Shown here: positions 1 through 41,172 of the stretch, in pieces
Layout of the letters: each line of letters begins with the position of its first letter
Position numbering within the stretch: position 1 is the first letter of the stretch
NCBI GenBank assembly: GCA_002770755.1
Contig: PCQY01000031.1
Coordinates: 1-41,172 of the forward strand
Origin: a candidate division WWE3 bacterium CG23_combo_of_CG06-09_8_20_14_all_40_14
GTDB lineage: Bacteria > Patescibacteriota > WWE3 > CG2-30-40-12
Reading direction: 5' to 3'
Length of the DNA: 41,172 bases
Made by a program: the position numbers and the translations under genes
Notes under the pieces: generated by a model
Told to the model about the DNA's origin: nothing
The model's database searches: none
Seen by the model: only the letters and a program-made list of their open reading frames with translations

Positions 1-13
1 AAATCGCGCGCGC

Positions 14-48
14 AAAAAATAATTGCCATGATTTATCTATCATGGCAA
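14..48 (-). terminator. Rho-independent terminator downstream of tRNA-Glu
   Basis: Perfect 10-bp inverted repeat TTGCCATGAT (23-32) / ATCATGGCAA (39-48) with a 6-nt loop. On the minus strand it is followed by TTATTTTTT (22-14). Confidence 0.6.
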
Positions 49-114
49 AAAAAGTCGGCTCGAACTTCTTTTTATTGAACCGGCGGCTCTCGGCGAATTT
101 GAATTTTGCCTTTA

Positions 115-150
115 GGGCGCTCGCAACGGGCGGGGGCGTTGCGAGCGCCC
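115..150. other. Perfect 14-bp GC-rich hairpin in the tRNA-Glu 3' trailer (function unknown)
   Basis: GGGCGCTCGCAACG (115-128) and CGTTGCGAGCGCCC (137-150) are exact reverse complements around an 8-nt G/C loop. Local GC is far above the surroundings. Confidence 0.5.
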
Positions 151-180
151 CACCTTGTGAATCTTCAATTTCCTTTTTAG

Positions 181-253
181 TGACCCCACGGGGATTCGAA
201 CCCCGGTTACTGCCCTGAGAAGGCAATGTCCTGGTCCACTAGACGATGGGGCC
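181..253 (-). tRNA. tRNA-Glu (anticodon CUC)
   Basis: 73-nt cloverleaf on the minus strand. Acceptor GGCCCCA/TGGGGTC (one G-U). D arm GTCT-AGTGGACCA-GGAC. Anticodon arm TTGCC-TTCTCAG-GGCAG. T arm CGGGG-TTCGAAT-CCCCG. Discriminator A; CCA not encoded. Confidence 0.93.
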
Positions 254-333
254 ATAGTTGATTTGCTAAATATTGGCGATAAGAGTCTGCCCTTGTTGGA
301 AAACATTCTGGCAGGTGTTATTATTATACTAGA

Positions 334-759
334 ATGAAGCCTGTTATTCAAAGAGCGTTAATTATAAGCTTTCCATTTCTTGCTCTGTTTTTGGGAGCTT
401 TTGCTTTTTACGAGTTTCAAATGTATGCTCCCGCGTTAACTTCAAAAGGCGAAGGCACTGTTGCTGGGGAGCAAACAGTTGCTGGGGAGCAAACACAAAA
501 ATTTGATTTGCAGTACCCCAACTCCCAATTAATAAGCCAAAGCATTTTACAAAATAATATCGCTGTAACCCGTCAAACTGCGGATTCTCCGAGCGCCGTT
601 ATTTCCCACTACAGAAAAATGTTAACGCAAAGTGGATGGAAAGAGGTAAGTCCCGCCATTTATAAAAAAGGAGAAGAAACAATAACTCTAACTTTAACAA
701 AAGATTTAAATGCCACAATAATAAATGTGGACTATTACTCCGCCGCTCCTACCAAATAA
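334..759 (+). CDS. Hypothetical membrane-anchored/secreted protein
   Basis: 141-aa ORF with an N-terminal hydrophobic helix (ALIISFPFLALFLGAFAFY). Contains an in-frame 18-bp tandem duplication. No recognisable family. Confidence 0.55.
   Translation: MKPVIQRALIISFPFLALFLGAFAFYEFQMYAPALTSKGEGTVAGEQTVAGEQTQKFDLQYPNSQLISQSILQNNIAVTRQTADSPSAVISHYRKMLTQSGWKEVSPAIYKKGEETITLTLTKDLNATIINVDYYSAAPTK
460..495 (+). repeat. 18-bp perfect tandem duplication (GTTGCTGGGGAGCAAACA x2)
   Basis: Copies at 460-477 and 478-495 are identical. They encode the duplicated peptide VAGEQT. Confidence 0.9.
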
Positions 760-2486
760 ATTGCTCTCCAAGGCTGATAATTGCTTATAAAAGTATCCTC
801 GTATAACGGTTTTCCGTTTTTTTCAACAAGTCTTGTAAGTTTTGTTACCGCTCCCCAAGCCGACCATTCCACCTGTTTCGTTGTACCCTTTGGCAGGGAG
901 GGGTCGTCCTGATATAAAGGCGCCGGGGGCGGGGTTTGGGAAAGAATTTTTGATTCTAATGTTTTAACCTCCCTTCCATCCTTAGTGCCGTAAATTTTAA
1001 AATAAAGCTCGCTCTTTTCGGGGATAGCTTCGCTTTGAATCAGAATATAGTTTCCCGTGTCATTCTTAAATTTAAAATCTACTGTAGGCTGATAAACGGT
1101 GGCGTCAAACCCAACAGGTTTATCCTGCTCGTAGTAACCTACCCTATACGCATGCGCGGTCCGGGAAATTATGGGGAGACCTGAATTTAGAACCGCTCTA
1201 AAAAGGGTGGTTGAAACTTGGCACACGCCTCCCCCTTCGCCTAAAACGGTTCTGCCTTTGCTTATGATATATGCCGAAGTAAATCCGTGAGCGGCGTCAA
1301 TCGGCCCCACATTGGCATTAAAAGAAAAGGTTTCATCCGGCGCTACCAAAATGCCGTTTAAATTTTTGGCGGAGAGGGTTATATTAAAAACTCTGCCCTG
1401 TACGGAGCCTAGAAAAGTGGATTTCCCTTCTCCGATAAGCTCTCTAATGCCGTAAGAATTATTTGCGGCGGAAGGAAAAAATTCTTCCACCGGAAGGTCA
1501 ATTTGCCGTTCCATAGAAGAATCTAAAAGGACCAGCGAAAAAATCTCCCCTGCGGAGTGTTCTTTAACTACATAGCCGGGCGCAGGCAGGCGAAAACCCA
1601 CCACTTTTTCGCCTTCCATTTTAAAAATCTCTCCTCTTGGCGGGCGGTTTACCTGCTCGGCAATGGAGATTACGAATTTTTTCGCCCTCTCCTTATCCCC
1701 CGTTATAATCACAGCATTATCCTTTTTTGAAAAAACAACCATTTGCAAAAAATCGTTTTTAGTTATTTTCCAAGAATTTTGGTTGAAAACGAAAATCGGC
1801 AGGTTGTTGATAAGAATGTCCACTTTTGCGAACTCTTTTTCCAAATCTTTCCGCGTTAATTTCGGTTCGTAAGTGGAGGTGTTAATAGGAATATCAGAAA
1901 AAGTAGCGTTTGAAAAATTTTCTAAAATTTGAGTCTTTAGCGTTTCCTTATCCAAAATTTCCCCTTTTTCTTCCGGGATAACAACTAAACTCTCTATGGA
2001 ATTTAGGGCAAAAGAAGCGTCTTTATGAGGGGTTTCTACAAGGTTTGCTATATTGGCAAGTTGGTTGTTAAGAGCATTTTCATTGTAGGAAAAAGAAAAC
2101 TTAATGGGCAGTGTCCCAAAAATTCCCCGCATTTTTGCTTTTGAATTTTCAAGAATTTTTTTATCCCGCCCCACTTTAAAAGCTGTTTTTGCGGTGTCTT
2201 CCAAACTATATTTAAGGGCTATATCCTGCGCTTTAATATCAAAGACCCTTTCGTTGTAAGTTAATTGTATATTGCGGTTTTCGGGAATTTGGCTGTTTAT
2301 TGCCAAGATAGCTTGAGCAAACGAGAGTTTTCCAAGCCTTGCGTTTTTAACAGTTATTCCTGGAATTACCGTTTTGGCAAACAATAAATGGTAGATAGAG
2401 AAAGACGCAATGCCAGCCACACAAAGGGCATAAAAAAACCACAAAACCTTTTTTAGAATGGGGCTTTTATTTTTTTCCCGTTTCAT
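735..2486 (-). CDS. VanW-domain protein (YoaR-like) with N-terminal TM anchor and C-terminal G5-like domain
   Basis: 583 aa with an N-terminal TM helix. VanW-like core (GGGVCQVSTTLFRAVLNSGLPI...RTAHAYRVGYY). C-terminal G5-like segment (KGTTKQVEWSAWGAVTKLTRLV). Its ATG overlaps the stop of the upstream NYN gene (ATGA at 2483-2486). Confidence 0.85.
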   Translation of the reverse strand: MKREKNKSPILKKVLWFFYALCVAGIASFSIYHLLFAKTVIPGITVKNARLGKLSFAQAILAINSQIPENRNIQLTYNERVFDIKAQDIALKYSLEDTAKTAFKVGRDKKILENSKAKMRGIFGTLPIKFSFSYNENALNNQLANIANLVETPHKDASFALNSIESLVVIPEEKGEILDKETLKTQILENFSNATFSDIPINTSTYEPKLTRKDLEKEFAKVDILINNLPIFVFNQNSWKITKNDFLQMVVFSKKDNAVIITGDKERAKKFVISIAEQVNRPPRGEIFKMEGEKVVGFRLPAPGYVVKEHSAGEIFSLVLLDSSMERQIDLPVEEFFPSAANNSYGIRELIGEGKSTFLGSVQGRVFNITLSAKNLNGILVAPDETFSFNANVGPIDAAHGFTSAYIISKGRTVLGEGGGVCQVSTTLFRAVLNSGLPIISRTAHAYRVGYYEQDKPVGFDATVYQPTVDFKFKNDTGNYILIQSEAIPEKSELYFKIYGTKDGREVKTLESKILSQTPPPAPLYQDDPSLPKGTTKQVEWSAWGAVTKLTRLVEKNGKPLYEDTFISNYQPWRAIYLVGAAE

Positions 2487-2995
2487 TTGCTTTTAATCAA
2501 AAACTTGTCCGGGGCATCTTCTAAATTACTAAAAGCGTCCGCGGAGCTTGTGAGCATTGAAGAAGTGGTTCTTTCAAAACCGACCACTTCCACTCTGCAG
2601 CCTTTGTTATTTTTAAGGTAATCTACCAAAGCCGCAAAATCGCCATCGCCGGTAACAAGAACAATAACATCCACTTTATCGGCAAGACGGATAGCATCCA
2701 TAGCAATGCCTACATCCCAGTCGCCTTTTTTGGCGCCTCCCAAAAAAACCTGCAGGTCCTTAGTTCTTACCTCAAACCCTCTTTTTTCCAAAGCGTCAAA
2801 AAACTCTTTTTCCGTCCCCACATCGGCTTTTATTACATAGGCAAAAGCTCTAATTAGCTTCCTGCCGGAAACGGCGGCATGCAAAACTTTTCCAAAGTCA
2901 ACTTTTGCGCCGTATAAATTTTTAGCGCTGTAATACATATTTGAAACATCCACAAAAACTCCTACTCGTTGATCGCTGTGTATAGACACTAACAT
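2483..2995 (-). CDS. NYN-domain (LabA-like) predicted ribonuclease
   Basis: NYN pattern RVGVFVDVSNMYYS ... VIVLVTGDGDFAALV. AAGGAGGTG Shine-Dalgarno lies just upstream. ATG at 2995 is preferred over the GTG at 2998. Confidence 0.8.
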   Translation of the reverse strand: MLVSIHSDQRVGVFVDVSNMYYSAKNLYGAKVDFGKVLHAAVSGRKLIRAFAYVIKADVGTEKEFFDALEKRGFEVRTKDLQVFLGGAKKGDWDVGIAMDAIRLADKVDVIVLVTGDGDFAALVDYLKNNKGCRVEVVGFERTTSSMLTSSADAFSNLEDAPDKFLIKSK

Positions 2996-3117
2996 CACCT
3001 CCTTATTGTAAAGTGTAACAAATTATCAAAGCGGTGTCATTTGACAAAGGGATAATGGTTTATTGGAGGGGAGTTTGTTGGGGGCTATATCGTCTCCTTA
3101 ATTTCCCGCCTTAACCT

Positions 3118-3146
3118 TTGACATTTAGGGCGCAACTTTCTATTAT
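3118..3146 (+). promoter_or_regulatory. Sigma-70-type promoter of comM (leaderless geometry)
   Basis: TTGACA (3118-3123), 17-nt spacer, TATTAT (3141-3146), then only 6 nt (GGACTT) to the ATG at 3153. Confidence 0.5.
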
Positions 3147-3152
3147 GGACTT

Positions 3153-4682
3153 ATGCCCATAGCAAAAATTACTTCCGGCACTGTGGTTGGGTTGGACCCT
3201 TTTCCTATTGAAATTGAAGTGTCCATTGATTACCAGGGATTCCCGGGGTTTAGTATTGTGGGTCTTGCCTCAAAGGAGGTGGATGAAGCAAAAGAACGCG
3301 TTCGCAGCGCTATTAAAAACTGCGGCTTTAAATTTCCCGATAAAAGAATTACGGTAAACCTTGCTCCCGCAGATCTGCCCAAAAAGGGCTCCGCTTTTGA
3401 TTTTCCCATTGCGGTAGGAATACTTTTGGCAGATGAGCAGCTATTTTTTAATCCCGAAAAAAATGTTTTTATTGGAGAACTTTCGCTTGACGGAGGTTTG
3501 CGGCACACCTCTTCCGTTTTGCCTGTTGCCCTTATGACTAAAGAAAAAGGTTTTGGCAATATTTTTTTGCCAAGCTTAAATTCCAGGGAAGCAAGTATTG
3601 TATCAAATATTTTTGTAAGACCCATAAACACCTTAAAGGATATTTACTATCATTTTGCAGGTAATAAAATTGTTTATCCTTCCAAAACCATAGATTTAGC
3701 GGAGCTTTTAACGGAGGATACAGACTGCGAATTTGATTTTTCCGAAGTGCGGGGGCAGCAGTATGTTAAAAGGGCTTTGCAGGTTGCGTGCGCGGGGAGC
3801 CATAATATTGCAATGAAAGGTCCGCCCGGCGCGGGAAAAACCATGTTGGCAAGATGCCTCCCTTCTATTCTTCCGACCCTCACACCTACTGAGGCACTGG
3901 AAGTTACCAAAATATATTCCATCTCCGGAAACTTAAATCCTAATTTACCTATTATAAAAACAAGACCCTTTAGAAGTCCGCATCACACCACTTCTCGCGC
4001 GGGGCTGGTTGGGGGTTCTTCAAATCTTATGCCTGGCGAGATATCGCTTGCCCATAGAGGCGTTCTTTTTTTGGACGAATTTGCCGAATTGCCGCGCCAT
4101 GTTCTGGAAGCTTTGCGTCAGCCCATTGAGGATGGTTTTATTACCATAAGCCGCGCTGCGGGTTCCATAAAATTTCCCAGCAAAGTTATGCTGGTGGTTG
4201 CTTATAACCCCTGCCCCTGCGGATTTTTGGGGGATAGTAAAAAAGCTTGCACCTGCTCCCAAAACCAAATAAATAATTATCAAAAAAGAATATCGGGACC
4301 CATTTTGGATAGAATTGATATTCATATAGAAGTTCCCGCCGTTGAAACAGATAGATTAGTAGAGGATAAAGAGGTTTATGGAAAAACTTCTAAACAAATG
4401 AGAACAGAGGTCCAAAAAGCAAGAAACCGGCAGCTTAAAAGATTTGAGAATGTCTCTATCACAGCAAATTCTGAGATGAAGCCAAAGGAAGTTAAAGAGT
4501 TTTGCAAACTAACGGGGGAGTGTTTGGATATTTTAAGGCACGCAGTAATCCAAATGGGATTATCGGCAAGAGCGTATTTTAGAGTTATAAAAGTGGCAAG
4601 AACAATTGCCGATTTAGAAAATTCACCGGAAATAACCCGCAGTCATTTAGCCGAAGCGCTTACCTACAGACCCCGGCAATAA
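3153..4682 (+). CDS. comM: Mg-chelatase-like AAA+ ATPase ComM/YifB
   Basis: 509 aa. Lon-protease-like N-domain, Walker A GPPGAGKT, Walker B LFLDEF, C4 cluster CPCG...CTC, and C-terminal ChlI-like domain ending LAEALTYR. Confidence 0.9.
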   Translation: MPIAKITSGTVVGLDPFPIEIEVSIDYQGFPGFSIVGLASKEVDEAKERVRSAIKNCGFKFPDKRITVNLAPADLPKKGSAFDFPIAVGILLADEQLFFNPEKNVFIGELSLDGGLRHTSSVLPVALMTKEKGFGNIFLPSLNSREASIVSNIFVRPINTLKDIYYHFAGNKIVYPSKTIDLAELLTEDTDCEFDFSEVRGQQYVKRALQVACAGSHNIAMKGPPGAGKTMLARCLPSILPTLTPTEALEVTKIYSISGNLNPNLPIIKTRPFRSPHHTTSRAGLVGGSSNLMPGEISLAHRGVLFLDEFAELPRHVLEALRQPIEDGFITISRAAGSIKFPSKVMLVVAYNPCPCGFLGDSKKACTCSQNQINNYQKRISGPILDRIDIHIEVPAVETDRLVEDKEVYGKTSKQMRTEVQKARNRQLKRFENVSITANSEMKPKEVKEFCKLTGECLDILRHAVIQMGLSARAYFRVIKVARTIADLENSPEITRSHLAEALTYRPRQ

Positions 4683-4704
4683 GTTACTGGTCATTAGTCA
4701 CTAG

Positions 4705-4968
4705 TTATCTTGTTTGTATTATGTAGGCGCCGAGGATAATAGAGAGGCAAATAAGGCTTAATAAAAGCGACTTAACAACCTCTTTTTTAACAATGGCAAT
4801 AGAAGTGTAATAGTTTTCAAAATCGGAAGCCTTTATCAGCGGCGGTTGTGTTTCATTTGCGGCAGCCGTGGTTGGCGTTGGAAACTCTTTATAGGCTTTC
4901 TGTGTGGTTAATTGAGCTTTTAGTGCTTCTATTTTTCGGCGGTAATTTTTATCCTTTTTTTTGCTCAT
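4705..4968 (-). CDS. Small C-terminally membrane-anchored hypothetical protein
   Basis: 87-aa ORF with a basic N-terminus and a C-terminal TM helix (LLLSLICLSIILGAYII). TGtTAAAAT box (4975-4983) lies 6 nt upstream of the ATG. Confidence 0.5.
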   Translation of the reverse strand: MSKKKDKNYRRKIEALKAQLTTQKAYKEFPTPTTAAANETQPPLIKASDFENYYTSIAIVKKEVVKSLLLSLICLSIILGAYIIQTR

Positions 4969-5087
4969 AGTGAAATTTTAACATATTTGAAAAATCTAAT
5001 TAAGGAGTATCCTTTGAAAAGGATGCCCCCTTTTTACTTTTTTAAGATATTTTACGATACCTTTTGTGTTATGGTATGATGTAAATA

Positions 5088-5495
5088 ATGGATACGATAA
5101 TTACTCTTTATATCCTTCTAGCGGTTGTTTTTTTAACAAATATTATTGTCTTTGGGGTACTTCTAATGAAATTAAAAAACCTTTCAAGAATTGCCAAGTC
5201 TTTAGATATAGGCAAACTGAAACAAATATCTCAAGATATTGAAAGCCTTAAAAAAATCTCCTTAAAATCCTTCCAAAAGGTGGGGATTGTTAAATTTAAT
5301 CCTTTCAAATCTATGGGGGGAAATTTGTCTTTCGCGGCGGCTCTGCTTAACGCTCTAAACGAAGGTATAGTTATATCCGGGTTGCATAATAGGGAGTCAA
5401 CAAGAACTTACATAAAAGAAATTTCTTGTGGAAAAGAAAAACCCGAGTTATCCTCAGAGGAGAAGGAAGCGGTGGAGAATGCTGTTAAAAGTTAA
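5088..5495 (+). CDS. DUF4446-family membrane protein
   Basis: 135 aa. N-terminal TM helix followed by GIVKFNPFKSMGGNLSFAAALLNALNEGIVISGLHNRESTRTY, the pattern typical of DUF4446. Confidence 0.7.
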   Translation: MDTIITLYILLAVVFLTNIIVFGVLLMKLKNLSRIAKSLDIGKLKQISQDIESLKKISLKSFQKVGIVKFNPFKSMGGNLSFAAALLNALNEGIVISGLHNRESTRTYIKEISCGKEKPELSSEEKEAVENAVKS

Positions 5496-5501
5496 ATTGT
5501 T

Positions 5502-6770
5502 ATGGAAATACTAGAAAAAAAGGACTTTTTAGAAAATTCACAAAAAGAAGATTTCTCGCTTGCTCCGGAGAGCTCTCTCAATGCAGGTTCCGAAGCAAAG
5601 CCGCTTAAAAAAATAATTTTAACGGTGGTTGCGGTGTTTTTTACCCTTGCTGTTTTATCCGCAGGGGGATTTTTCGTCTATCAAAAGTTTTTTTCAAATA
5701 AACTAAGTTCTATAGAAAGTCCGTTGGGAGAAACATCTTCCGCAAAAACAAACAACGGTTCAAACGCTGTGCGGGAATTTGCCAGCCCCATAAACGGCGC
5801 TTTTCATACCAAAGAGGAGTATGAGAATTACAAAGATAGAAGACCATTAGCGGTAATGGTGAATAACCACATAGACGCGAGGCCTCAATTTGGCATCTCA
5901 TATGCGGACATTGTTTATGAGGCGGTTGCTGAGGGAGGTATAACAAGGCTTATGCCTATTTTTCATTCCACCGATGCCGGCAAAGTTGGGCCAGTTAGGT
6001 CGGCTCGCGTCCATTTTATAGATTTGGCGGCGGAATATTATTCTTGGTACGCGCATTGGGGAGGAGCTTACGCGCCTGTATTTCCTGATGGAACGAAAGA
6101 TTATTCAGAAACCAATCCAAAAGCGGATGCGTATCAACATATCAATGATGTAAGTTTAGCAAGTTTAGACCAACAGTGGCTTGGGGACACCGCTTATTAC
6201 CGAGACACCAGCAGAAATGTGGCTTTGGAGCATACCGGTTACACCAGCACCAACGCTTTGTGGAAAGAAGCTCCCAATAGATACCCTGAGGAAGGCTGGA
6301 CAAAATTTATTAAATTTAGAATTTGGAAATTCAAGGATGACGCCGTTTTATCAGAGCGGGGCTTTGTTACTGATATTAAATTTAATTTTTGGGAGGACCC
6401 CAATTTTGAGGTTATTTGGAAATACAACAAAGACACTAATGACTATTCGCGTTATCAGGGAGGTGTGAAGTGGGTAGATGCTGAAAATAAGAAGGATATT
6501 GCGGCAAAAGGTGTTGTTGTGCAATTTACCGTAGAAACATCCGCAAATGATAAGAAAAACCATCTTTTGTACGATATAGTGGGGGCGGGGCCCGCAAAAA
6601 TATTTATGGATGGAAAAGTTATAAACGCTACTTGGTCAAAGGCGGCTATTAGGGAAAGAGCCCTTTATTACGATGAGGAAGGAGAAGAAATAGCCTTTAA
6701 TCGCGGGCAGATTTGGGTGGAAATTGTTCCCGCTAGAAGCGCCGACTCATTGAGTTTTATCGCGCAATGA
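5502..6770 (+). CDS. DUF3048-domain (YerB-like) extracytoplasmic protein
   Basis: 422 aa. TM anchor followed by RPLAVMVNNHIDARPQFGISYADIVYEAVAEGGITRLMPIFHS, characteristic of DUF3048. Confidence 0.75.
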   Translation: MEILEKKDFLENSQKEDFSLAPESSLNAGSEAKPLKKIILTVVAVFFTLAVLSAGGFFVYQKFFSNKLSSIESPLGETSSAKTNNGSNAVREFASPINGAFHTKEEYENYKDRRPLAVMVNNHIDARPQFGISYADIVYEAVAEGGITRLMPIFHSTDAGKVGPVRSARVHFIDLAAEYYSWYAHWGGAYAPVFPDGTKDYSETNPKADAYQHINDVSLASLDQQWLGDTAYYRDTSRNVALEHTGYTSTNALWKEAPNRYPEEGWTKFIKFRIWKFKDDAVLSERGFVTDIKFNFWEDPNFEVIWKYNKDTNDYSRYQGGVKWVDAENKKDIAAKGVVVQFTVETSANDKKNHLLYDIVGAGPAKIFMDGKVINATWSKAAIRERALYYDEEGEEIAFNRGQIWVEIVPARSADSLSFIAQ

Positions 6771-6782
6771 AGCTCTGTAAAA

Positions 6783-7364
6783 ATGCTTAAAGATATAATA
6801 ACTTCCGAAGTGAGAATAAAAATAATTAAGGAGCTCTATAGAAACCTGCGCACACCTATTCATATAAGAGGGTTATCAAGGAGAGTGGGCACTGAAATAA
6901 ACGCTGTAAGACGGGAGCTTACCCGTCTCCAAAAATGCGGAATGCTAAAAAAGGAAGCCAAAGCAAACAAAATTTTTTACTCCGTTAGAACTGATTATTC
7001 CTCTTTTGGCGAGCTTTTATCTTTTGTAAATAAAGAAACCGGTCTTGGGGGCCGTATTGTAAAAAATCTTGCGGAGCTTGGAAAAGTTAAATTCGCCCTT
7101 TTATCAACGGAATTTGCGCTTGGTAGAGTGGCCTCTCCCAAGGATGTTGACCTTCTTATGGTGGGTGTTATAGATATAAAGTATTTGCAGGAACTTGTTA
7201 AAAAATCCGAAAAGGAACTTGGGCAGGAGATAAATTATACAGTGTTGGGAGAGGATGAATTTAATTTTAAGAAAGCCCGAAGGGACCCCTTTATTTCAAG
7301 CATTTTACTGCAAGGAAGAATCATCCTTGTGGGAGATGAATCCAAATTTTGTTTGGTAAAATAA
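6783..7364 (+). CDS. Winged-helix (ArsR-like) putative transcription regulator with uncharacterised C-terminal domain
   Basis: 193 aa. The N-terminal ~70 aa look like a wHTH (RIKIIKELY...IHIRGLSRRVGTEINAVRRELTRLQKCGML). The C-terminal domain is not assigned. Confidence 0.55.
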   Translation: MLKDIITSEVRIKIIKELYRNLRTPIHIRGLSRRVGTEINAVRRELTRLQKCGMLKKEAKANKIFYSVRTDYSSFGELLSFVNKETGLGGRIVKNLAELGKVKFALLSTEFALGRVASPKDVDLLMVGVIDIKYLQELVKKSEKELGQEINYTVLGEDEFNFKKARRDPFISSILLQGRIILVGDESKFCLVK

Positions 7365-7371
7365 TCCCGTT

Positions 7372-8703
7372 ATGAATAAACACAGAGCGCTCGGAATTTT
7401 TATACTCGCAATTACCGTATTAACGGTGTTTATTGATATGCCCGCAATGCCTATAAAATTATCCAAAGGGCCCTTAAAAGTGGATACCACAGTTGGTGGG
7501 TATTCTATTAATTTTGCAAACGGAAAATTTTACCGCGATTTAAAAGTCCGCAAAGGGCTTGATTTAGCGGGAGGGGCGCATATTGTTTTGCAGGCTGATA
7601 TGGGGGGCATTTCTTCGGAGGATAAAAATACTGCCATAGAGTCCGCCAAAAAAATTATTGAAAGAAGGGTTAATTTATACGGTGTTTCTGAACCCACCAT
7701 TCAAACAGCAAAGGTAGGCGATTCTTATCGTATAATTGTGGAACTGCCCGGTGTTTATAATACGCAAGATGCTTTGGAACTTATCGGTACCACCGCAAAA
7801 CTTAATTTTAGAGAGCTTGCGGAGGGAAAAGATTTGCAAACTGCCACAGTGGCGGACTTTTTGGATACTGGCCTTTCCGGGGCGGACCTTAAAAAAGCCT
7901 CCGTTTCTTTTAATTCGCAGAATAACGAACCTGAGGTAGCGCTGGAGTTTACGCAAAGTGGCGCGGAAAAATTTGGTGACATAACTAAAAGGAATCTGCA
8001 GAAACCATTGGCGATTTTTTTGGATAATTACATTTTAACCGCCCCAACTGTTCAAGCGGTTATAACTGATGGGGGGGCGGTAATATCGGGAAAATTTACT
8101 CTAGACGAGGCAAAAAATTATGTTATTCAGCTAAATGCCGGGGCTTTGCCTGTTTCGGTGAGTGTTTTAGAGCAAAGAAGTATTGGCGCAACCTTGGGTG
8201 TGGAGTCGGTAAGGAGAAGTTTGCTGGCAGGATTTATAGGGATTTTTTTAGTTTTTTTGTTTATGGCGGGGATTTACGGAAAACTTGGCATTATAGCAAA
8301 TCTAGCCCTAATTATTTACGGACTTATCACTTTAGCTTTGTACAAATTAATTCCGGTGGTTTTAACTCTGCCGGGCTTGGCGGGATTTATTCTTTCAATA
8401 GGCATGGCGGTTGATAGCAACATATTGATATTTGAAAGGATAAAGGAAGAACGCCGTTTAGGAAATCCGTTAGGGCTTTCAATGGAGCTTGGGTTTGGCA
8501 GAGCGTGGGATTCTATTAGGGATGCCAATGTTTCAACCCTGATTACCTGCTTTATTCTTTTTAATCCTTTTAACTGGACATTTTTGGTAAATTCAGGTCC
8601 CGTTAGGGGGTTTGCTTTAACCTTGTTTTTAGGGGTGGCAATATCTTTATTCACGGGAATAGTTGTTACCAGAAATTTGATTAGGATTTTTTATAAAGGA
8701 TGA
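7372..8703 (+). CDS. secD: Protein translocase subunit SecD
   Basis: 443 aa. LGLDLAGG, periplasmic P1-like domain, and C-terminal 6-TM bundle with GFILSIGMAVDSNILIFERIKEE. Confidence 0.9.
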   Translation: MNKHRALGIFILAITVLTVFIDMPAMPIKLSKGPLKVDTTVGGYSINFANGKFYRDLKVRKGLDLAGGAHIVLQADMGGISSEDKNTAIESAKKIIERRVNLYGVSEPTIQTAKVGDSYRIIVELPGVYNTQDALELIGTTAKLNFRELAEGKDLQTATVADFLDTGLSGADLKKASVSFNSQNNEPEVALEFTQSGAEKFGDITKRNLQKPLAIFLDNYILTAPTVQAVITDGGAVISGKFTLDEAKNYVIQLNAGALPVSVSVLEQRSIGATLGVESVRRSLLAGFIGIFLVFLFMAGIYGKLGIIANLALIIYGLITLALYKLIPVVLTLPGLAGFILSIGMAVDSNILIFERIKEERRLGNPLGLSMELGFGRAWDSIRDANVSTLITCFILFNPFNWTFLVNSGPVRGFALTLFLGVAISLFTGIVVTRNLIRIFYKG

Positions 8704-8742
8704 AAGAGGTAAAATAACTTTCACTTTTGATTTTTAACTTTG

Positions 8743-9597
8743 ATGTCTATATCTATGCAAACTATTAACTTTATGAAACACAAATTACTTTATCTTGCAA
8801 TATCCAGTCTTGTAATTGTTCCTGGAATTATAAGCCTTTTTGTTTGGGGGTTAAAGCCCGCTATAGATTTTACCGGGGGTTCTTTGTGGGAGATAAGGTT
8901 TAATGAGCAAGTTTCCCTTAGCGAGTTGGGGGATAATTTTCAAAACTCTGGGGATAACCAATTTCTAGTTAGGCTAAAGCCAACCTCTGAGGAGGAAAAA
9001 AACAAAATGGGAGAAGAATTGGAAAGAAAGTTTGGGAAGTTTGAAGAAATACGGTTTGAGACGGTAGGCCCAACTTTGGGGAAGGAACTTTTGGTAAAAA
9101 CTTTAATAGCGGTTCTGCTTGCGGCGGGCGCAATTTTAAGTTATGTGGGCTGGCGGTTTAAAAATAAAATGTATGGTTTATGCGCAATTATAGCTATGTT
9201 TCACGATACCCTTGTTTTGATTGGCACCTTCTCGCTTTTGGGGCATTTTTTTGGAGTTGAAGTGGATACGCTTTTTGTAACGGCGGTTTTAACCACTTTA
9301 TCCTTTAGTGTGCATGATACAGTGGTGGTGTATGACCGTATACGGGAAAGCGCTTTGCATAATAAGCGGGGGGGAATGGAATTTTTGGCAAATAAGGCTG
9401 TTACAGAAACAATGATTCGTTCATTGAACAACTCTTTAACTATTTTATTTATGTTAACAGCTTTAGTTGTTCTTGGAGGCGTTACCGTAAAATGGTTTGC
9501 GGCGGCGCTTTTAATTGGGACTATAGCCGGAACATATTCCTCGCCTTTTGTAGCTGTGCCGCTTTTGGTTGTGGCGGATAAATTAAAGGCGCGCTAG
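8743..9597 (+). CDS. secF: Protein translocase subunit SecF
   Basis: IDFTGGS motif and TM bundle with SVHDTVVVYDRIRE. The start is ambiguous among TTG 8740, ATG 8743 and ATG 8755. Confidence 0.85.
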   Translation: MSISMQTINFMKHKLLYLAISSLVIVPGIISLFVWGLKPAIDFTGGSLWEIRFNEQVSLSELGDNFQNSGDNQFLVRLKPTSEEEKNKMGEELERKFGKFEEIRFETVGPTLGKELLVKTLIAVLLAAGAILSYVGWRFKNKMYGLCAIIAMFHDTLVLIGTFSLLGHFFGVEVDTLFVTAVLTTLSFSVHDTVVVYDRIRESALHNKRGGMEFLANKAVTETMIRSLNNSLTILFMLTALVVLGGVTVKWFAAALLIGTIAGTYSSPFVAVPLLVVADKLKAR

Positions 9598-9685
9598 CTC
9601 AATAGATTTTTGAACATTTCCACCGCCGTTAGTAAACTTTCCTTTTAAATTATCTTTAACCATATTAGCAGATTTACCAAATTTG

Positions 9686-11341
9686 TTACTTGCATTTTCT
9701 AATATCTTTAATTTTCAAATCCAAACCCCTTCTCCCGTTCCAGAGGTTTTCGCTTAAAGTGTACACAATATCCACCCTATTCTTTGGGCTAATTTCAAAA
9801 TTGCCAAAGCCAAAGGCAACAGCGTTTTTTAAGTCCCCTTCCCCATCTTTTAAGGAAATTCGCAAATGATCGCTGTTTTTTCCTATTTTTTTAACCTGCC
9901 AAACTTCCGCGCCTTTTGTTAAAAATACAGGCTCTGGGTTGCCTAGCCCAAACGGCGACAAACTTTCCACAAAGTCCAAAAGTTTGTAATTTGCCTCCGT
10001 TAAAGATATCTCGCCGTCTATCTCAAGTTCTGGGGTAATGTCTTTCTTTTTTATGAATTTCTCGGAGGAGTTGTACACCTCATCTATAAAAACTTCAAGA
10101 TACTCGTTCTTAATGCTAAAACCCGCCGCCATAGGATGTCCGCCCAGCGATTCAAAATGTTTTTCAAAGTTTCTTAAAAATTTTATAATATTTACTTTGC
10201 CAACCGAGCGGGCGGAGCCTTTGCTAACATTTTCCTTTTGACTGATAACAATTGAAGGAACATAAAATTCCGAGACGAGTTTTCCAGCCACCAGCCCAAT
10301 AACCCCTTCGTGAAAGGAGGCGCTTTTTGCAATTACAATGTTGCGCCTATCGCTGTAAAAATTCTTTGACTCTTCAAACATAGAAAAAGTTAATTTTTGC
10401 CGCTCTGAATTTAAGTTGTTAAGGCTTTCGGCAATAGGCAGGGCGGTTTCCAGTTTTTTGGCGCATAAAAGCCTTAAAGAATTTAAGGCGTTTTCAAGCC
10501 TGCCTGCGGAATTAAGGCGGGGGGCAATTATCCACCCAACTTCATACACATCTATTTTTTTATCGGTTATTCCGGAAACTTGGGTTAGAGCTTTAATGCC
10601 CGCTCTTTTTAATTTGTTTAATTCTTTAAGCCCGTATTTTACCAAAGAACGGTTATATCCGGTTAAAGGCTGTACATCGGCGATAGTTGCCAAACTTACT
10701 AAGTCCAGCCCGTTAGAAAAGGAATGCTCGGATTTATCCGCTAATTGCAGAGAGAGTATCCACGAGATGCCCGCTGCGCAGAGTCTATCCGTCCATAAAA
10801 TGCTATCGGCATTAGGCAGGGTTTTGCCTTTTTGGTGATGGTCGCAGATTATCACCTTAAATTTCCTTTCTTTGGCATATAAAACCTCTTTGTTGGATAC
10901 AATTCCACAGTCAACGGTTACAAGTAAAGGGGGTGGCGCATTGTCTGGCATAGTTTTAATAATGTTGTCCACACTTTCTTTGGATAAGCCATAGCCTTCG
11001 CTGAACCTGTTGGGGATATAGGGGAAACAGTTTTTATATTTTAAGCCGTAATATATTTTCTCCCACAAAATAGCGGTGGCGCAAAGCCCGTCCGCATCGT
11101 AATCGCCGTGAATGTAAATAGGGGAGCTTCCTTTTATGGCGGAAAGAATTAATTTTTTAGCTTTTGCTGTTTCGGCTTTTAGGATTTTCTCTTCCTTAAA
11201 CATCCTGTTTAAGGTTTCTTCAGGAGAAGGGGGGTTTATAAATTCTTTAAGATTTGAAATGTTGCGGTTTAGGGCAAGTTGTTCAGAAATACCCCTGCCT
11301 TTTTTAGGCAGAACTTTCCAAATTTTCTCTCTATTTTGCAT
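9686..11341 (-). CDS. recJ: Single-stranded-DNA-specific exonuclease RecJ
   Basis: 551 aa. DHH motifs (IHGDYDADG, VDCG, DHH) and DHHA1 motif (GGHPMAAG). Confidence 0.9.
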   Translation of the reverse strand: MQNREKIWKVLPKKGRGISEQLALNRNISNLKEFINPPSPEETLNRMFKEEKILKAETAKAKKLILSAIKGSSPIYIHGDYDADGLCATAILWEKIYYGLKYKNCFPYIPNRFSEGYGLSKESVDNIIKTMPDNAPPPLLVTVDCGIVSNKEVLYAKERKFKVIICDHHQKGKTLPNADSILWTDRLCAAGISWILSLQLADKSEHSFSNGLDLVSLATIADVQPLTGYNRSLVKYGLKELNKLKRAGIKALTQVSGITDKKIDVYEVGWIIAPRLNSAGRLENALNSLRLLCAKKLETALPIAESLNNLNSERQKLTFSMFEESKNFYSDRRNIVIAKSASFHEGVIGLVAGKLVSEFYVPSIVISQKENVSKGSARSVGKVNIIKFLRNFEKHFESLGGHPMAAGFSIKNEYLEVFIDEVYNSSEKFIKKKDITPELEIDGEISLTEANYKLLDFVESLSPFGLGNPEPVFLTKGAEVWQVKKIGKNSDHLRISLKDGEGDLKNAVAFGFGNFEISPKNRVDIVYTLSENLWNGRRGLDLKIKDIRKCK

Positions 11342-11347
11342 AAGACC

Positions 11348-11376
11348 ATCATACTAAACGAGCGCTCCATTTTCAA
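11348..11376 (-). promoter_or_regulatory. Sigma-70-type promoter of recJ (leaderless geometry)
   Basis: Read on the minus strand: TTGAAA (11376-11371), 17-nt spacer, TATGAT (11353-11348), then 6 nt (GGTCTT) to the ATG at 11341. Confidence 0.55.
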
Positions 11377-11421
11377 AAAGAGGATTCTATTGGGGCCCGA
11401 CCCCTGAAGCGAGGATTAGTT

Positions 11422-11430
11422 TGATATAAT
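11422..11430 (+). promoter_or_regulatory. Extended -10 promoter of miaB (leaderless geometry)
   Basis: TGaTATAAT at 11422-11430, then 7 nt to the ATG at 11438. The ATG at 11429 listed in the ORF track lies inside the -10 box. Confidence 0.5.
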
Positions 11431-11437
11431 GGGTTTT

Positions 11438-12610
11438 ATGGAAAAGGTTTCTAAATACTACCTCAAAACCTACGGGTGCGCGGCGAATGAAAAAGATTCG
11501 CGGGATATAAAAAATACTTTGGATAATTTGGGTCTTGCCGAAACTAAAAATTTCGGTTTTGCAGATGTTGTAATCCTAAACTCCTGTTCCGTGCGACAAG
11601 CCTCCGAGGATAAAGTTTATGGTGTTGGAAAAAATTACAAATCGGGATACTCCCGAACCGGGAGTATCCCGGTTCGGGAGTATCCCAAATTGACAATTCT
11701 TACTGGATGTATGGTGGGAAGCGCTGTCGGAAAAAGGAAAAGATACGAGCTAATTTATCTACAAAATAAAATGCCTTGGGTGGACTATTTCTTAACTTCC
11801 TCGCAAACCAAAGAAATCCCAAGTATTTTGCTTAAAGAAGGGTTTTTACCTAAGACTTTTACCTGTAACGCATCCTCCTTACCCGCAAGAGGGGGTATTC
11901 TCTCTGCATATATAAATATCTCCACAGGCTGTGACAACTTTTGTAGCTACTGTGTGGTGCCTTACGCGCGAGGAGAGGAAGTAAGCAGGTCCAAAAAAGA
12001 AATCTTGGCAGAGGCTGAAAATCTTGCTTCTATTGGCTACCGCGAAATTACTCTTTTAGGTCAGAATGTAAACTCTTGGGGTTTATCCCAAAAAGAAAAA
12101 TTTAGTCTGCGCGCGGGGTCTTGCCATAAACTTCCGTTTGCTCAGCTTTTAAGAGACATTCATAATATAAAAGGCATAAAAAAGATGAGCTTTTTATCTT
12201 CAAACCCATTTGATTTTACGCAGGATTTAATCCAAACATTAAAACTCCCAAAAATATCCCGTTATATTCACATTGCCGCGCAGTCGGGGGATGACGAAAT
12301 TCTCAAAAAAATGAATAGGAGGCATACCGCAAAAGAATTTATTAAGCTGATAAAAGATATTAGGAAATCCGTCCCCGGAATTGAAATTGGAACGGATATA
12401 ATTGTGGGGTTTCCCGGCGAAACTGAAAAGCAATTTATGAATACTGTAAAAATATGCAAGAAACTCAAATTTAATGTGGCGTATATTTCAATGTATTCTG
12501 AACGGCTGGGGACAACAGCGCAAAAAATGTATAAAGATAATATTCCTCTTAAAGAAAAAAAGCGCAGGCATAAATTTTTAACGGATATTGTTAAAAAAGC
12601 TAAATTATGA
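11438..12610 (+). CDS. miaB: Radical-SAM methylthiotransferase (MiaB-like), lacking a TRAM domain
   Basis: N-terminal MTTase domain (YLKTYGCAANEKDS...NSCSVR...GCM). Radical-SAM CDNFCSYCVVPYARG. The ORF ends where TRAM normally begins, and its stop overlaps the miaA ATG (ATGA at 12607-12610). Confidence 0.85.
   Translation: MEKVSKYYLKTYGCAANEKDSRDIKNTLDNLGLAETKNFGFADVVILNSCSVRQASEDKVYGVGKNYKSGYSRTGSIPVREYPKLTILTGCMVGSAVGKRKRYELIYLQNKMPWVDYFLTSSQTKEIPSILLKEGFLPKTFTCNASSLPARGGILSAYINISTGCDNFCSYCVVPYARGEEVSRSKKEILAEAENLASIGYREITLLGQNVNSWGLSQKEKFSLRAGSCHKLPFAQLLRDIHNIKGIKKMSFLSSNPFDFTQDLIQTLKLPKISRYIHIAAQSGDDEILKKMNRRHTAKEFIKLIKDIRKSVPGIEIGTDIIVGFPGETEKQFMNTVKICKKLKFNVAYISMYSERLGTTAQKMYKDNIPLKEKKRRHKFLTDIVKKAKL
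11643..11686. repeat. Nested palindrome / direct repeat inside the miaB coding sequence
   Basis: CGGGATACTCCCG-AAC-CGGGAGTATCCCG-GTT-CGGGAGTATCCC. Copies 1 and 2 form a perfect 13-bp inverted repeat with a 3-nt loop. Copies 2 and 3 are direct repeats. Translated in frame as GYSRTGSIPVREYP. Confidence 0.9.
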
Positions 12611-13557
12611 ATAAAGCGGTGGTAATTTGCGGACCAACAAGCACAGGAAAAACATCTTTGGCGTTAAGGTTGTGCAAAGCTTTTAATGGGGAAATAATAT
12701 CCGCCGACTCAAGGCAGGCTTATAAATATATGGATATTGGAACGGGAAAACTGCCTGTGGACAAGAGTTTCTCCCAAATAGAAAAGTATGACGGGTTTTG
12801 GAAAGTAATCGGTACCCCAATTTATATGTATGATGTTGTTTCCCCCGCAAAATCCTATTCGGTTTATAACTATTCCAAAAAAGCGCAAAACGAGCTTTTA
12901 AGCATTCAAGAAAGACAAAAATTTCCTTTTATTGTGGGCGGAACGGGGTTTTATATTGATGTTTTAACCGGCAAAAAACCTATTTCCAACATCCCCCCCA
13001 ACATAAAATTGAGGGAAGAGCTTAATAAAAAATCGCTTGAAGAATTGCAGAGTATTTTGCGGAAGACAAATGAAAATAAATACGCTTTAATTGATATAAA
13101 TAACAAGGCGCGTTTAATTCGCGCTGTGGAAATAAGCCAAAGCAAAGGCGTCCAAAATACGGAGAAGGACAAAAACTGTTCTTTGGATATTTTGTCAATA
13201 GGCTTAACCGCGCCTAGAAAATTTTTATATGGTAAAGCTGATTGGTGGGTGGAAAAAATTGTGGAAAAAGGTATTATATTAGAAACAAAAAACTTGCTGG
13301 ATTATGGTTTTAGAGAAACTGCTCCGATGAAAGGTATGGTATACTCCTCTGCGGTAGATTATTTGGATGAGAAAATCCCCCTTTCTGATATGAAGCAAAA
13401 AGTTAAGTGGGATATCCACGGTTATATAAGAAGGCAGTTAACATGGTTTGGGCGCAATGCCAAAATTAGGTGGTTTAATATTGCTGAAAAAGGCTTTGAC
13501 ATTGAAGTTTTAAAAACGGTACAATCATTCTTAGATGGCGGTAAGAAAATCCTCTGA
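12607..13557 (+). CDS. miaA: tRNA dimethylallyltransferase MiaA
   Basis: 316 aa. P-loop ICGPTSTGKT, SADSRQAYKYMDIGTGK, GGTGFY and RRQLTWF motifs. Confidence 0.9.
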   Translation: MNKAVVICGPTSTGKTSLALRLCKAFNGEIISADSRQAYKYMDIGTGKLPVDKSFSQIEKYDGFWKVIGTPIYMYDVVSPAKSYSVYNYSKKAQNELLSIQERQKFPFIVGGTGFYIDVLTGKKPISNIPPNIKLREELNKKSLEELQSILRKTNENKYALIDINNKARLIRAVEISQSKGVQNTEKDKNCSLDILSIGLTAPRKFLYGKADWWVEKIVEKGIILETKNLLDYGFRETAPMKGMVYSSAVDYLDEKIPLSDMKQKVKWDIHGYIRRQLTWFGRNAKIRWFNIAEKGFDIEVLKTVQSFLDGGKKIL

Positions 13558-14536
13558 AAGTTTCATATTAATTTCAACAAAAACTATTTTTGTAGTAGCG
13601 GCGGTAGCCCTGATGCTATGGTTGCTGGTGCAAATTAAAGAGATAGCGCTTTTGATATTTGTGTCTTTAATGCTTTCTCTTGCTCTCTCGCCTTTTGTGG
13701 AGTTTCTGGAAAAGAGAAAGATTCCAAGAGGGCTTGCGGTTCTTATTATTTACATTATTATAGTTTCAATTGTAGCTTTAATTGGTGCGGTGGCATTGCC
13801 CCCGATTATAAGCCAGACCACGCGTTTTATAAAGTCGTTTCCTCAAATAATTTCTTCGCTTGGAAGCACGCCCATTCTTAACAAGGTAACTACGGATTTG
13901 AACAATTTCTTGGCGGAACAGCTTATGGGGGCTTCCGGGAATGTAATAAGGGTTACGGTTGGGGCGTTTTCCGGAATTTTGGCGGTGTTTTCGCTTATGG
14001 TCTTCACGGCGTATCTCCTTCTAGACTTGGATAATCTAAGGGAAGCGTTTTTATTTTTTCTTCCCGCTAAACCCCGTAAAGAAATAGCGGAAGTTTTAAA
14101 AGAGATAGAGTACAAATTGGGCGGGTGGCTTAGGGGGCAGTTTATTTTAATGTGCATTGTTGGCGGAGCAACTTATGTGGGTCTTTTGCTTTTAGGGATT
14201 AAGTATGCCGCCCCCCTTGCTTTGATTGCAGGGCTTTTGGAGGTGGCGCCTATGCTGGGGCCGATTATCTCCGCGGTGCCAGGGATAATTGTGGGGTTTT
14301 CCATATCCCCCGTTACCGGCTTGGGGGTTTTGGCATTGTATTTAGCTATACAGCAGCTTGAAAATAATATCATTGTTCCTAAAGTGATGCAGAAAACAGT
14401 TGGATTTAGCCCTTTGATAACGCTTTTGGCGCTTTTAATAGGCGGGAAGCTTTTTGGAGTAGTGGGGGCGCTTTTATCGGTTCCTCTAACACTAATAATA
14501 GTAATAATAACAAAACATGTTTTGGAGTACGAATAA
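13535..14536 (+). CDS. AI-2E family (PerM/YhhT-like) transporter
   Basis: 333 aa and polytopic. Shows the family pattern LLEVAPMLGPIISAVPGI...QQLENNIIVPKVM. Confidence 0.85.
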   Translation: MAVRKSSESFILISTKTIFVVAAVALMLWLLVQIKEIALLIFVSLMLSLALSPFVEFLEKRKIPRGLAVLIIYIIIVSIVALIGAVALPPIISQTTRFIKSFPQIISSLGSTPILNKVTTDLNNFLAEQLMGASGNVIRVTVGAFSGILAVFSLMVFTAYLLLDLDNLREAFLFFLPAKPRKEIAEVLKEIEYKLGGWLRGQFILMCIVGGATYVGLLLLGIKYAAPLALIAGLLEVAPMLGPIISAVPGIIVGFSISPVTGLGVLALYLAIQQLENNIIVPKVMQKTVGFSPLITLLALLIGGKLFGVVGALLSVPLTLIIVIITKHVLEYE

Positions 14537-14978
14537 AAATTTTTTAGCCTCTTTTGCGGTAGCTTTCGCCCTTTTGTTTTTTTTACCTTCCATATCTTAT
14601 GCCTTCTTTACGAAAGATATTTTTGTAAATGGAAATATGGTCTCCGCCGGTTATTGGTATAGTTACGATTTTTCTACGCCCTTAAAAGCTTCTTATTCTG
14701 TGGGAGAGTTGTGGAGCGCCAAAAATTTTGGGGTGCTTTATGATAATTTAGCGCAGGACCTTTCTGGCATCTATACTAAGGATGAGTTTATAGAATCGTT
14801 AAAAGACGCCGCTATTGCGGGCTTTGAGGTTGTTGGCGATGCTGTTTATCTAAATAGCAAGCAGGCATATACGATTATTAACATAAGATACTTGGATAAC
14901 TCTTCTAAGAATTATAAAACAGTTTTTAATTATGAGAGGGGCGGTTGGAGGCTTCTGGGAACGAAGGAGATTGAATAA
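14517..14978 (+). CDS. Secreted hypothetical protein with SipW/TasA-type N-terminal region
   Basis: 153 aa. Hydrophobic signal followed by SYAFFTKDIFVNGNMVSAGYW, which resembles the AyFsD...N...aG signature of SipW-processed proteins. Confidence 0.55.
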   Translation: MFWSTNKNFLASFAVAFALLFFLPSISYAFFTKDIFVNGNMVSAGYWYSYDFSTPLKASYSVGELWSAKNFGVLYDNLAQDLSGIYTKDEFIESLKDAAIAGFEVVGDAVYLNSKQAYTIINIRYLDNSSKNYKTVFNYERGGWRLLGTKEIE

Positions 14979-14994
14979 AAAGGAGGTGATTTAA

Positions 14995-15537
14995 GTGTCG
15001 CAAATTAAATATTTTGGATTGGGGCTTTTTTTGGGAATAATTATTGTTGGAACGGTAACGGCGGTTAAAGCGTATCTGACAAAAGAGAAAGTTCTTGGGG
15101 AAAGCGCTGTAAGCACGGCAACCTTGGATATTTCCACAACCCCGCAAAGCGCTCTGCTTTCTTTTGAGGGGGTAACGCCTGGTTTTAGCTCGGGCGAGAA
15201 AATTGTAACTCTAAAAAACACCGGGACAGCGGATTTAAAGTATAGGGTGTCGGTGGAACCTACGAATGTTTCGGATAACAATGATTTATACAAAGCGCTG
15301 GAATATGTTTTGTATGAGTACGACGGCAATTCACAAAAGACAAAATCCTTAGGAGGAGAAGGTTTCCTGTTAAAAGATTTACAGGATGTAGAAATAGCTC
15401 AAACATTAGATTCCGGTCAGGAGAAAAATCTCGGTATTGAAATAAGTTTGCCGCAGGATGCAGGTAACGGAATACAGGGACTTACCACTAACTTTAAGAT
15501 AATATTTAACGCTATTCAAAAGGACGGCGTGTTTTAA
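14995..15537 (+). CDS. TasA/camelysin-like secreted protein
   Basis: 180 aa. GTG start 4 nt after AAAGGAGGTGAT (14978-14990). TM/signal followed by VKAYLTKEKVLGESAVSTATLDIS and a beta-rich body (TLKNTGTADLKYRVSV). Confidence 0.6.
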   Translation: MSQIKYFGLGLFLGIIIVGTVTAVKAYLTKEKVLGESAVSTATLDISTTPQSALLSFEGVTPGFSSGEKIVTLKNTGTADLKYRVSVEPTNVSDNNDLYKALEYVLYEYDGNSQKTKSLGGEGFLLKDLQDVEIAQTLDSGQEKNLGIEISLPQDAGNGIQGLTTNFKIIFNAIQKDGVF

Positions 15538-15887
15538 GAACAAAAAAAGCTCGTAAGCCAGATTCTGTTTTAGTGGCTAAAATTAATCTATGCCCCACTT
15601 TAACCCAATGCCAAGCGGGCTTTTTGCGGGTAGTTCGTGGGTTGCTACAGGTGGGATTGCCCGTTTCACTCCCGATTGAATATCGGGACTCGTCTCTGTT
15701 GCTCTCAAGCCTTGTTAATTCAAGACCTGCCCTTCGGGGGACCAGCGCTTGTTATAAATCCAAGGCGCTTTGCCTGGATTTATACCTCGCGTCGGAGCTT
15801 GCGCCCCGTCCCTTTGCTTTGCGTAGTCTGGACTTTCCTCTATATATCGCAAAGGATATACAGTATTAGCCCGGCTTCTTTTATTCT
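15537..15887 (-). ncRNA. rnpB: RNase P RNA (bacterial type A-like)
   Basis: The minus strand carries the conserved P4 strands GAGGAAAGTCCAGAC (rc of 15826-15840) and ACAGAATCTGGCTTA (rc of 15554-15568). P2 is AAGCCGG/CTGGCTT. P1 is AGAATAAAAG / CTTTTTTTGTTCT (rc of 15537-15549). The ends are estimated from P1 and the promoter. Confidence 0.88.
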
Positions 15888-15893
15888 GAAACC

Positions 15894-15902
15894 ATTATAC
15901 CA
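15894..15902 (-). promoter_or_regulatory. Extended -10 promoter of rnpB
   Basis: On the minus strand, TGgTATAAT (15902-15894) is followed by 6 nt, then the A at 15887 that begins helix P1. Confidence 0.55.
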
Positions 15903-15959
15903 CAAACCACACTATAAGACTCGCCTGTGCCTGTGTGCCGAACCTGCCCCCGCAAGTTG

Positions 15960-15988
15960 TTGAAAAGAAAACGCAAGTGGGGTATTAT
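15960..15988 (+). promoter_or_regulatory. Sigma-70-type promoter of the rpmH operon (leaderless geometry)
   Basis: TTGAAA (15960-15965), 17-nt spacer, TATTAT (15983-15988), then 6 nt to the ATG at 15995. Confidence 0.55.
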
Positions 15989-15994
15989 TTCGCT

Positions 15995-16156
15995 ATGCCG
16001 AAAAGAACATATCAGCCTAAAAAACGAAAGAGGGTTAGGAAGCACGGTTTTCTAAAGCGAGCAGCCACCAAAGCGGGGCGAAATATTATTAAAAGAAGAA
16101 GGTTAAAGGGCCGTAAAAAAATTACCGTTTCCAGCGAGAAAAAGCCTAAATCTTAA
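15995..16156 (+). CDS. rpmH: 50S ribosomal protein L34
   Basis: [42 protein letters not shown] is the canonical L34 sequence, with a short basic C-terminal tail. The upstream part of the tracked ORF (15935-15994) is rejected. Confidence 0.92.
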
Positions 16157-16498
16157 GTGCTTGCTAAAAGATATCTCTTAAATAAAAAGGAAGTTGCGGT
16201 TTTTAAACAGCGGGGAAAGAATGTTTTCCGAACCCCTTTTTTCAATGTTGCCGTTTTAAAAGTTTCTGATGAGGATATTGTAAAATTTTCCTTTGTTATA
16301 TCTAAAAAAGTGAGCGGGAGAGCGGTAGAAAGGAATAAAGTTAAAAGGTTGCTTGCGGAAATAATAAGGAATAAGCTGGACAAGTTCAAAAGGGGGTTTT
16401 ATATTGTGTTTTACATAAAGGATAAAATGTGTTCTGCTAACTATGAAGAAATTAATAATTTGGTTGATAAAAGCATATCAGAAATATCTCTCGCTTGA
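16157..16498 (+). CDS. rnpA: RNase P protein component
   Basis: 113 aa. GTG start immediately after the rpmH stop. RnpA pattern ([28 protein letters not shown]). Conserved rpmH-rnpA synteny. Confidence 0.85.
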
Positions 16499-16679
16499 TA
16501 CCGGTATTCCTAAAAAATTGCTCCCTGCCCTTAAAATATGCCGTTTCACCCCAAGTTGCTCGCAGTATGTTCTTGAAGCGGTGGAAAAATATGGTACAGT
16601 TAAAGGGTTATATTTAGGTTTTTTTCGCATCCTTCGCTGCAATCCTTTTAATAAAGGAGGAAGCGACCCGGTAAAATAA
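16443..16679 (+). CDS. yidD: Membrane protein insertion efficiency factor YidD
   Basis: [10 protein letters not shown]...[19 protein letters not shown]...RILRCNPF is the YidD signature. Overlaps the rnpA 3' end by 56 nt. Confidence 0.88.
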
Positions 16680-17431
16680 TGGGAATTAAAGACATCTTAA
16701 AAATTTCAATTTATGTACCGATACTAAATACATTAGTATTTTTTTACATTTTCTTAGGGCATAATTTGGGTTTTGCCATAGCCGCTTTAACAGTTTTAAT
16801 GCGAGCTATCCTAATTCCCGTTACCCTGCCTGCTCTTAAGGGCGCCGCAAAGCAAAAGGAGTTGGCGCCTCAGCTTTCGGAACTCCAGAAAAAGTACAAG
16901 GACAACAAAACACTGCTTGCCCAAAAGCAAATGGAGCTTTACAAAAATCATGGTTTTAACCCGGCGGCGGGTTGTCTGCCTCAAATTTTACAGCTGGTTA
17001 TTTTAATAGTTTTGTATCAGGTGCTTTTGGACATTTTTAGGCACCCCCCAGCTTACTTTAACGAGATGTTGTATTTTCCATTTCTAAAATTTGCTCAAAC
17101 AGATGTGTTTAACACCGCATTTCTTTATATGGATTTGGCGAAAAAGGATCCTTATTACATCCTTCCAATTTTGGCGGGTTTGTCCCAGCTTGTGCTTTCT
17201 AAATTGTCTTTGCCTCAAACAAATAAACTGGAGAAAATAGCGGAAAAAACACCCGACAAACAGGACGATGTAATGTATAATATGCAAAAGCAGATGATTT
17301 ATATGATGCCTGTAATGACTATTTTTATAGGCATTTCTCTGCCGTCTGGTTTGGTTTTATATTGGTTTTTGGCAACTCTTTTTGGACTTGCGCAGCAATG
17401 GATACTGAACAAAAAACTATTGAAAAATTAA
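16679..17431 (+). CDS. yidC: Membrane protein insertase YidC (short form)
   Basis: 250 aa. 60-kDa inner-membrane-protein core (MELYKNHGFNPAAGCLPQILQLVIL ... PSGLVLYWFLATLFGLAQQW). Confidence 0.88.
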   Translation: MGIKDILKISIYVPILNTLVFFYIFLGHNLGFAIAALTVLMRAILIPVTLPALKGAAKQKELAPQLSELQKKYKDNKTLLAQKQMELYKNHGFNPAAGCLPQILQLVILIVLYQVLLDIFRHPPAYFNEMLYFPFLKFAQTDVFNTAFLYMDLAKKDPYYILPILAGLSQLVLSKLSLPQTNKLEKIAEKTPDKQDDVMYNMQKQMIYMMPVMTIFIGISLPSGLVLYWFLATLFGLAQQWILNKKLLKN

Positions 17432-17847
17432 CCAAAGGGCTTTTGAAAAAGATGGAGCTTGAAGGTGCCGTTTCTGTTTCCGATTCCGAGGATCAGTTTT
17501 TTGTGGAAATAACGGGCAAAGATTTGGGCATTTTAATTGGCTATCATGGAGAAACTTTAAACGCGTTTCAACTAATTTTGAATATGAGTGTTTATAGAAA
17601 GTTGGGCAAGTGGATTAGAATTTTGGTGGATGTAGGAGATTACCGAAAAGAGAGGGGGGTCGCCTTGCGAAAAATAGCTGAGAGCGCGGCGCAGAAAGCG
17701 CGCTTTTTGCAAAAGAATGTGGAATTAAACCCAATGGCGCCTTATGAGAGAATGCTCATCCATACCGCTGTTTCTGAAATGGAAGGGGTTAAATCTGAAA
17801 GTGTGGGGGATAGCAGAAATCGCCGGGTGGTAATAAGCCCAGCTTAA
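17398..17847 (+). CDS. jag: Jag-like KH/R3H RNA-binding protein
   Basis: KH-like segment (GKDLGILIGYHGETLNAFQ) and R3H motif (ERMLIHTAV). The start is taken at ATG 17398 (MDTEQK). Conserved position after yidC. Confidence 0.8.
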   Translation: MDTEQKTIEKLTKGLLKKMELEGAVSVSDSEDQFFVEITGKDLGILIGYHGETLNAFQLILNMSVYRKLGKWIRILVDVGDYRKERGVALRKIAESAAQKARFLQKNVELNPMAPYERMLIHTAVSEMEGVKSESVGDSRNRRVVISPA

Positions 17848-17853
17848 AAAATT

Positions 17854-18969
17854 ATGAAATTTACCGTACTTCAAGCCGAATTGTTAAAAGGAATAAATGT
17901 CGTTAGTAAAGCGGTATCCTTTAGGGGGTCCCTGCCTATTTTGGGAAACATCCTACTGCAAAGCGATTCCGGCAGGCTTAAACTTTGCGCAACGGATTTG
18001 GATAAAAGCATTACCACTTGGGTAAGTGGAAAAATGGATAAGGAGGGGGCAATTACTGTTCCGGCAAGGATTTTGGCGGAGTTTGTTTCTAATCTCCCCC
18101 CGGGGCAGGTGGCGGGTGTTGTTGAAAATACAGAATTAACATTAAGCTCCCAAAAAGCCAGCGCGGTTTTTAACGGGGCGGATGCGGAAGAATTTCCTCT
18201 CCCGCAGAATTTGTCAAAAGGGGATTTTAGTTTTACCCTTAAGTCAAAAGATTTCCTAGTAGCTTTGTCAGAGGTTTATTTTGCCGCCGCTATGGACGAA
18301 TCCCGCCCTGTTTTAACGGGTGTGTATATGCATAAAAAGGCAAAAGAACTGACCCTTGCTGCGGTTGATGGTTTTAGATTATCTGAGAGAATTTTAAAAA
18401 CGGAGAAAAGTGAAAAATCGGAGTTGCCAAAGGATATCGTCCTTCCCGCAAGAACTTTGCTTGAGCTTGCCCGTCTTGCCCAAAATGCGGGGGATACGGT
18501 TAACATAGCCGTTTTGGAAACGGAAAATTTGGCAATTCTTGAGAGTGGGGACATGCTTGCCACCACAAGAATTTTGGAGGGAGATTTTCCCGATTATAAG
18601 AAAATAATTCCATCTGGAAGCAAAACCGCCATAGAGGTTTCGTTTGAAGAATTTTTTAATGCCGTTAGAATAGCCAATGTGTTTGCCAAGGACGCTTCAA
18701 ATGTTGTTAAAATTGTTATAAAACCGAAGGAAGGACTATTTGTTTTAGGCGAAGCGTTGGAAATAGGCCGTGATAAAACTTTTGTGCCAGCTAAAATAAC
18801 CGGCGAGGAAATGGAAATACTTTTTGACGGGAAATTTTTAAACGACTTTTTAAGCAATGTTAAATGCGAGAACCTTTTAATTGAAACAGAAGGGGCAGTG
18901 AACCCGGCAGTGTTTAAACTCAAAGAGAGAAATGATTATTTGCATATTATAATGCCCCGCCGGCCCTAG
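17854..18969 (+). CDS. dnaN: DNA polymerase III beta sliding clamp
   Basis: 371 aa. Typical clamp pattern (LPILGNILL, LKLCATDLD, RPVLTGV, AVDGFRLS, EGDFPDYKKIIP, MPRR). Confidence 0.92.
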   Translation: MKFTVLQAELLKGINVVSKAVSFRGSLPILGNILLQSDSGRLKLCATDLDKSITTWVSGKMDKEGAITVPARILAEFVSNLPPGQVAGVVENTELTLSSQKASAVFNGADAEEFPLPQNLSKGDFSFTLKSKDFLVALSEVYFAAAMDESRPVLTGVYMHKKAKELTLAAVDGFRLSERILKTEKSEKSELPKDIVLPARTLLELARLAQNAGDTVNIAVLETENLAILESGDMLATTRILEGDFPDYKKIIPSGSKTAIEVSFEEFFNAVRIANVFAKDASNVVKIVIKPKEGLFVLGEALEIGRDKTFVPAKITGEEMEILFDGKFLNDFLSNVKCENLLIETEGAVNPAVFKLKERNDYLHIIMPRRP

Positions 18970-19036
18970 TCTTGGGTAATCTCACCCAGTTGGTATTGGC
19001 TTAAGAGCCAACATCAAGTAACTCTGAAGCAGAAAT

Positions 19037-20953
19037 TTATTGGATGCTTGAGATAACTGGCGGTACAGCCGTTTGAGGAGGATTTTTATCCGGCTCTTTT
19101 AGAGGTGAGCTGGATGTCTCTCTTGTCTGTGACGGTTTTAGGGATGCTTGTGGTTGCGAAGATTTTAATTCGCCCTCAAAAATTTTTTCCTCCTCTCTCA
19201 TCTGCGCAACTTCTTTCGGGTTTGTAGTTATAACTTTATGCTCCTCCTCCGATGCTATAATCTGCATTGCCACATGGTTATTCCCTGCAAAAAACAACCC
19301 TTCGCCAATACCCGCCGAAAGAAGAAGTCTCTTTTCTCCCTCGCTTAAATAAAAAACCTGCGCCAAACGGTCAATTGAAGCAGGATGCTGTTTCAATAAC
19401 ACCTGCATAGAAGAGTTTGTTACAATAGTTTTGCCGTACTCGCTTGACAAAAAGTCGTCCACATCGTGTGTTATCGTAGTTAAACCTAAATAATATTTCC
19501 TTGCCCGTTTAGCTATGGAGTACAAAAAGTTTGCCGAGTCTTCATTTTGCATAAGGTACCACGCCTCATCCACCACCAAAATACGCTTCTTTAAGTTATA
19601 TTTAATCCTTGTCCAAATGAAATCCAAAATAATGTATATGGCCACCGGTCTTAAAACATCTTCAAGCTCCCGCACCGAAAAAGCGGTGAAAGAATTTTCA
19701 ATGCTTACTGTGGAGCGCTGGTCAAAAATGCCCATCAAGGAGCCTTTAATATATCTTTCTAACCGTTCGGATAGATTTTTTGCTTCCGGCTCTTCCATAC
19801 CCAAAAGCACTTTATACAAATCTTCTAGAATAGGAGGCTCTCTCTTGTGCGTTTGAGGGTCCTGCGTAATACCCTTTATTTTGTAAGTCATCATCAGGGC
19901 TCTATCCAAAATTGCCTCTTCCGTATCACTAATACTGCCAAGCATTATTTTAAAGAGGGTGTGCAAGGTGAGTATTTTTAGGCCGAGCTGATTTTCCTTG
20001 TCCTCTCCGGAATACGGAGGCAGGTCAAAGGGGTTAATCTTTGCCTCGCTCCCTACGGAAAAGCTTATATAATCTCCGCCCAAAATTTTGGAAAGTCTTT
20101 CATATTCAGATTCAGGGTCTATTACAATTATATCCGTCCCAAATAAAATGGAACGCATGGCCTCTAACTTAACAAAATAACTCTTGCCGGCGCCGCTTTT
20201 GGCAAAAATAACCGAATTGGCGTTTTCTAAAGTAAATCTGTCAAATATAACTAGTGAACCATTATGCTTATTCACGCCATATAAAATACCCTCATTGGCG
20301 GTAAGTTCACTTGAAGTAAAAGGAAAAGTGGTGGCGACGCTGGTGGTGTCCATATTTCTGGTTATCAGGAGCTTATCAATACAAGAGGGGATAGTTGATT
20401 GAAAAGCGTCTTCCATTTGTAAAGTACATAATTTAGAGATAAGCATTAAAGAGCCTAATGTTGCTTCCACCTTTTTGGTTGTGCTGTTTAATTCCTCCAA
20501 AGAATCTGCCGGAACGGTTATGTAAAAAGAAAATTGGAAAAATCTTTCAATGCCTTTAACCAATTGTTCCTGCAAAGATTTGGCATCTTCTAAAGCCGCT
20601 TTAACGCCGGGATCCACAACCCTCCCTCTTTCGAAATCGGCATTTAGAGTCGCCTCCATCTCCGCAACTTTTCTTCTAAGGTCATCCAATACTCCCCTTG
20701 CTTCCACAGGGTAGTAAAACATAGACACCTCTAATGAATGGTCGTAGTTTATTATGGGGGCGAGCCAATTAGCGCCCACAAAACGGGGGTACCCCGAAAC
20801 AAACAGTGTTCTAAAATACTTTTCACCAATCTTAACGAAATTAAAATCCACCTCAATAGCGCTTGGGGCTATAATATCCTTTACATTAAGCATGCCCGCG
20901 GATAGGCGGTTATAGGCGTTAGAGGTAGTATTCTCTTTGCTTTTTTTGTTCAT
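19037..20953 (-). CDS. VirB4/TraC-family (DUF87-type) secretion ATPase, lacking the usual N-terminal segment
   Basis: 638 aa. KDIIAPSAIEVDF...GEKYFRTLFVSGYPRFV middle-domain pattern. Walker A KSGAGKSY. Walker B ILVVDEAW. S/P-rich C-terminal tail. Confidence 0.85.
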   Translation of the reverse strand: MNKKSKENTTSNAYNRLSAGMLNVKDIIAPSAIEVDFNFVKIGEKYFRTLFVSGYPRFVGANWLAPIINYDHSLEVSMFYYPVEARGVLDDLRRKVAEMEATLNADFERGRVVDPGVKAALEDAKSLQEQLVKGIERFFQFSFYITVPADSLEELNSTTKKVEATLGSLMLISKLCTLQMEDAFQSTIPSCIDKLLITRNMDTTSVATTFPFTSSELTANEGILYGVNKHNGSLVIFDRFTLENANSVIFAKSGAGKSYFVKLEAMRSILFGTDIIVIDPESEYERLSKILGGDYISFSVGSEAKINPFDLPPYSGEDKENQLGLKILTLHTLFKIMLGSISDTEEAILDRALMMTYKIKGITQDPQTHKREPPILEDLYKVLLGMEEPEAKNLSERLERYIKGSLMGIFDQRSTVSIENSFTAFSVRELEDVLRPVAIYIILDFIWTRIKYNLKKRILVVDEAWYLMQNEDSANFLYSIAKRARKYYLGLTTITHDVDDFLSSEYGKTIVTNSSMQVLLKQHPASIDRLAQVFYLSEGEKRLLLSAGIGEGLFFAGNNHVAMQIIASEEEHKVITTNPKEVAQMREEEKIFEGELKSSQPQASLKPSQTRETSSSPLKEPDKNPPQTAVPPVISSIQ

Positions 20954-21642
20954 TCCAGTTTTGGTTCAACTAAAGCTGTAGTGTAATCGGAAACAGTTTG
21001 TCTAATCTTCTGAAAACGGGCGCTCCCCGGATTGTATGTGTCATAAAAGAGATCCACCAAATCTTCTGTAAGCATCTGTTTTGCTTTGATATTCATTCTA
21101 GTAAACTCTTTGATAAGGTGGTCCCTCTTTGGTTCAAGCTGTACCTTTGCCGCTTTTAAGATTCCGTTTACATCCACATGAGTTTTTTTCTTGGTATCTA
21201 TTCCAATAAGCCCGTAAATCCAGGAGAATGGGGAACTTCCGGGGGTTGCAGTTTTAATATTATAGGGAATCGCCACATAAAAATTTTTGTCCAGCGCTTC
21301 GTTTTTGGTAACTAATTCTTCTACAAATTTTATGTATTTTTTGGTTTGCTCTTTTAATTTTTCATCCTGCTGAGCTTTTTCTGCTTTTCTTGTGTTTTCA
21401 ATGTATTTTGAGATATCCATTTTCTTGCTTCTTACCACAATTTGCATCGGAAAAGATAGAGAGTTTAGCATAGAGCTAAACGCCGCTATAGCGGCATCCT
21501 GTTCTCTGACGGATAAAAGGTCAAAATTAACCGAGGTTGTCTGCAAAACCATAGCCGCCCCGCCGTTTTTCAGAATGAGCAAGTTGTCTTTTATATCTTC
21601 TATATCTAAGTGGTCTTGTGTTGTGGCAAGTATTTTTGTCAT
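20950..21642 (-). CDS. Hypothetical protein resembling the detached N-terminal domain of Gram-positive VirB4 ATPases
   Basis: 230 aa. HLDIEDIKDNLLILKNGGAAMVLQTTSVNFDLLSVREQDAAIAAFSSMLNSLSFPMQIVV matches the remembered N-terminal pattern of Tn916 Orf16/PrgJ-type VirB4. ATGA overlaps at both ends. Confidence 0.5.
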   Translation of the reverse strand: MTKILATTQDHLDIEDIKDNLLILKNGGAAMVLQTTSVNFDLLSVREQDAAIAAFSSMLNSLSFPMQIVVRSKKMDISKYIENTRKAEKAQQDEKLKEQTKKYIKFVEELVTKNEALDKNFYVAIPYNIKTATPGSSPFSWIYGLIGIDTKKKTHVDVNGILKAAKVQLEPKRDHLIKEFTRMNIKAKQMLTEDLVDLFYDTYNPGSARFQKIRQTVSDYTTALVEPKLE

Positions 21643-23168
21643 TTGCGAACTGCCGAAAAGTCAAGCGCCTTTAACGGCTTACCTGTTAAAACTACATTAA
21701 TTATATCAAAATAATTCTCGCTGTTTAGCACTTCTATTTTATAAGTTCCGTTAGGCAGGGGTGTTGCGCTTATAAACTGTCCCAATTTATTGGTTTTTAG
21801 AGCTCTAATAGGTGAATCGTTATCATCTCTTATTATAAGGGTGGCATTTTCAAGTAAGAAACCCTCCTTATCTTTAACCATACCCCAAATAATATTGGGA
21901 TGGGCGTCTTCCTTATTCTCCTTCTGCGCCTTCTCTGAGGGGATTTCCTTGCGCTCCTTAACAACCGAACGGCTTAGGTTTCTAACTATCTCCTCGTTTT
22001 CGTTAGGGGGGTTTTCCTCCGTTTTTGAAGGCTCCTTTATTTGGATGGTTTCTTCTACCAAAACCTTTTTCTTCTCCAGCTCTTTTATTCTCTCGGCATA
22101 GGAAGAGAGCTGGGTCTTATAAGTTTCTTTGGTTTTGTCCAAACCTTGCATCTGCGCTTTCAAACTCTCCATTTCTGTGGATAGTTTTTTGTTTTCCTTT
22201 CTTAAAGTATTTACTATCTCCGTTAATTCTTTTTCTTTTGCCCGAGATTCTTCTTTATCGCCTAGTATAAGTTCGCTGGCGGGAAGAACAGCGCCCTCCG
22301 GAGAAAACTTTTCCTCGGCTTTTTTAAGAACTTTTCTAAGCTCCTGCGCCTTTCTTAAAAGCTCCTGCCTATGTTGATTATCCGACACAGGAGATGAGGG
22401 TTCCACATAAGTTATTGTTCTCAAAGGCCTTGTTCGCTTTGGTAGGATGATTTCCCCTTCCAGGGGTATGTGTTTTAATGTTCTTCCAACCGAAACATTG
22501 GTAACGGTTGAGATGTTTTTTAAATCTTCCTTTTTCCTAACCACGAGAATATCCTCCTTGAATTGCTCTTTTTTTGCCGGTTTCTCCTCTTTGGGGGGCT
22601 CCTCCAAGGAGACCGCAGTTTTGGCGGGAGCTGTTACAGTAGAAACGGAGCTTTTTAGAGTAGGAGGTACGGTCACATCAAAAGTAATCTTTTTTAGAAA
22701 ATCTTCCTCCCTTTTGTCCATAAAGGTTCCTGCTGGCGCGGGAAAACCCCCTAAATAATCCGTTATAGCTTTTCTGCTTTTGGCTGGAGCGAGCGCAACT
22801 ACCTCTTTTCTCAAAGAGTCGGCGTAATCCGCCAAAAAATACTCCCGTGACTCCAAGGCCTTTTGCCATACTCTCTGCGTGGGGGTGGAAATGCTTTTTA
22901 TAAAATTTTTAATCCACTGGTCTAATCCTCTGTCTCCAAGGGGCACAAAGGCAAGGGCTAAGCTTCCGAGCCCGCCGAAAACAATTAAAATGGCTTTCCA
23001 CAGAAAAGAGATTTTTGAAATTAATGCTAGATATACCGTTATCCCCCCAATTATTAAATACATAAACTGGCGGACAGTGAGGTCCCCTACAAGTTTAAAC
23101 TCAACACTCATAATGTTTTGGGGTACCGGGTGTTGACGATGCGCTGTTTGTTCCTCGTTCATTGGCAT
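21639..23168 (-). CDS. PrgI/VirB3-like membrane protein fused to an E/K-rich coiled coil and a carboxypeptidase-regulatory-like beta-sandwich
   Basis: 509 aa. N-terminus HPVPQNIMSVEFKLVGDLTVRQFMYL plus two TM helices, as in PrgI. About 250 aa of E/K-rich sequence follows. C-terminus GMVKDKEGFLLENATLIIRD...TNKLGQFISATPLPNGTYKIEV. Confidence 0.6.
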   Translation of the reverse strand: MPMNEEQTAHRQHPVPQNIMSVEFKLVGDLTVRQFMYLIIGGITVYLALISKISFLWKAILIVFGGLGSLALAFVPLGDRGLDQWIKNFIKSISTPTQRVWQKALESREYFLADYADSLRKEVVALAPAKSRKAITDYLGGFPAPAGTFMDKREEDFLKKITFDVTVPPTLKSSVSTVTAPAKTAVSLEEPPKEEKPAKKEQFKEDILVVRKKEDLKNISTVTNVSVGRTLKHIPLEGEIILPKRTRPLRTITYVEPSSPVSDNQHRQELLRKAQELRKVLKKAEEKFSPEGAVLPASELILGDKEESRAKEKELTEIVNTLRKENKKLSTEMESLKAQMQGLDKTKETYKTQLSSYAERIKELEKKKVLVEETIQIKEPSKTEENPPNENEEIVRNLSRSVVKERKEIPSEKAQKENKEDAHPNIIWGMVKDKEGFLLENATLIIRDDNDSPIRALKTNKLGQFISATPLPNGTYKIEVLNSENYFDIINVVLTGKPLKALDFSAVRK

Positions 23169-23181
23169 TATAACTATTTTA

Positions 23182-23568
23182 TCAGATGGCGCTGTGAGAT
23201 GGTAGGCGATTTCTCAACTCCGTTAGCAAATATACTACTACGATAAAAAGGCAGAAAACACTGGTATTTAATAGGCTATGTACAGAAAAAGTTTTCATCA
23301 CCTTAATGCCGATAAATAAAGCTATGAAAATAAAGATTCTTCTGAACATTCTTCTGAAAATTATATTTGGCATATTAAACTTTTTGTATTTTTTGTAGTT
23401 TGCCAAGAAAAGAGCTAGAGATGCGAAAAGAGATAAAAGTAAATGCAGACTGCCAAAAAACAATAAGATGGCAAGTGGCTTTTGAGGTGGTACAAAGAGC
23501 AGAATGTATAAAAAGAACAGGACATTTCCAAAAAAAAGTAAAAAGAGTGTGTACAAAAACTTTGGCAT
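23182..23568 (-). CDS. Small polytopic membrane protein (about 4 TM), first gene of the PrgI/VirB4 module
   Basis: 128 aa with four hydrophobic segments separated by basic loops. TAGAAT (23580-23575) lies 6 nt upstream of the ATG. Confidence 0.5.
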   Translation of the reverse strand: MPKFLYTLFLLFFGNVLFFLYILLFVPPQKPLAILLFFGSLHLLLSLFASLALFLANYKKYKKFNMPNIIFRRMFRRIFIFIALFIGIKVMKTFSVHSLLNTSVFCLFIVVVYLLTELRNRLPSHSAI

Positions 23569-23677
23569 ATCCTTATTCTACACCCTTTTAGGCAGGGTTA
23601 CATTTACATAGAAGTCCCGGATGTCAATGGTTTCAACTTTAGATTCCGGTGCTATCATAAAATGTTATACTTCACTT

Positions 23678-26497
23678 ATGAACCAGGATGAAAAAATTGT
23701 CCTAAATCAAAAGCAAAAAGAGGCAGTAGAGCATAAGAATGGACCTATTCTGATTGTTGCCGGGGCGGGAACAGGCAAAACCCGCGTTATAACTGAGCGA
23801 ATAAAATATTTAATATCCAATAATCTTGCTAAACCAAAAGAGATATTAGCCTTAACCTTTACAGAAAAAGGGGCAAATGAAATGCTTGGAAGGGTGGATA
23901 AAATAATGCCTTTAGGTTACGAAGAGCCGTGGATTACCACTTTTCACTCTTTTGCCGACAGACTTCTGCGGGAGGAGGCCTTAGAAATAGGGCTTGACCC
24001 CCAATATATTATTTTAACCAAACCCCAAAGCTTCGCGCTTGTTAAAAAAAATCTTTTTAACCTTAACCTTAAATATTTTCTGCCTTTGGGAAACCCTGTA
24101 AAATTTATAGACGCCATCCTCACATTTTTTTCCCGCCTTCAAGATGAGGAGGTTTACCCGAAAGATTTTGAAAAATGGCGCAAAAAATTAAACTCTTCTA
24201 AAGAGGAAGATGGGCGGTGGGGAGAGTTGTCTGCCGCTTACCAAATTTATCAGCAAATAAAAATAAAAGAAAGCTTTATGGATTTTGGAGATTTAATACT
24301 TTGGGTTATAAAGCTTTTTAAAGAGCGCCCTTCAATTCTAAGCCGGTATAAAAACCAATTTAAATATATTCTTTTGGACGAATTTCAAGACACCAACTTC
24401 GCGCAGTTTGAGATAATACAGCTTTTGGCGCCCCCAAAAGATAAGCCTAATTTGATGGTTGTGGGAGACGATTCCCAGTCCATTTACAAATTTAGAGGTG
24501 CCGCTATCTCAAACATTTTGGATTTTATGGGGAAATATAAAAACGCAGAAAGCGTGTACCTTCTTAAAAATTACAGAACAACCCAAAATATTCTTGGTGG
24601 GGCATATAAACTTATAAAACATAATAATCCCGACACATTAGAATCAAAACTTGGCATTAGCAAAAATTTAACAAGCGAAAGGAGAGAAAAGGGGCATCCC
24701 CCAAAAATCCTGCTTGCCCAAACGGGGGAGGAAGAGGCGGAAATGGTGGTTGAGGAAATAAGAAAACTTATAAAAAGCAAAAACTATTCCTACAAAGATT
24801 TTGCTATATTAGCAAGGGCAAACAACCACTTAGACAATTTTGTGTGGGCGCTTAAGAGATATGGCATTCCCTACCAAATAATTGGCAATCGCGGTCTTTT
24901 TAATCAGCCTGAGGTAAGCCAATTAATAAATTTTTTAAGAGTATGCCAGGATATCTCCGACAGTGCGTCCCTTTATGGGCTTCTTAACAGCGAGATACTG
25001 GATTATAACCCCCAAAATATTTTATCGGCGTTAAATTCGTCAAAATATAAAAATATTACTTTGTGGGAAAGTATAAAAGAAAGGGAATACTTCTCCTTTA
25101 TAACAAAAGAAGTTGAGATGGCGATGAATTCCTCCAAAGAAAACTCTGTAAGCGCAGTTTTGTACAATTTTATTGTAAATACAAAATACCCCGAAAAACT
25201 ATTGGAAAACGAGAATGTAGAAAACACCTTAAAAACAAACAATTTAAATTTGTTTTTCAGGTATATTAAAAATTATGAAAGCAGTGAAAAAGCTTCGTCC
25301 ATAAACTCTTTTGTGGAGTTTTTGGATGTAATGATACCTGCTGGGGAAAATCCTGCCCAGGCGGTTTTGGAAGATATAGACACCGTTAACCTTTTAACTG
25401 TGCACGGCTCTAAAGGGCTGGAGTTTTCCGTGGTTTTTATGGTTAATCTAACAAGCGACAGATTCCCAACACGAAATCGCCGCGATCCTATTGAAATTCC
25501 GGAAGGCTTAATTAAAGAAACCCTGCCTATCGGGGATTACCACATCCAAGAGGAACGCCGCCTTTTTTATGTGGGGATGACTAGAGCAAAAGATTTTCTA
25601 TACTTAACCTATGCCAAAAATTATGGTGGGGTAAAGGATAAAAAACCTTCCGTTTTTATTAACGAGTTGGAAATTTCTTTGCCGGGAAAACCAACTGAAG
25701 GACTGCCTTTGTTCCAGAATACTAAATATAAGAAATATCCTTACCCCGAAAAAGAGAACGCTTTTGCCCCAACCTATATGAGCTATAGCCAAATAAATAC
25801 TTATAATCAATGCCCTTTGCAGTATAAATATAGATATGTGCTAAAAATGCCCACCAAACCAAGCCACGCTCTTACCTTTGGGCAAAGCATTCATAACACT
25901 TTAAAAATTTTCCATACCCAGGAAAGGAAGGGCAGTTTAACAGGGGATTTGGACATACTAAAAATATTTGAGAAGGCTTTTATACCGCTTGGCTACGAAA
26001 ACTCTGCGCATATAAAAAAAAGGCGGGAGCAGGGAAAAGAAATGCTTTTAAATTATGTCAAAACTAGAAAAGGTAACTTTGGCGTTCCAAAATTTATTGA
26101 GGAAAAGTTTAAACTAACAAAATTTGAGGTGCCTCTCCTGGGTTTTATAGACCGTATAGATTATAAGAACGGAGAATACGAAATAATTGATTATAAAACG
26201 GGAAGCCTCAAAAACCAAAATTTTGTGGATAAAAATGAGCAGTTAACCATATACGCTATGGCGGCGAAAGATTGTTTTGGTATAACAGCCAAAACGCTTG
26301 CCCTGTATTTTATTGAGGACAATGTAAAAATTAATACCGCAAGAACAGAAAAGGATTTGGAGAAAGAAAAAGGCGCAATAGATGAAGTTATAACATCCAT
26401 TAGAACCTCCTCTTTTGAGCCGAAAGCGGGACAGCATTGCCGTTACTGCGATTTTAGTAAAATCTGTCCCGCGTATAGAAACTACTTAAACTATTAG
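23678..26497 (+). CDS. UvrD/PcrA-type SF1 helicase fused to a C-terminal Cas4/AddB-type PD-(D/E)xK nuclease with Fe-S cysteines
   Basis: Helicase motifs AGAGTGKT, LLDEFQDTN, VGDDSQSIYKFRGA and TVHGSKGLEF. C-terminal nuclease: QCPLQYKY, IDRIDY, EIIDYKTG, QLTIY and CRYCDFSKICP. The start is taken at ATG 23678 (MNQDEK). Confidence 0.85.
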   Translation: MNQDEKIVLNQKQKEAVEHKNGPILIVAGAGTGKTRVITERIKYLISNNLAKPKEILALTFTEKGANEMLGRVDKIMPLGYEEPWITTFHSFADRLLREEALEIGLDPQYIILTKPQSFALVKKNLFNLNLKYFLPLGNPVKFIDAILTFFSRLQDEEVYPKDFEKWRKKLNSSKEEDGRWGELSAAYQIYQQIKIKESFMDFGDLILWVIKLFKERPSILSRYKNQFKYILLDEFQDTNFAQFEIIQLLAPPKDKPNLMVVGDDSQSIYKFRGAAISNILDFMGKYKNAESVYLLKNYRTTQNILGGAYKLIKHNNPDTLESKLGISKNLTSERREKGHPPKILLAQTGEEEAEMVVEEIRKLIKSKNYSYKDFAILARANNHLDNFVWALKRYGIPYQIIGNRGLFNQPEVSQLINFLRVCQDISDSASLYGLLNSEILDYNPQNILSALNSSKYKNITLWESIKEREYFSFITKEVEMAMNSSKENSVSAVLYNFIVNTKYPEKLLENENVENTLKTNNLNLFFRYIKNYESSEKASSINSFVEFLDVMIPAGENPAQAVLEDIDTVNLLTVHGSKGLEFSVVFMVNLTSDRFPTRNRRDPIEIPEGLIKETLPIGDYHIQEERRLFYVGMTRAKDFLYLTYAKNYGGVKDKKPSVFINELEISLPGKPTEGLPLFQNTKYKKYPYPEKENAFAPTYMSYSQINTYNQCPLQYKYRYVLKMPTKPSHALTFGQSIHNTLKIFHTQERKGSLTGDLDILKIFEKAFIPLGYENSAHIKKRREQGKEMLLNYVKTRKGNFGVPKFIEEKFKLTKFEVPLLGFIDRIDYKNGEYEIIDYKTGSLKNQNFVDKNEQLTIYAMAAKDCFGITAKTLALYFIEDNVKINTARTEKDLEKEKGAIDEVITSIRTSSFEPKAGQHCRYCDFSKICPAYRNYLNY

Positions 26498-26535
26498 AAA
26501 ACCCCGTCCGTGAATCCGTGATAAAATAAAGGTAT

Positions 26536-28311
26536 ATGGAAGATACAATTAAGGAGATAAAATCCCGTGTTGATATTGTTAATTTAATTAACGAATATGT
26601 GCCTTTAACGAAAGGCGGAAAAAATTATAAAGGGCTGTGTCCATTTCATAAGGAGAATACCCCTTCTTTTATGGTGTCTCCAGAGCTTCAAATTTTTAAA
26701 TGCTTTGGCTGTGATAAAGGAGGGGATTCCATAAGATTTGTTCAGGAAATAGAAGGACTTGAGTTTAGGCAGGCTCTCGAATTTCTTGCGGGGAAGGCGG
26801 GGGTCGCGTTAAAAACAAGCGCCTTTACCCGCTCCCCCGATGAAATGAAAGCAAAAAAAATTTTGGAATTAAATAGTTTAGCTGCTGAGTATTTTCAGTA
26901 TATTCTAAAAAACCACAAATTCGGAAAAAAAGCTCTTGCCTACTTAAAGGATAGAGATATAAAAGATGCCGCTATAGATATTTACAAAATAGGCTACGCC
27001 CCCAATTCTTGGGACGGGTTGATCAGATTTTTGTTGAAAAGAGGTTATGACATATCCTTGATTGCCGCATCCGGTCTTGTTGTTCCAAAAGATAATAACA
27101 AAGGTTTTTACGACCGTTTTAGAGGAAGGCTTATAATCCCTTTAAGAAACGAACGCGGTGAAGTGGTGGGCTTTTCCGGCAGAAGTTTGGGCGCTTCTGA
27201 ACCGAAATATTTGAATAGCCCGGAAACCTTGGTTTTTAAGAAAGAGCGCTTTTTATATAATTTGGATTTGGCAAGAAGTGAAATTAAAAAAAAGAAAGAG
27301 GCGATTTTGGTGGAAGGTTATTTTGATGCCATAACGCCTTTTCAGGAAGGTTTTAAGAATGTGGTGGCTTCGCTTGGAACCAGTTTAACATCGGGGCAGT
27401 TAAGTTTGCTCAAGCGGTTTACCGATACTTTAATTATTTTTTATGATACCGATACCGCCGGTATTGAGGCATCCAAACGGGCGCTGAATTTGGCGCAAAG
27501 TGCGGGGATGGATGTAAAAGTGGGAATTCTTTCTGATGCATTCAAAGATCCGGATGAGGCGGTACGAAAAGATAAGATGTACTTTGGAAAAGCTTTAGAG
27601 TCTGCCGCTTCGGTATATGATTTTTATTTTGAATATGCCAAAAAAAGGCACAATGTGAAGGATGCTCTTGAAAAGAAAAAAGCGGCAGATTTCCTGCTTC
27701 CTATTATTTCAGAGATAACCCATACGGTGCATAAAGCCCACTATATTAAGGAACTTGCAGATTTGCTGGATGTTTCGGAGGAAACCATCGTCCAATCCTT
27801 AAAAAAGTATGGAACAAATTTCGGCGCGGGGAGGAGCTATTCCCTAGAAAAAAAAGTTAGTTCTCCTAAAATTTCTTCTCAGGAATATATCTTAGCCCTG
27901 ATTTTAAGCTCTCCTAAAGAGCTTGCTCAGAAAACGCTTTATAAGCTTTCTTCCGATGATTTTACACAGGAGATAGCCAATGCGGTTTTTGTTAAATTGA
28001 AGGATTATCTGTTGAGCAAGGAGCGTTTTTTATTAAGAAATTTTTGTCTAAAACTTTCTCCTCACGAAAATGAGCTGGTGGAGAAACTCCATTTAATGGA
28101 GCTCCCAGTTTTGGAATTCTTAGAGGAGGACGAAGCTTATTTGGAGAAGGAAATAAAAAAGATATTTGATATAATAAACAAGGAAACTTTGCGCCGAAAG
28201 ATGCGGGAAGTGAGCTATCTATTGAAACAGGCGGAGAAAAGGTCAGATAAAAGACTAGTTTCGGAATTGCAGGAGGAGTTTTTGAGGTTGTCAAAAAAGG
28301 TTACTAAATGA
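26536..28311 (+). CDS. dnaG: DNA primase DnaG
   Basis: Zinc ribbon [28 protein letters not shown] polymerase core and TOPRIM (EGYFD, DTDTAG). Confidence 0.92.
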
Positions 28312-29384
28312 ACAATCCAGAATTTGAGAAAAACATAAAAAAGCTGATTGCCGAGGGAAAGAAAACTGGTTTTATAACTCAAGAGGATATATTAAAAACT
28401 TTTCCCAATGCTGAAAACAATATAGCGCAAATAGACGAATTATATTCCCGTTTTATTGATGAGGGTATAGATGTTTTGGATACCTATGCTCCCGAAGAAG
28501 AATCGGCGGTGTCGGATGAAAAAGATATAGAAATAGTAGCCGCTTTGGATAAAGATATCACCACCGACCCGGTTAGAATGTATCTTAGAGAGATAGGAAA
28601 GATTAAACTCTTAACGCGGGAGGAGGAAGTGGACCTTGCCAAAAGGATAGAAAAAGATGAGATGGCGGCGCGCCAAAAACTTATTAGATCTAATTTGAGG
28701 CTGGTTGTTTCTATTGCTAAGAAATACATTGGTCGGGGACTCACCTTTTTGGATCTTATACAGGAAGGAAATGTTGGATTAATGCGCGCGGTTGAAAAAT
28801 TTGAATGGCGGAGAGGCTTTAAATTTTCTACCTATGCCACATGGTGGATACGGCAGGCTATAACCAGAGCAATTGCCGACCAAGCGCGTACCATTAGGAT
28901 TCCAGTTCATATGATTGAAACCATAAATAAATTCAGAAGAATTGAAAGAAAACTTGAGCAGGAGTTGGAAAGACCCCCTAAGCCGGAAGAGGTCGCTAAA
29001 GAAATGGGGATTGATAAAAAGAAAGCTTTGGAGATTGTTAAAATTTCTCAGGAGCCCACCTCCATAGAAGCCAAAGTTGGTAAAGATGAAGACAGTGCCC
29101 TTAAAGAATTTATTCCCGATGAGTTAACAAAATCTCCAGAGGATGTTGCTAGCTATGAGCTTCTAAAGGGGCAGATTGGCGAAGTTTTGCACACTCTAAA
29201 TGAACGGGAACAGAAAGTTTTGGAGTTGAGATTTGGCCTTAAAGACAACAAGTCCAGAACGCTTGAGGAGGTGGGAAAGGAGTTTGGAGTAACGAGGGAG
29301 CGTATTAGGCAAATAGAGGCCAAAGCTTTAAGAAGATTAAGGCATCCCTCACGAAGCAAGAAGTTGAAAGACTACTTAGAATAG
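28308..29384 (+). CDS. rpoD: Primary sigma-70 factor RpoD
   Basis: Regions 1.2 to 4 are present: [49 protein letters not shown] and [20 protein letters not shown]. The ATGA overlap with dnaG gives the classic dnaG-rpoD pair. Confidence 0.93.
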
Positions 29385-29403
29385 GAAAAAGGAGGTGATA
29401 AAT

Positions 29404-29595
29404 TTGACAAAGCTTTCGTTCGCGGATAAGAAAAGTATTTCGGCGCTTTTTATGGCGTTGTCAATCATTTGCACAGTCTTTGCAGGAATAGGCTCTTTTT
29501 ATACAGATGTAGTGTTAGCGTCTACTCAGTGGATACTTTTGGCAGTGCTGTTTGCGGTTTGGGGGTTATATTTAAAGCTGGAGCTTAAAACCTGA
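29404..29595 (+). CDS. Small two-TM hypothetical protein
   Basis: Two hydrophobic helices. TTG at 29404 lies 4 nt after AAGGAGGTGAT (29389-29399). The tracked GTG at 29395 lies inside the SD. Confidence 0.4.
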   Translation: MTKLSFADKKSISALFMALSIICTVFAGIGSFYTDVVLASTQWILLAVLFAVWGLYLKLELKT

Positions 29596-30606
29596 TTAAA
29601 GGTTGTTAAACAATTTTTTGGCGGTTTCCCAATAGAACGCGTCTCCGTTTTGCTTTTTGTAGTACCACCATTCCGCTCCCCACAGGTAGGTTTTAGTTAT
29701 CCCAGTTTTTTTGGCGTATTCTATTATTTCTATAAAATCCTGATGTGTCATAGTTTTCTGCAATTCGCTCTCGGGAGTTTTAAGTATAGATGTATTAGAC
29801 CACGGTTCGGCTTGAAGCTCGGTATTTAATATCTTTTCAAGAGGGATATTAAGCAGGGCGGCTTTAACTTTATAACTTTCTGCTGGAAAAGGCCAGTTGA
29901 AATATCCCCAAAAAGAAAGCCATACTTTTCTATATATGGATATTGCCAAATAGTCGGAAATGGAATAAGAAAATATCCACGCGCCCCCTTCCCCGCTGTC
30001 AGATACGATTACAGGTCTTGCGTCCATAGATTTAACAATATCCACCTCTTTTTTAACAAAATCTTGGCTCATCATTGCTGGGCAGTTTCCAAAAGGGAAG
30101 AAAGGTTCGTTTTCCACCTGCCAATATTTTATGCTTTGGTATTTTTTGAAATGCTCTATTTCTTTTGGAATAAGAATTAAAAGCCGTGTTTTAATAAAAT
30201 CTTCGCCTTCTTTCTTTGCCCAAGTGGGTTCCGAGCATTCGGGCCATCGCGGCAGTTTTCTTCCCAGCGCTAAAATTACATTAACTTGCCTTTTTTCCGC
30301 TTCCTTAAGCAGAAAATCCATATTGCTAAAATCGTAAACGCCTTTTTCTTTTTCTATATCATCCCAATACGCCACAAGCCGTATGTTTGTAACTTTAAGC
30401 TCATTCAGTATATTAAGATAAGCTTCTTTCCAGTCTAAATCCAGCTCCTTTGCATACTTGTGGGAGAAGGTAATTCCGTACTCCATATCGCCTTTTGGTT
30501 TTGATGAAAGAGCAAGCGTTACTAAGGAGATAAAGGATATTGCAAGGACGGGAACCGTCCAACGGATGGAGAGTATTAAAATTTTTTTCGCTTGGGCAAT
30601 GGTCAT
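29596..30606 (-). CDS. Membrane-anchored clan GH-A (GH5/GH42-like) TIM-barrel glycoside hydrolase
   Basis: N-terminal TM anchor. Putative acid/base VENEP and nucleophile-region ELQAEPW. The ATG at 30606 overlaps the GH1 stop (ATGA), which is preferred to the tracked start at 30630. Confidence 0.65.
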   Translation of the reverse strand: MTIAQAKKILILSIRWTVPVLAISFISLVTLALSSKPKGDMEYGITFSHKYAKELDLDWKEAYLNILNELKVTNIRLVAYWDDIEKEKGVYDFSNMDFLLKEAEKRQVNVILALGRKLPRWPECSEPTWAKKEGEDFIKTRLLILIPKEIEHFKKYQSIKYWQVENEPFFPFGNCPAMMSQDFVKKEVDIVKSMDARPVIVSDSGEGGAWIFSYSISDYLAISIYRKVWLSFWGYFNWPFPAESYKVKAALLNIPLEKILNTELQAEPWSNTSILKTPESELQKTMTHQDFIEIIEYAKKTGITKTYLWGAEWWYYKKQNGDAFYWETAKKLFNNL

Positions 30607-31772
30607 GGTTTCATTAGATTTTCTTCGCATACTTTAGAATAACATTTAGCGCTTTTTCTAATTTTTCTTTTAAGGTTGTTTCTTCTATCTATCTCTACCA
30701 ATCCAAACCTTGGTTTAAATCCCCAATGCCATTCAAAATTGTCTATTAAGGACCAATAAAAATATCCGCGAACATCCACTCCATTTTCAATAGCCATATG
30801 CGCCGCTTTTAGATGTTCCTTGATATAAAATTTTCGTATTTTATCCTGCGAATCGGCGCATCCGTTCTCGGTTATGTAAATAGGTTTTTTGTACTTTTTT
30901 AAGTTAAGCAGTATTTTATAAAGCCCTTCTGGAGCAATGGGCCATTCCATATCAGTTCTTCCCAGCAAGTAGTCAAAAGAAAATTTTCCATTTTTTATTT
31001 TAAATTGCGAGTAGTAGTTTACACCGATGAAATCCTGCTTTTTTAAGCATAGCAAAATGGGAATATCTAAAAAAATAAAGTTAAGAGATTTTGCGAGTAA
31101 GAGATCCAATGGGTTTTTAGAACCTGTAAATCTCGGTATGTTGTGGGCTATTCCGTGCGGTTTTTTTAAAGAAAGGGATGTTTTATTGTAAGCCTCTATC
31201 ATATTAAGAAATACACGGCATGCCCGCAGAAAATTTTTCTTTTGAGGGGGCCATAATCCAAGAAGATACGATTGTCCCGCATAAACGGTGGGCTCGTTCA
31301 CCGTAATCCAAAGATCCACTAAGTCTTCAAAATGGTGGGCGCAGTATTTTACATAACGGGAGAAATACTTTGAGGATTTACAATTTTCCCAGCCTCCTAG
31401 GTTGGCAAACCAAATAGGATTTGTAAAATGATGAATAGTAACGAAAGTAGTTATTCCTTTATCCTTTAAGGATTTTAGAATTTCTCTATAGTGCTCCATT
31501 TCCTTTTTGGAAAACTCCCCCATACCAGGTTCTATTCTTGCCCATTCCAAAGATAGACGGAAAGCATTTTGGTTTAAGTCTCTAACAATTTTTATATCCT
31601 CCTCGTATCTGTTGTAAAAGTTGCAGGCTGTTCCTGAGTGTTCCTTTCCCCCGCCTTTTTGCTCCCATTCCCACCAATCGGAATTAACATTATTACCCTC
31701 AACTTGATGCGCGCTTACTGCGCTTCCCCACAAAAAGCCTTTGGGAAATTTTAATTCTTTTTTAATCGCCAT
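30603..31772 (-). CDS. GH1 family beta-glucosidase-like enzyme
   Basis: FLWGSAVSAHQVEG at the N-terminus, acid/base TVNEP, nucleophile ITENG, and DNFEW near the C-terminus. Confidence 0.88.
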   Translation of the reverse strand: MAIKKELKFPKGFLWGSAVSAHQVEGNNVNSDWWEWEQKGGGKEHSGTACNFYNRYEEDIKIVRDLNQNAFRLSLEWARIEPGMGEFSKKEMEHYREILKSLKDKGITTFVTIHHFTNPIWFANLGGWENCKSSKYFSRYVKYCAHHFEDLVDLWITVNEPTVYAGQSYLLGLWPPQKKNFLRACRVFLNMIEAYNKTSLSLKKPHGIAHNIPRFTGSKNPLDLLLAKSLNFIFLDIPILLCLKKQDFIGVNYYSQFKIKNGKFSFDYLLGRTDMEWPIAPEGLYKILLNLKKYKKPIYITENGCADSQDKIRKFYIKEHLKAAHMAIENGVDVRGYFYWSLIDNFEWHWGFKPRFGLVEIDRRNNLKRKIRKSAKCYSKVCEENLMKP

Positions 31773-31853
31773 AGTTTTAAGATTAGGCCCTCGCCTTCCT
31801 CTCTGTAGAATGTAAAAAATAAAAAATAATTCAATGAACAGGTGGTGGCTCTT

Positions 31854-33641
31854 TTATAATTTCTGCGCGAGATTATTTGCAATTTCTAAAAGATTTTCTA
31901 CCTCCCTTATGCCTATAAGCCAGAAATTTTTATCTGTTATGTCTATTCCCAGCTTCTCAAAAATCTCGTATGTAGATTTTGAACTGCCCGCGGACAAAAA
32001 TTTTTTTACCTTATCTATGTTTTTTGGGTTTTCTTTTACCATACTTTGCAGGCTTTTGGAGATTAGCAGCCCGCTGGTGTAGGAATATACATAGAAAAAA
32101 GAGCGGATGTGGCTCCAATAAACCCACCAATTTTCACTGCCGGGGGACTGCTCCACAAAATTTCCCATATAAGCGCGCATATTTTTTTGAAATAGCTTTC
32201 CGATTTCGCTTTTGGAAAGGTATCCTCTTTCCCTAAAATTTTTATGCAGTTCCAGCTCAAATTTGTAACAGGCGGTTTGTCTAAAGATTGTGGATATATC
32301 GCTATTTAATTTATGCATTATTATTGCAAGTTTATTCTTTGGGTCGGTGGTTTTTAAAAGTTCCTCAACGATAAAATCTTCTACAAAAGTGCTTGCCGTT
32401 TCGGCAGTAGCAAGAGAAATCTCGTAATTTACAGGAGTTTGCGTTTTCTTGCTTAGGAAATTGTGTATAGCATGTCCCGTTTCGTGGGCGAGCGTCAAAA
32501 CATCTGAGAACCGGTTTGTGTGATTAAGGAGTATAAAAGTTGGCTGGCTGATAAGCCCTCCCGCGCAAAAAGCCCCGGCGGTTTTTCCGAGTTTTGGATA
32601 AACATCAATATGTCTGTTATCTACCATATCCGAAAAAATCTCCGAGAATTGAGGATTTAGGGTGCGAAGAACTTTGCCGATTAATTCCACAGTTCCTTCG
32701 TATTTGAACATGACATTTATTTTTCCGTACTCCACATTTCTTTCGTGGTATTTAAGTTTTTTCACTTTCAGAAGTTTTGATTTGAGTTCGTAATATTTAT
32801 GAGCCAGCCAGAAATTATCTGCCACACTTTTAATTAAGGTGTCCACTACCTCTGTTTCAATATCGTCTTCAAGGTGTCTTATAAGGTCAGGTCTTGGTAC
32901 GGCTCTTAATTCGTCTATAATTTTTTTGCTTTGGAGTATTGAGTTCATTTCGTTTTCAGCAATATCCGCATTTTTGGCAAGCAGTTTATTAAAGGCTTTG
33001 GCGGAGGTATCCCGCACATTTTTATTGGGGCTGTTTAGAAAACTTGTTATTTCAGGAAGGGTTGCCTTTCGTTTTTTTCCTTTTTCGTCTTTTACCATAG
33101 CCTGTTCTTTTGAAAGGAGGCTTGAAGTCATTTGCACCCAATTTGAGTAGGATGATTTGTGTGTAAAGTTTAATATTTTTTCCTCTTTCTCGGATAAAAG
33201 GTATTTAGCGTTTTCAAAAAGTTTTTTTAAGAAATGATTGTATCTTTTTAGAGGGGGGTATTTCAGAAATATCTTTTGTTGCTTCGGAGGAACTTTTGAG
33301 AGGCGGTATTCAAAAAATTGGATATCGTTTTCTATTTTTACAGTTTGTTCTTCTATTTTGGCAAGTGCGGCTTTTATTTTGGAATTCCTTTGGTCTAATG
33401 AATGTTTTAACCCTATGTAATATCCCGGGTTTCCTCCCCCTGCATAAAACGCAAGCCAGCCCTCATAATCTGAAAGCGCTTCTTTCAAAGTATCCGGGCT
33501 TTTTAAATAATCTTCCCTGCCTTTCCATTTATTTATAAACTCATAGGATTTGGAAAACACTTTTTGTTTTTCTTTTTCAAGAGAAGCTTCTTTTGGAATA
33601 ATTGTTGTTAAGTCCCAAGAAGTTTCAGGATGTTTTTGCAT
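31854..33641 (-). CDS. pepF: Oligoendopeptidase F (M3B metallopeptidase)
   Basis: HETGHAIH zinc motif with PepF-like N-terminal and C-terminal regions. The start is taken at ATG 33641 (MQKHPETSWDL). The 37-codon upstream extension crosses a structured GC-rich element. Confidence 0.87.
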   Translation of the reverse strand: MQKHPETSWDLTTIIPKEASLEKEKQKVFSKSYEFINKWKGREDYLKSPDTLKEALSDYEGWLAFYAGGGNPGYYIGLKHSLDQRNSKIKAALAKIEEQTVKIENDIQFFEYRLSKVPPKQQKIFLKYPPLKRYNHFLKKLFENAKYLLSEKEEKILNFTHKSSYSNWVQMTSSLLSKEQAMVKDEKGKKRKATLPEITSFLNSPNKNVRDTSAKAFNKLLAKNADIAENEMNSILQSKKIIDELRAVPRPDLIRHLEDDIETEVVDTLIKSVADNFWLAHKYYELKSKLLKVKKLKYHERNVEYGKINVMFKYEGTVELIGKVLRTLNPQFSEIFSDMVDNRHIDVYPKLGKTAGAFCAGGLISQPTFILLNHTNRFSDVLTLAHETGHAIHNFLSKKTQTPVNYEISLATAETASTFVEDFIVEELLKTTDPKNKLAIIMHKLNSDISTIFRQTACYKFELELHKNFRERGYLSKSEIGKLFQKNMRAYMGNFVEQSPGSENWWVYWSHIRSFFYVYSYTSGLLISKSLQSMVKENPKNIDKVKKFLSAGSSKSTYEIFEKLGIDITDKNFWLIGIREVENLLEIANNLAQKL

Positions 33642-33651
33642 AATTTTAAGA

Positions 33652-33793
33652 GCGGAGGATCCTGTCCTCAAGGGGGGAGGGTCCGGTAGGTGACCCCCGG
33701 TTTGGGCGACACGCAGGTCCCCAGCTCTCTCTCCGAGATAGGGGTTACGCAAAAGTCCGTTTAAACTCCGCGATCGAAGACAGGATTCTCCGC
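33652..33793. ncRNA. Unassigned GC-rich structured element (about 142 nt) closed by a 15-bp helix
   Basis: GCGGAGGATCCTGTC (33652-33666) pairs with GACAGGATTCTCCGC (33779-33793). Internal hairpins lie at 33676-33698 and 33704-33722. GC is far above the flanks. One closing-helix pair is G-U on the plus strand but C-A on the minus strand. Confidence 0.5.
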
Positions 33794-33831
33794 TTAAATT
33801 CTTACCTTCTCATTTCACCAAATACCTGCCG

Positions 33832-34482
33832 TTAAATCAATACTTTTTTCCACCCTTCTTTTCCAATAAGAGGAACAAATCTAAAAGTTCCGCAGGTTAC
33901 AAGTTTTGTACCTTGCTCGGTTTTCGTTATTTTTACCATTTTCTGTAAAAAATTATTCCCCACAGGAACAACGAGTCTTCCTCCAATTTTCAGTTGGCTG
34001 ATTAAGGCGTTTGGGACTTTTGGCGCGGCGGCGGTTACTGCAATTGCGTCAAAAGGGGCTTTATCTTTAAGTCCTATACTGCCGTCTCCTATTATAACAG
34101 TAACATTTGAGATATTTAGCCGTTTCAATTTATCCCGCGCTTTTACAGCCAAAACTGTTATAACCTCAACGGTATAAACTTGTTTGCATAACTTTCCCAG
34201 AATAGCAGCGGCGTAACCGGAGCCCGCGCCTATTTCCAGAACGGTATCCCCGCTTTTAAGTTCTAAAAGCTCTGTCATAAAGGCAGTGGTATATGGCTGG
34301 GAGATCGTCTGGTTTTCTCCTATAGGTATAGGGCTATCTGCGTAAGCTTGATTGGCAAAACTCTGCGGGACAAAAATTTCCCTTGGGATATCCAAGAATG
34401 CGTTTAGAACGCGTTCATCTTTTATTCCTCGCGCTTTTAACTGCTCCCCCACCATTTTTTCTCTTAAAGCTTTATAATCCAT
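33832..34482 (-). CDS. pcm: Protein-L-isoaspartate O-methyltransferase
   Basis: 216 aa. QTISQPY motif, SAM-binding VLEIGAGSGY, and conserved C-terminal GGRLVVPVG. Confidence 0.9.
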   Translation of the reverse strand: MDYKALREKMVGEQLKARGIKDERVLNAFLDIPREIFVPQSFANQAYADSPIPIGENQTISQPYTTAFMTELLELKSGDTVLEIGAGSGYAAAILGKLCKQVYTVEVITVLAVKARDKLKRLNISNVTVIIGDGSIGLKDKAPFDAIAVTAAAPKVPNALISQLKIGGRLVVPVGNNFLQKMVKITKTEQGTKLVTCGTFRFVPLIGKEGWKKVLI

Positions 34483-34488
34483 AAAATT

Positions 34489-37050
34489 TTATTCGGTTGC
34501 CCATCTATGATATAGCGCTTTCACGCCTTCTATTATAAGTATAACTAAAAAGGAAGTAATAAGCACAATCAGCCAGTGATAGAAATTTAAGGTGACAAGC
34601 CCCATAAATTTTTTGAAGAAGGGTGCGTATAGCGCTATTAACTGCAAAAATATTCCTCCTCCTACCGCTACCAACAACGCCTTATTTGAGAAAGCGGTTT
34701 TGTCCTTAAAAAGCGGTTTCCTAAGGTTTTTGCAAGAGAAAACATATAGCAGGGAATCTATGCCGAGAATTGCAAAAACGAGGGTTTGGGATAAAGCGAC
34801 ATCGTTTGAGATTTTTATAAAAAACGAAAAAATTGCCAAAGCGCTTAATCCCGTTACAGAGCTTATGATAAAGACCAGCAGTTTAATTTCGGAATTTAAC
34901 AAAGGCTCGCTTTCTTTTCTTGGACGCTCTTTCATTAAAGCTGACCTTTTGGGGTCTATCGTTAAAGCAAGGTTTGGGAAGCCGTCTGTTACCAAATTTA
35001 TCCAAAGAATTTGCGCTGCGGTAAGAGGCAGGGGTAGTTTGAGTAAGAGCGCCCCAGTAATTAGAAACACTTCGCTGAAACTGTCGCTTAAAAGATAAAG
35101 AGCAACCTTTCTTATGTTGTCAAAAATGGCTCTTCCTTCCTCAACCGCTTTTACAATTGTGTTGAAATTGCTGTCTAAAAGCACCATATCCGCATTTTCT
35201 CTTGCCACTTCCGTAGCATTATCTACAACTATTCCTATATCCGCAATTTTAAGGGCGGGGGCGTCATTTGTGCCGTCTCCGGTTACAGCCACCACCTGCC
35301 CCAAACTTTTGAGGGCGCTTACGATTTTTAATTTGTCCGATGGTGTTACGCGCGCAAATAACTTTATGTTTAATACCCTCTTTTTAAGTTCCGCTTCGCT
35401 TATGTTTGCAAGCTCTTCGCCTTCCATAATTTCCGCAGCTGAAACTTTAATGCCAAGCTCCTGCATAACCGCTTGGGCGGTGGATCTGAAATCCCCTGTT
35501 ATAACAACGGTTCTTATTCCCGCGTTTTTGCATTCCACAAGGGCTTCCTTTACTCCCGCTCTCACTGGGTCGGTTAGAGCAATTAAGCCCAAAAATGTAA
35601 AACCTTTTTCTATGTGGCTATGCAAAAAATCTTTTGACATTTTTTCCGTTAAAGTTTGAGTTTTTGGAGCGGGTTTTTTGTACGCCAGCGCCAAAACTCT
35701 TAACCCCTTGTTAGCCCATTTGTTTGAAATAGATAGCCACGCCTCCTTTTCTTTGAAAGAAAGTTTGCACCAGTTAATCATTTTTTCGGGAGCGCCTTTT
35801 GCATATATTAAAGATTCTTCGTTTTCCTTTATTAAAACTGCCATATATTTTCTTTCGGAACCAAAGGGTATAGCCGCTAACCTTTTGTACTTTTCCACCA
35901 CCCTTTGGGGGTCAAAGTTGTCTATTGAGCGCATTTTTTCCCAAATAGCTACTTCCGTTTGGTTTTGCAGGTCATTGCACAACACGCTTGCTTTTAAGGT
36001 TTGGGAAAGGTCGGTAAGTTTCCAATTAACCACCCGCATATTGCCTTCCGTTAAAGTGCCGGTTTTATCGGTGCAAATTGTGGTTACAGAGCCTAATGTT
36101 TCTGCCGCCAAAAGTTTTCGCACTAGCGCTTTTTTCTTAAATATTCTTTGCATACCTATTGCGAGTATTACCGTTAGGGAAACGGCAAGACCTTCGGGAA
36201 TGGCGGCAACGGCAAGCGCCACGGAGGTTTTAAACATCTCAATTAAAGGAACGCCAGAAAACCCCCCTATTGCGAATACAAGTGCCGCTATGCCAACAAC
36301 TAGAAGAGATAAAGATTTGCTTAATGCAAAAAGCTTTTTTTGGAGAGGTGTGGGGTCTTCTTTGGTTTCTCGTATGCTTTGGGCGATCTTTCCTATTTCG
36401 GTGTTTAATCCTGTTCCAACAACAATCGCCTGCGCGGAACCTCCCACGACAAAGGTTCCCCAAAAGACCATGTTTTTTCTTTCAGCTAAAATTTTTGTGG
36501 CGGCAAGCAAAGAGGAGGTTTTTTGAACAGCGGCGGATTCACCTGTTAAAGTAGACTCGTTAATTTTAAGATAGGTTTCTTTTATAATTCTTGCATCTGC
36601 GGGTACTTTGCGCCCCGCCTGCAAAAGAATAATATCCCCTGGCACAAGGTATCTTGCGGGGATTTCAATTATTTTTCCTCCCCGAAATACTTTTGCGGTT
36701 TGGGTGAACAAATTTTTTAATGAATAAATTTCTTTTTGCGCTTTATATTCTTGAATGAATCCTAGGACAGTGTTTATGAAAACGGCGAAAATTATAACGG
36801 CGAAATCAACGAAATCCTTTAAGTACACGGTTATAAAGGCGGCGGAAATTAGAATTCCTATTAAGGGGCTTTTTAGCTGGGATAGAAAAACCGCGATTGG
36901 GGAAGGGGGTTTTTGTTCCGGCAGTAAATTTGGGCCATGCGCGGAAAGCAGTTTTCCGGCCTGATGTGTGCGCAAGCCATTATTAGTAGTGTTTAATGTA
37001 GTGAAAATTTCCTTTACTGATTGTTGGTAATACTCCTTTTGGGCAGTCAC
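34489..37050 (-). CDS. P-type cation-transporting ATPase (type II, Ca2+-ATPase-like)
   Basis: 853 aa. TGES, phosphorylation site CTDKTGTLT, hinge TGDGTNDAPAL, ITGD, and about 10 TM helices. GTG start. Confidence 0.92.
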   Translation of the reverse strand: MTAQKEYYQQSVKEIFTTLNTTNNGLRTHQAGKLLSAHGPNLLPEQKPPSPIAVFLSQLKSPLIGILISAAFITVYLKDFVDFAVIIFAVFINTVLGFIQEYKAQKEIYSLKNLFTQTAKVFRGGKIIEIPARYLVPGDIILLQAGRKVPADARIIKETYLKINESTLTGESAAVQKTSSLLAATKILAERKNMVFWGTFVVGGSAQAIVVGTGLNTEIGKIAQSIRETKEDPTPLQKKLFALSKSLSLLVVGIAALVFAIGGFSGVPLIEMFKTSVALAVAAIPEGLAVSLTVILAIGMQRIFKKKALVRKLLAAETLGSVTTICTDKTGTLTEGNMRVVNWKLTDLSQTLKASVLCNDLQNQTEVAIWEKMRSIDNFDPQRVVEKYKRLAAIPFGSERKYMAVLIKENEESLIYAKGAPEKMINWCKLSFKEKEAWLSISNKWANKGLRVLALAYKKPAPKTQTLTEKMSKDFLHSHIEKGFTFLGLIALTDPVRAGVKEALVECKNAGIRTVVITGDFRSTAQAVMQELGIKVSAAEIMEGEELANISEAELKKRVLNIKLFARVTPSDKLKIVSALKSLGQVVAVTGDGTNDAPALKIADIGIVVDNATEVARENADMVLLDSNFNTIVKAVEEGRAIFDNIRKVALYLLSDSFSEVFLITGALLLKLPLPLTAAQILWINLVTDGFPNLALTIDPKRSALMKERPRKESEPLLNSEIKLLVFIISSVTGLSALAIFSFFIKISNDVALSQTLVFAILGIDSLLYVFSCKNLRKPLFKDKTAFSNKALLVAVGGGIFLQLIALYAPFFKKFMGLVTLNFYHWLIVLITSFLVILIIEGVKALYHRWATE

Positions 37051-37118
37051 AATTATAGTATATCAAATATGCTTTCCCCTTGTTTGGTATTTTGGGATGT
37101 AGTACTATTATTTTCAAT

Positions 37119-37637
37119 ATGGAGAAATCTACTGCCGTTGCAAAACCCAAAACTAGGGAGGAGGAGTTGTTTGTTTGGACATCTCCGAGCAGAGTTTTTA
37201 AAAAGCGGGACCGCAGGTTTTTCACCACTGTGGCAACCGTTATTTTGGTGGTATCTCTCCTTTCAGCTCTTTCTGGGCAATATGTTTTAATTGCGGTTAT
37301 AGTGGCGCTTGCTTTTTTGATGTACGCCTTATCGGCAATTGAGCCGGAGGATGTTTCTCATAAAATAACGGCTAAAGGAATAAATTATTGCGGCGGGAAA
37401 TTTTATTCTTACGAAGAGCTAAAGGTTTTTTTCTTTACGGAAAAAGGTGGGAGAACAACTTTGAATGTGGACACAAAAAAGTATTACCCCGGCAGGCTTT
37501 ATATGATTTTGGACAAAAAGGATGCAGAGAAGGTGAGAGGTGTTTTAGAAAAACATTTAACTTATGTGAATACTCCGCCGGAGACGGTACTTGATAAAGC
37601 CTCGTCCTTTGCTTCCAAATATTTTTCTTTGGAGTAA
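37119..37637 (+). CDS. Hypothetical two-TM membrane protein
   Basis: 172 aa from ATG 37119 (MEKSTAV). TATTAT (37106-37111) lies 7 nt upstream. Two TM helices followed by a soluble domain. No family assigned. Confidence 0.55.
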   Translation: MEKSTAVAKPKTREEELFVWTSPSRVFKKRDRRFFTTVATVILVVSLLSALSGQYVLIAVIVALAFLMYALSAIEPEDVSHKITAKGINYCGGKFYSYEELKVFFFTEKGGRTTLNVDTKKYYPGRLYMILDKKDAEKVRGVLEKHLTYVNTPPETVLDKASSFASKYFSLE

Positions 37638-37649
37638 TTCCTGCAAATT

Positions 37650-38987
37650 ATGAAATTCAACGCAAAATCTTTTATTGAATATGTAAAACAGAGAAACAAT
37701 AATGAATCGGAATTTATACAAGCGGTTGAGGAGGTTGCCGTTTCTTTGGAGGATTTTTTAAACGCTAACCAGATTTATCTCGAAAACCGAATTTTAGAGC
37801 GTTTAGTTGAACCAGAAAGAACAATCATTTTCAGAGTGCCTTGGGTTGATGATAATGGGGAGATTAAAGTCAATAGAGGTTATAGAATTCAATTTAATAG
37901 CGCTATCGGTCCCTATAAAGGAGGACTGCGTTTCCACCCAACTGTTAATTTGAGTGTTTTAAAATTTTTAGGATTTGAACAGGTTTTTAAAAACAGTCTT
38001 ACCGGGTTGCCATTGGGTGGCGGAAAAGGAGGGAGCGATTTTGATCCTCATAGTAAATCAGATTCTGAAGTAATGAGATTCTCTCAGAGTTTTATGTCTG
38101 AGTTATATAGATATATCGGTCCAAATATAGATGTGCCAGCTGGAGATATTGGAGTTGGTGCCAGGGAAATCGGTTATCTTTTTGGACAGTATAAAAAACT
38201 AACTAAAGACTTTTCTGGTGTTTTAACCGGCAAAGGGCTGCCCTGGGGCGGAAGTAATATCCGCACCGAAGCTACCGGCTATGGGCTGGTTTATTTTGTA
38301 GAAGAAATGTTGCGGGCTAAAAATGACAGCATTAATGGCAAAAAAGTTATTATCTCCGGCTCTGGCAATGTGGCTCAATATGCCGCTGAAAAAGTGATAC
38401 AATTAGGCGCTAAAGTATTGACTATGTCCGATTCGGCAGGAACAATCTATGATAAAGATGGTATTACTCAAGAAAAACTTGAGCATCTTAAACAAATAAA
38501 AAATGTAAAACGAGGCAGAATAAAAGATTATGCAAACAAATATAATGTTGAATATCTAGATTCTGAAAACCCATGGTCAATTAAAGCTGACATCGCCTTG
38601 CCTTGCGCCACTCAAAATGAAATAAACAAAGAAGACGCGATGGCTCTTGTAAAAAATGAAATTGTTTTGGTTGGCGAGGGCGCTAATATGCCCAGTACAT
38701 CTGAAGCCATTGATATTTTCAAGGAAAATAAAATCCTTTTTTCTCCAGGGAAGGCTTCAAATGCTGGCGGAGTTGCTGTTTCCGGTTTAGAGATGAGCCA
38801 GAACAGCGCTAGGGTTCAATGGTCGAGAGAAGAAGTTGATCAAAATCTTAAAAAAATAATGATTGAAATACACGGTAAAATTCTAGAGTATGGTAATAGA
38901 GGCGAATCTATAGACTATGTTGCCGGTGCTAACATTGCCGGATTTAAAAGAGTTGCAGACAGCATGATTGCTCAGGGATTAGTTTGA
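37650..38987 (+). CDS. gdhA: Glutamate dehydrogenase (GdhA-type hexameric)
   Basis: 445 aa. Active-site GLPLGGGKGGSDFDP, Rossmann GSGNVAQYAAEK, and a typical N-terminus. Confidence 0.93.
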   Translation: MKFNAKSFIEYVKQRNNNESEFIQAVEEVAVSLEDFLNANQIYLENRILERLVEPERTIIFRVPWVDDNGEIKVNRGYRIQFNSAIGPYKGGLRFHPTVNLSVLKFLGFEQVFKNSLTGLPLGGGKGGSDFDPHSKSDSEVMRFSQSFMSELYRYIGPNIDVPAGDIGVGAREIGYLFGQYKKLTKDFSGVLTGKGLPWGGSNIRTEATGYGLVYFVEEMLRAKNDSINGKKVIISGSGNVAQYAAEKVIQLGAKVLTMSDSAGTIYDKDGITQEKLEHLKQIKNVKRGRIKDYANKYNVEYLDSENPWSIKADIALPCATQNEINKEDAMALVKNEIVLVGEGANMPSTSEAIDIFKENKILFSPGKASNAGGVAVSGLEMSQNSARVQWSREEVDQNLKKIMIEIHGKILEYGNRGESIDYVAGANIAGFKRVADSMIAQGLV

Positions 38988-39173
38988 AATTATTTGAATA
39001 GTTGCGAGTACTTCAATTGCAGGTACACAAATTTCTGTACCGTTAGTAATTGTGTTTGCTTTAGCGGGTTATTTTTTCATGCGTCTAGTTGAAACAGTTT
39101 CGTATTGGGGGCTGAATGGGCGAGGCAACAATCGCCCAAAATCTGAATTCTGAAAATTGGCGGTGCCTTTTGG

Positions 39174-39552
39174 TTAAAATCCGAACTTTTGATGACAATC
39201 GTTGCTTTTGAAATTTGTATATCTTGCACGCAATCCATTGGTTAAAGCGTCATAATCAAGTTTGTATTTTTTTTCTAAAATTTCTTCTTCCTCTAATCTA
39301 ATTGTGGGGGCATTTGGACCGTCTGTTATTTGCATACCAATATCACCAACAGATTTTTTACCACTTTTGCCTACGACTACAGAAACCGGTTTTACATCGC
39401 CTATCAATTTCAATACAGGTTTTCCTTTTTCTTCCTTCTGTTTTGATTTGGTCAAGCAGTAATTTAAGTTCTGGATATTTTATTCTTTCGCTTTTTGCGA
39501 TGTACCGATAATAAATATCCGGCTCTTTCAGGTCATTATCATTTTTAAACAT
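39174..39552 (-). pseudogene. Possible frameshifted small gene (two overlapping ORFs in different frames), family unknown
   Basis: A 64-aa ORF (39358-39552, ATG) and a 93-aa ORF (39174-39455, TTG) overlap across an A-rich stretch (rc of 39417-39432, GAAGAAAAAGGAAAAC). One indel there would join them into a product of about 125 aa. Confidence 0.3.
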
Positions 39553-39709
39553 ACGACTGGCTTACATTATGCTTGGTGTGTATACAAAACACCTGTATTT
39601 TTTTGTAATTTTGCGAATTTATAAAATCCATATTAGCTGTGGATAACTTCGTCATTGATTTTCTACTTTCTTTCTATTATTATATTAGTATAAGAATGAA
39701 GTTAAATTT

Positions 39710-41172
39710 ATGATTACAAAAAAACAAAAAGCAATCTTGGACTTCGTGAAAACTTACTCAAAAAGAAGGGGGTATGCTCCGTCTCTCGCGGAAATACAAA
39801 AGAACTTTAAAATGGCTTCCGTTTCAACGGCACATTTTTATATTTCTAAATTAAAAAAGGCTGGATATTTAGAAAAAATAAAAAATAAAGCGCGGGCAAT
39901 TAGTATTCCCGAAAAAGAACCGTTAGTAAAAATCCCGCTCTTGGGCATTATTGCCGCTGGCCAACCAATAGAAGCTATTGAAAACAAAGAATCAATCGTC
40001 GTTCCTAAAAGTAAATTACCGCGAGCAACCGAAGTATATGCTCTGCGCGTACAGGGCGACAGTATGATTGATGAAAATATCAATGACGGAGATACTATTT
40101 TAATTAAAAAACAAAATATAGCCGAGAACGGAGAAAAAGTGGTCGCGCTTCTTAATGGAAACGAGGCAACGCTCAAAACTTTTTATAAAGAAAAAAATCA
40201 AATAAGATTACAACCGGCAAATAAAAATTATCAACCAATTATAGTAAAAAGAGGTCAAGATTTTTCTTTGCAAGGAGTTTTGTTTGATGTAATAAAAACT
40301 AGCGAAACAATTCAGCCACTCCAAACCTTTGTTTTGCCTTCTGTTAAATTTAAGACAGCCGTATGGAACAAAATCTGTCCTTATTTTCAAAGTAATAACA
40401 ACGACTTCGTCCTTTATCACGGAAATTGTCTTGATATACTGAATCAATTACCACCAAACTCAATTGATATGGTCTTTGCCGACCCGCCATACAATCTTTC
40501 CAATGGTGGATTTTCTCTTCATGCCGGGAAAAGAGTAAGCGTCAATAAGGGCAATTGGGATAAAAGCAAAGGATTTAAAGATGATTATGATTTTCACTAC
40601 AAGTGGCTTGAAGCATGCAGAAGAGTTTTAAAATCAAATGGCACTCTTTGGGTTAGCGGAACATATCATTCAATTTATCAATGTGGTTACGCTCTTCAAT
40701 CTCTCGGATACCATATTATGAATGATATTACATGGTTTAAGCCAAACGGCTCACCTAATTTGAGCTGTCGTTATTTCACAGCATCGCACGAAACTTTAAT
40801 TTGGGCGCGAAAAGACAAAAATGCAAAACATTTTTTCAACTACAACCTGATGAAAAATGGAGATTGGTCGGAAGATTTTATCAAGAAACCAAACCTGCAA
40901 ATGCGTTCGGTTTGGGCAATTTATCCACCTAAAAAGTCGGAAAAAGTTTTTGGAAAACATCCAACACAAAAACCAGTTGAACTATTAAAGAGAATTATTC
41001 TTGCCTCAACAAAACAAGGAGCCACTATTCTTGACCCGTTCTCTGGAAGTTCAACTACCGGAGTAGCATCAGAGATGATTGGCGGAAGAAAATTTATTGG
41101 AATTGATACGGAACGAGATTTTTTAGATGTTTCAATTAGAAGATTTAAAGAAATACAATCTTTATCTCCGAA
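39710..41172 (+). CDS. LexA (wHTH + S24 autopeptidase) fused in frame to a beta-class N6/N4 DNA methyltransferase; 3'-partial
   Basis: Hand-translated ORF of at least 487 codons with no stop through the window end. LexA-type wHTH at aa 1-70. Ala83-Gly84 cleavage motif (GIIAAGQPIEA). Ser118 in GDSM and Lys156 in ATLKTF. After a linker of about 45 aa: MTase motif IV DPPY (aa 258-261), HPTQKP, and motif I ILDPFSGSSTTG (aa 440-451). Confidence 0.8.
   Translation, partial: MITKKQKAILDFVKTYSKRRGYAPSLAEIQKNFKMASVSTAHFYISKLKKAGYLEKIKNKARAISIPEKEPLVKIPLLGIIAAGQPIEAIENKESIVVPKSKLPRATEVYALRVQGDSMIDENINDGDTILIKKQNIAENGEKVVALLNGNEATLKTFYKEKNQIRLQPANKNYQPIIVKRGQDFSLQGVLFDVIKTSETIQPLQTFVLPSVKFKTAVWNKICPYFQSNNNDFVLYHGNCLDILNQLPPNSIDMVFADPPYNLSNGGFSLHAGKRVSVNKGNWDKSKGFKDDYDFHYKWLEACRRVLKSNGTLWVSGTYHSIYQCGYALQSLGYHIMNDITWFKPNGSPNLSCRYFTASHETLIWARKDKNAKHFFNYNLMKNGDWSEDFIKKPNLQMRSVWAIYPPKKSEKVFGKHPTQKPVELLKRIILASTKQGATILDPFSGSSTTGVASEMIGGRKFIGIDTERDFLDVSIRRFKEIQSLSP

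Follow-up and report, generated by a model that had tools for sequence, protein, structure and literature searches.

What is a PrgI/VirB4-type membrane-ATPase module doing among core replication genes, with no conjugation or mobility partners around it? This question is raised by four genes at positions 19037–23568 of the 41-kb stretch of candidate division WWE3 DNA analyzed here (hereafter, the window). The analysis described below indicates that the unit is very probably the core (PrgI/VirB3, TrsD and VirB4) of a relaxase-free, chromosomal Patescibacteria type IV secretion system (T4SS).

Composition of the four-gene unit

The unit consists of four tightly packed minus-strand ORFs, in order of reading a 128-aa ORF (23568–23182), a 509-aa PrgI/VirB3-like ORF (23168–21639), a 230-aa TrsD-like ORF (21642–20950) and a 638-aa VirB4-type ATPase ORF (20953–19037). 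A 13-nt gap (23169–23181) separates the first gene from prgI; the remaining junctions are ATGA overlaps at 20950–20953 and 21639–21642, with junction sequences ...CTGGAATGAACAAA and ...CGCAAATGACAAAA. On one side, rpmH-rnpA-yidD-yidC-jag-dnaN lies directly beside virB4; on the other are genes for an AddA-type UvrD/PD-(D/E)XK helicase, dnaG and rpoD. The structural statements of the first-pass annotation (ORF sizes, packing, overlaps, gap, both flanks and the spacing of the TAGAAT box discussed below) were all reproduced. The helicase was considered as a core component and rejected, since WWE3 loci and L050 lack the linkage, which is confined to the closest relatives (loci L047 and L052). The convergent dnaN and virB4 genes are 67 nt apart, and a hairpin between them (18972–18989), picked up by a scan for terminator-like elements, is a weak candidate for a bidirectional terminator; terminator-like and promoter scans of the region gave match counts at or below shuffled expectation. 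Scanned with Rfam at gathering thresholds, the window matched only tRNA-Glu; it also carries ComM-like and RecJ genes.

The 638-aa ATPase comprises a middle domain, a C-terminal P-loop ATPase domain and a low-complexity Pro/Ser-rich tail, and is devoid of the usual VirB4 N-terminal domain. It scored 392 bits against NCBIfam model NF045971 (conju_CD1110; cut-off 325), covering model positions 172–734 of 752, and matched Pfam families P-loop_TraG (E 1.6e-27), AAA_10 and DUF87. The nearest solved structure is 4ag5, the C-terminal domain of Thermoanaerobacter VirB4 (E 4e-51). Regular-expression searches of the translation located intact Walker A (AKSGAGKS, residues 251–258; 20180–20203, minus strand) and Walker B (ILVVDEA(W), residues 458–464; 19562–19582, minus strand) motifs, in agreement with the initial assignment of this protein to VirB4. 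At least 8,000 homologues were found; among the best 120, with 64–100% identity, the named ones all come from Patescibacteria, WWE3, Parcubacteria or Nomurabacteria, while the best match in a plasmid collection is only 38% identical.

The 230-aa protein had been described as resembling a VirB4 N-domain, and this was right. It matched NF045975 (VirB4_plasma) at positions 104–233 with an E-value of 8.6e-10, below the family cut-off, and NF041427 (TrsD/TraD) with an E-value of 7.6e-6. Its score against the latter, 25.9 bits with a cut-off of 200, excludes it from the pGO1-type TrsD family by the NCBI rule, so that it is homologous-looking only; its orthologues carry PF26593 (TraC-like). In an hhalign comparison, residues 37–221 aligned with residues 56–220 of full-length Clostridium botulinum VirB4 (E 3.6e-4, probability 37%), and the alignment of the 638-aa ATPase to the same protein begins at about residue 213. 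Since the two proteins cover complementary, adjoining parts of one Firmicute VirB4, they constitute a split VirB4, with the N-terminal domain encoded by a separate gene. A separate trsD ORF is present in all 38 related loci (188–256 aa, mostly 221–240). A TrsD profile built from 28 sequences had zero matches among PDB sequences up to an E-value of 10, and an AF2 model of the single TrsD sequence was unusable (pLDDT 38).

The 509-aa protein, likewise annotated correctly as PrgI/VirB3-like, matched PF12666 with 36.1 bits (cut-off 27, E 9.6e-9) over residues 14–100 (22869–23129, minus strand). Two transmembrane helices were revealed by a hydropathy scan, and AF2 modeled this region as a transmembrane hairpin (helices 32–50 and 55–74) and a helix at 80–94, with pLDDT above 90. 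Nine residues of the domain (H13, P16, Q17, F24, G28, T31, Q34, F74 and W85) are invariant in 52 homologues. The long C-terminal extension was modeled as a disordered stretch (171–260), a coiled coil (305–378) and a beta-sandwich (residues 425–509; 21642–21896, minus strand; pLDDT above 90) of the transthyretin-like/CarboxypepD_reg/CnaB-like type. The latter matched PF13620 with an E-value of 2e-4, below the cut-off; Foldseek matched it to 5aq0_A (TMt 0.70, E 3e-5) and to the CnaB2 domain of 8bdw (TMt 0.63–0.68). Residues N425, G429, R455, A456, K458, G463 and F465 are invariant in this domain. Most of 385 PrgI homologues are annotated with both PF12666 and PF13620, and the transthyretin-like end is widespread in CPR. 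We found no mention of this domain, or of the extension of about 400 aa, in the papers on Patescibacteria T4SS consulted here. The identity of the core proteins, the splitting of VirB4 and the operon packing are established by these data.

The first gene codes for a small membrane protein in which a hydropathy scan recovered four hydrophobic segments, in line with the four transmembrane segments noticed earlier (near residues 8–26, 32–50, 78–96 and 98–116), with a basic loop at 57–77. The protein matches no Pfam or NCBIfam family, and its own family has 17 representatives in 1.84 billion proteins. Homologues lie directly upstream of prgI in three more relatives (L047, L050/L051 and L052/L053) with differing flanks. 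The gene is lineage-restricted and occupies the VirB6/PrgH position of Firmicute MPF-FATA operons; no mention of it was found in the papers on Patescibacteria T4SS consulted here. Comparison by hhalign with a CD1112 VirB6 and a Firmicute Mbov_0395 pilin-like protein showed no similarity (probability 0.1%), and the sequence supports identification as neither VirB6 nor pilin. Weak remote homologues (E ~1e-6), which may reflect hydrophobic composition alone, are not beside T4SS genes in a WWE3 genome, so that the link of this protein to the T4SS is lineage-specific. A −10-like box, TAGAAT (23575–23580, minus strand), is located 6 nt upstream of the ATG at 23568; L047 and L050 have TAAAAT and TAGAAT at the same distance, even with a different upstream gene. 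The box is a candidate promoter that would yield a leaderless or very short-leader transcript.

Conservation and absence of mobility genes

Across 38 loci from WWE3, Dojkabacteria and relatives, the prgI-trsD-virB4 order is syntenic, with intergenic gaps mostly between −32 and +21 nt. Of the 46 loci fetched, 30 have a dnaN match in opposite orientation after virB4, and 29 of these have jag and yidC as well. Mean identity to these loci is 65.8% for VirB4, 50.3% for TrsD, 38.5% for DnaN and 43.4% for YidC (VirB4 and DnaN were compared in the same genome pairs), i.e. the unit is conserved more strongly than the neighboring housekeeping genes. In GC content, GC3 and codon usage the unit falls inside the spread of the other window genes. 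It is vertically inherited, native in composition and, as the first pass had suggested for a reduced-genome, probably host-dependent lineage, chromosomally fixed; the Patescibacteria are such a lineage.

Pfam scans of the window's 34 main ORFs (nearly all at least 90 aa long), with NCBIfam searches of those left unassigned, detected no relaxase or T4CP, no VirB6, VirB8, VirB1 or pilin, and no integrase or transposase. The direct repeats around the unit are short, imperfect and attributable to chance; they lie within coding sequence, and none is att-like. An ICE or plasmid MPF-FATA transfer region was rejected, as relaxase, T4CP, integrase, att repeats and foreign composition are all lacking in the window; the earlier statements that partners and flanking repeats are absent and that this is no ordinary ICE or plasmid transfer region therefore hold. 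The description of the module as an orphan is valid for the 41-kb window and should be confined to it: the survey of Quinonero-Coronel et al. (2025; PMC12102498) reports that VirD4-like T4CPs, VirB6 and arrays of VirB2-like pilins are mostly encoded at other sites in Patescibacteria genomes. VirB6 and VirB2-like pilins, a wide but not universal feature of these systems, were not found within the window, and no VirB6, VirB8, VirB1 or VirB2-like pilin gene is recognizable beside the core in WWE3 relatives.

Relationship to known systems

The architecture had been called undescribed, which is incorrect: this kind of system was described in 2023–2025, and the unit is an ordinary member of it. The module is the subject of PMC12102498 and is discussed in PMC12857230 and PMC11665869. 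The 2025 survey found the system in 2,417 of 3,035 Patescibacteria genomes, its VirB4 proteins forming one monophyletic branch within MPF-FATA, with adjacent TrsD and PrgI, relaxases almost absent and a near-origin location (dnaA/dnaN/rnpA/rpmH); VirB6 is scarce in Microgenomatia and absent in Gracilibacteria. By Tn-seq, Wang et al. (2023; PMC10633639) showed that Ca. Southlakia epibionticum cannot grow epibiotically without its T4SS genes, comEC being dispensable (PMC10633639, PMC12857230). The distinguishing features of the clade are recognizable here: the ATPase appears to belong to the Patescibacteria VirB4 clade, a TrsD homologue is encoded beside virB4, and a PrgI/VirB3 homologue adjoins them. 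The location is chromosomal and origin-proximal, with rpmH-rnpA-yidD-yidC-jag-dnaN beside virB4 and no relaxase in 41 kb.

The unit shares with Patescibacteria-clade T4SSs (PMC12102498), including the S. epibionticum cluster SEML1_0006-0019 (PMC10633639), VirB4, a separate TrsD, an adjacent PrgI/VirB3 and a relaxase-free chromosomal position beside dnaN, rnpA and rpmH. It differs from the 14-gene Saccharibacteria cluster in that only the core is present, with no nearby VirB6, VirB2 pilin array or PG hydrolase, and from the accounts of the clade consulted here in the extra lineage-specific four-transmembrane gene upstream of prgI and in the PrgI extension of about 400 aa with its transthyretin-like end. 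The same order of a two-transmembrane VirB3-like protein, TrsD/TraD and VirB4 is found in TrsC-TrsD-TrsE of pGO1/pSK41 and TraC-TraD-TraE of pIP501; those, however, are plasmid tra operons with relaxase, T4CP, VirB1, VirB6 and VirB8, whereas the unit described here stands alone on a chromosome. The best match in the plasmid collection, on the Pontibacillus sp. ALD_SL1 megaplasmid (NZ_CP062975, 355093–358115), has the same order and split VirB4: a PrgI-like protein (116 aa), a TrsD-like protein (hhalign probability 99.9%, E 6e-31) and a VirB4 with 38% identity, with no relaxase or T4CP within 8 kb. Its short PrgI lacks the C-terminal domain, and the locus also has a Mbov_0395 pilin-like gene and genes for a 779-aa polytopic (VirB6-like) protein and a 1,050-aa PG endopeptidase. 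The MPF-FATA T4SSs of CTn2 and C. botulinum pCDC3875 type share a CD1110-family VirB4 with PrgI upstream, but their VirB4 is a single 797-aa protein (~32% identity to the ATPase here), and VirD4 (CD1115), VirB6 (CD1112), an SLT hydrolase and a MOBP relaxase are present.

A likeness to archaeal Ced/Ted systems had also been suggested. A VirB4/HerA-clade ATPase, small membrane proteins, the lack of a relaxase and possible import are common to both, but the ATPase here is partnered by PrgI and TrsD, which derive from bacterial MPF-FATA systems, and there is no CedA. The ATPase scored 45.5 bits against CedB (NF041017, cut-off 700), compared to 392 bits against CD1110, and matched CedD with an E-value of 0.002, far below cut-off; the four unit proteins matched no CedA-type family in NCBIfam up to an E-value of 1, provided that CedA models are in the library. 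The likeness stands as a functional analogy and fails as homology.

Patescibacteria T4SSs are among the most conserved envelope machines of these bacteria, are essential in the one species tested, and are a leading candidate for how ultrasmall epibionts exploit their hosts, a significance already recognized in the literature. What the window adds is modest: a clean case of a WWE3-like lineage in which PrgI-TrsD-VirB4 is fixed next to dnaN as a bare core and VirB4 evolves more slowly than DnaN or YidC; a conserved transthyretin-like domain that ends PrgI in many CPR lineages; a small four-transmembrane gene at the VirB6 position in one sub-lineage; and, in the Pontibacillus megaplasmid, the closest counterpart of a split-VirB4 core in the plasmid collection.

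Possible function of the unit

We propose that the unit is the inner-membrane energizing core of a Patescibacteria-type T4SS, a chromosomal descendant of monoderm (MPF-FATA) conjugation machinery. The four genes, overlapping at ATGA, would be co-transcribed and translationally coupled. If the unit assembles like the homologous R388 and pCF10 systems, the 638-aa VirB4 would be the ATPase motor, expected to form hexamers, the TrsD-like protein would supply its membrane-proximal N-terminal domain in trans, and the two-helix hairpin of the PrgI/VirB3-like protein would anchor the ATPase to the cytoplasmic membrane. The module is not conjugative, having neither a relaxase nor a coupling protein linked to it; its most likely task is to drive the building of a pilus or conduit, whose components would be encoded at other places in the genome, and to carry macromolecules between epibiont and host. 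Uptake of host-derived macromolecules (nucleic acids) seems slightly more probable to us than the export of effectors. In a cultivated relative, tubular structures proposed to be T4SS pili have been described along with acquisition of host RNA (bioRxiv 10.64898/2026.06.21.733656).

A relic of an integrated conjugative element or of a plasmid transfer region, decayed and no longer functional, might look similar, with just three or four T4SS genes in a window without channel, pilin, T4CP or relaxase, and a VirB4 from a family otherwise typical of Firmicute mobile elements. Such a remnant is extremely improbable given the intact catalytic motifs, the overlapping and unbroken ORFs, the 66% identity of VirB4 against 38.5% for DnaN in the same genome pairs, the synteny across WWE3 and Dojkabacteria, and the native composition without repeats or integrase. 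Functional conjugation, with DNA exported by a system whose relaxase, coupling protein and channel are encoded at other genomic sites, is also very unlikely. VirD4-like T4CPs are indeed common in Patescibacteria (5,713 in 2,918 genomes), usually far from virB4, and dispersed T4SS genes are known from Rickettsia, but relaxases occur in only 103 surveyed Patescibacteria genomes, rarely near virB4 (PMC12102498). Moreover, the T4CP homologue of S. epibionticum is non-essential, whereas its T4SS is essential, and the module here is inherited like a core gene beside dnaN.

Two functional readings carry more weight. A dedicated Ced/Ted-like or ComB-like machine for import of DNA (or RNA), which would be a functional subtype of the T4SS core, is a reading we entertain tentatively. 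In its favor are the lack of nucleotide synthesis in CPR bacteria, the dispensability of comEC in S. epibionticum and the precedent for import set by the Helicobacter pylori ComB T4SS (PMC11665869). The feeding on host RNA cited above points the same way; the ComM-like and RecJ genes of the window are weak circumstantial support. However, import has not been demonstrated experimentally for any Patescibacteria T4SS, Wang et al. (PMC10633639) favored protein export or an alternative role, and the CedB and CedD scores and lack of CedA-like genes leave no homology-level link to Ced. VirB4 drives pilus biogenesis in Gram-negative T4SSs, and the core could serve an effector-export or pilus/adhesion machine, in which VirB4 would only build a VirB2-type pilus or would secrete proteins into the host. 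This agrees with the essential VirB2-like pilin arrays of S. epibionticum and with the suggestion of protein export or an alternative role made in PMC10633639, but neither the window nor the surroundings of the core in WWE3 loci contain recognizable pilin or effector candidates, and we regard it as rather unlikely, if a serious contender.

Finally, in a speculative and quite improbable variant, reduction of the T4SS in this WWE3-related lineage would have left a four-gene inner-membrane machine that works on its own, in which the minimal four-transmembrane protein replaces VirB6, VirB4 works in two pieces and the VirB3 extension recruits substrates or partners, host nucleic acids being imported without a pilus, VirB8 or coupling protein. 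The coiled-coil and transthyretin-like extension of about 400 aa would, by VirB3 topology, then be cytoplasmic.

Organization of the unit and its products

ORF calling placed four genes on the minus strand between positions 19037 and 23568: a gene for a 128-aa four-TM (4-TM) protein (23568..23182), prgI (509 aa, 23168..21639), a trsD-like gene (230 aa, 21642..20950) and a gene for a 638-aa VirB4 ATPase (20953..19037). The sequence contains two ATGA stop/start overlaps and one 13-nt gap between these genes, and a TAGAAT box (23580-23575, minus strand) lies 6 nt 5′ of the first ATG. All these features are exactly as described in the first-pass annotation. Equivalent, equally spaced boxes (TAAAAT, TAGAAT) were found in two close relatives, one of which has a different upstream gene. 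The matching box at the same distance in both suggests a real promoter, which would give leaderless or very short-leader mRNA.

The VirB4 assignment was upheld. The 638-aa protein scored 392 bits against NF045971 (NCBIfam, VirB4-like conjugal transfer ATPase, CD1110 family; cut-off 325 bits), and its Walker A (AKSGAGKS, residues 251-258) and Walker B (ILVVDEAW, residues 458-465) motifs are intact. Further matches were to P-loop_TraG, AAA_10 and DUF87, and the nearest solved structure was 4ag5, the C-terminal domain of Thermoanaerobacter VirB4 (E 4e-51), with R388 TrwK next. The ATPase covers only positions 172-734 of the 752 in NF045971. The proposed resemblance of the 230-aa protein to a VirB4 N-domain was borne out by two matches that fall short of the family cut-offs, one to the VirB4 model NF045975 in its N-terminal portion (positions 104-233, E 9e-10) and one to the TrsD/TraD model (E 8e-6), and by annotation of its orthologues with PF26593 (TraC-like). 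When a single full-length Firmicute VirB4 (C. botulinum pCDC3875, 797 aa) was used as reference, TrsD aligned weakly with residues 56-220 (hhalign E 3.6e-4) and the alignment of the ATPase started at about residue 213. From this adjoining coverage of one protein by two ORFs we infer that TrsD and the 638-aa ATPase are complementary pieces of a split VirB4.

The 509-aa protein passed the Pfam PrgI threshold at residues 14-100, as expected from its initial assignment. An AF2 model based on 52 homologues revealed a confident TM hairpin (32-50, 55-74) and a following helix; next come a disordered stretch, a coiled coil at 305-378 and, at 425-509, a confident beta-sandwich resembling transthyretin-like/carboxypeptidase-D regulatory and CnaB domains (5aq0_A, TMt 0.70). 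Both PF12666 and PF13620 are present in most of 385 PrgI homologues from WWE3, Parcubacteria and Daviesbacteria (lengths ~300-785 aa), and both end domains contain invariant residues. Since there are two TM helices and both termini of VirB3 are cytoplasmic (PMC12857230), the extension would be cytoplasmic, which is unusual for a transthyretin-like/CnaB fold.

Four hydrophobic segments were recognised in the 128-aa protein, together with a basic loop at its centre; Pfam and NCBIfam scans returned no family match. Only 17 representatives were present among 1.84 billion proteins, and the gene is restricted to a small sub-lineage. Clear homologues were located directly 5′ of prgI in three other relatives with differing flanks, including an MNT/HepT pair in place of the helicase in one and a methyltransferase-containing insertion before dnaN in one. 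At locus L050 of one close relative (assembly GCA_043824915.1), an insertion of four genes, among them one for an N6/N4 DNA methyltransferase, separates virB4 from dnaN (L050:5529-8005), and an MNT/HepT toxin-antitoxin pair stands instead of the upstream helicase (L050:60-714); the four-gene unit is nevertheless intact. The 4-TM gene is not at this position in WWE3 genomes. It fills the slot occupied by VirB6/PrgH in pCF10- and CTn2-type operons. Its product has no sequence similarity to the VirB6 or the pilin with which it was compared.

Surroundings and conservation in relatives

Elsewhere in the window the genes are of housekeeping type: VanW, NYN, ComM-like Mg-chelatase, SecD/SecF, RecJ, MiaB, MiaA, an AI-2E transporter, rpmH-rnpA-yidD-yidC-jag-dnaN, an AddA-type helicase-nuclease, dnaG, rpoD, glycosidases, oligopeptidase F, PCMT, a P-type ATPase and GDH. 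Gene scans across the 41 kb gave no relaxase, coupling protein, VirB6/B8/B1, pilin, integrase or transposase, and a repeat search gave no credible repeats flanking the unit, in agreement with the first reading. In GC, GC3 and codon usage the unit stays within the range of the other genes in the window.

At least 8,000 homologues of the ATPase were found. The best 120 are 64-100% identical and, where named, belong to Patescibacteria, WWE3, Parcubacteria and Nomurabacteria. A one-genome-per-species scan yielded 46 loci titled WWE3, Dojkabacteria/WS6, Gottesmanbacteria, Patescibacteria and uncultured Saccharibacteria, two of the titles being plainly mis-binned. The order prgI-trsD-virB4 is kept in essentially all loci of sufficient length, with gaps mostly of −32 to +21 nt (38 loci), and TrsD is a separate ORF in 38 of 38 loci (188-256 aa, mostly 221-240). 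Conservation of the core next to dnaN was also checked: 30 of the 46 loci, among them the complete genome CP006914, have an opposite-strand dnaN match after virB4, and 29 of these 30 also contain jag and yidC, mostly with rnpA. In the same genome pairs, identity was 65.8% for VirB4, 50.3% for TrsD, 38.5% for DnaN, 43.4% for YidC and 37.4% for Jag. Such a pattern marks a core function that is passed on vertically and is under strong constraint; it is not the pattern of a mobile element or a remnant.

At a Ca. Gottesmanbacteria locus (JAUXTO010000022, L045:7583-11104) the VirB4 homologue is one 1,234-aa ORF, in which query residues 22-255 and 229-591 match 1.7 kb apart. This spacing places an insertion, in frame and probably an intein, at the Walker A/P-loop.

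Known counterparts and proposed role

The PrgI-TrsD-VirB4 system is already known. VirB4 is present in 2,417 of 3,035 Patescibacteria genomes as a monophyletic clade nested in MPF-FATA, the monoderm conjugation class; TrsD is the most abundant associated component, PrgI/VirB3 is adjacent, and dnaN, dnaA, rnpA and rpmH are enriched nearby (Quinonero-Coronel et al. 2025, PMC12102498). VirB6 and VirB2-like pilin arrays occur in many of these genomes; there are almost no relaxases, and most T4CPs lie far from virB4 (PMC12102498). In the plasmid collection, the closest counterpart of the Patescibacteria core is a Firmicute T4SS-like locus located among flagellar and chemotaxis genes on an 897-kb replicon of Pontibacillus sp. 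ALD_SL1 (NZ_CP062975, L048:3483-13036). It has the same gene order and the same split; its TrsD is matched with an hhalign probability of 99.9% and its VirB4 is 38% identical to that in the window. It additionally encodes a pilin-like protein, a 779-aa VirB6-like polytopic protein and a 1,050-aa PG endopeptidase, with no relaxase or T4CP within 8 kb.

By homology with R388 and pCF10 (PMC12857230), PrgI would use the VirB4 N-domain, here TrsD, to tether VirB4 to the membrane in a 1:1 ratio, and the ATPase hexamer would power assembly and transport. Conjugation is unlikely because no relaxase or T4CP is linked. We take the unit to be the motor core of a host-interaction T4SS. Tn-seq showed that epibiotic growth requires the Saccharibacteria T4SS cluster (Wang et al. 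2023, PMC10633639). Two reviews give proposals for its role: it may import DNA or other macromolecules, or deliver effectors (PMC12857230, PMC11665869). A 2026 preprint on a cultivated relative describes feeding on host RNA as well as tubular structures that its authors suggest are T4SS pili (bioRxiv 10.64898/2026.06.21.733656). Among the possible roles, uptake of host macromolecules seems a little likelier than effector export or a function limited to a pilus. The first-pass annotation had proposed an exchange machine of undescribed architecture. Its observations stand, as does the picture of a chromosomally fixed, non-conjugative system in a host-dependent lineage, but the architecture had been described (PMC12102498), so the interpretation is only partly supported. 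What is left as new is the C-terminal domain of PrgI, of which the survey PMC12102498 makes no mention, together with the 4-TM gene specific to this lineage and a core that appears bare in WWE3-like genomes.

Other features of the window

A gap of ~400 nt 5′ of rpmH (15538-15934) contains no convincing ORF or Rfam match; in the closest relative (L047) it is the site of two small genes, of 114 aa and 113 aa (DUF5674). The last 2.2 kb (39000-41172) have lower GC (~0.35), no ORF >112 aa, no Rfam family and no notable repeats, and may consist of decayed genes or form an unrecognised element. Two adjacent small proteins of 153 and 180 aa (14517-15537), both conserved in L047, have no family match apart from a weak choice-of-anchor D-like match of the latter; each has a hydrophobic N-terminus, suggesting that they are secreted or membrane-anchored. 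The ComM-like Mg-chelatase/MCM-type ATPase and RecJ genes (3153-4682, 9686-11341) are at most 16 kb from the T4SS core; in the ABY1 class, competence and recombination genes are found near T4SS genes (PMC12102498).

Follow-up and report, generated by a model that had tools for sequence, protein, structure and literature searches.

Why should a DNA methyltransferase carry a complete, apparently self-cleaving LexA repressor at its N terminus? The question is raised by one end of a 41,172-nt stretch of DNA from a WWE3 bacterium (Patescibacteria), referred to here as the window, in which a single open reading frame joins the two proteins. Restriction-modification (R-M) systems must balance killing of invaders against cutting of their own chromosome. 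To our knowledge, the R-M controllers described so far, C proteins and HTH-methylases, respond to nothing but their own dose. With LexA in such a role, an R-M system could pick up the cell's signal of DNA damage and single-stranded DNA (ssDNA), which would tie immunity to repair, to recombination and possibly to DNA uptake in a vast and little-studied bacterial radiation of tiny genomes. We put at roughly 60% the probability that the gene encodes the methyltransferase of a mobile Type II R-M module with a built-in LexA autorepressor that responds to RecA and DNA damage through self-cleavage.

A LexA repressor joined in frame to a methyltransferase

Read from the ATG at 39710, the frame runs for 487 codons to the window end at 41172 without a stop. 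Relatives at full length have about 489 residues, so that the window lacks the last two codons and the stop. The features of the protein are as follows.

39710-41172, + strand: LexA-methyltransferase fusion ORF, 487 codons, stopping at the window end two codons short of the stop
39713-39898, + strand: LexA winged-HTH (wHTH) DNA-binding domain, residues 2-63 (Pfam PF01726 LexA_DNA_bind, 2e-13)
39935-40282, + strand: S24 self-cleavage and dimerisation domain, residues 76-191 (Pfam PF00717 Peptidase_S24, 6e-31)
39956-39961, + strand: scissile Ala83-Gly84, in the S24 domain
40061-40063, + strand: Ser118, in the S24 domain
40175-40177, + strand: Lys156, in the S24 domain
40301-40381, + strand: variable linker, residues 198-224, the site of domain shuffling (mean identity 22%)
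40382-41170, + strand: beta-class amino-methyltransferase, CcrM-like, residues 225-487 (Pfam PF01555, PADLOC, CcrM 6PBD)
40481-40492, + strand: DPPY, methyltransferase motif IV, residues 258-261
41039-41062, + strand: methyltransferase motif I, FSGSSTTG, residues 444-451 (DPFSGSSTTG, 442-451)

A preliminary description of this DNA had proposed the same uninterrupted frame, with a LexA wHTH, an S24 domain and a DPPY methyltransferase; Pfam recovers all three domains, and the cleavage bond, the Ser and Lys residues, DPPY and motif I lie where they had been placed. The N-terminal part has both attributes of a LexA-type protein, an N-terminal winged HTH and an S24 domain with an Ala-Gly bond and Ser-Lys dyad, and scores 171 bits over residues 2-197 against NCBIfam TIGR00498 (lexA), above the equivalog cut-off of 110.95. 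Its wHTH aligns with those of Thermotoga maritima and E. coli LexA, and the recognition helix contains STAHFYISKL. The Pfam N6_N4_Mtase model covers residues 252-475 (4e-55; 188 bits against a cut-off of 26.7), and motif IV precedes motif I, which is the beta-class order characteristic of PF01555. The linker is shorter than the approximately 45 residues first assigned to it: the unconserved stretch spans about 25, because the methyltransferase family starts near residue 225, ahead of the Pfam domain boundary.

Separate, adjacent lexA and methylase genes at three loci (L033, L038 and L052) might suggest that misassembly or a frameshift has united two neighbours. The same three-domain architecture is common to at least 120 database clusters with 60-96% identity, and 187 distinct fusions, all in frame and drawn from independent samples and assemblers, share a conserved junction design; an artefact is therefore ruled out, with a residual probability close to nil. 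A LexA-type self-cleaving repressor joined to a DNA methyltransferase is a real gene. Nor is it rare: hundreds of fused sequences occur across the ultra-small Patescibacteria. A literature search found no paper on LexA-methyltransferase fusions.

Ala83-Gly84, Ser118, Lys156 and DPPY are invariant in 43 aligned homologues and in all 187 distinct fused proteins; mean identity to the window protein across the same 187 proteins is 52% for the wHTH and 22% for the linker. The LexA cleavage hallmarks are, on this comparison, under strict selection. In E. coli LexA, a hydrophobic pocket receives Phe203 of RecA, and the fusion retains it (V79/V82/F111/L113/V146, corresponding to L78/I81/Y110/L112/V145 in E. 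coli LexA). Because the cleavage residues are invariant and the pocket is conserved, coupling of RecA and DNA-damage sensing to methylation appears to be the most sensible reading. Steric bulk on the N-terminal domain matters in E. coli LexA and, by analogy, the 290 residues added at the C terminus might obstruct entry of the protein into the groove of the RecA filament.

Promoter, predicted operator and DnaA box

Three elements precede the gene.

39638-39646, + strand: exact DnaA-box consensus, TGTGGATAA, the reverse complement of TTATCCACA, 9 nt upstream of the -35
39655-39683, + strand: sigma-70-like promoter with -35 TTGATT (39655-39660), a 17-nt spacer and -10 TATTAT (39678-39683); consensus scan, 9/12 matches
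39660-39676, + strand: predicted operator, the direct repeat TTTCTA-N5-TTTCTA with an 11-bp period, in the promoter spacer (repeat conservation, helix co-variation)

Related promoters have the same -35/-10 layout, and 93 of 96 cassette loci carry period-11 repeats in their own promoters. The repeat core varies with the recognition helix: helices of the form H[FY]x pair with TTCTA/TTCGA cores (65/65) and H[QE]x helices with TTCGG (21/22). The association (Fisher 2e-20) is uncorrected for phylogeny and could partly reflect joint inheritance of adjacent DNA. From position and co-variation, the predicted operator between -35 and -10 looks cognate to the fused LexA head, and two repressor/operator pairs can be predicted: a His-Phe/Tyr helix with TTTCTA repeats and a His-Gln/Glu helix with TTCGG repeats.

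TTTCTA-N5-TTTCTA has its sole exact copy here, with no second operator elsewhere in the 41-kb window, and a regulon search through 697 kb of related loci gave only chance-level matches, with nothing convincing beyond the gene's own promoters. The window contains neither of the canonical SOS boxes, GAAC-N4-GTTC or CTGT-N8-ACAG. The DnaA box is exact in 63 of 89 non-redundant cassette promoters (79/89 allowing at most one mismatch) and forms the left edge of the mobile cassette. Placed just upstream of the -35, it probably adds a replication-linked input through DnaA binding. Such boxes also adjoin unrelated lexA genes and occur just 5' of the TTGACA of other genes.

A mobile cassette and its restriction-modification partners

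Nucleotide homology of the window to five related loci (L003 at 95%, L001, L092, L094 and L095) starts at 39631-39638; for L003 and L001 it begins exactly at the DnaA box, beyond which the flanks are unrelated. A module of about 3 kb that bears the fusion thus lies between unrelated flanks, and the window around it is ordinary chromosome (rnpA-yidC-jag-dnaN, dnaG-rpoD). The LexA cassette can itself be exchanged. L001 and L092 are identical as far as ...SETIQPLQTFVLPS and continue into unrelated methyltransferases. The cassette heads at least 13 other, unrelated beta-class methyltransferase families, SPPY types included, and each family has partners of its own, such as a TaqI-like restriction endonuclease (REase; Pfam 3e-38) and an HNH REase (PADLOC 2e-23). 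An exhaustive search also placed it on gamma-class N6_Mtase/Eco57I/TaqI_C enzymes and on a C5 methyltransferase, and separated the cassette clade by score from ordinary 200-aa LexA proteins. All 10 long fusions examined are DNA methyltransferases; in one case the cassette is unfused and lies ahead of a DpnI-family nuclease. From this distribution, the LexA part looks like a portable R-M control module, probably a DNA-damage-sensitive one. That one cassette has been grafted time and again, onto so many methyltransferases, points to a strong selective advantage. A single origin of the fusion was rejected, with fused forms scattered and nuclease types shuffled on a rough NJ tree of the methyltransferase domain, as was a viral origin, with just four viral contigs and none of them fused.

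The methyltransferase part scores 314 bits against PADLOC MTase_II PDLC03371 and has relatives with 65-77% identity in at least 598 Patescibacteria species representatives; at 68 of 87 genome loci the same enzyme (65-77% identity) is unfused. At 71 of the 87 loci a small ORF follows it within 0-15 nt. These ORFs fall into four families, and three of the families match PADLOC Type II REase models: a MutH/Sau3AI-like protein (8e-10), a 256-aa protein (1e-34) and a protein of about 200 aa (3e-22). Independent lexA-M(-R) operons with other LexA lineages occur at L033, L038, L052 and L024. Within the window's own clade (L001, L003, L008 and L009), no recognisable nuclease lies beside the fusion, and the window copy could be a solitary methylase. 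Downstream of the fusion at L003 is a convergent operon encoding an XRE/C-protein-like HTH protein, a 274-aa protein and a 191-aa protein (X191); with such neighbours in so close a relative, the gene of the window is probably no lone methylase. The 191- and 274-aa proteins, neither of them recognisable as a nuclease, gave no family or fold in homologue searches, AF2 models (pLDDT 89 and 84) or Foldseek comparison with the PDB. The conserved X191 and the DnaA-box element are further leads. It is the C-like HTH protein of L003, not the fusion, that matches capH in PADLOC.

The closest solved structure is CcrM 6PBD (213 bits, approximately 50% identity). With CcrM and M.HinfI, which methylate GANTC, the fusion shares the motif order IV then I, DPPY, and W57/D58/N120/P123/N124. 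It lacks their 80-aa C-terminal DNA-binding segment and ends a few residues past the catalytic domain, with the 6PBD alignment ending at chain residue 265 of 366. L42, R44, F125, G127, R129 and N132, invariant in GANTC enzymes, are replaced (R44 by H271; R129 by Y355, with an Arg one position earlier), and only 5 of the 11 Loop-2B/Loop-45 invariant residues are kept, which sets the fusion apart from the GANTC family. Its score against NCBIfam CcrM NF050803 (244 bits) is far under the equivalog cut-off of 830. Because the methyltransferase family has nuclease partners, it is not, in general, an orphan cell-cycle methylase like CcrM. Because key residues differ, CcrM contacts give no safe call of specificity. 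Word statistics were also set aside as a guide to the target: GANTC is near expectation in the window (71 against 81 expected), and the depletion of GATC (21 against 88) is uninformative since ACGT (0 against 45), TCGA, GGCC and CATG are depleted too. The MutH-like partner retains ELK and QxRxK, and five loci have a DpnII-like layout (Dam plus beta-methylase), which together hint, no more, at a GATC target.

A proposed damage-responsive autorepressor and its known counterparts

These observations are best explained by a built-in autorepressor. The LexA cassette would presumably dimerise and bind TTTCTA-N5-TTTCTA in its own promoter spacer, and would hold methyltransferase expression low and self-limited, as do the HTH domains of M.SsoII, M.Ecl18kI and M.EcoRII; that R-M methyltransferases can repress themselves through an N-terminal HTH domain is established (PMC3874152). 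A nuclease gene next in the same operon would be limited as well. DNA damage, self-restriction, recombination and the entry of single strands all give rise to RecA-ssDNA filaments and, since the cassette is a complete LexA, these should provoke its cleavage at Ala83-Gly84. The DNA-binding domain would then come away, repression of the promoter would end, and S24-methyltransferase would be left as a free fragment. The likeliest purpose would be a greater capacity to modify DNA at times when unmodified or broken molecules turn up, in effect restriction alleviation for a Type II system. This purpose is not self-evident because derepression of an M-then-R operon would raise the nuclease along with the methylase. 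The sequences establish the architecture and its conservation, the modularity, the setting among R-M genes and the layout of the promoter, including co-variation of helix and operator; DNA binding, RecA-stimulated cleavage, the sense in which regulation acts, the methylation target, DnaA binding and the physiological purpose are inferred. The preliminary description was right about the three-domain fusion and its cleavage hallmarks. It had, however, set RecA-linked methylation apart from the autoregulation of R-M systems by HTH-methyltransferases, and that contrast falls away: Type II R-M modules with nuclease partners in relatives, and a cognate-looking operator, point to that very device with a LexA head. 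The fusion is best read as an R-M component rather than an odd SOS regulator.

Other readings account for part of the evidence. The LexA part may be a mere dimerising DNA-binding head, its cleavage unused or triggered by something other than RecA, in a plain SsoII-like autoregulated methylase. Autoregulation without cleavage would explain the operator, and C-terminal bulk may impede docking on the RecA filament, to judge from the steric effect in E. coli; yet a dimerisation role by itself would not fix a catalytic dyad, and the retention of Ala-Gly, Ser and Lys in 187/187 proteins with far more variable wHTH and linker, as well as the conserved RecA-Phe203 pocket, make this reading unlikely. 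We regard as similarly improbable the view, in essence that of the preliminary description, that the protein is the organism's global SOS repressor carrying a housekeeping, orphan CcrM/Dam-like methyltransferase, so that damage reprogrammes methylation genome-wide. A LexA part above the NCBIfam equivalog cut-off, a methyltransferase as conserved as housekeeping methylases (65-77% identity in at least 598 species representatives), close relatives without a recognisable nuclease alongside, the ordinary chromosomal setting and the promoter DnaA box would all suit such a regulator. It is difficult to reconcile with a cassette that sits on many unrelated methyltransferases of differing chemistry with bona fide nuclease partners, moves within a 3-kb module between unrelated flanks, has operator half-sites that vary among cassettes, has no further operator in 41 kb and forms a clade apart from ordinary LexA by score.

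In E. coli, ClpXP and Lon clear the fragments of cleaved LexA. If the fragments of the fusion were likewise degraded, RecA activation would destroy the methylase and a long-lived nuclease would kill the damaged or infected cell, in keeping with the toxin-antitoxin-like behaviour of R-M systems (PMC3874152). We consider such a suicide or abortive-infection switch very improbable: the cleavage site splits off the DNA-binding domain only and leaves S24-methyltransferase intact, and derepression would replenish the protein.

The damage-responsive autorepressor could be one case of something more general, an extension that we advance tentatively and with the odds somewhat against it. Patescibacteria would possess a portable SOS sensor for R-M, a self-cleaving LexA cassette with a DnaA-box-plus-direct-repeat promoter, joined to methyltransferases in each of the chemical classes. 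In cells that are naturally competent and scavenge DNA, uptake as well as damage, self-restriction and recombination would supply RecA-ssDNA filaments, which would directly reset methylase dose and thereby the balance of modification and restriction; through its S24 domain the methylase might even be docked on the filament. If true, R-M systems would have a layer of regulation that had gone unrecognised, and restriction alleviation would have a Type II form.

Among known systems, SOS LexA (E. coli 1JHH/8TRG; T. maritima 3K2Z) has the same two domains, cleavage site, Ser-Lys dyad and RecA-F203 pocket, and an operator in its own promoter, as predicted for the fusion, which scores above the TIGR00498 cut-off. 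The fusion differs in its added 290-aa C-terminal methyltransferase, its travel with R-M genes, the lack of any regulon sign in 41 kb and its direct-repeat operator. Direct-repeat LexA boxes (GTTC-N7-GTTC) occur in Alphaproteobacteria. The C (controller) proteins of Type II R-M systems are transcription factors devoted to the timing and balance of R and M expression, and a C-like XRE protein sits in the convergent operon of the fusion's closest relatives; they are, however, free-standing HTH_3 proteins of 70-100 aa without a sensory or proteolytic part. With S24 or protease-controlled repressors such as phage lambda CI, SXT SetR and CBASS CapH/CapP, DNA damage leads to proteolysis of the repressor and so switches on the mobile element or defence system under its control; in the fusion, repressor and effector enzyme are one polypeptide, and the module is R-M. 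Type I restriction alleviation, in which ClpXP degrades HsdR, and the competence-induced, ComX-dependent DpnA of the DpnII system are functional analogies only: both protect unmodified self or incoming DNA upon ssDNA or damage signals, and neither involves a LexA fusion. A closely comparable device is that of M.SsoII, M.Ecl18kI, M.EcoRII, M.ScrFIA and M.MspI, methylases of Type II R-M modules that begin with a DNA-binding domain and repress their own promoter, which the operator overlaps (PMC3874152). The fusion has the same arrangement, its operator being predicted. Where those enzymes have a short HTH, it has a complete LexA with wHTH and S24 protease, so that irreversible switch-off by self-cleavage would be possible; its operator is an 11-bp-period direct repeat, and the head is a cassette shuffled among many methyltransferase classes. 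SsoII-like enzymes are an analogue of the fusion, by function and not by homology.

The fusion protein and its predicted self-cleavage

Translation from the ATG at 39710 gives an open frame of 487 codons on the plus strand that continues to the window end, in line with the preliminary description, and Pfam places LexA_DNA_bind (residues 2-63), Peptidase_S24 (76-191) and N6_N4_Mtase (252-475) on its product. The nearest full-length homologue ends in ...SLSPKR, so that the window is short of two codons and a stop. The LexA equivalog model of NCBIfam scores 171 bits over residues 2-197 (cut-off 111); the methyltransferase part is CcrM-like, with a CcrM equivalog score of 244 that lies far below the cut-off of 830. 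The same three Pfam domains occur in at least 120 database clusters (defined at 90% identity) of ~480-500 aa and 60-96% identity, and named homologues come from Parcubacteria, Woesebacteria and other Patescibacteria/CPR. The proposed cleavage residues Ala83, Gly84, Ser118 and Lys156 are the same in all of 43 aligned homologues and all of 187 distinct fused proteins. With these clusters and invariant residues, an assembly or frameshift artefact is excluded. Mean identity of the 187 proteins to the window protein is 52% in the wHTH and 22% in the linker. A linker does exist, but at ~25 aa (residues 198-224) rather than the ~45 aa originally described, because stand-alone methylase relatives, which lack the LexA part, start near residue 225.

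In E. coli LexA, the pocket for RecA Phe203 comprises V79, V82, F111, L113, V146 and V153, the last of which is reported to vary (bioRxiv 10.1101/2023.10.30.564768). The aligned fusion residues are L78, I81, Y110, L112, V145 and A153, and the first five are conserved in the fusion family. These pocket residues, along with a dyad and a scissile bond that never vary, favour a working, RecA-responsive protease, although a methylase at the C-terminus might impede docking into the groove of the filament.

Promoter, predicted operator and mobile module

The sequence in front of the fusion gene contains the following elements.

39638-39646: TGTGGATAA, exact DnaA-box consensus, 9 nt upstream of the -35
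39655-60: -35 TTGATT of the best sigma-70-like promoter, followed by a 17-nt spacer
39660-65 and 39671-76: TTTCTA twice, 11 bp apart, in the promoter spacer
39678-83: -10 TATTAT of the same promoter

The 11-bp-spaced TTTCTA pair has a single exact copy within 41 kb. Of 96 loci that carry the cassette, as the portable LexA part is called here, 93 have period-11 repeats in the promoter of the cassette gene itself. Recognition helices of the form ST[AIV]H-[F/Y] pair with a TTCTA or TTCGA repeat core (65/65) and H-[Q/E] helices with TTCGG (21/22; Fisher 2e-20, with shared ancestry uncorrected and promoter and helix physically linked). Such co-variation is what a cognate repressor/operator pair predicts, which makes the repeats the predicted operator. 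Direct-repeat LexA operators have a precedent in Alphaproteobacteria.

Of 89 non-redundant promoters, 63 have the exact DnaA box and 79 have it if one mismatch is tolerated; it occurs with any helix type, and its distance to the repeats is constant. It also adjoins unrelated lexA genes and, at a few other genes, shortly precedes TTGACA; most stand-alone methylases have none in front. The box is probably read by another conserved factor, for which DnaA is the simplest candidate. The exact consensus TTATCCACA shortly precedes the -35 of lexA-type promoters across Patescibacteria, fused or not, and that of a few other genes (besides the window, loci L024, L033, L038, L050, L052, L069, L060, L027 and L012). 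The mobile LexA-methylase module has its left end exactly at the box. DnaA-box-like 9-mers with at most one mismatch are ~3-fold enriched in the window (27 vs 9.3 expected), with no clear cluster among them.

The window is ordinary chromosome, with rnpA-yidC-jag-dnaN, dnaG-rpoD, recJ, an AddA-like helicase-nuclease, glutamate dehydrogenase, a P-type ATPase and some T4SS-like genes. At 16157-18969, rnpA, yidC, jag/KhpB and dnaN follow in order with no dnaA in between; at 19037-23168 (-), a chromosomal gene pair of the type IV secretion or conjugation-like kind encodes a VirB4/TraG-like P-loop ATPase (638 aa) and a PrgI-domain protein (509 aa). The closest relative, locus L003, matches at 95% nucleotide identity from an abrupt start at 39638 through to the window end. 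Upstream of 39638 the flanks of the window and L003 are unrelated. Homology to L001, L092, L094 and L095 likewise begins abruptly, with unrelated upstream flanks. L003 and L001 have ~3 kb in common, consisting of promoter and fusion gene and then two opposite-strand genes; this stretch and the abrupt homology edge indicate that the fusion gene is part of a small mobile module. L003 has a third opposite-strand gene after these.

L003 2373-2948 (-) and L001 11453-12028 (-): gene of the 191-aa family X191, also in L006, L008, L009 and others
L003 3013-3837 (-): 274-aa gene, behind the XRE-type HTH gene and convergent with the fusion gene
L003 3839-4081 (-): 80-aa XRE-type HTH gene, resembling restriction-modification (R-M) control proteins

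X191 proteins (188-196 aa, 70-96% identical) number only ~227, all in Patescibacteria, and have no family match; no PDB fold matches their confident AF2 model (pLDDT 89). Their gene invariably comes next after the CcrM-like methylase or its nuclease, in convergent orientation, and it occurs in 13 of 25 fused loci of this methylase class (class 1) and in 0 of 46 loci of other classes. The 274-aa family has no family or fold match (AF2 model, pLDDT 84); with the 80-aa XRE-type protein it is a candidate for a new restriction endonuclease (REase) and C protein.

Methylase, nuclease and cassette partners

A scan of one genome per species found close methylase relatives in at least 598 species. The best 87 loci comprise 19 fusions and 68 that encode the same enzyme without a LexA part (265-280 aa, 65-77% identical). 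A same-strand small ORF from one of four unrelated families lies 0-15 nt downstream of the methylase in 71 of these 87 loci.

173-aa PD..E.K protein: 33 loci
MutH/Sau3AI-like protein: 24 loci, PADLOC Type II REase 8e-10
256-aa DUF6996/6997 protein: 10 loci, PADLOC Type II REase 1e-34
~200-aa protein: 4 loci, PADLOC Type II REase 3e-22

The window methylase part matches the PADLOC Type II MTase model with 314 bits, and in a rough NJ methylase tree nuclease types are shuffled and fused forms scattered. The CcrM-like methyltransferase is probably an R-M enzyme. At four loci the gene immediately before the methylase is a free-standing lexA of a more distant type, so the link between LexA and R-M has more than one origin. 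Two of the lexA promoters, in Nomurabacteria (L033 5635-5700, L038 5691-5760), carry a classical GAAC-N4-GTTC LexA box together with a DnaA box, TTGACA and TATACT; the operon order there is small ORF, lexA, CcrM-like methylase and 173-aa nuclease. Large serine recombinases adjoin the stand-alone methylase-nuclease module at L031, L042, L044, L045, L062, L066, L069, L074, L078, L082 and L165, which suggests that it rides on integrative elements.

The closest solved relative by far is CcrM (GANTC; 213 bits, ~50% identity), but its C-terminal DNA-binding segment is absent from the fusion and 6 of 11 residues that are invariant among GANTC enzymes differ, among them the base-reading R44 (His271 here) and R129. 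The MutH/Sau3AI-like partners retain ELK and QxRxK motifs, and a Dam-like D12 methylase lies beside five loci in a DpnII-like layout; both hint at a GATC target. GATC is depleted in the window (21 vs 88 expected), but so are ACGT (0 vs 45), TCGA (7 vs 46), GGCC (31 vs 120) and CATG (30 vs 73), so word counts do not help to define the target; GANTC is not depleted (71 vs 81). Such strong avoidance of these five words is a signature of intense restriction pressure on the genome.

A metagenome scan that used only the LexA part as query gave at least 550 matches. Together with the loci collected before, there are 96 with this LexA family: 87 fused, 6 running off the contig and 3 unfused. The C-terminal partners belong to at least 13 unrelated beta-class families.

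CcrM-like family: the one to which the window belongs, with 135 of 187 sequences
Second DPPY family: accompanied by a convergent TaqI-like REase (Pfam RE_TaqI 3e-38)
Several SPPY (N4-cytosine-type) families: in one case accompanied by an HNH/EndoVII REase (PADLOC 2e-23)
Other families: DPPF types and others

L001 and L092 are identical up to ...SETIQPLQTFVLPS and diverge completely after it, which locates the joint in the linker. At L109 (664-2119), an unfused cassette stands directly before a DpnI-family methyl-directed nuclease (Pfam DpnI 5e-83). An exhaustive HMMER search of 1.84 billion representatives gave a clear split: most of the top ~57 matches (>=165 bits) are 390-890 aa long and have the cassette at residues 1-198, and ordinary 200-aa LexA proteins follow under 165 bits. 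All ten long matches examined are LexA plus a DNA methyltransferase. They include fusions of 615-890 aa (P0388, P0393, P0415, P0434, P0439) that have gamma-class N6_Mtase/Eco57I/TaqI_C enzymes and a C5 cytosine methyltransferase as partners. DNA methyltransferases of all chemistries have thus acquired one and the same regulatory head, and it is difficult to see why if that head does not serve the R-M system.

Proposed mechanism and relation to known systems

Most likely, the fusion serves a mobile Type II R-M module as its modification enzyme and carries the controller within itself. A dimer on the direct repeat would throttle its own promoter and, at loci whose nuclease gene comes next in the operon, that gene as well. 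RecA-ssDNA filaments would promote cleavage at Ala83-Gly84, so that the promoter would become free and an S24-methylase fragment would be released. The preferred purpose is increased methylation when unmodified or broken DNA appears through repair synthesis, recombination, self-restriction or incoming strands.

Alternatively, the fusion could be a global SOS repressor with an orphan methylase, against which the modularity of the cassette and the mobility of the module are the strongest arguments. The LexA head might also be used for dimerisation and binding only, with an inert protease, a reading against which the invariance of the cleavage residues in 187 of 187 proteins speaks. A further alternative is that cleavage is a suicide switch.

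Such fusions have been in public databases since the earliest CPR genomes, annotated for example as 'methylase protein'. We found no description of LexA-methyltransferase fusions or LexA-controlled R-M in the literature, although a 2017 Patescibacteria SOS paper may mention them; a 2014 review of R-M regulation does not (PMC3874152). The methylation boost proposed here would correspond, in a Type II system, to restriction alleviation. The promoter-throttling logic is the same as that established for the self-throttling M.SsoII, M.Ecl18kI and M.EcoRII (PMC3874152). Autoregulating HTH-methyltransferases are thus already known, and the fusion is most likely one of them; what is new is a full LexA, predicted to cleave itself, as the methylase head.
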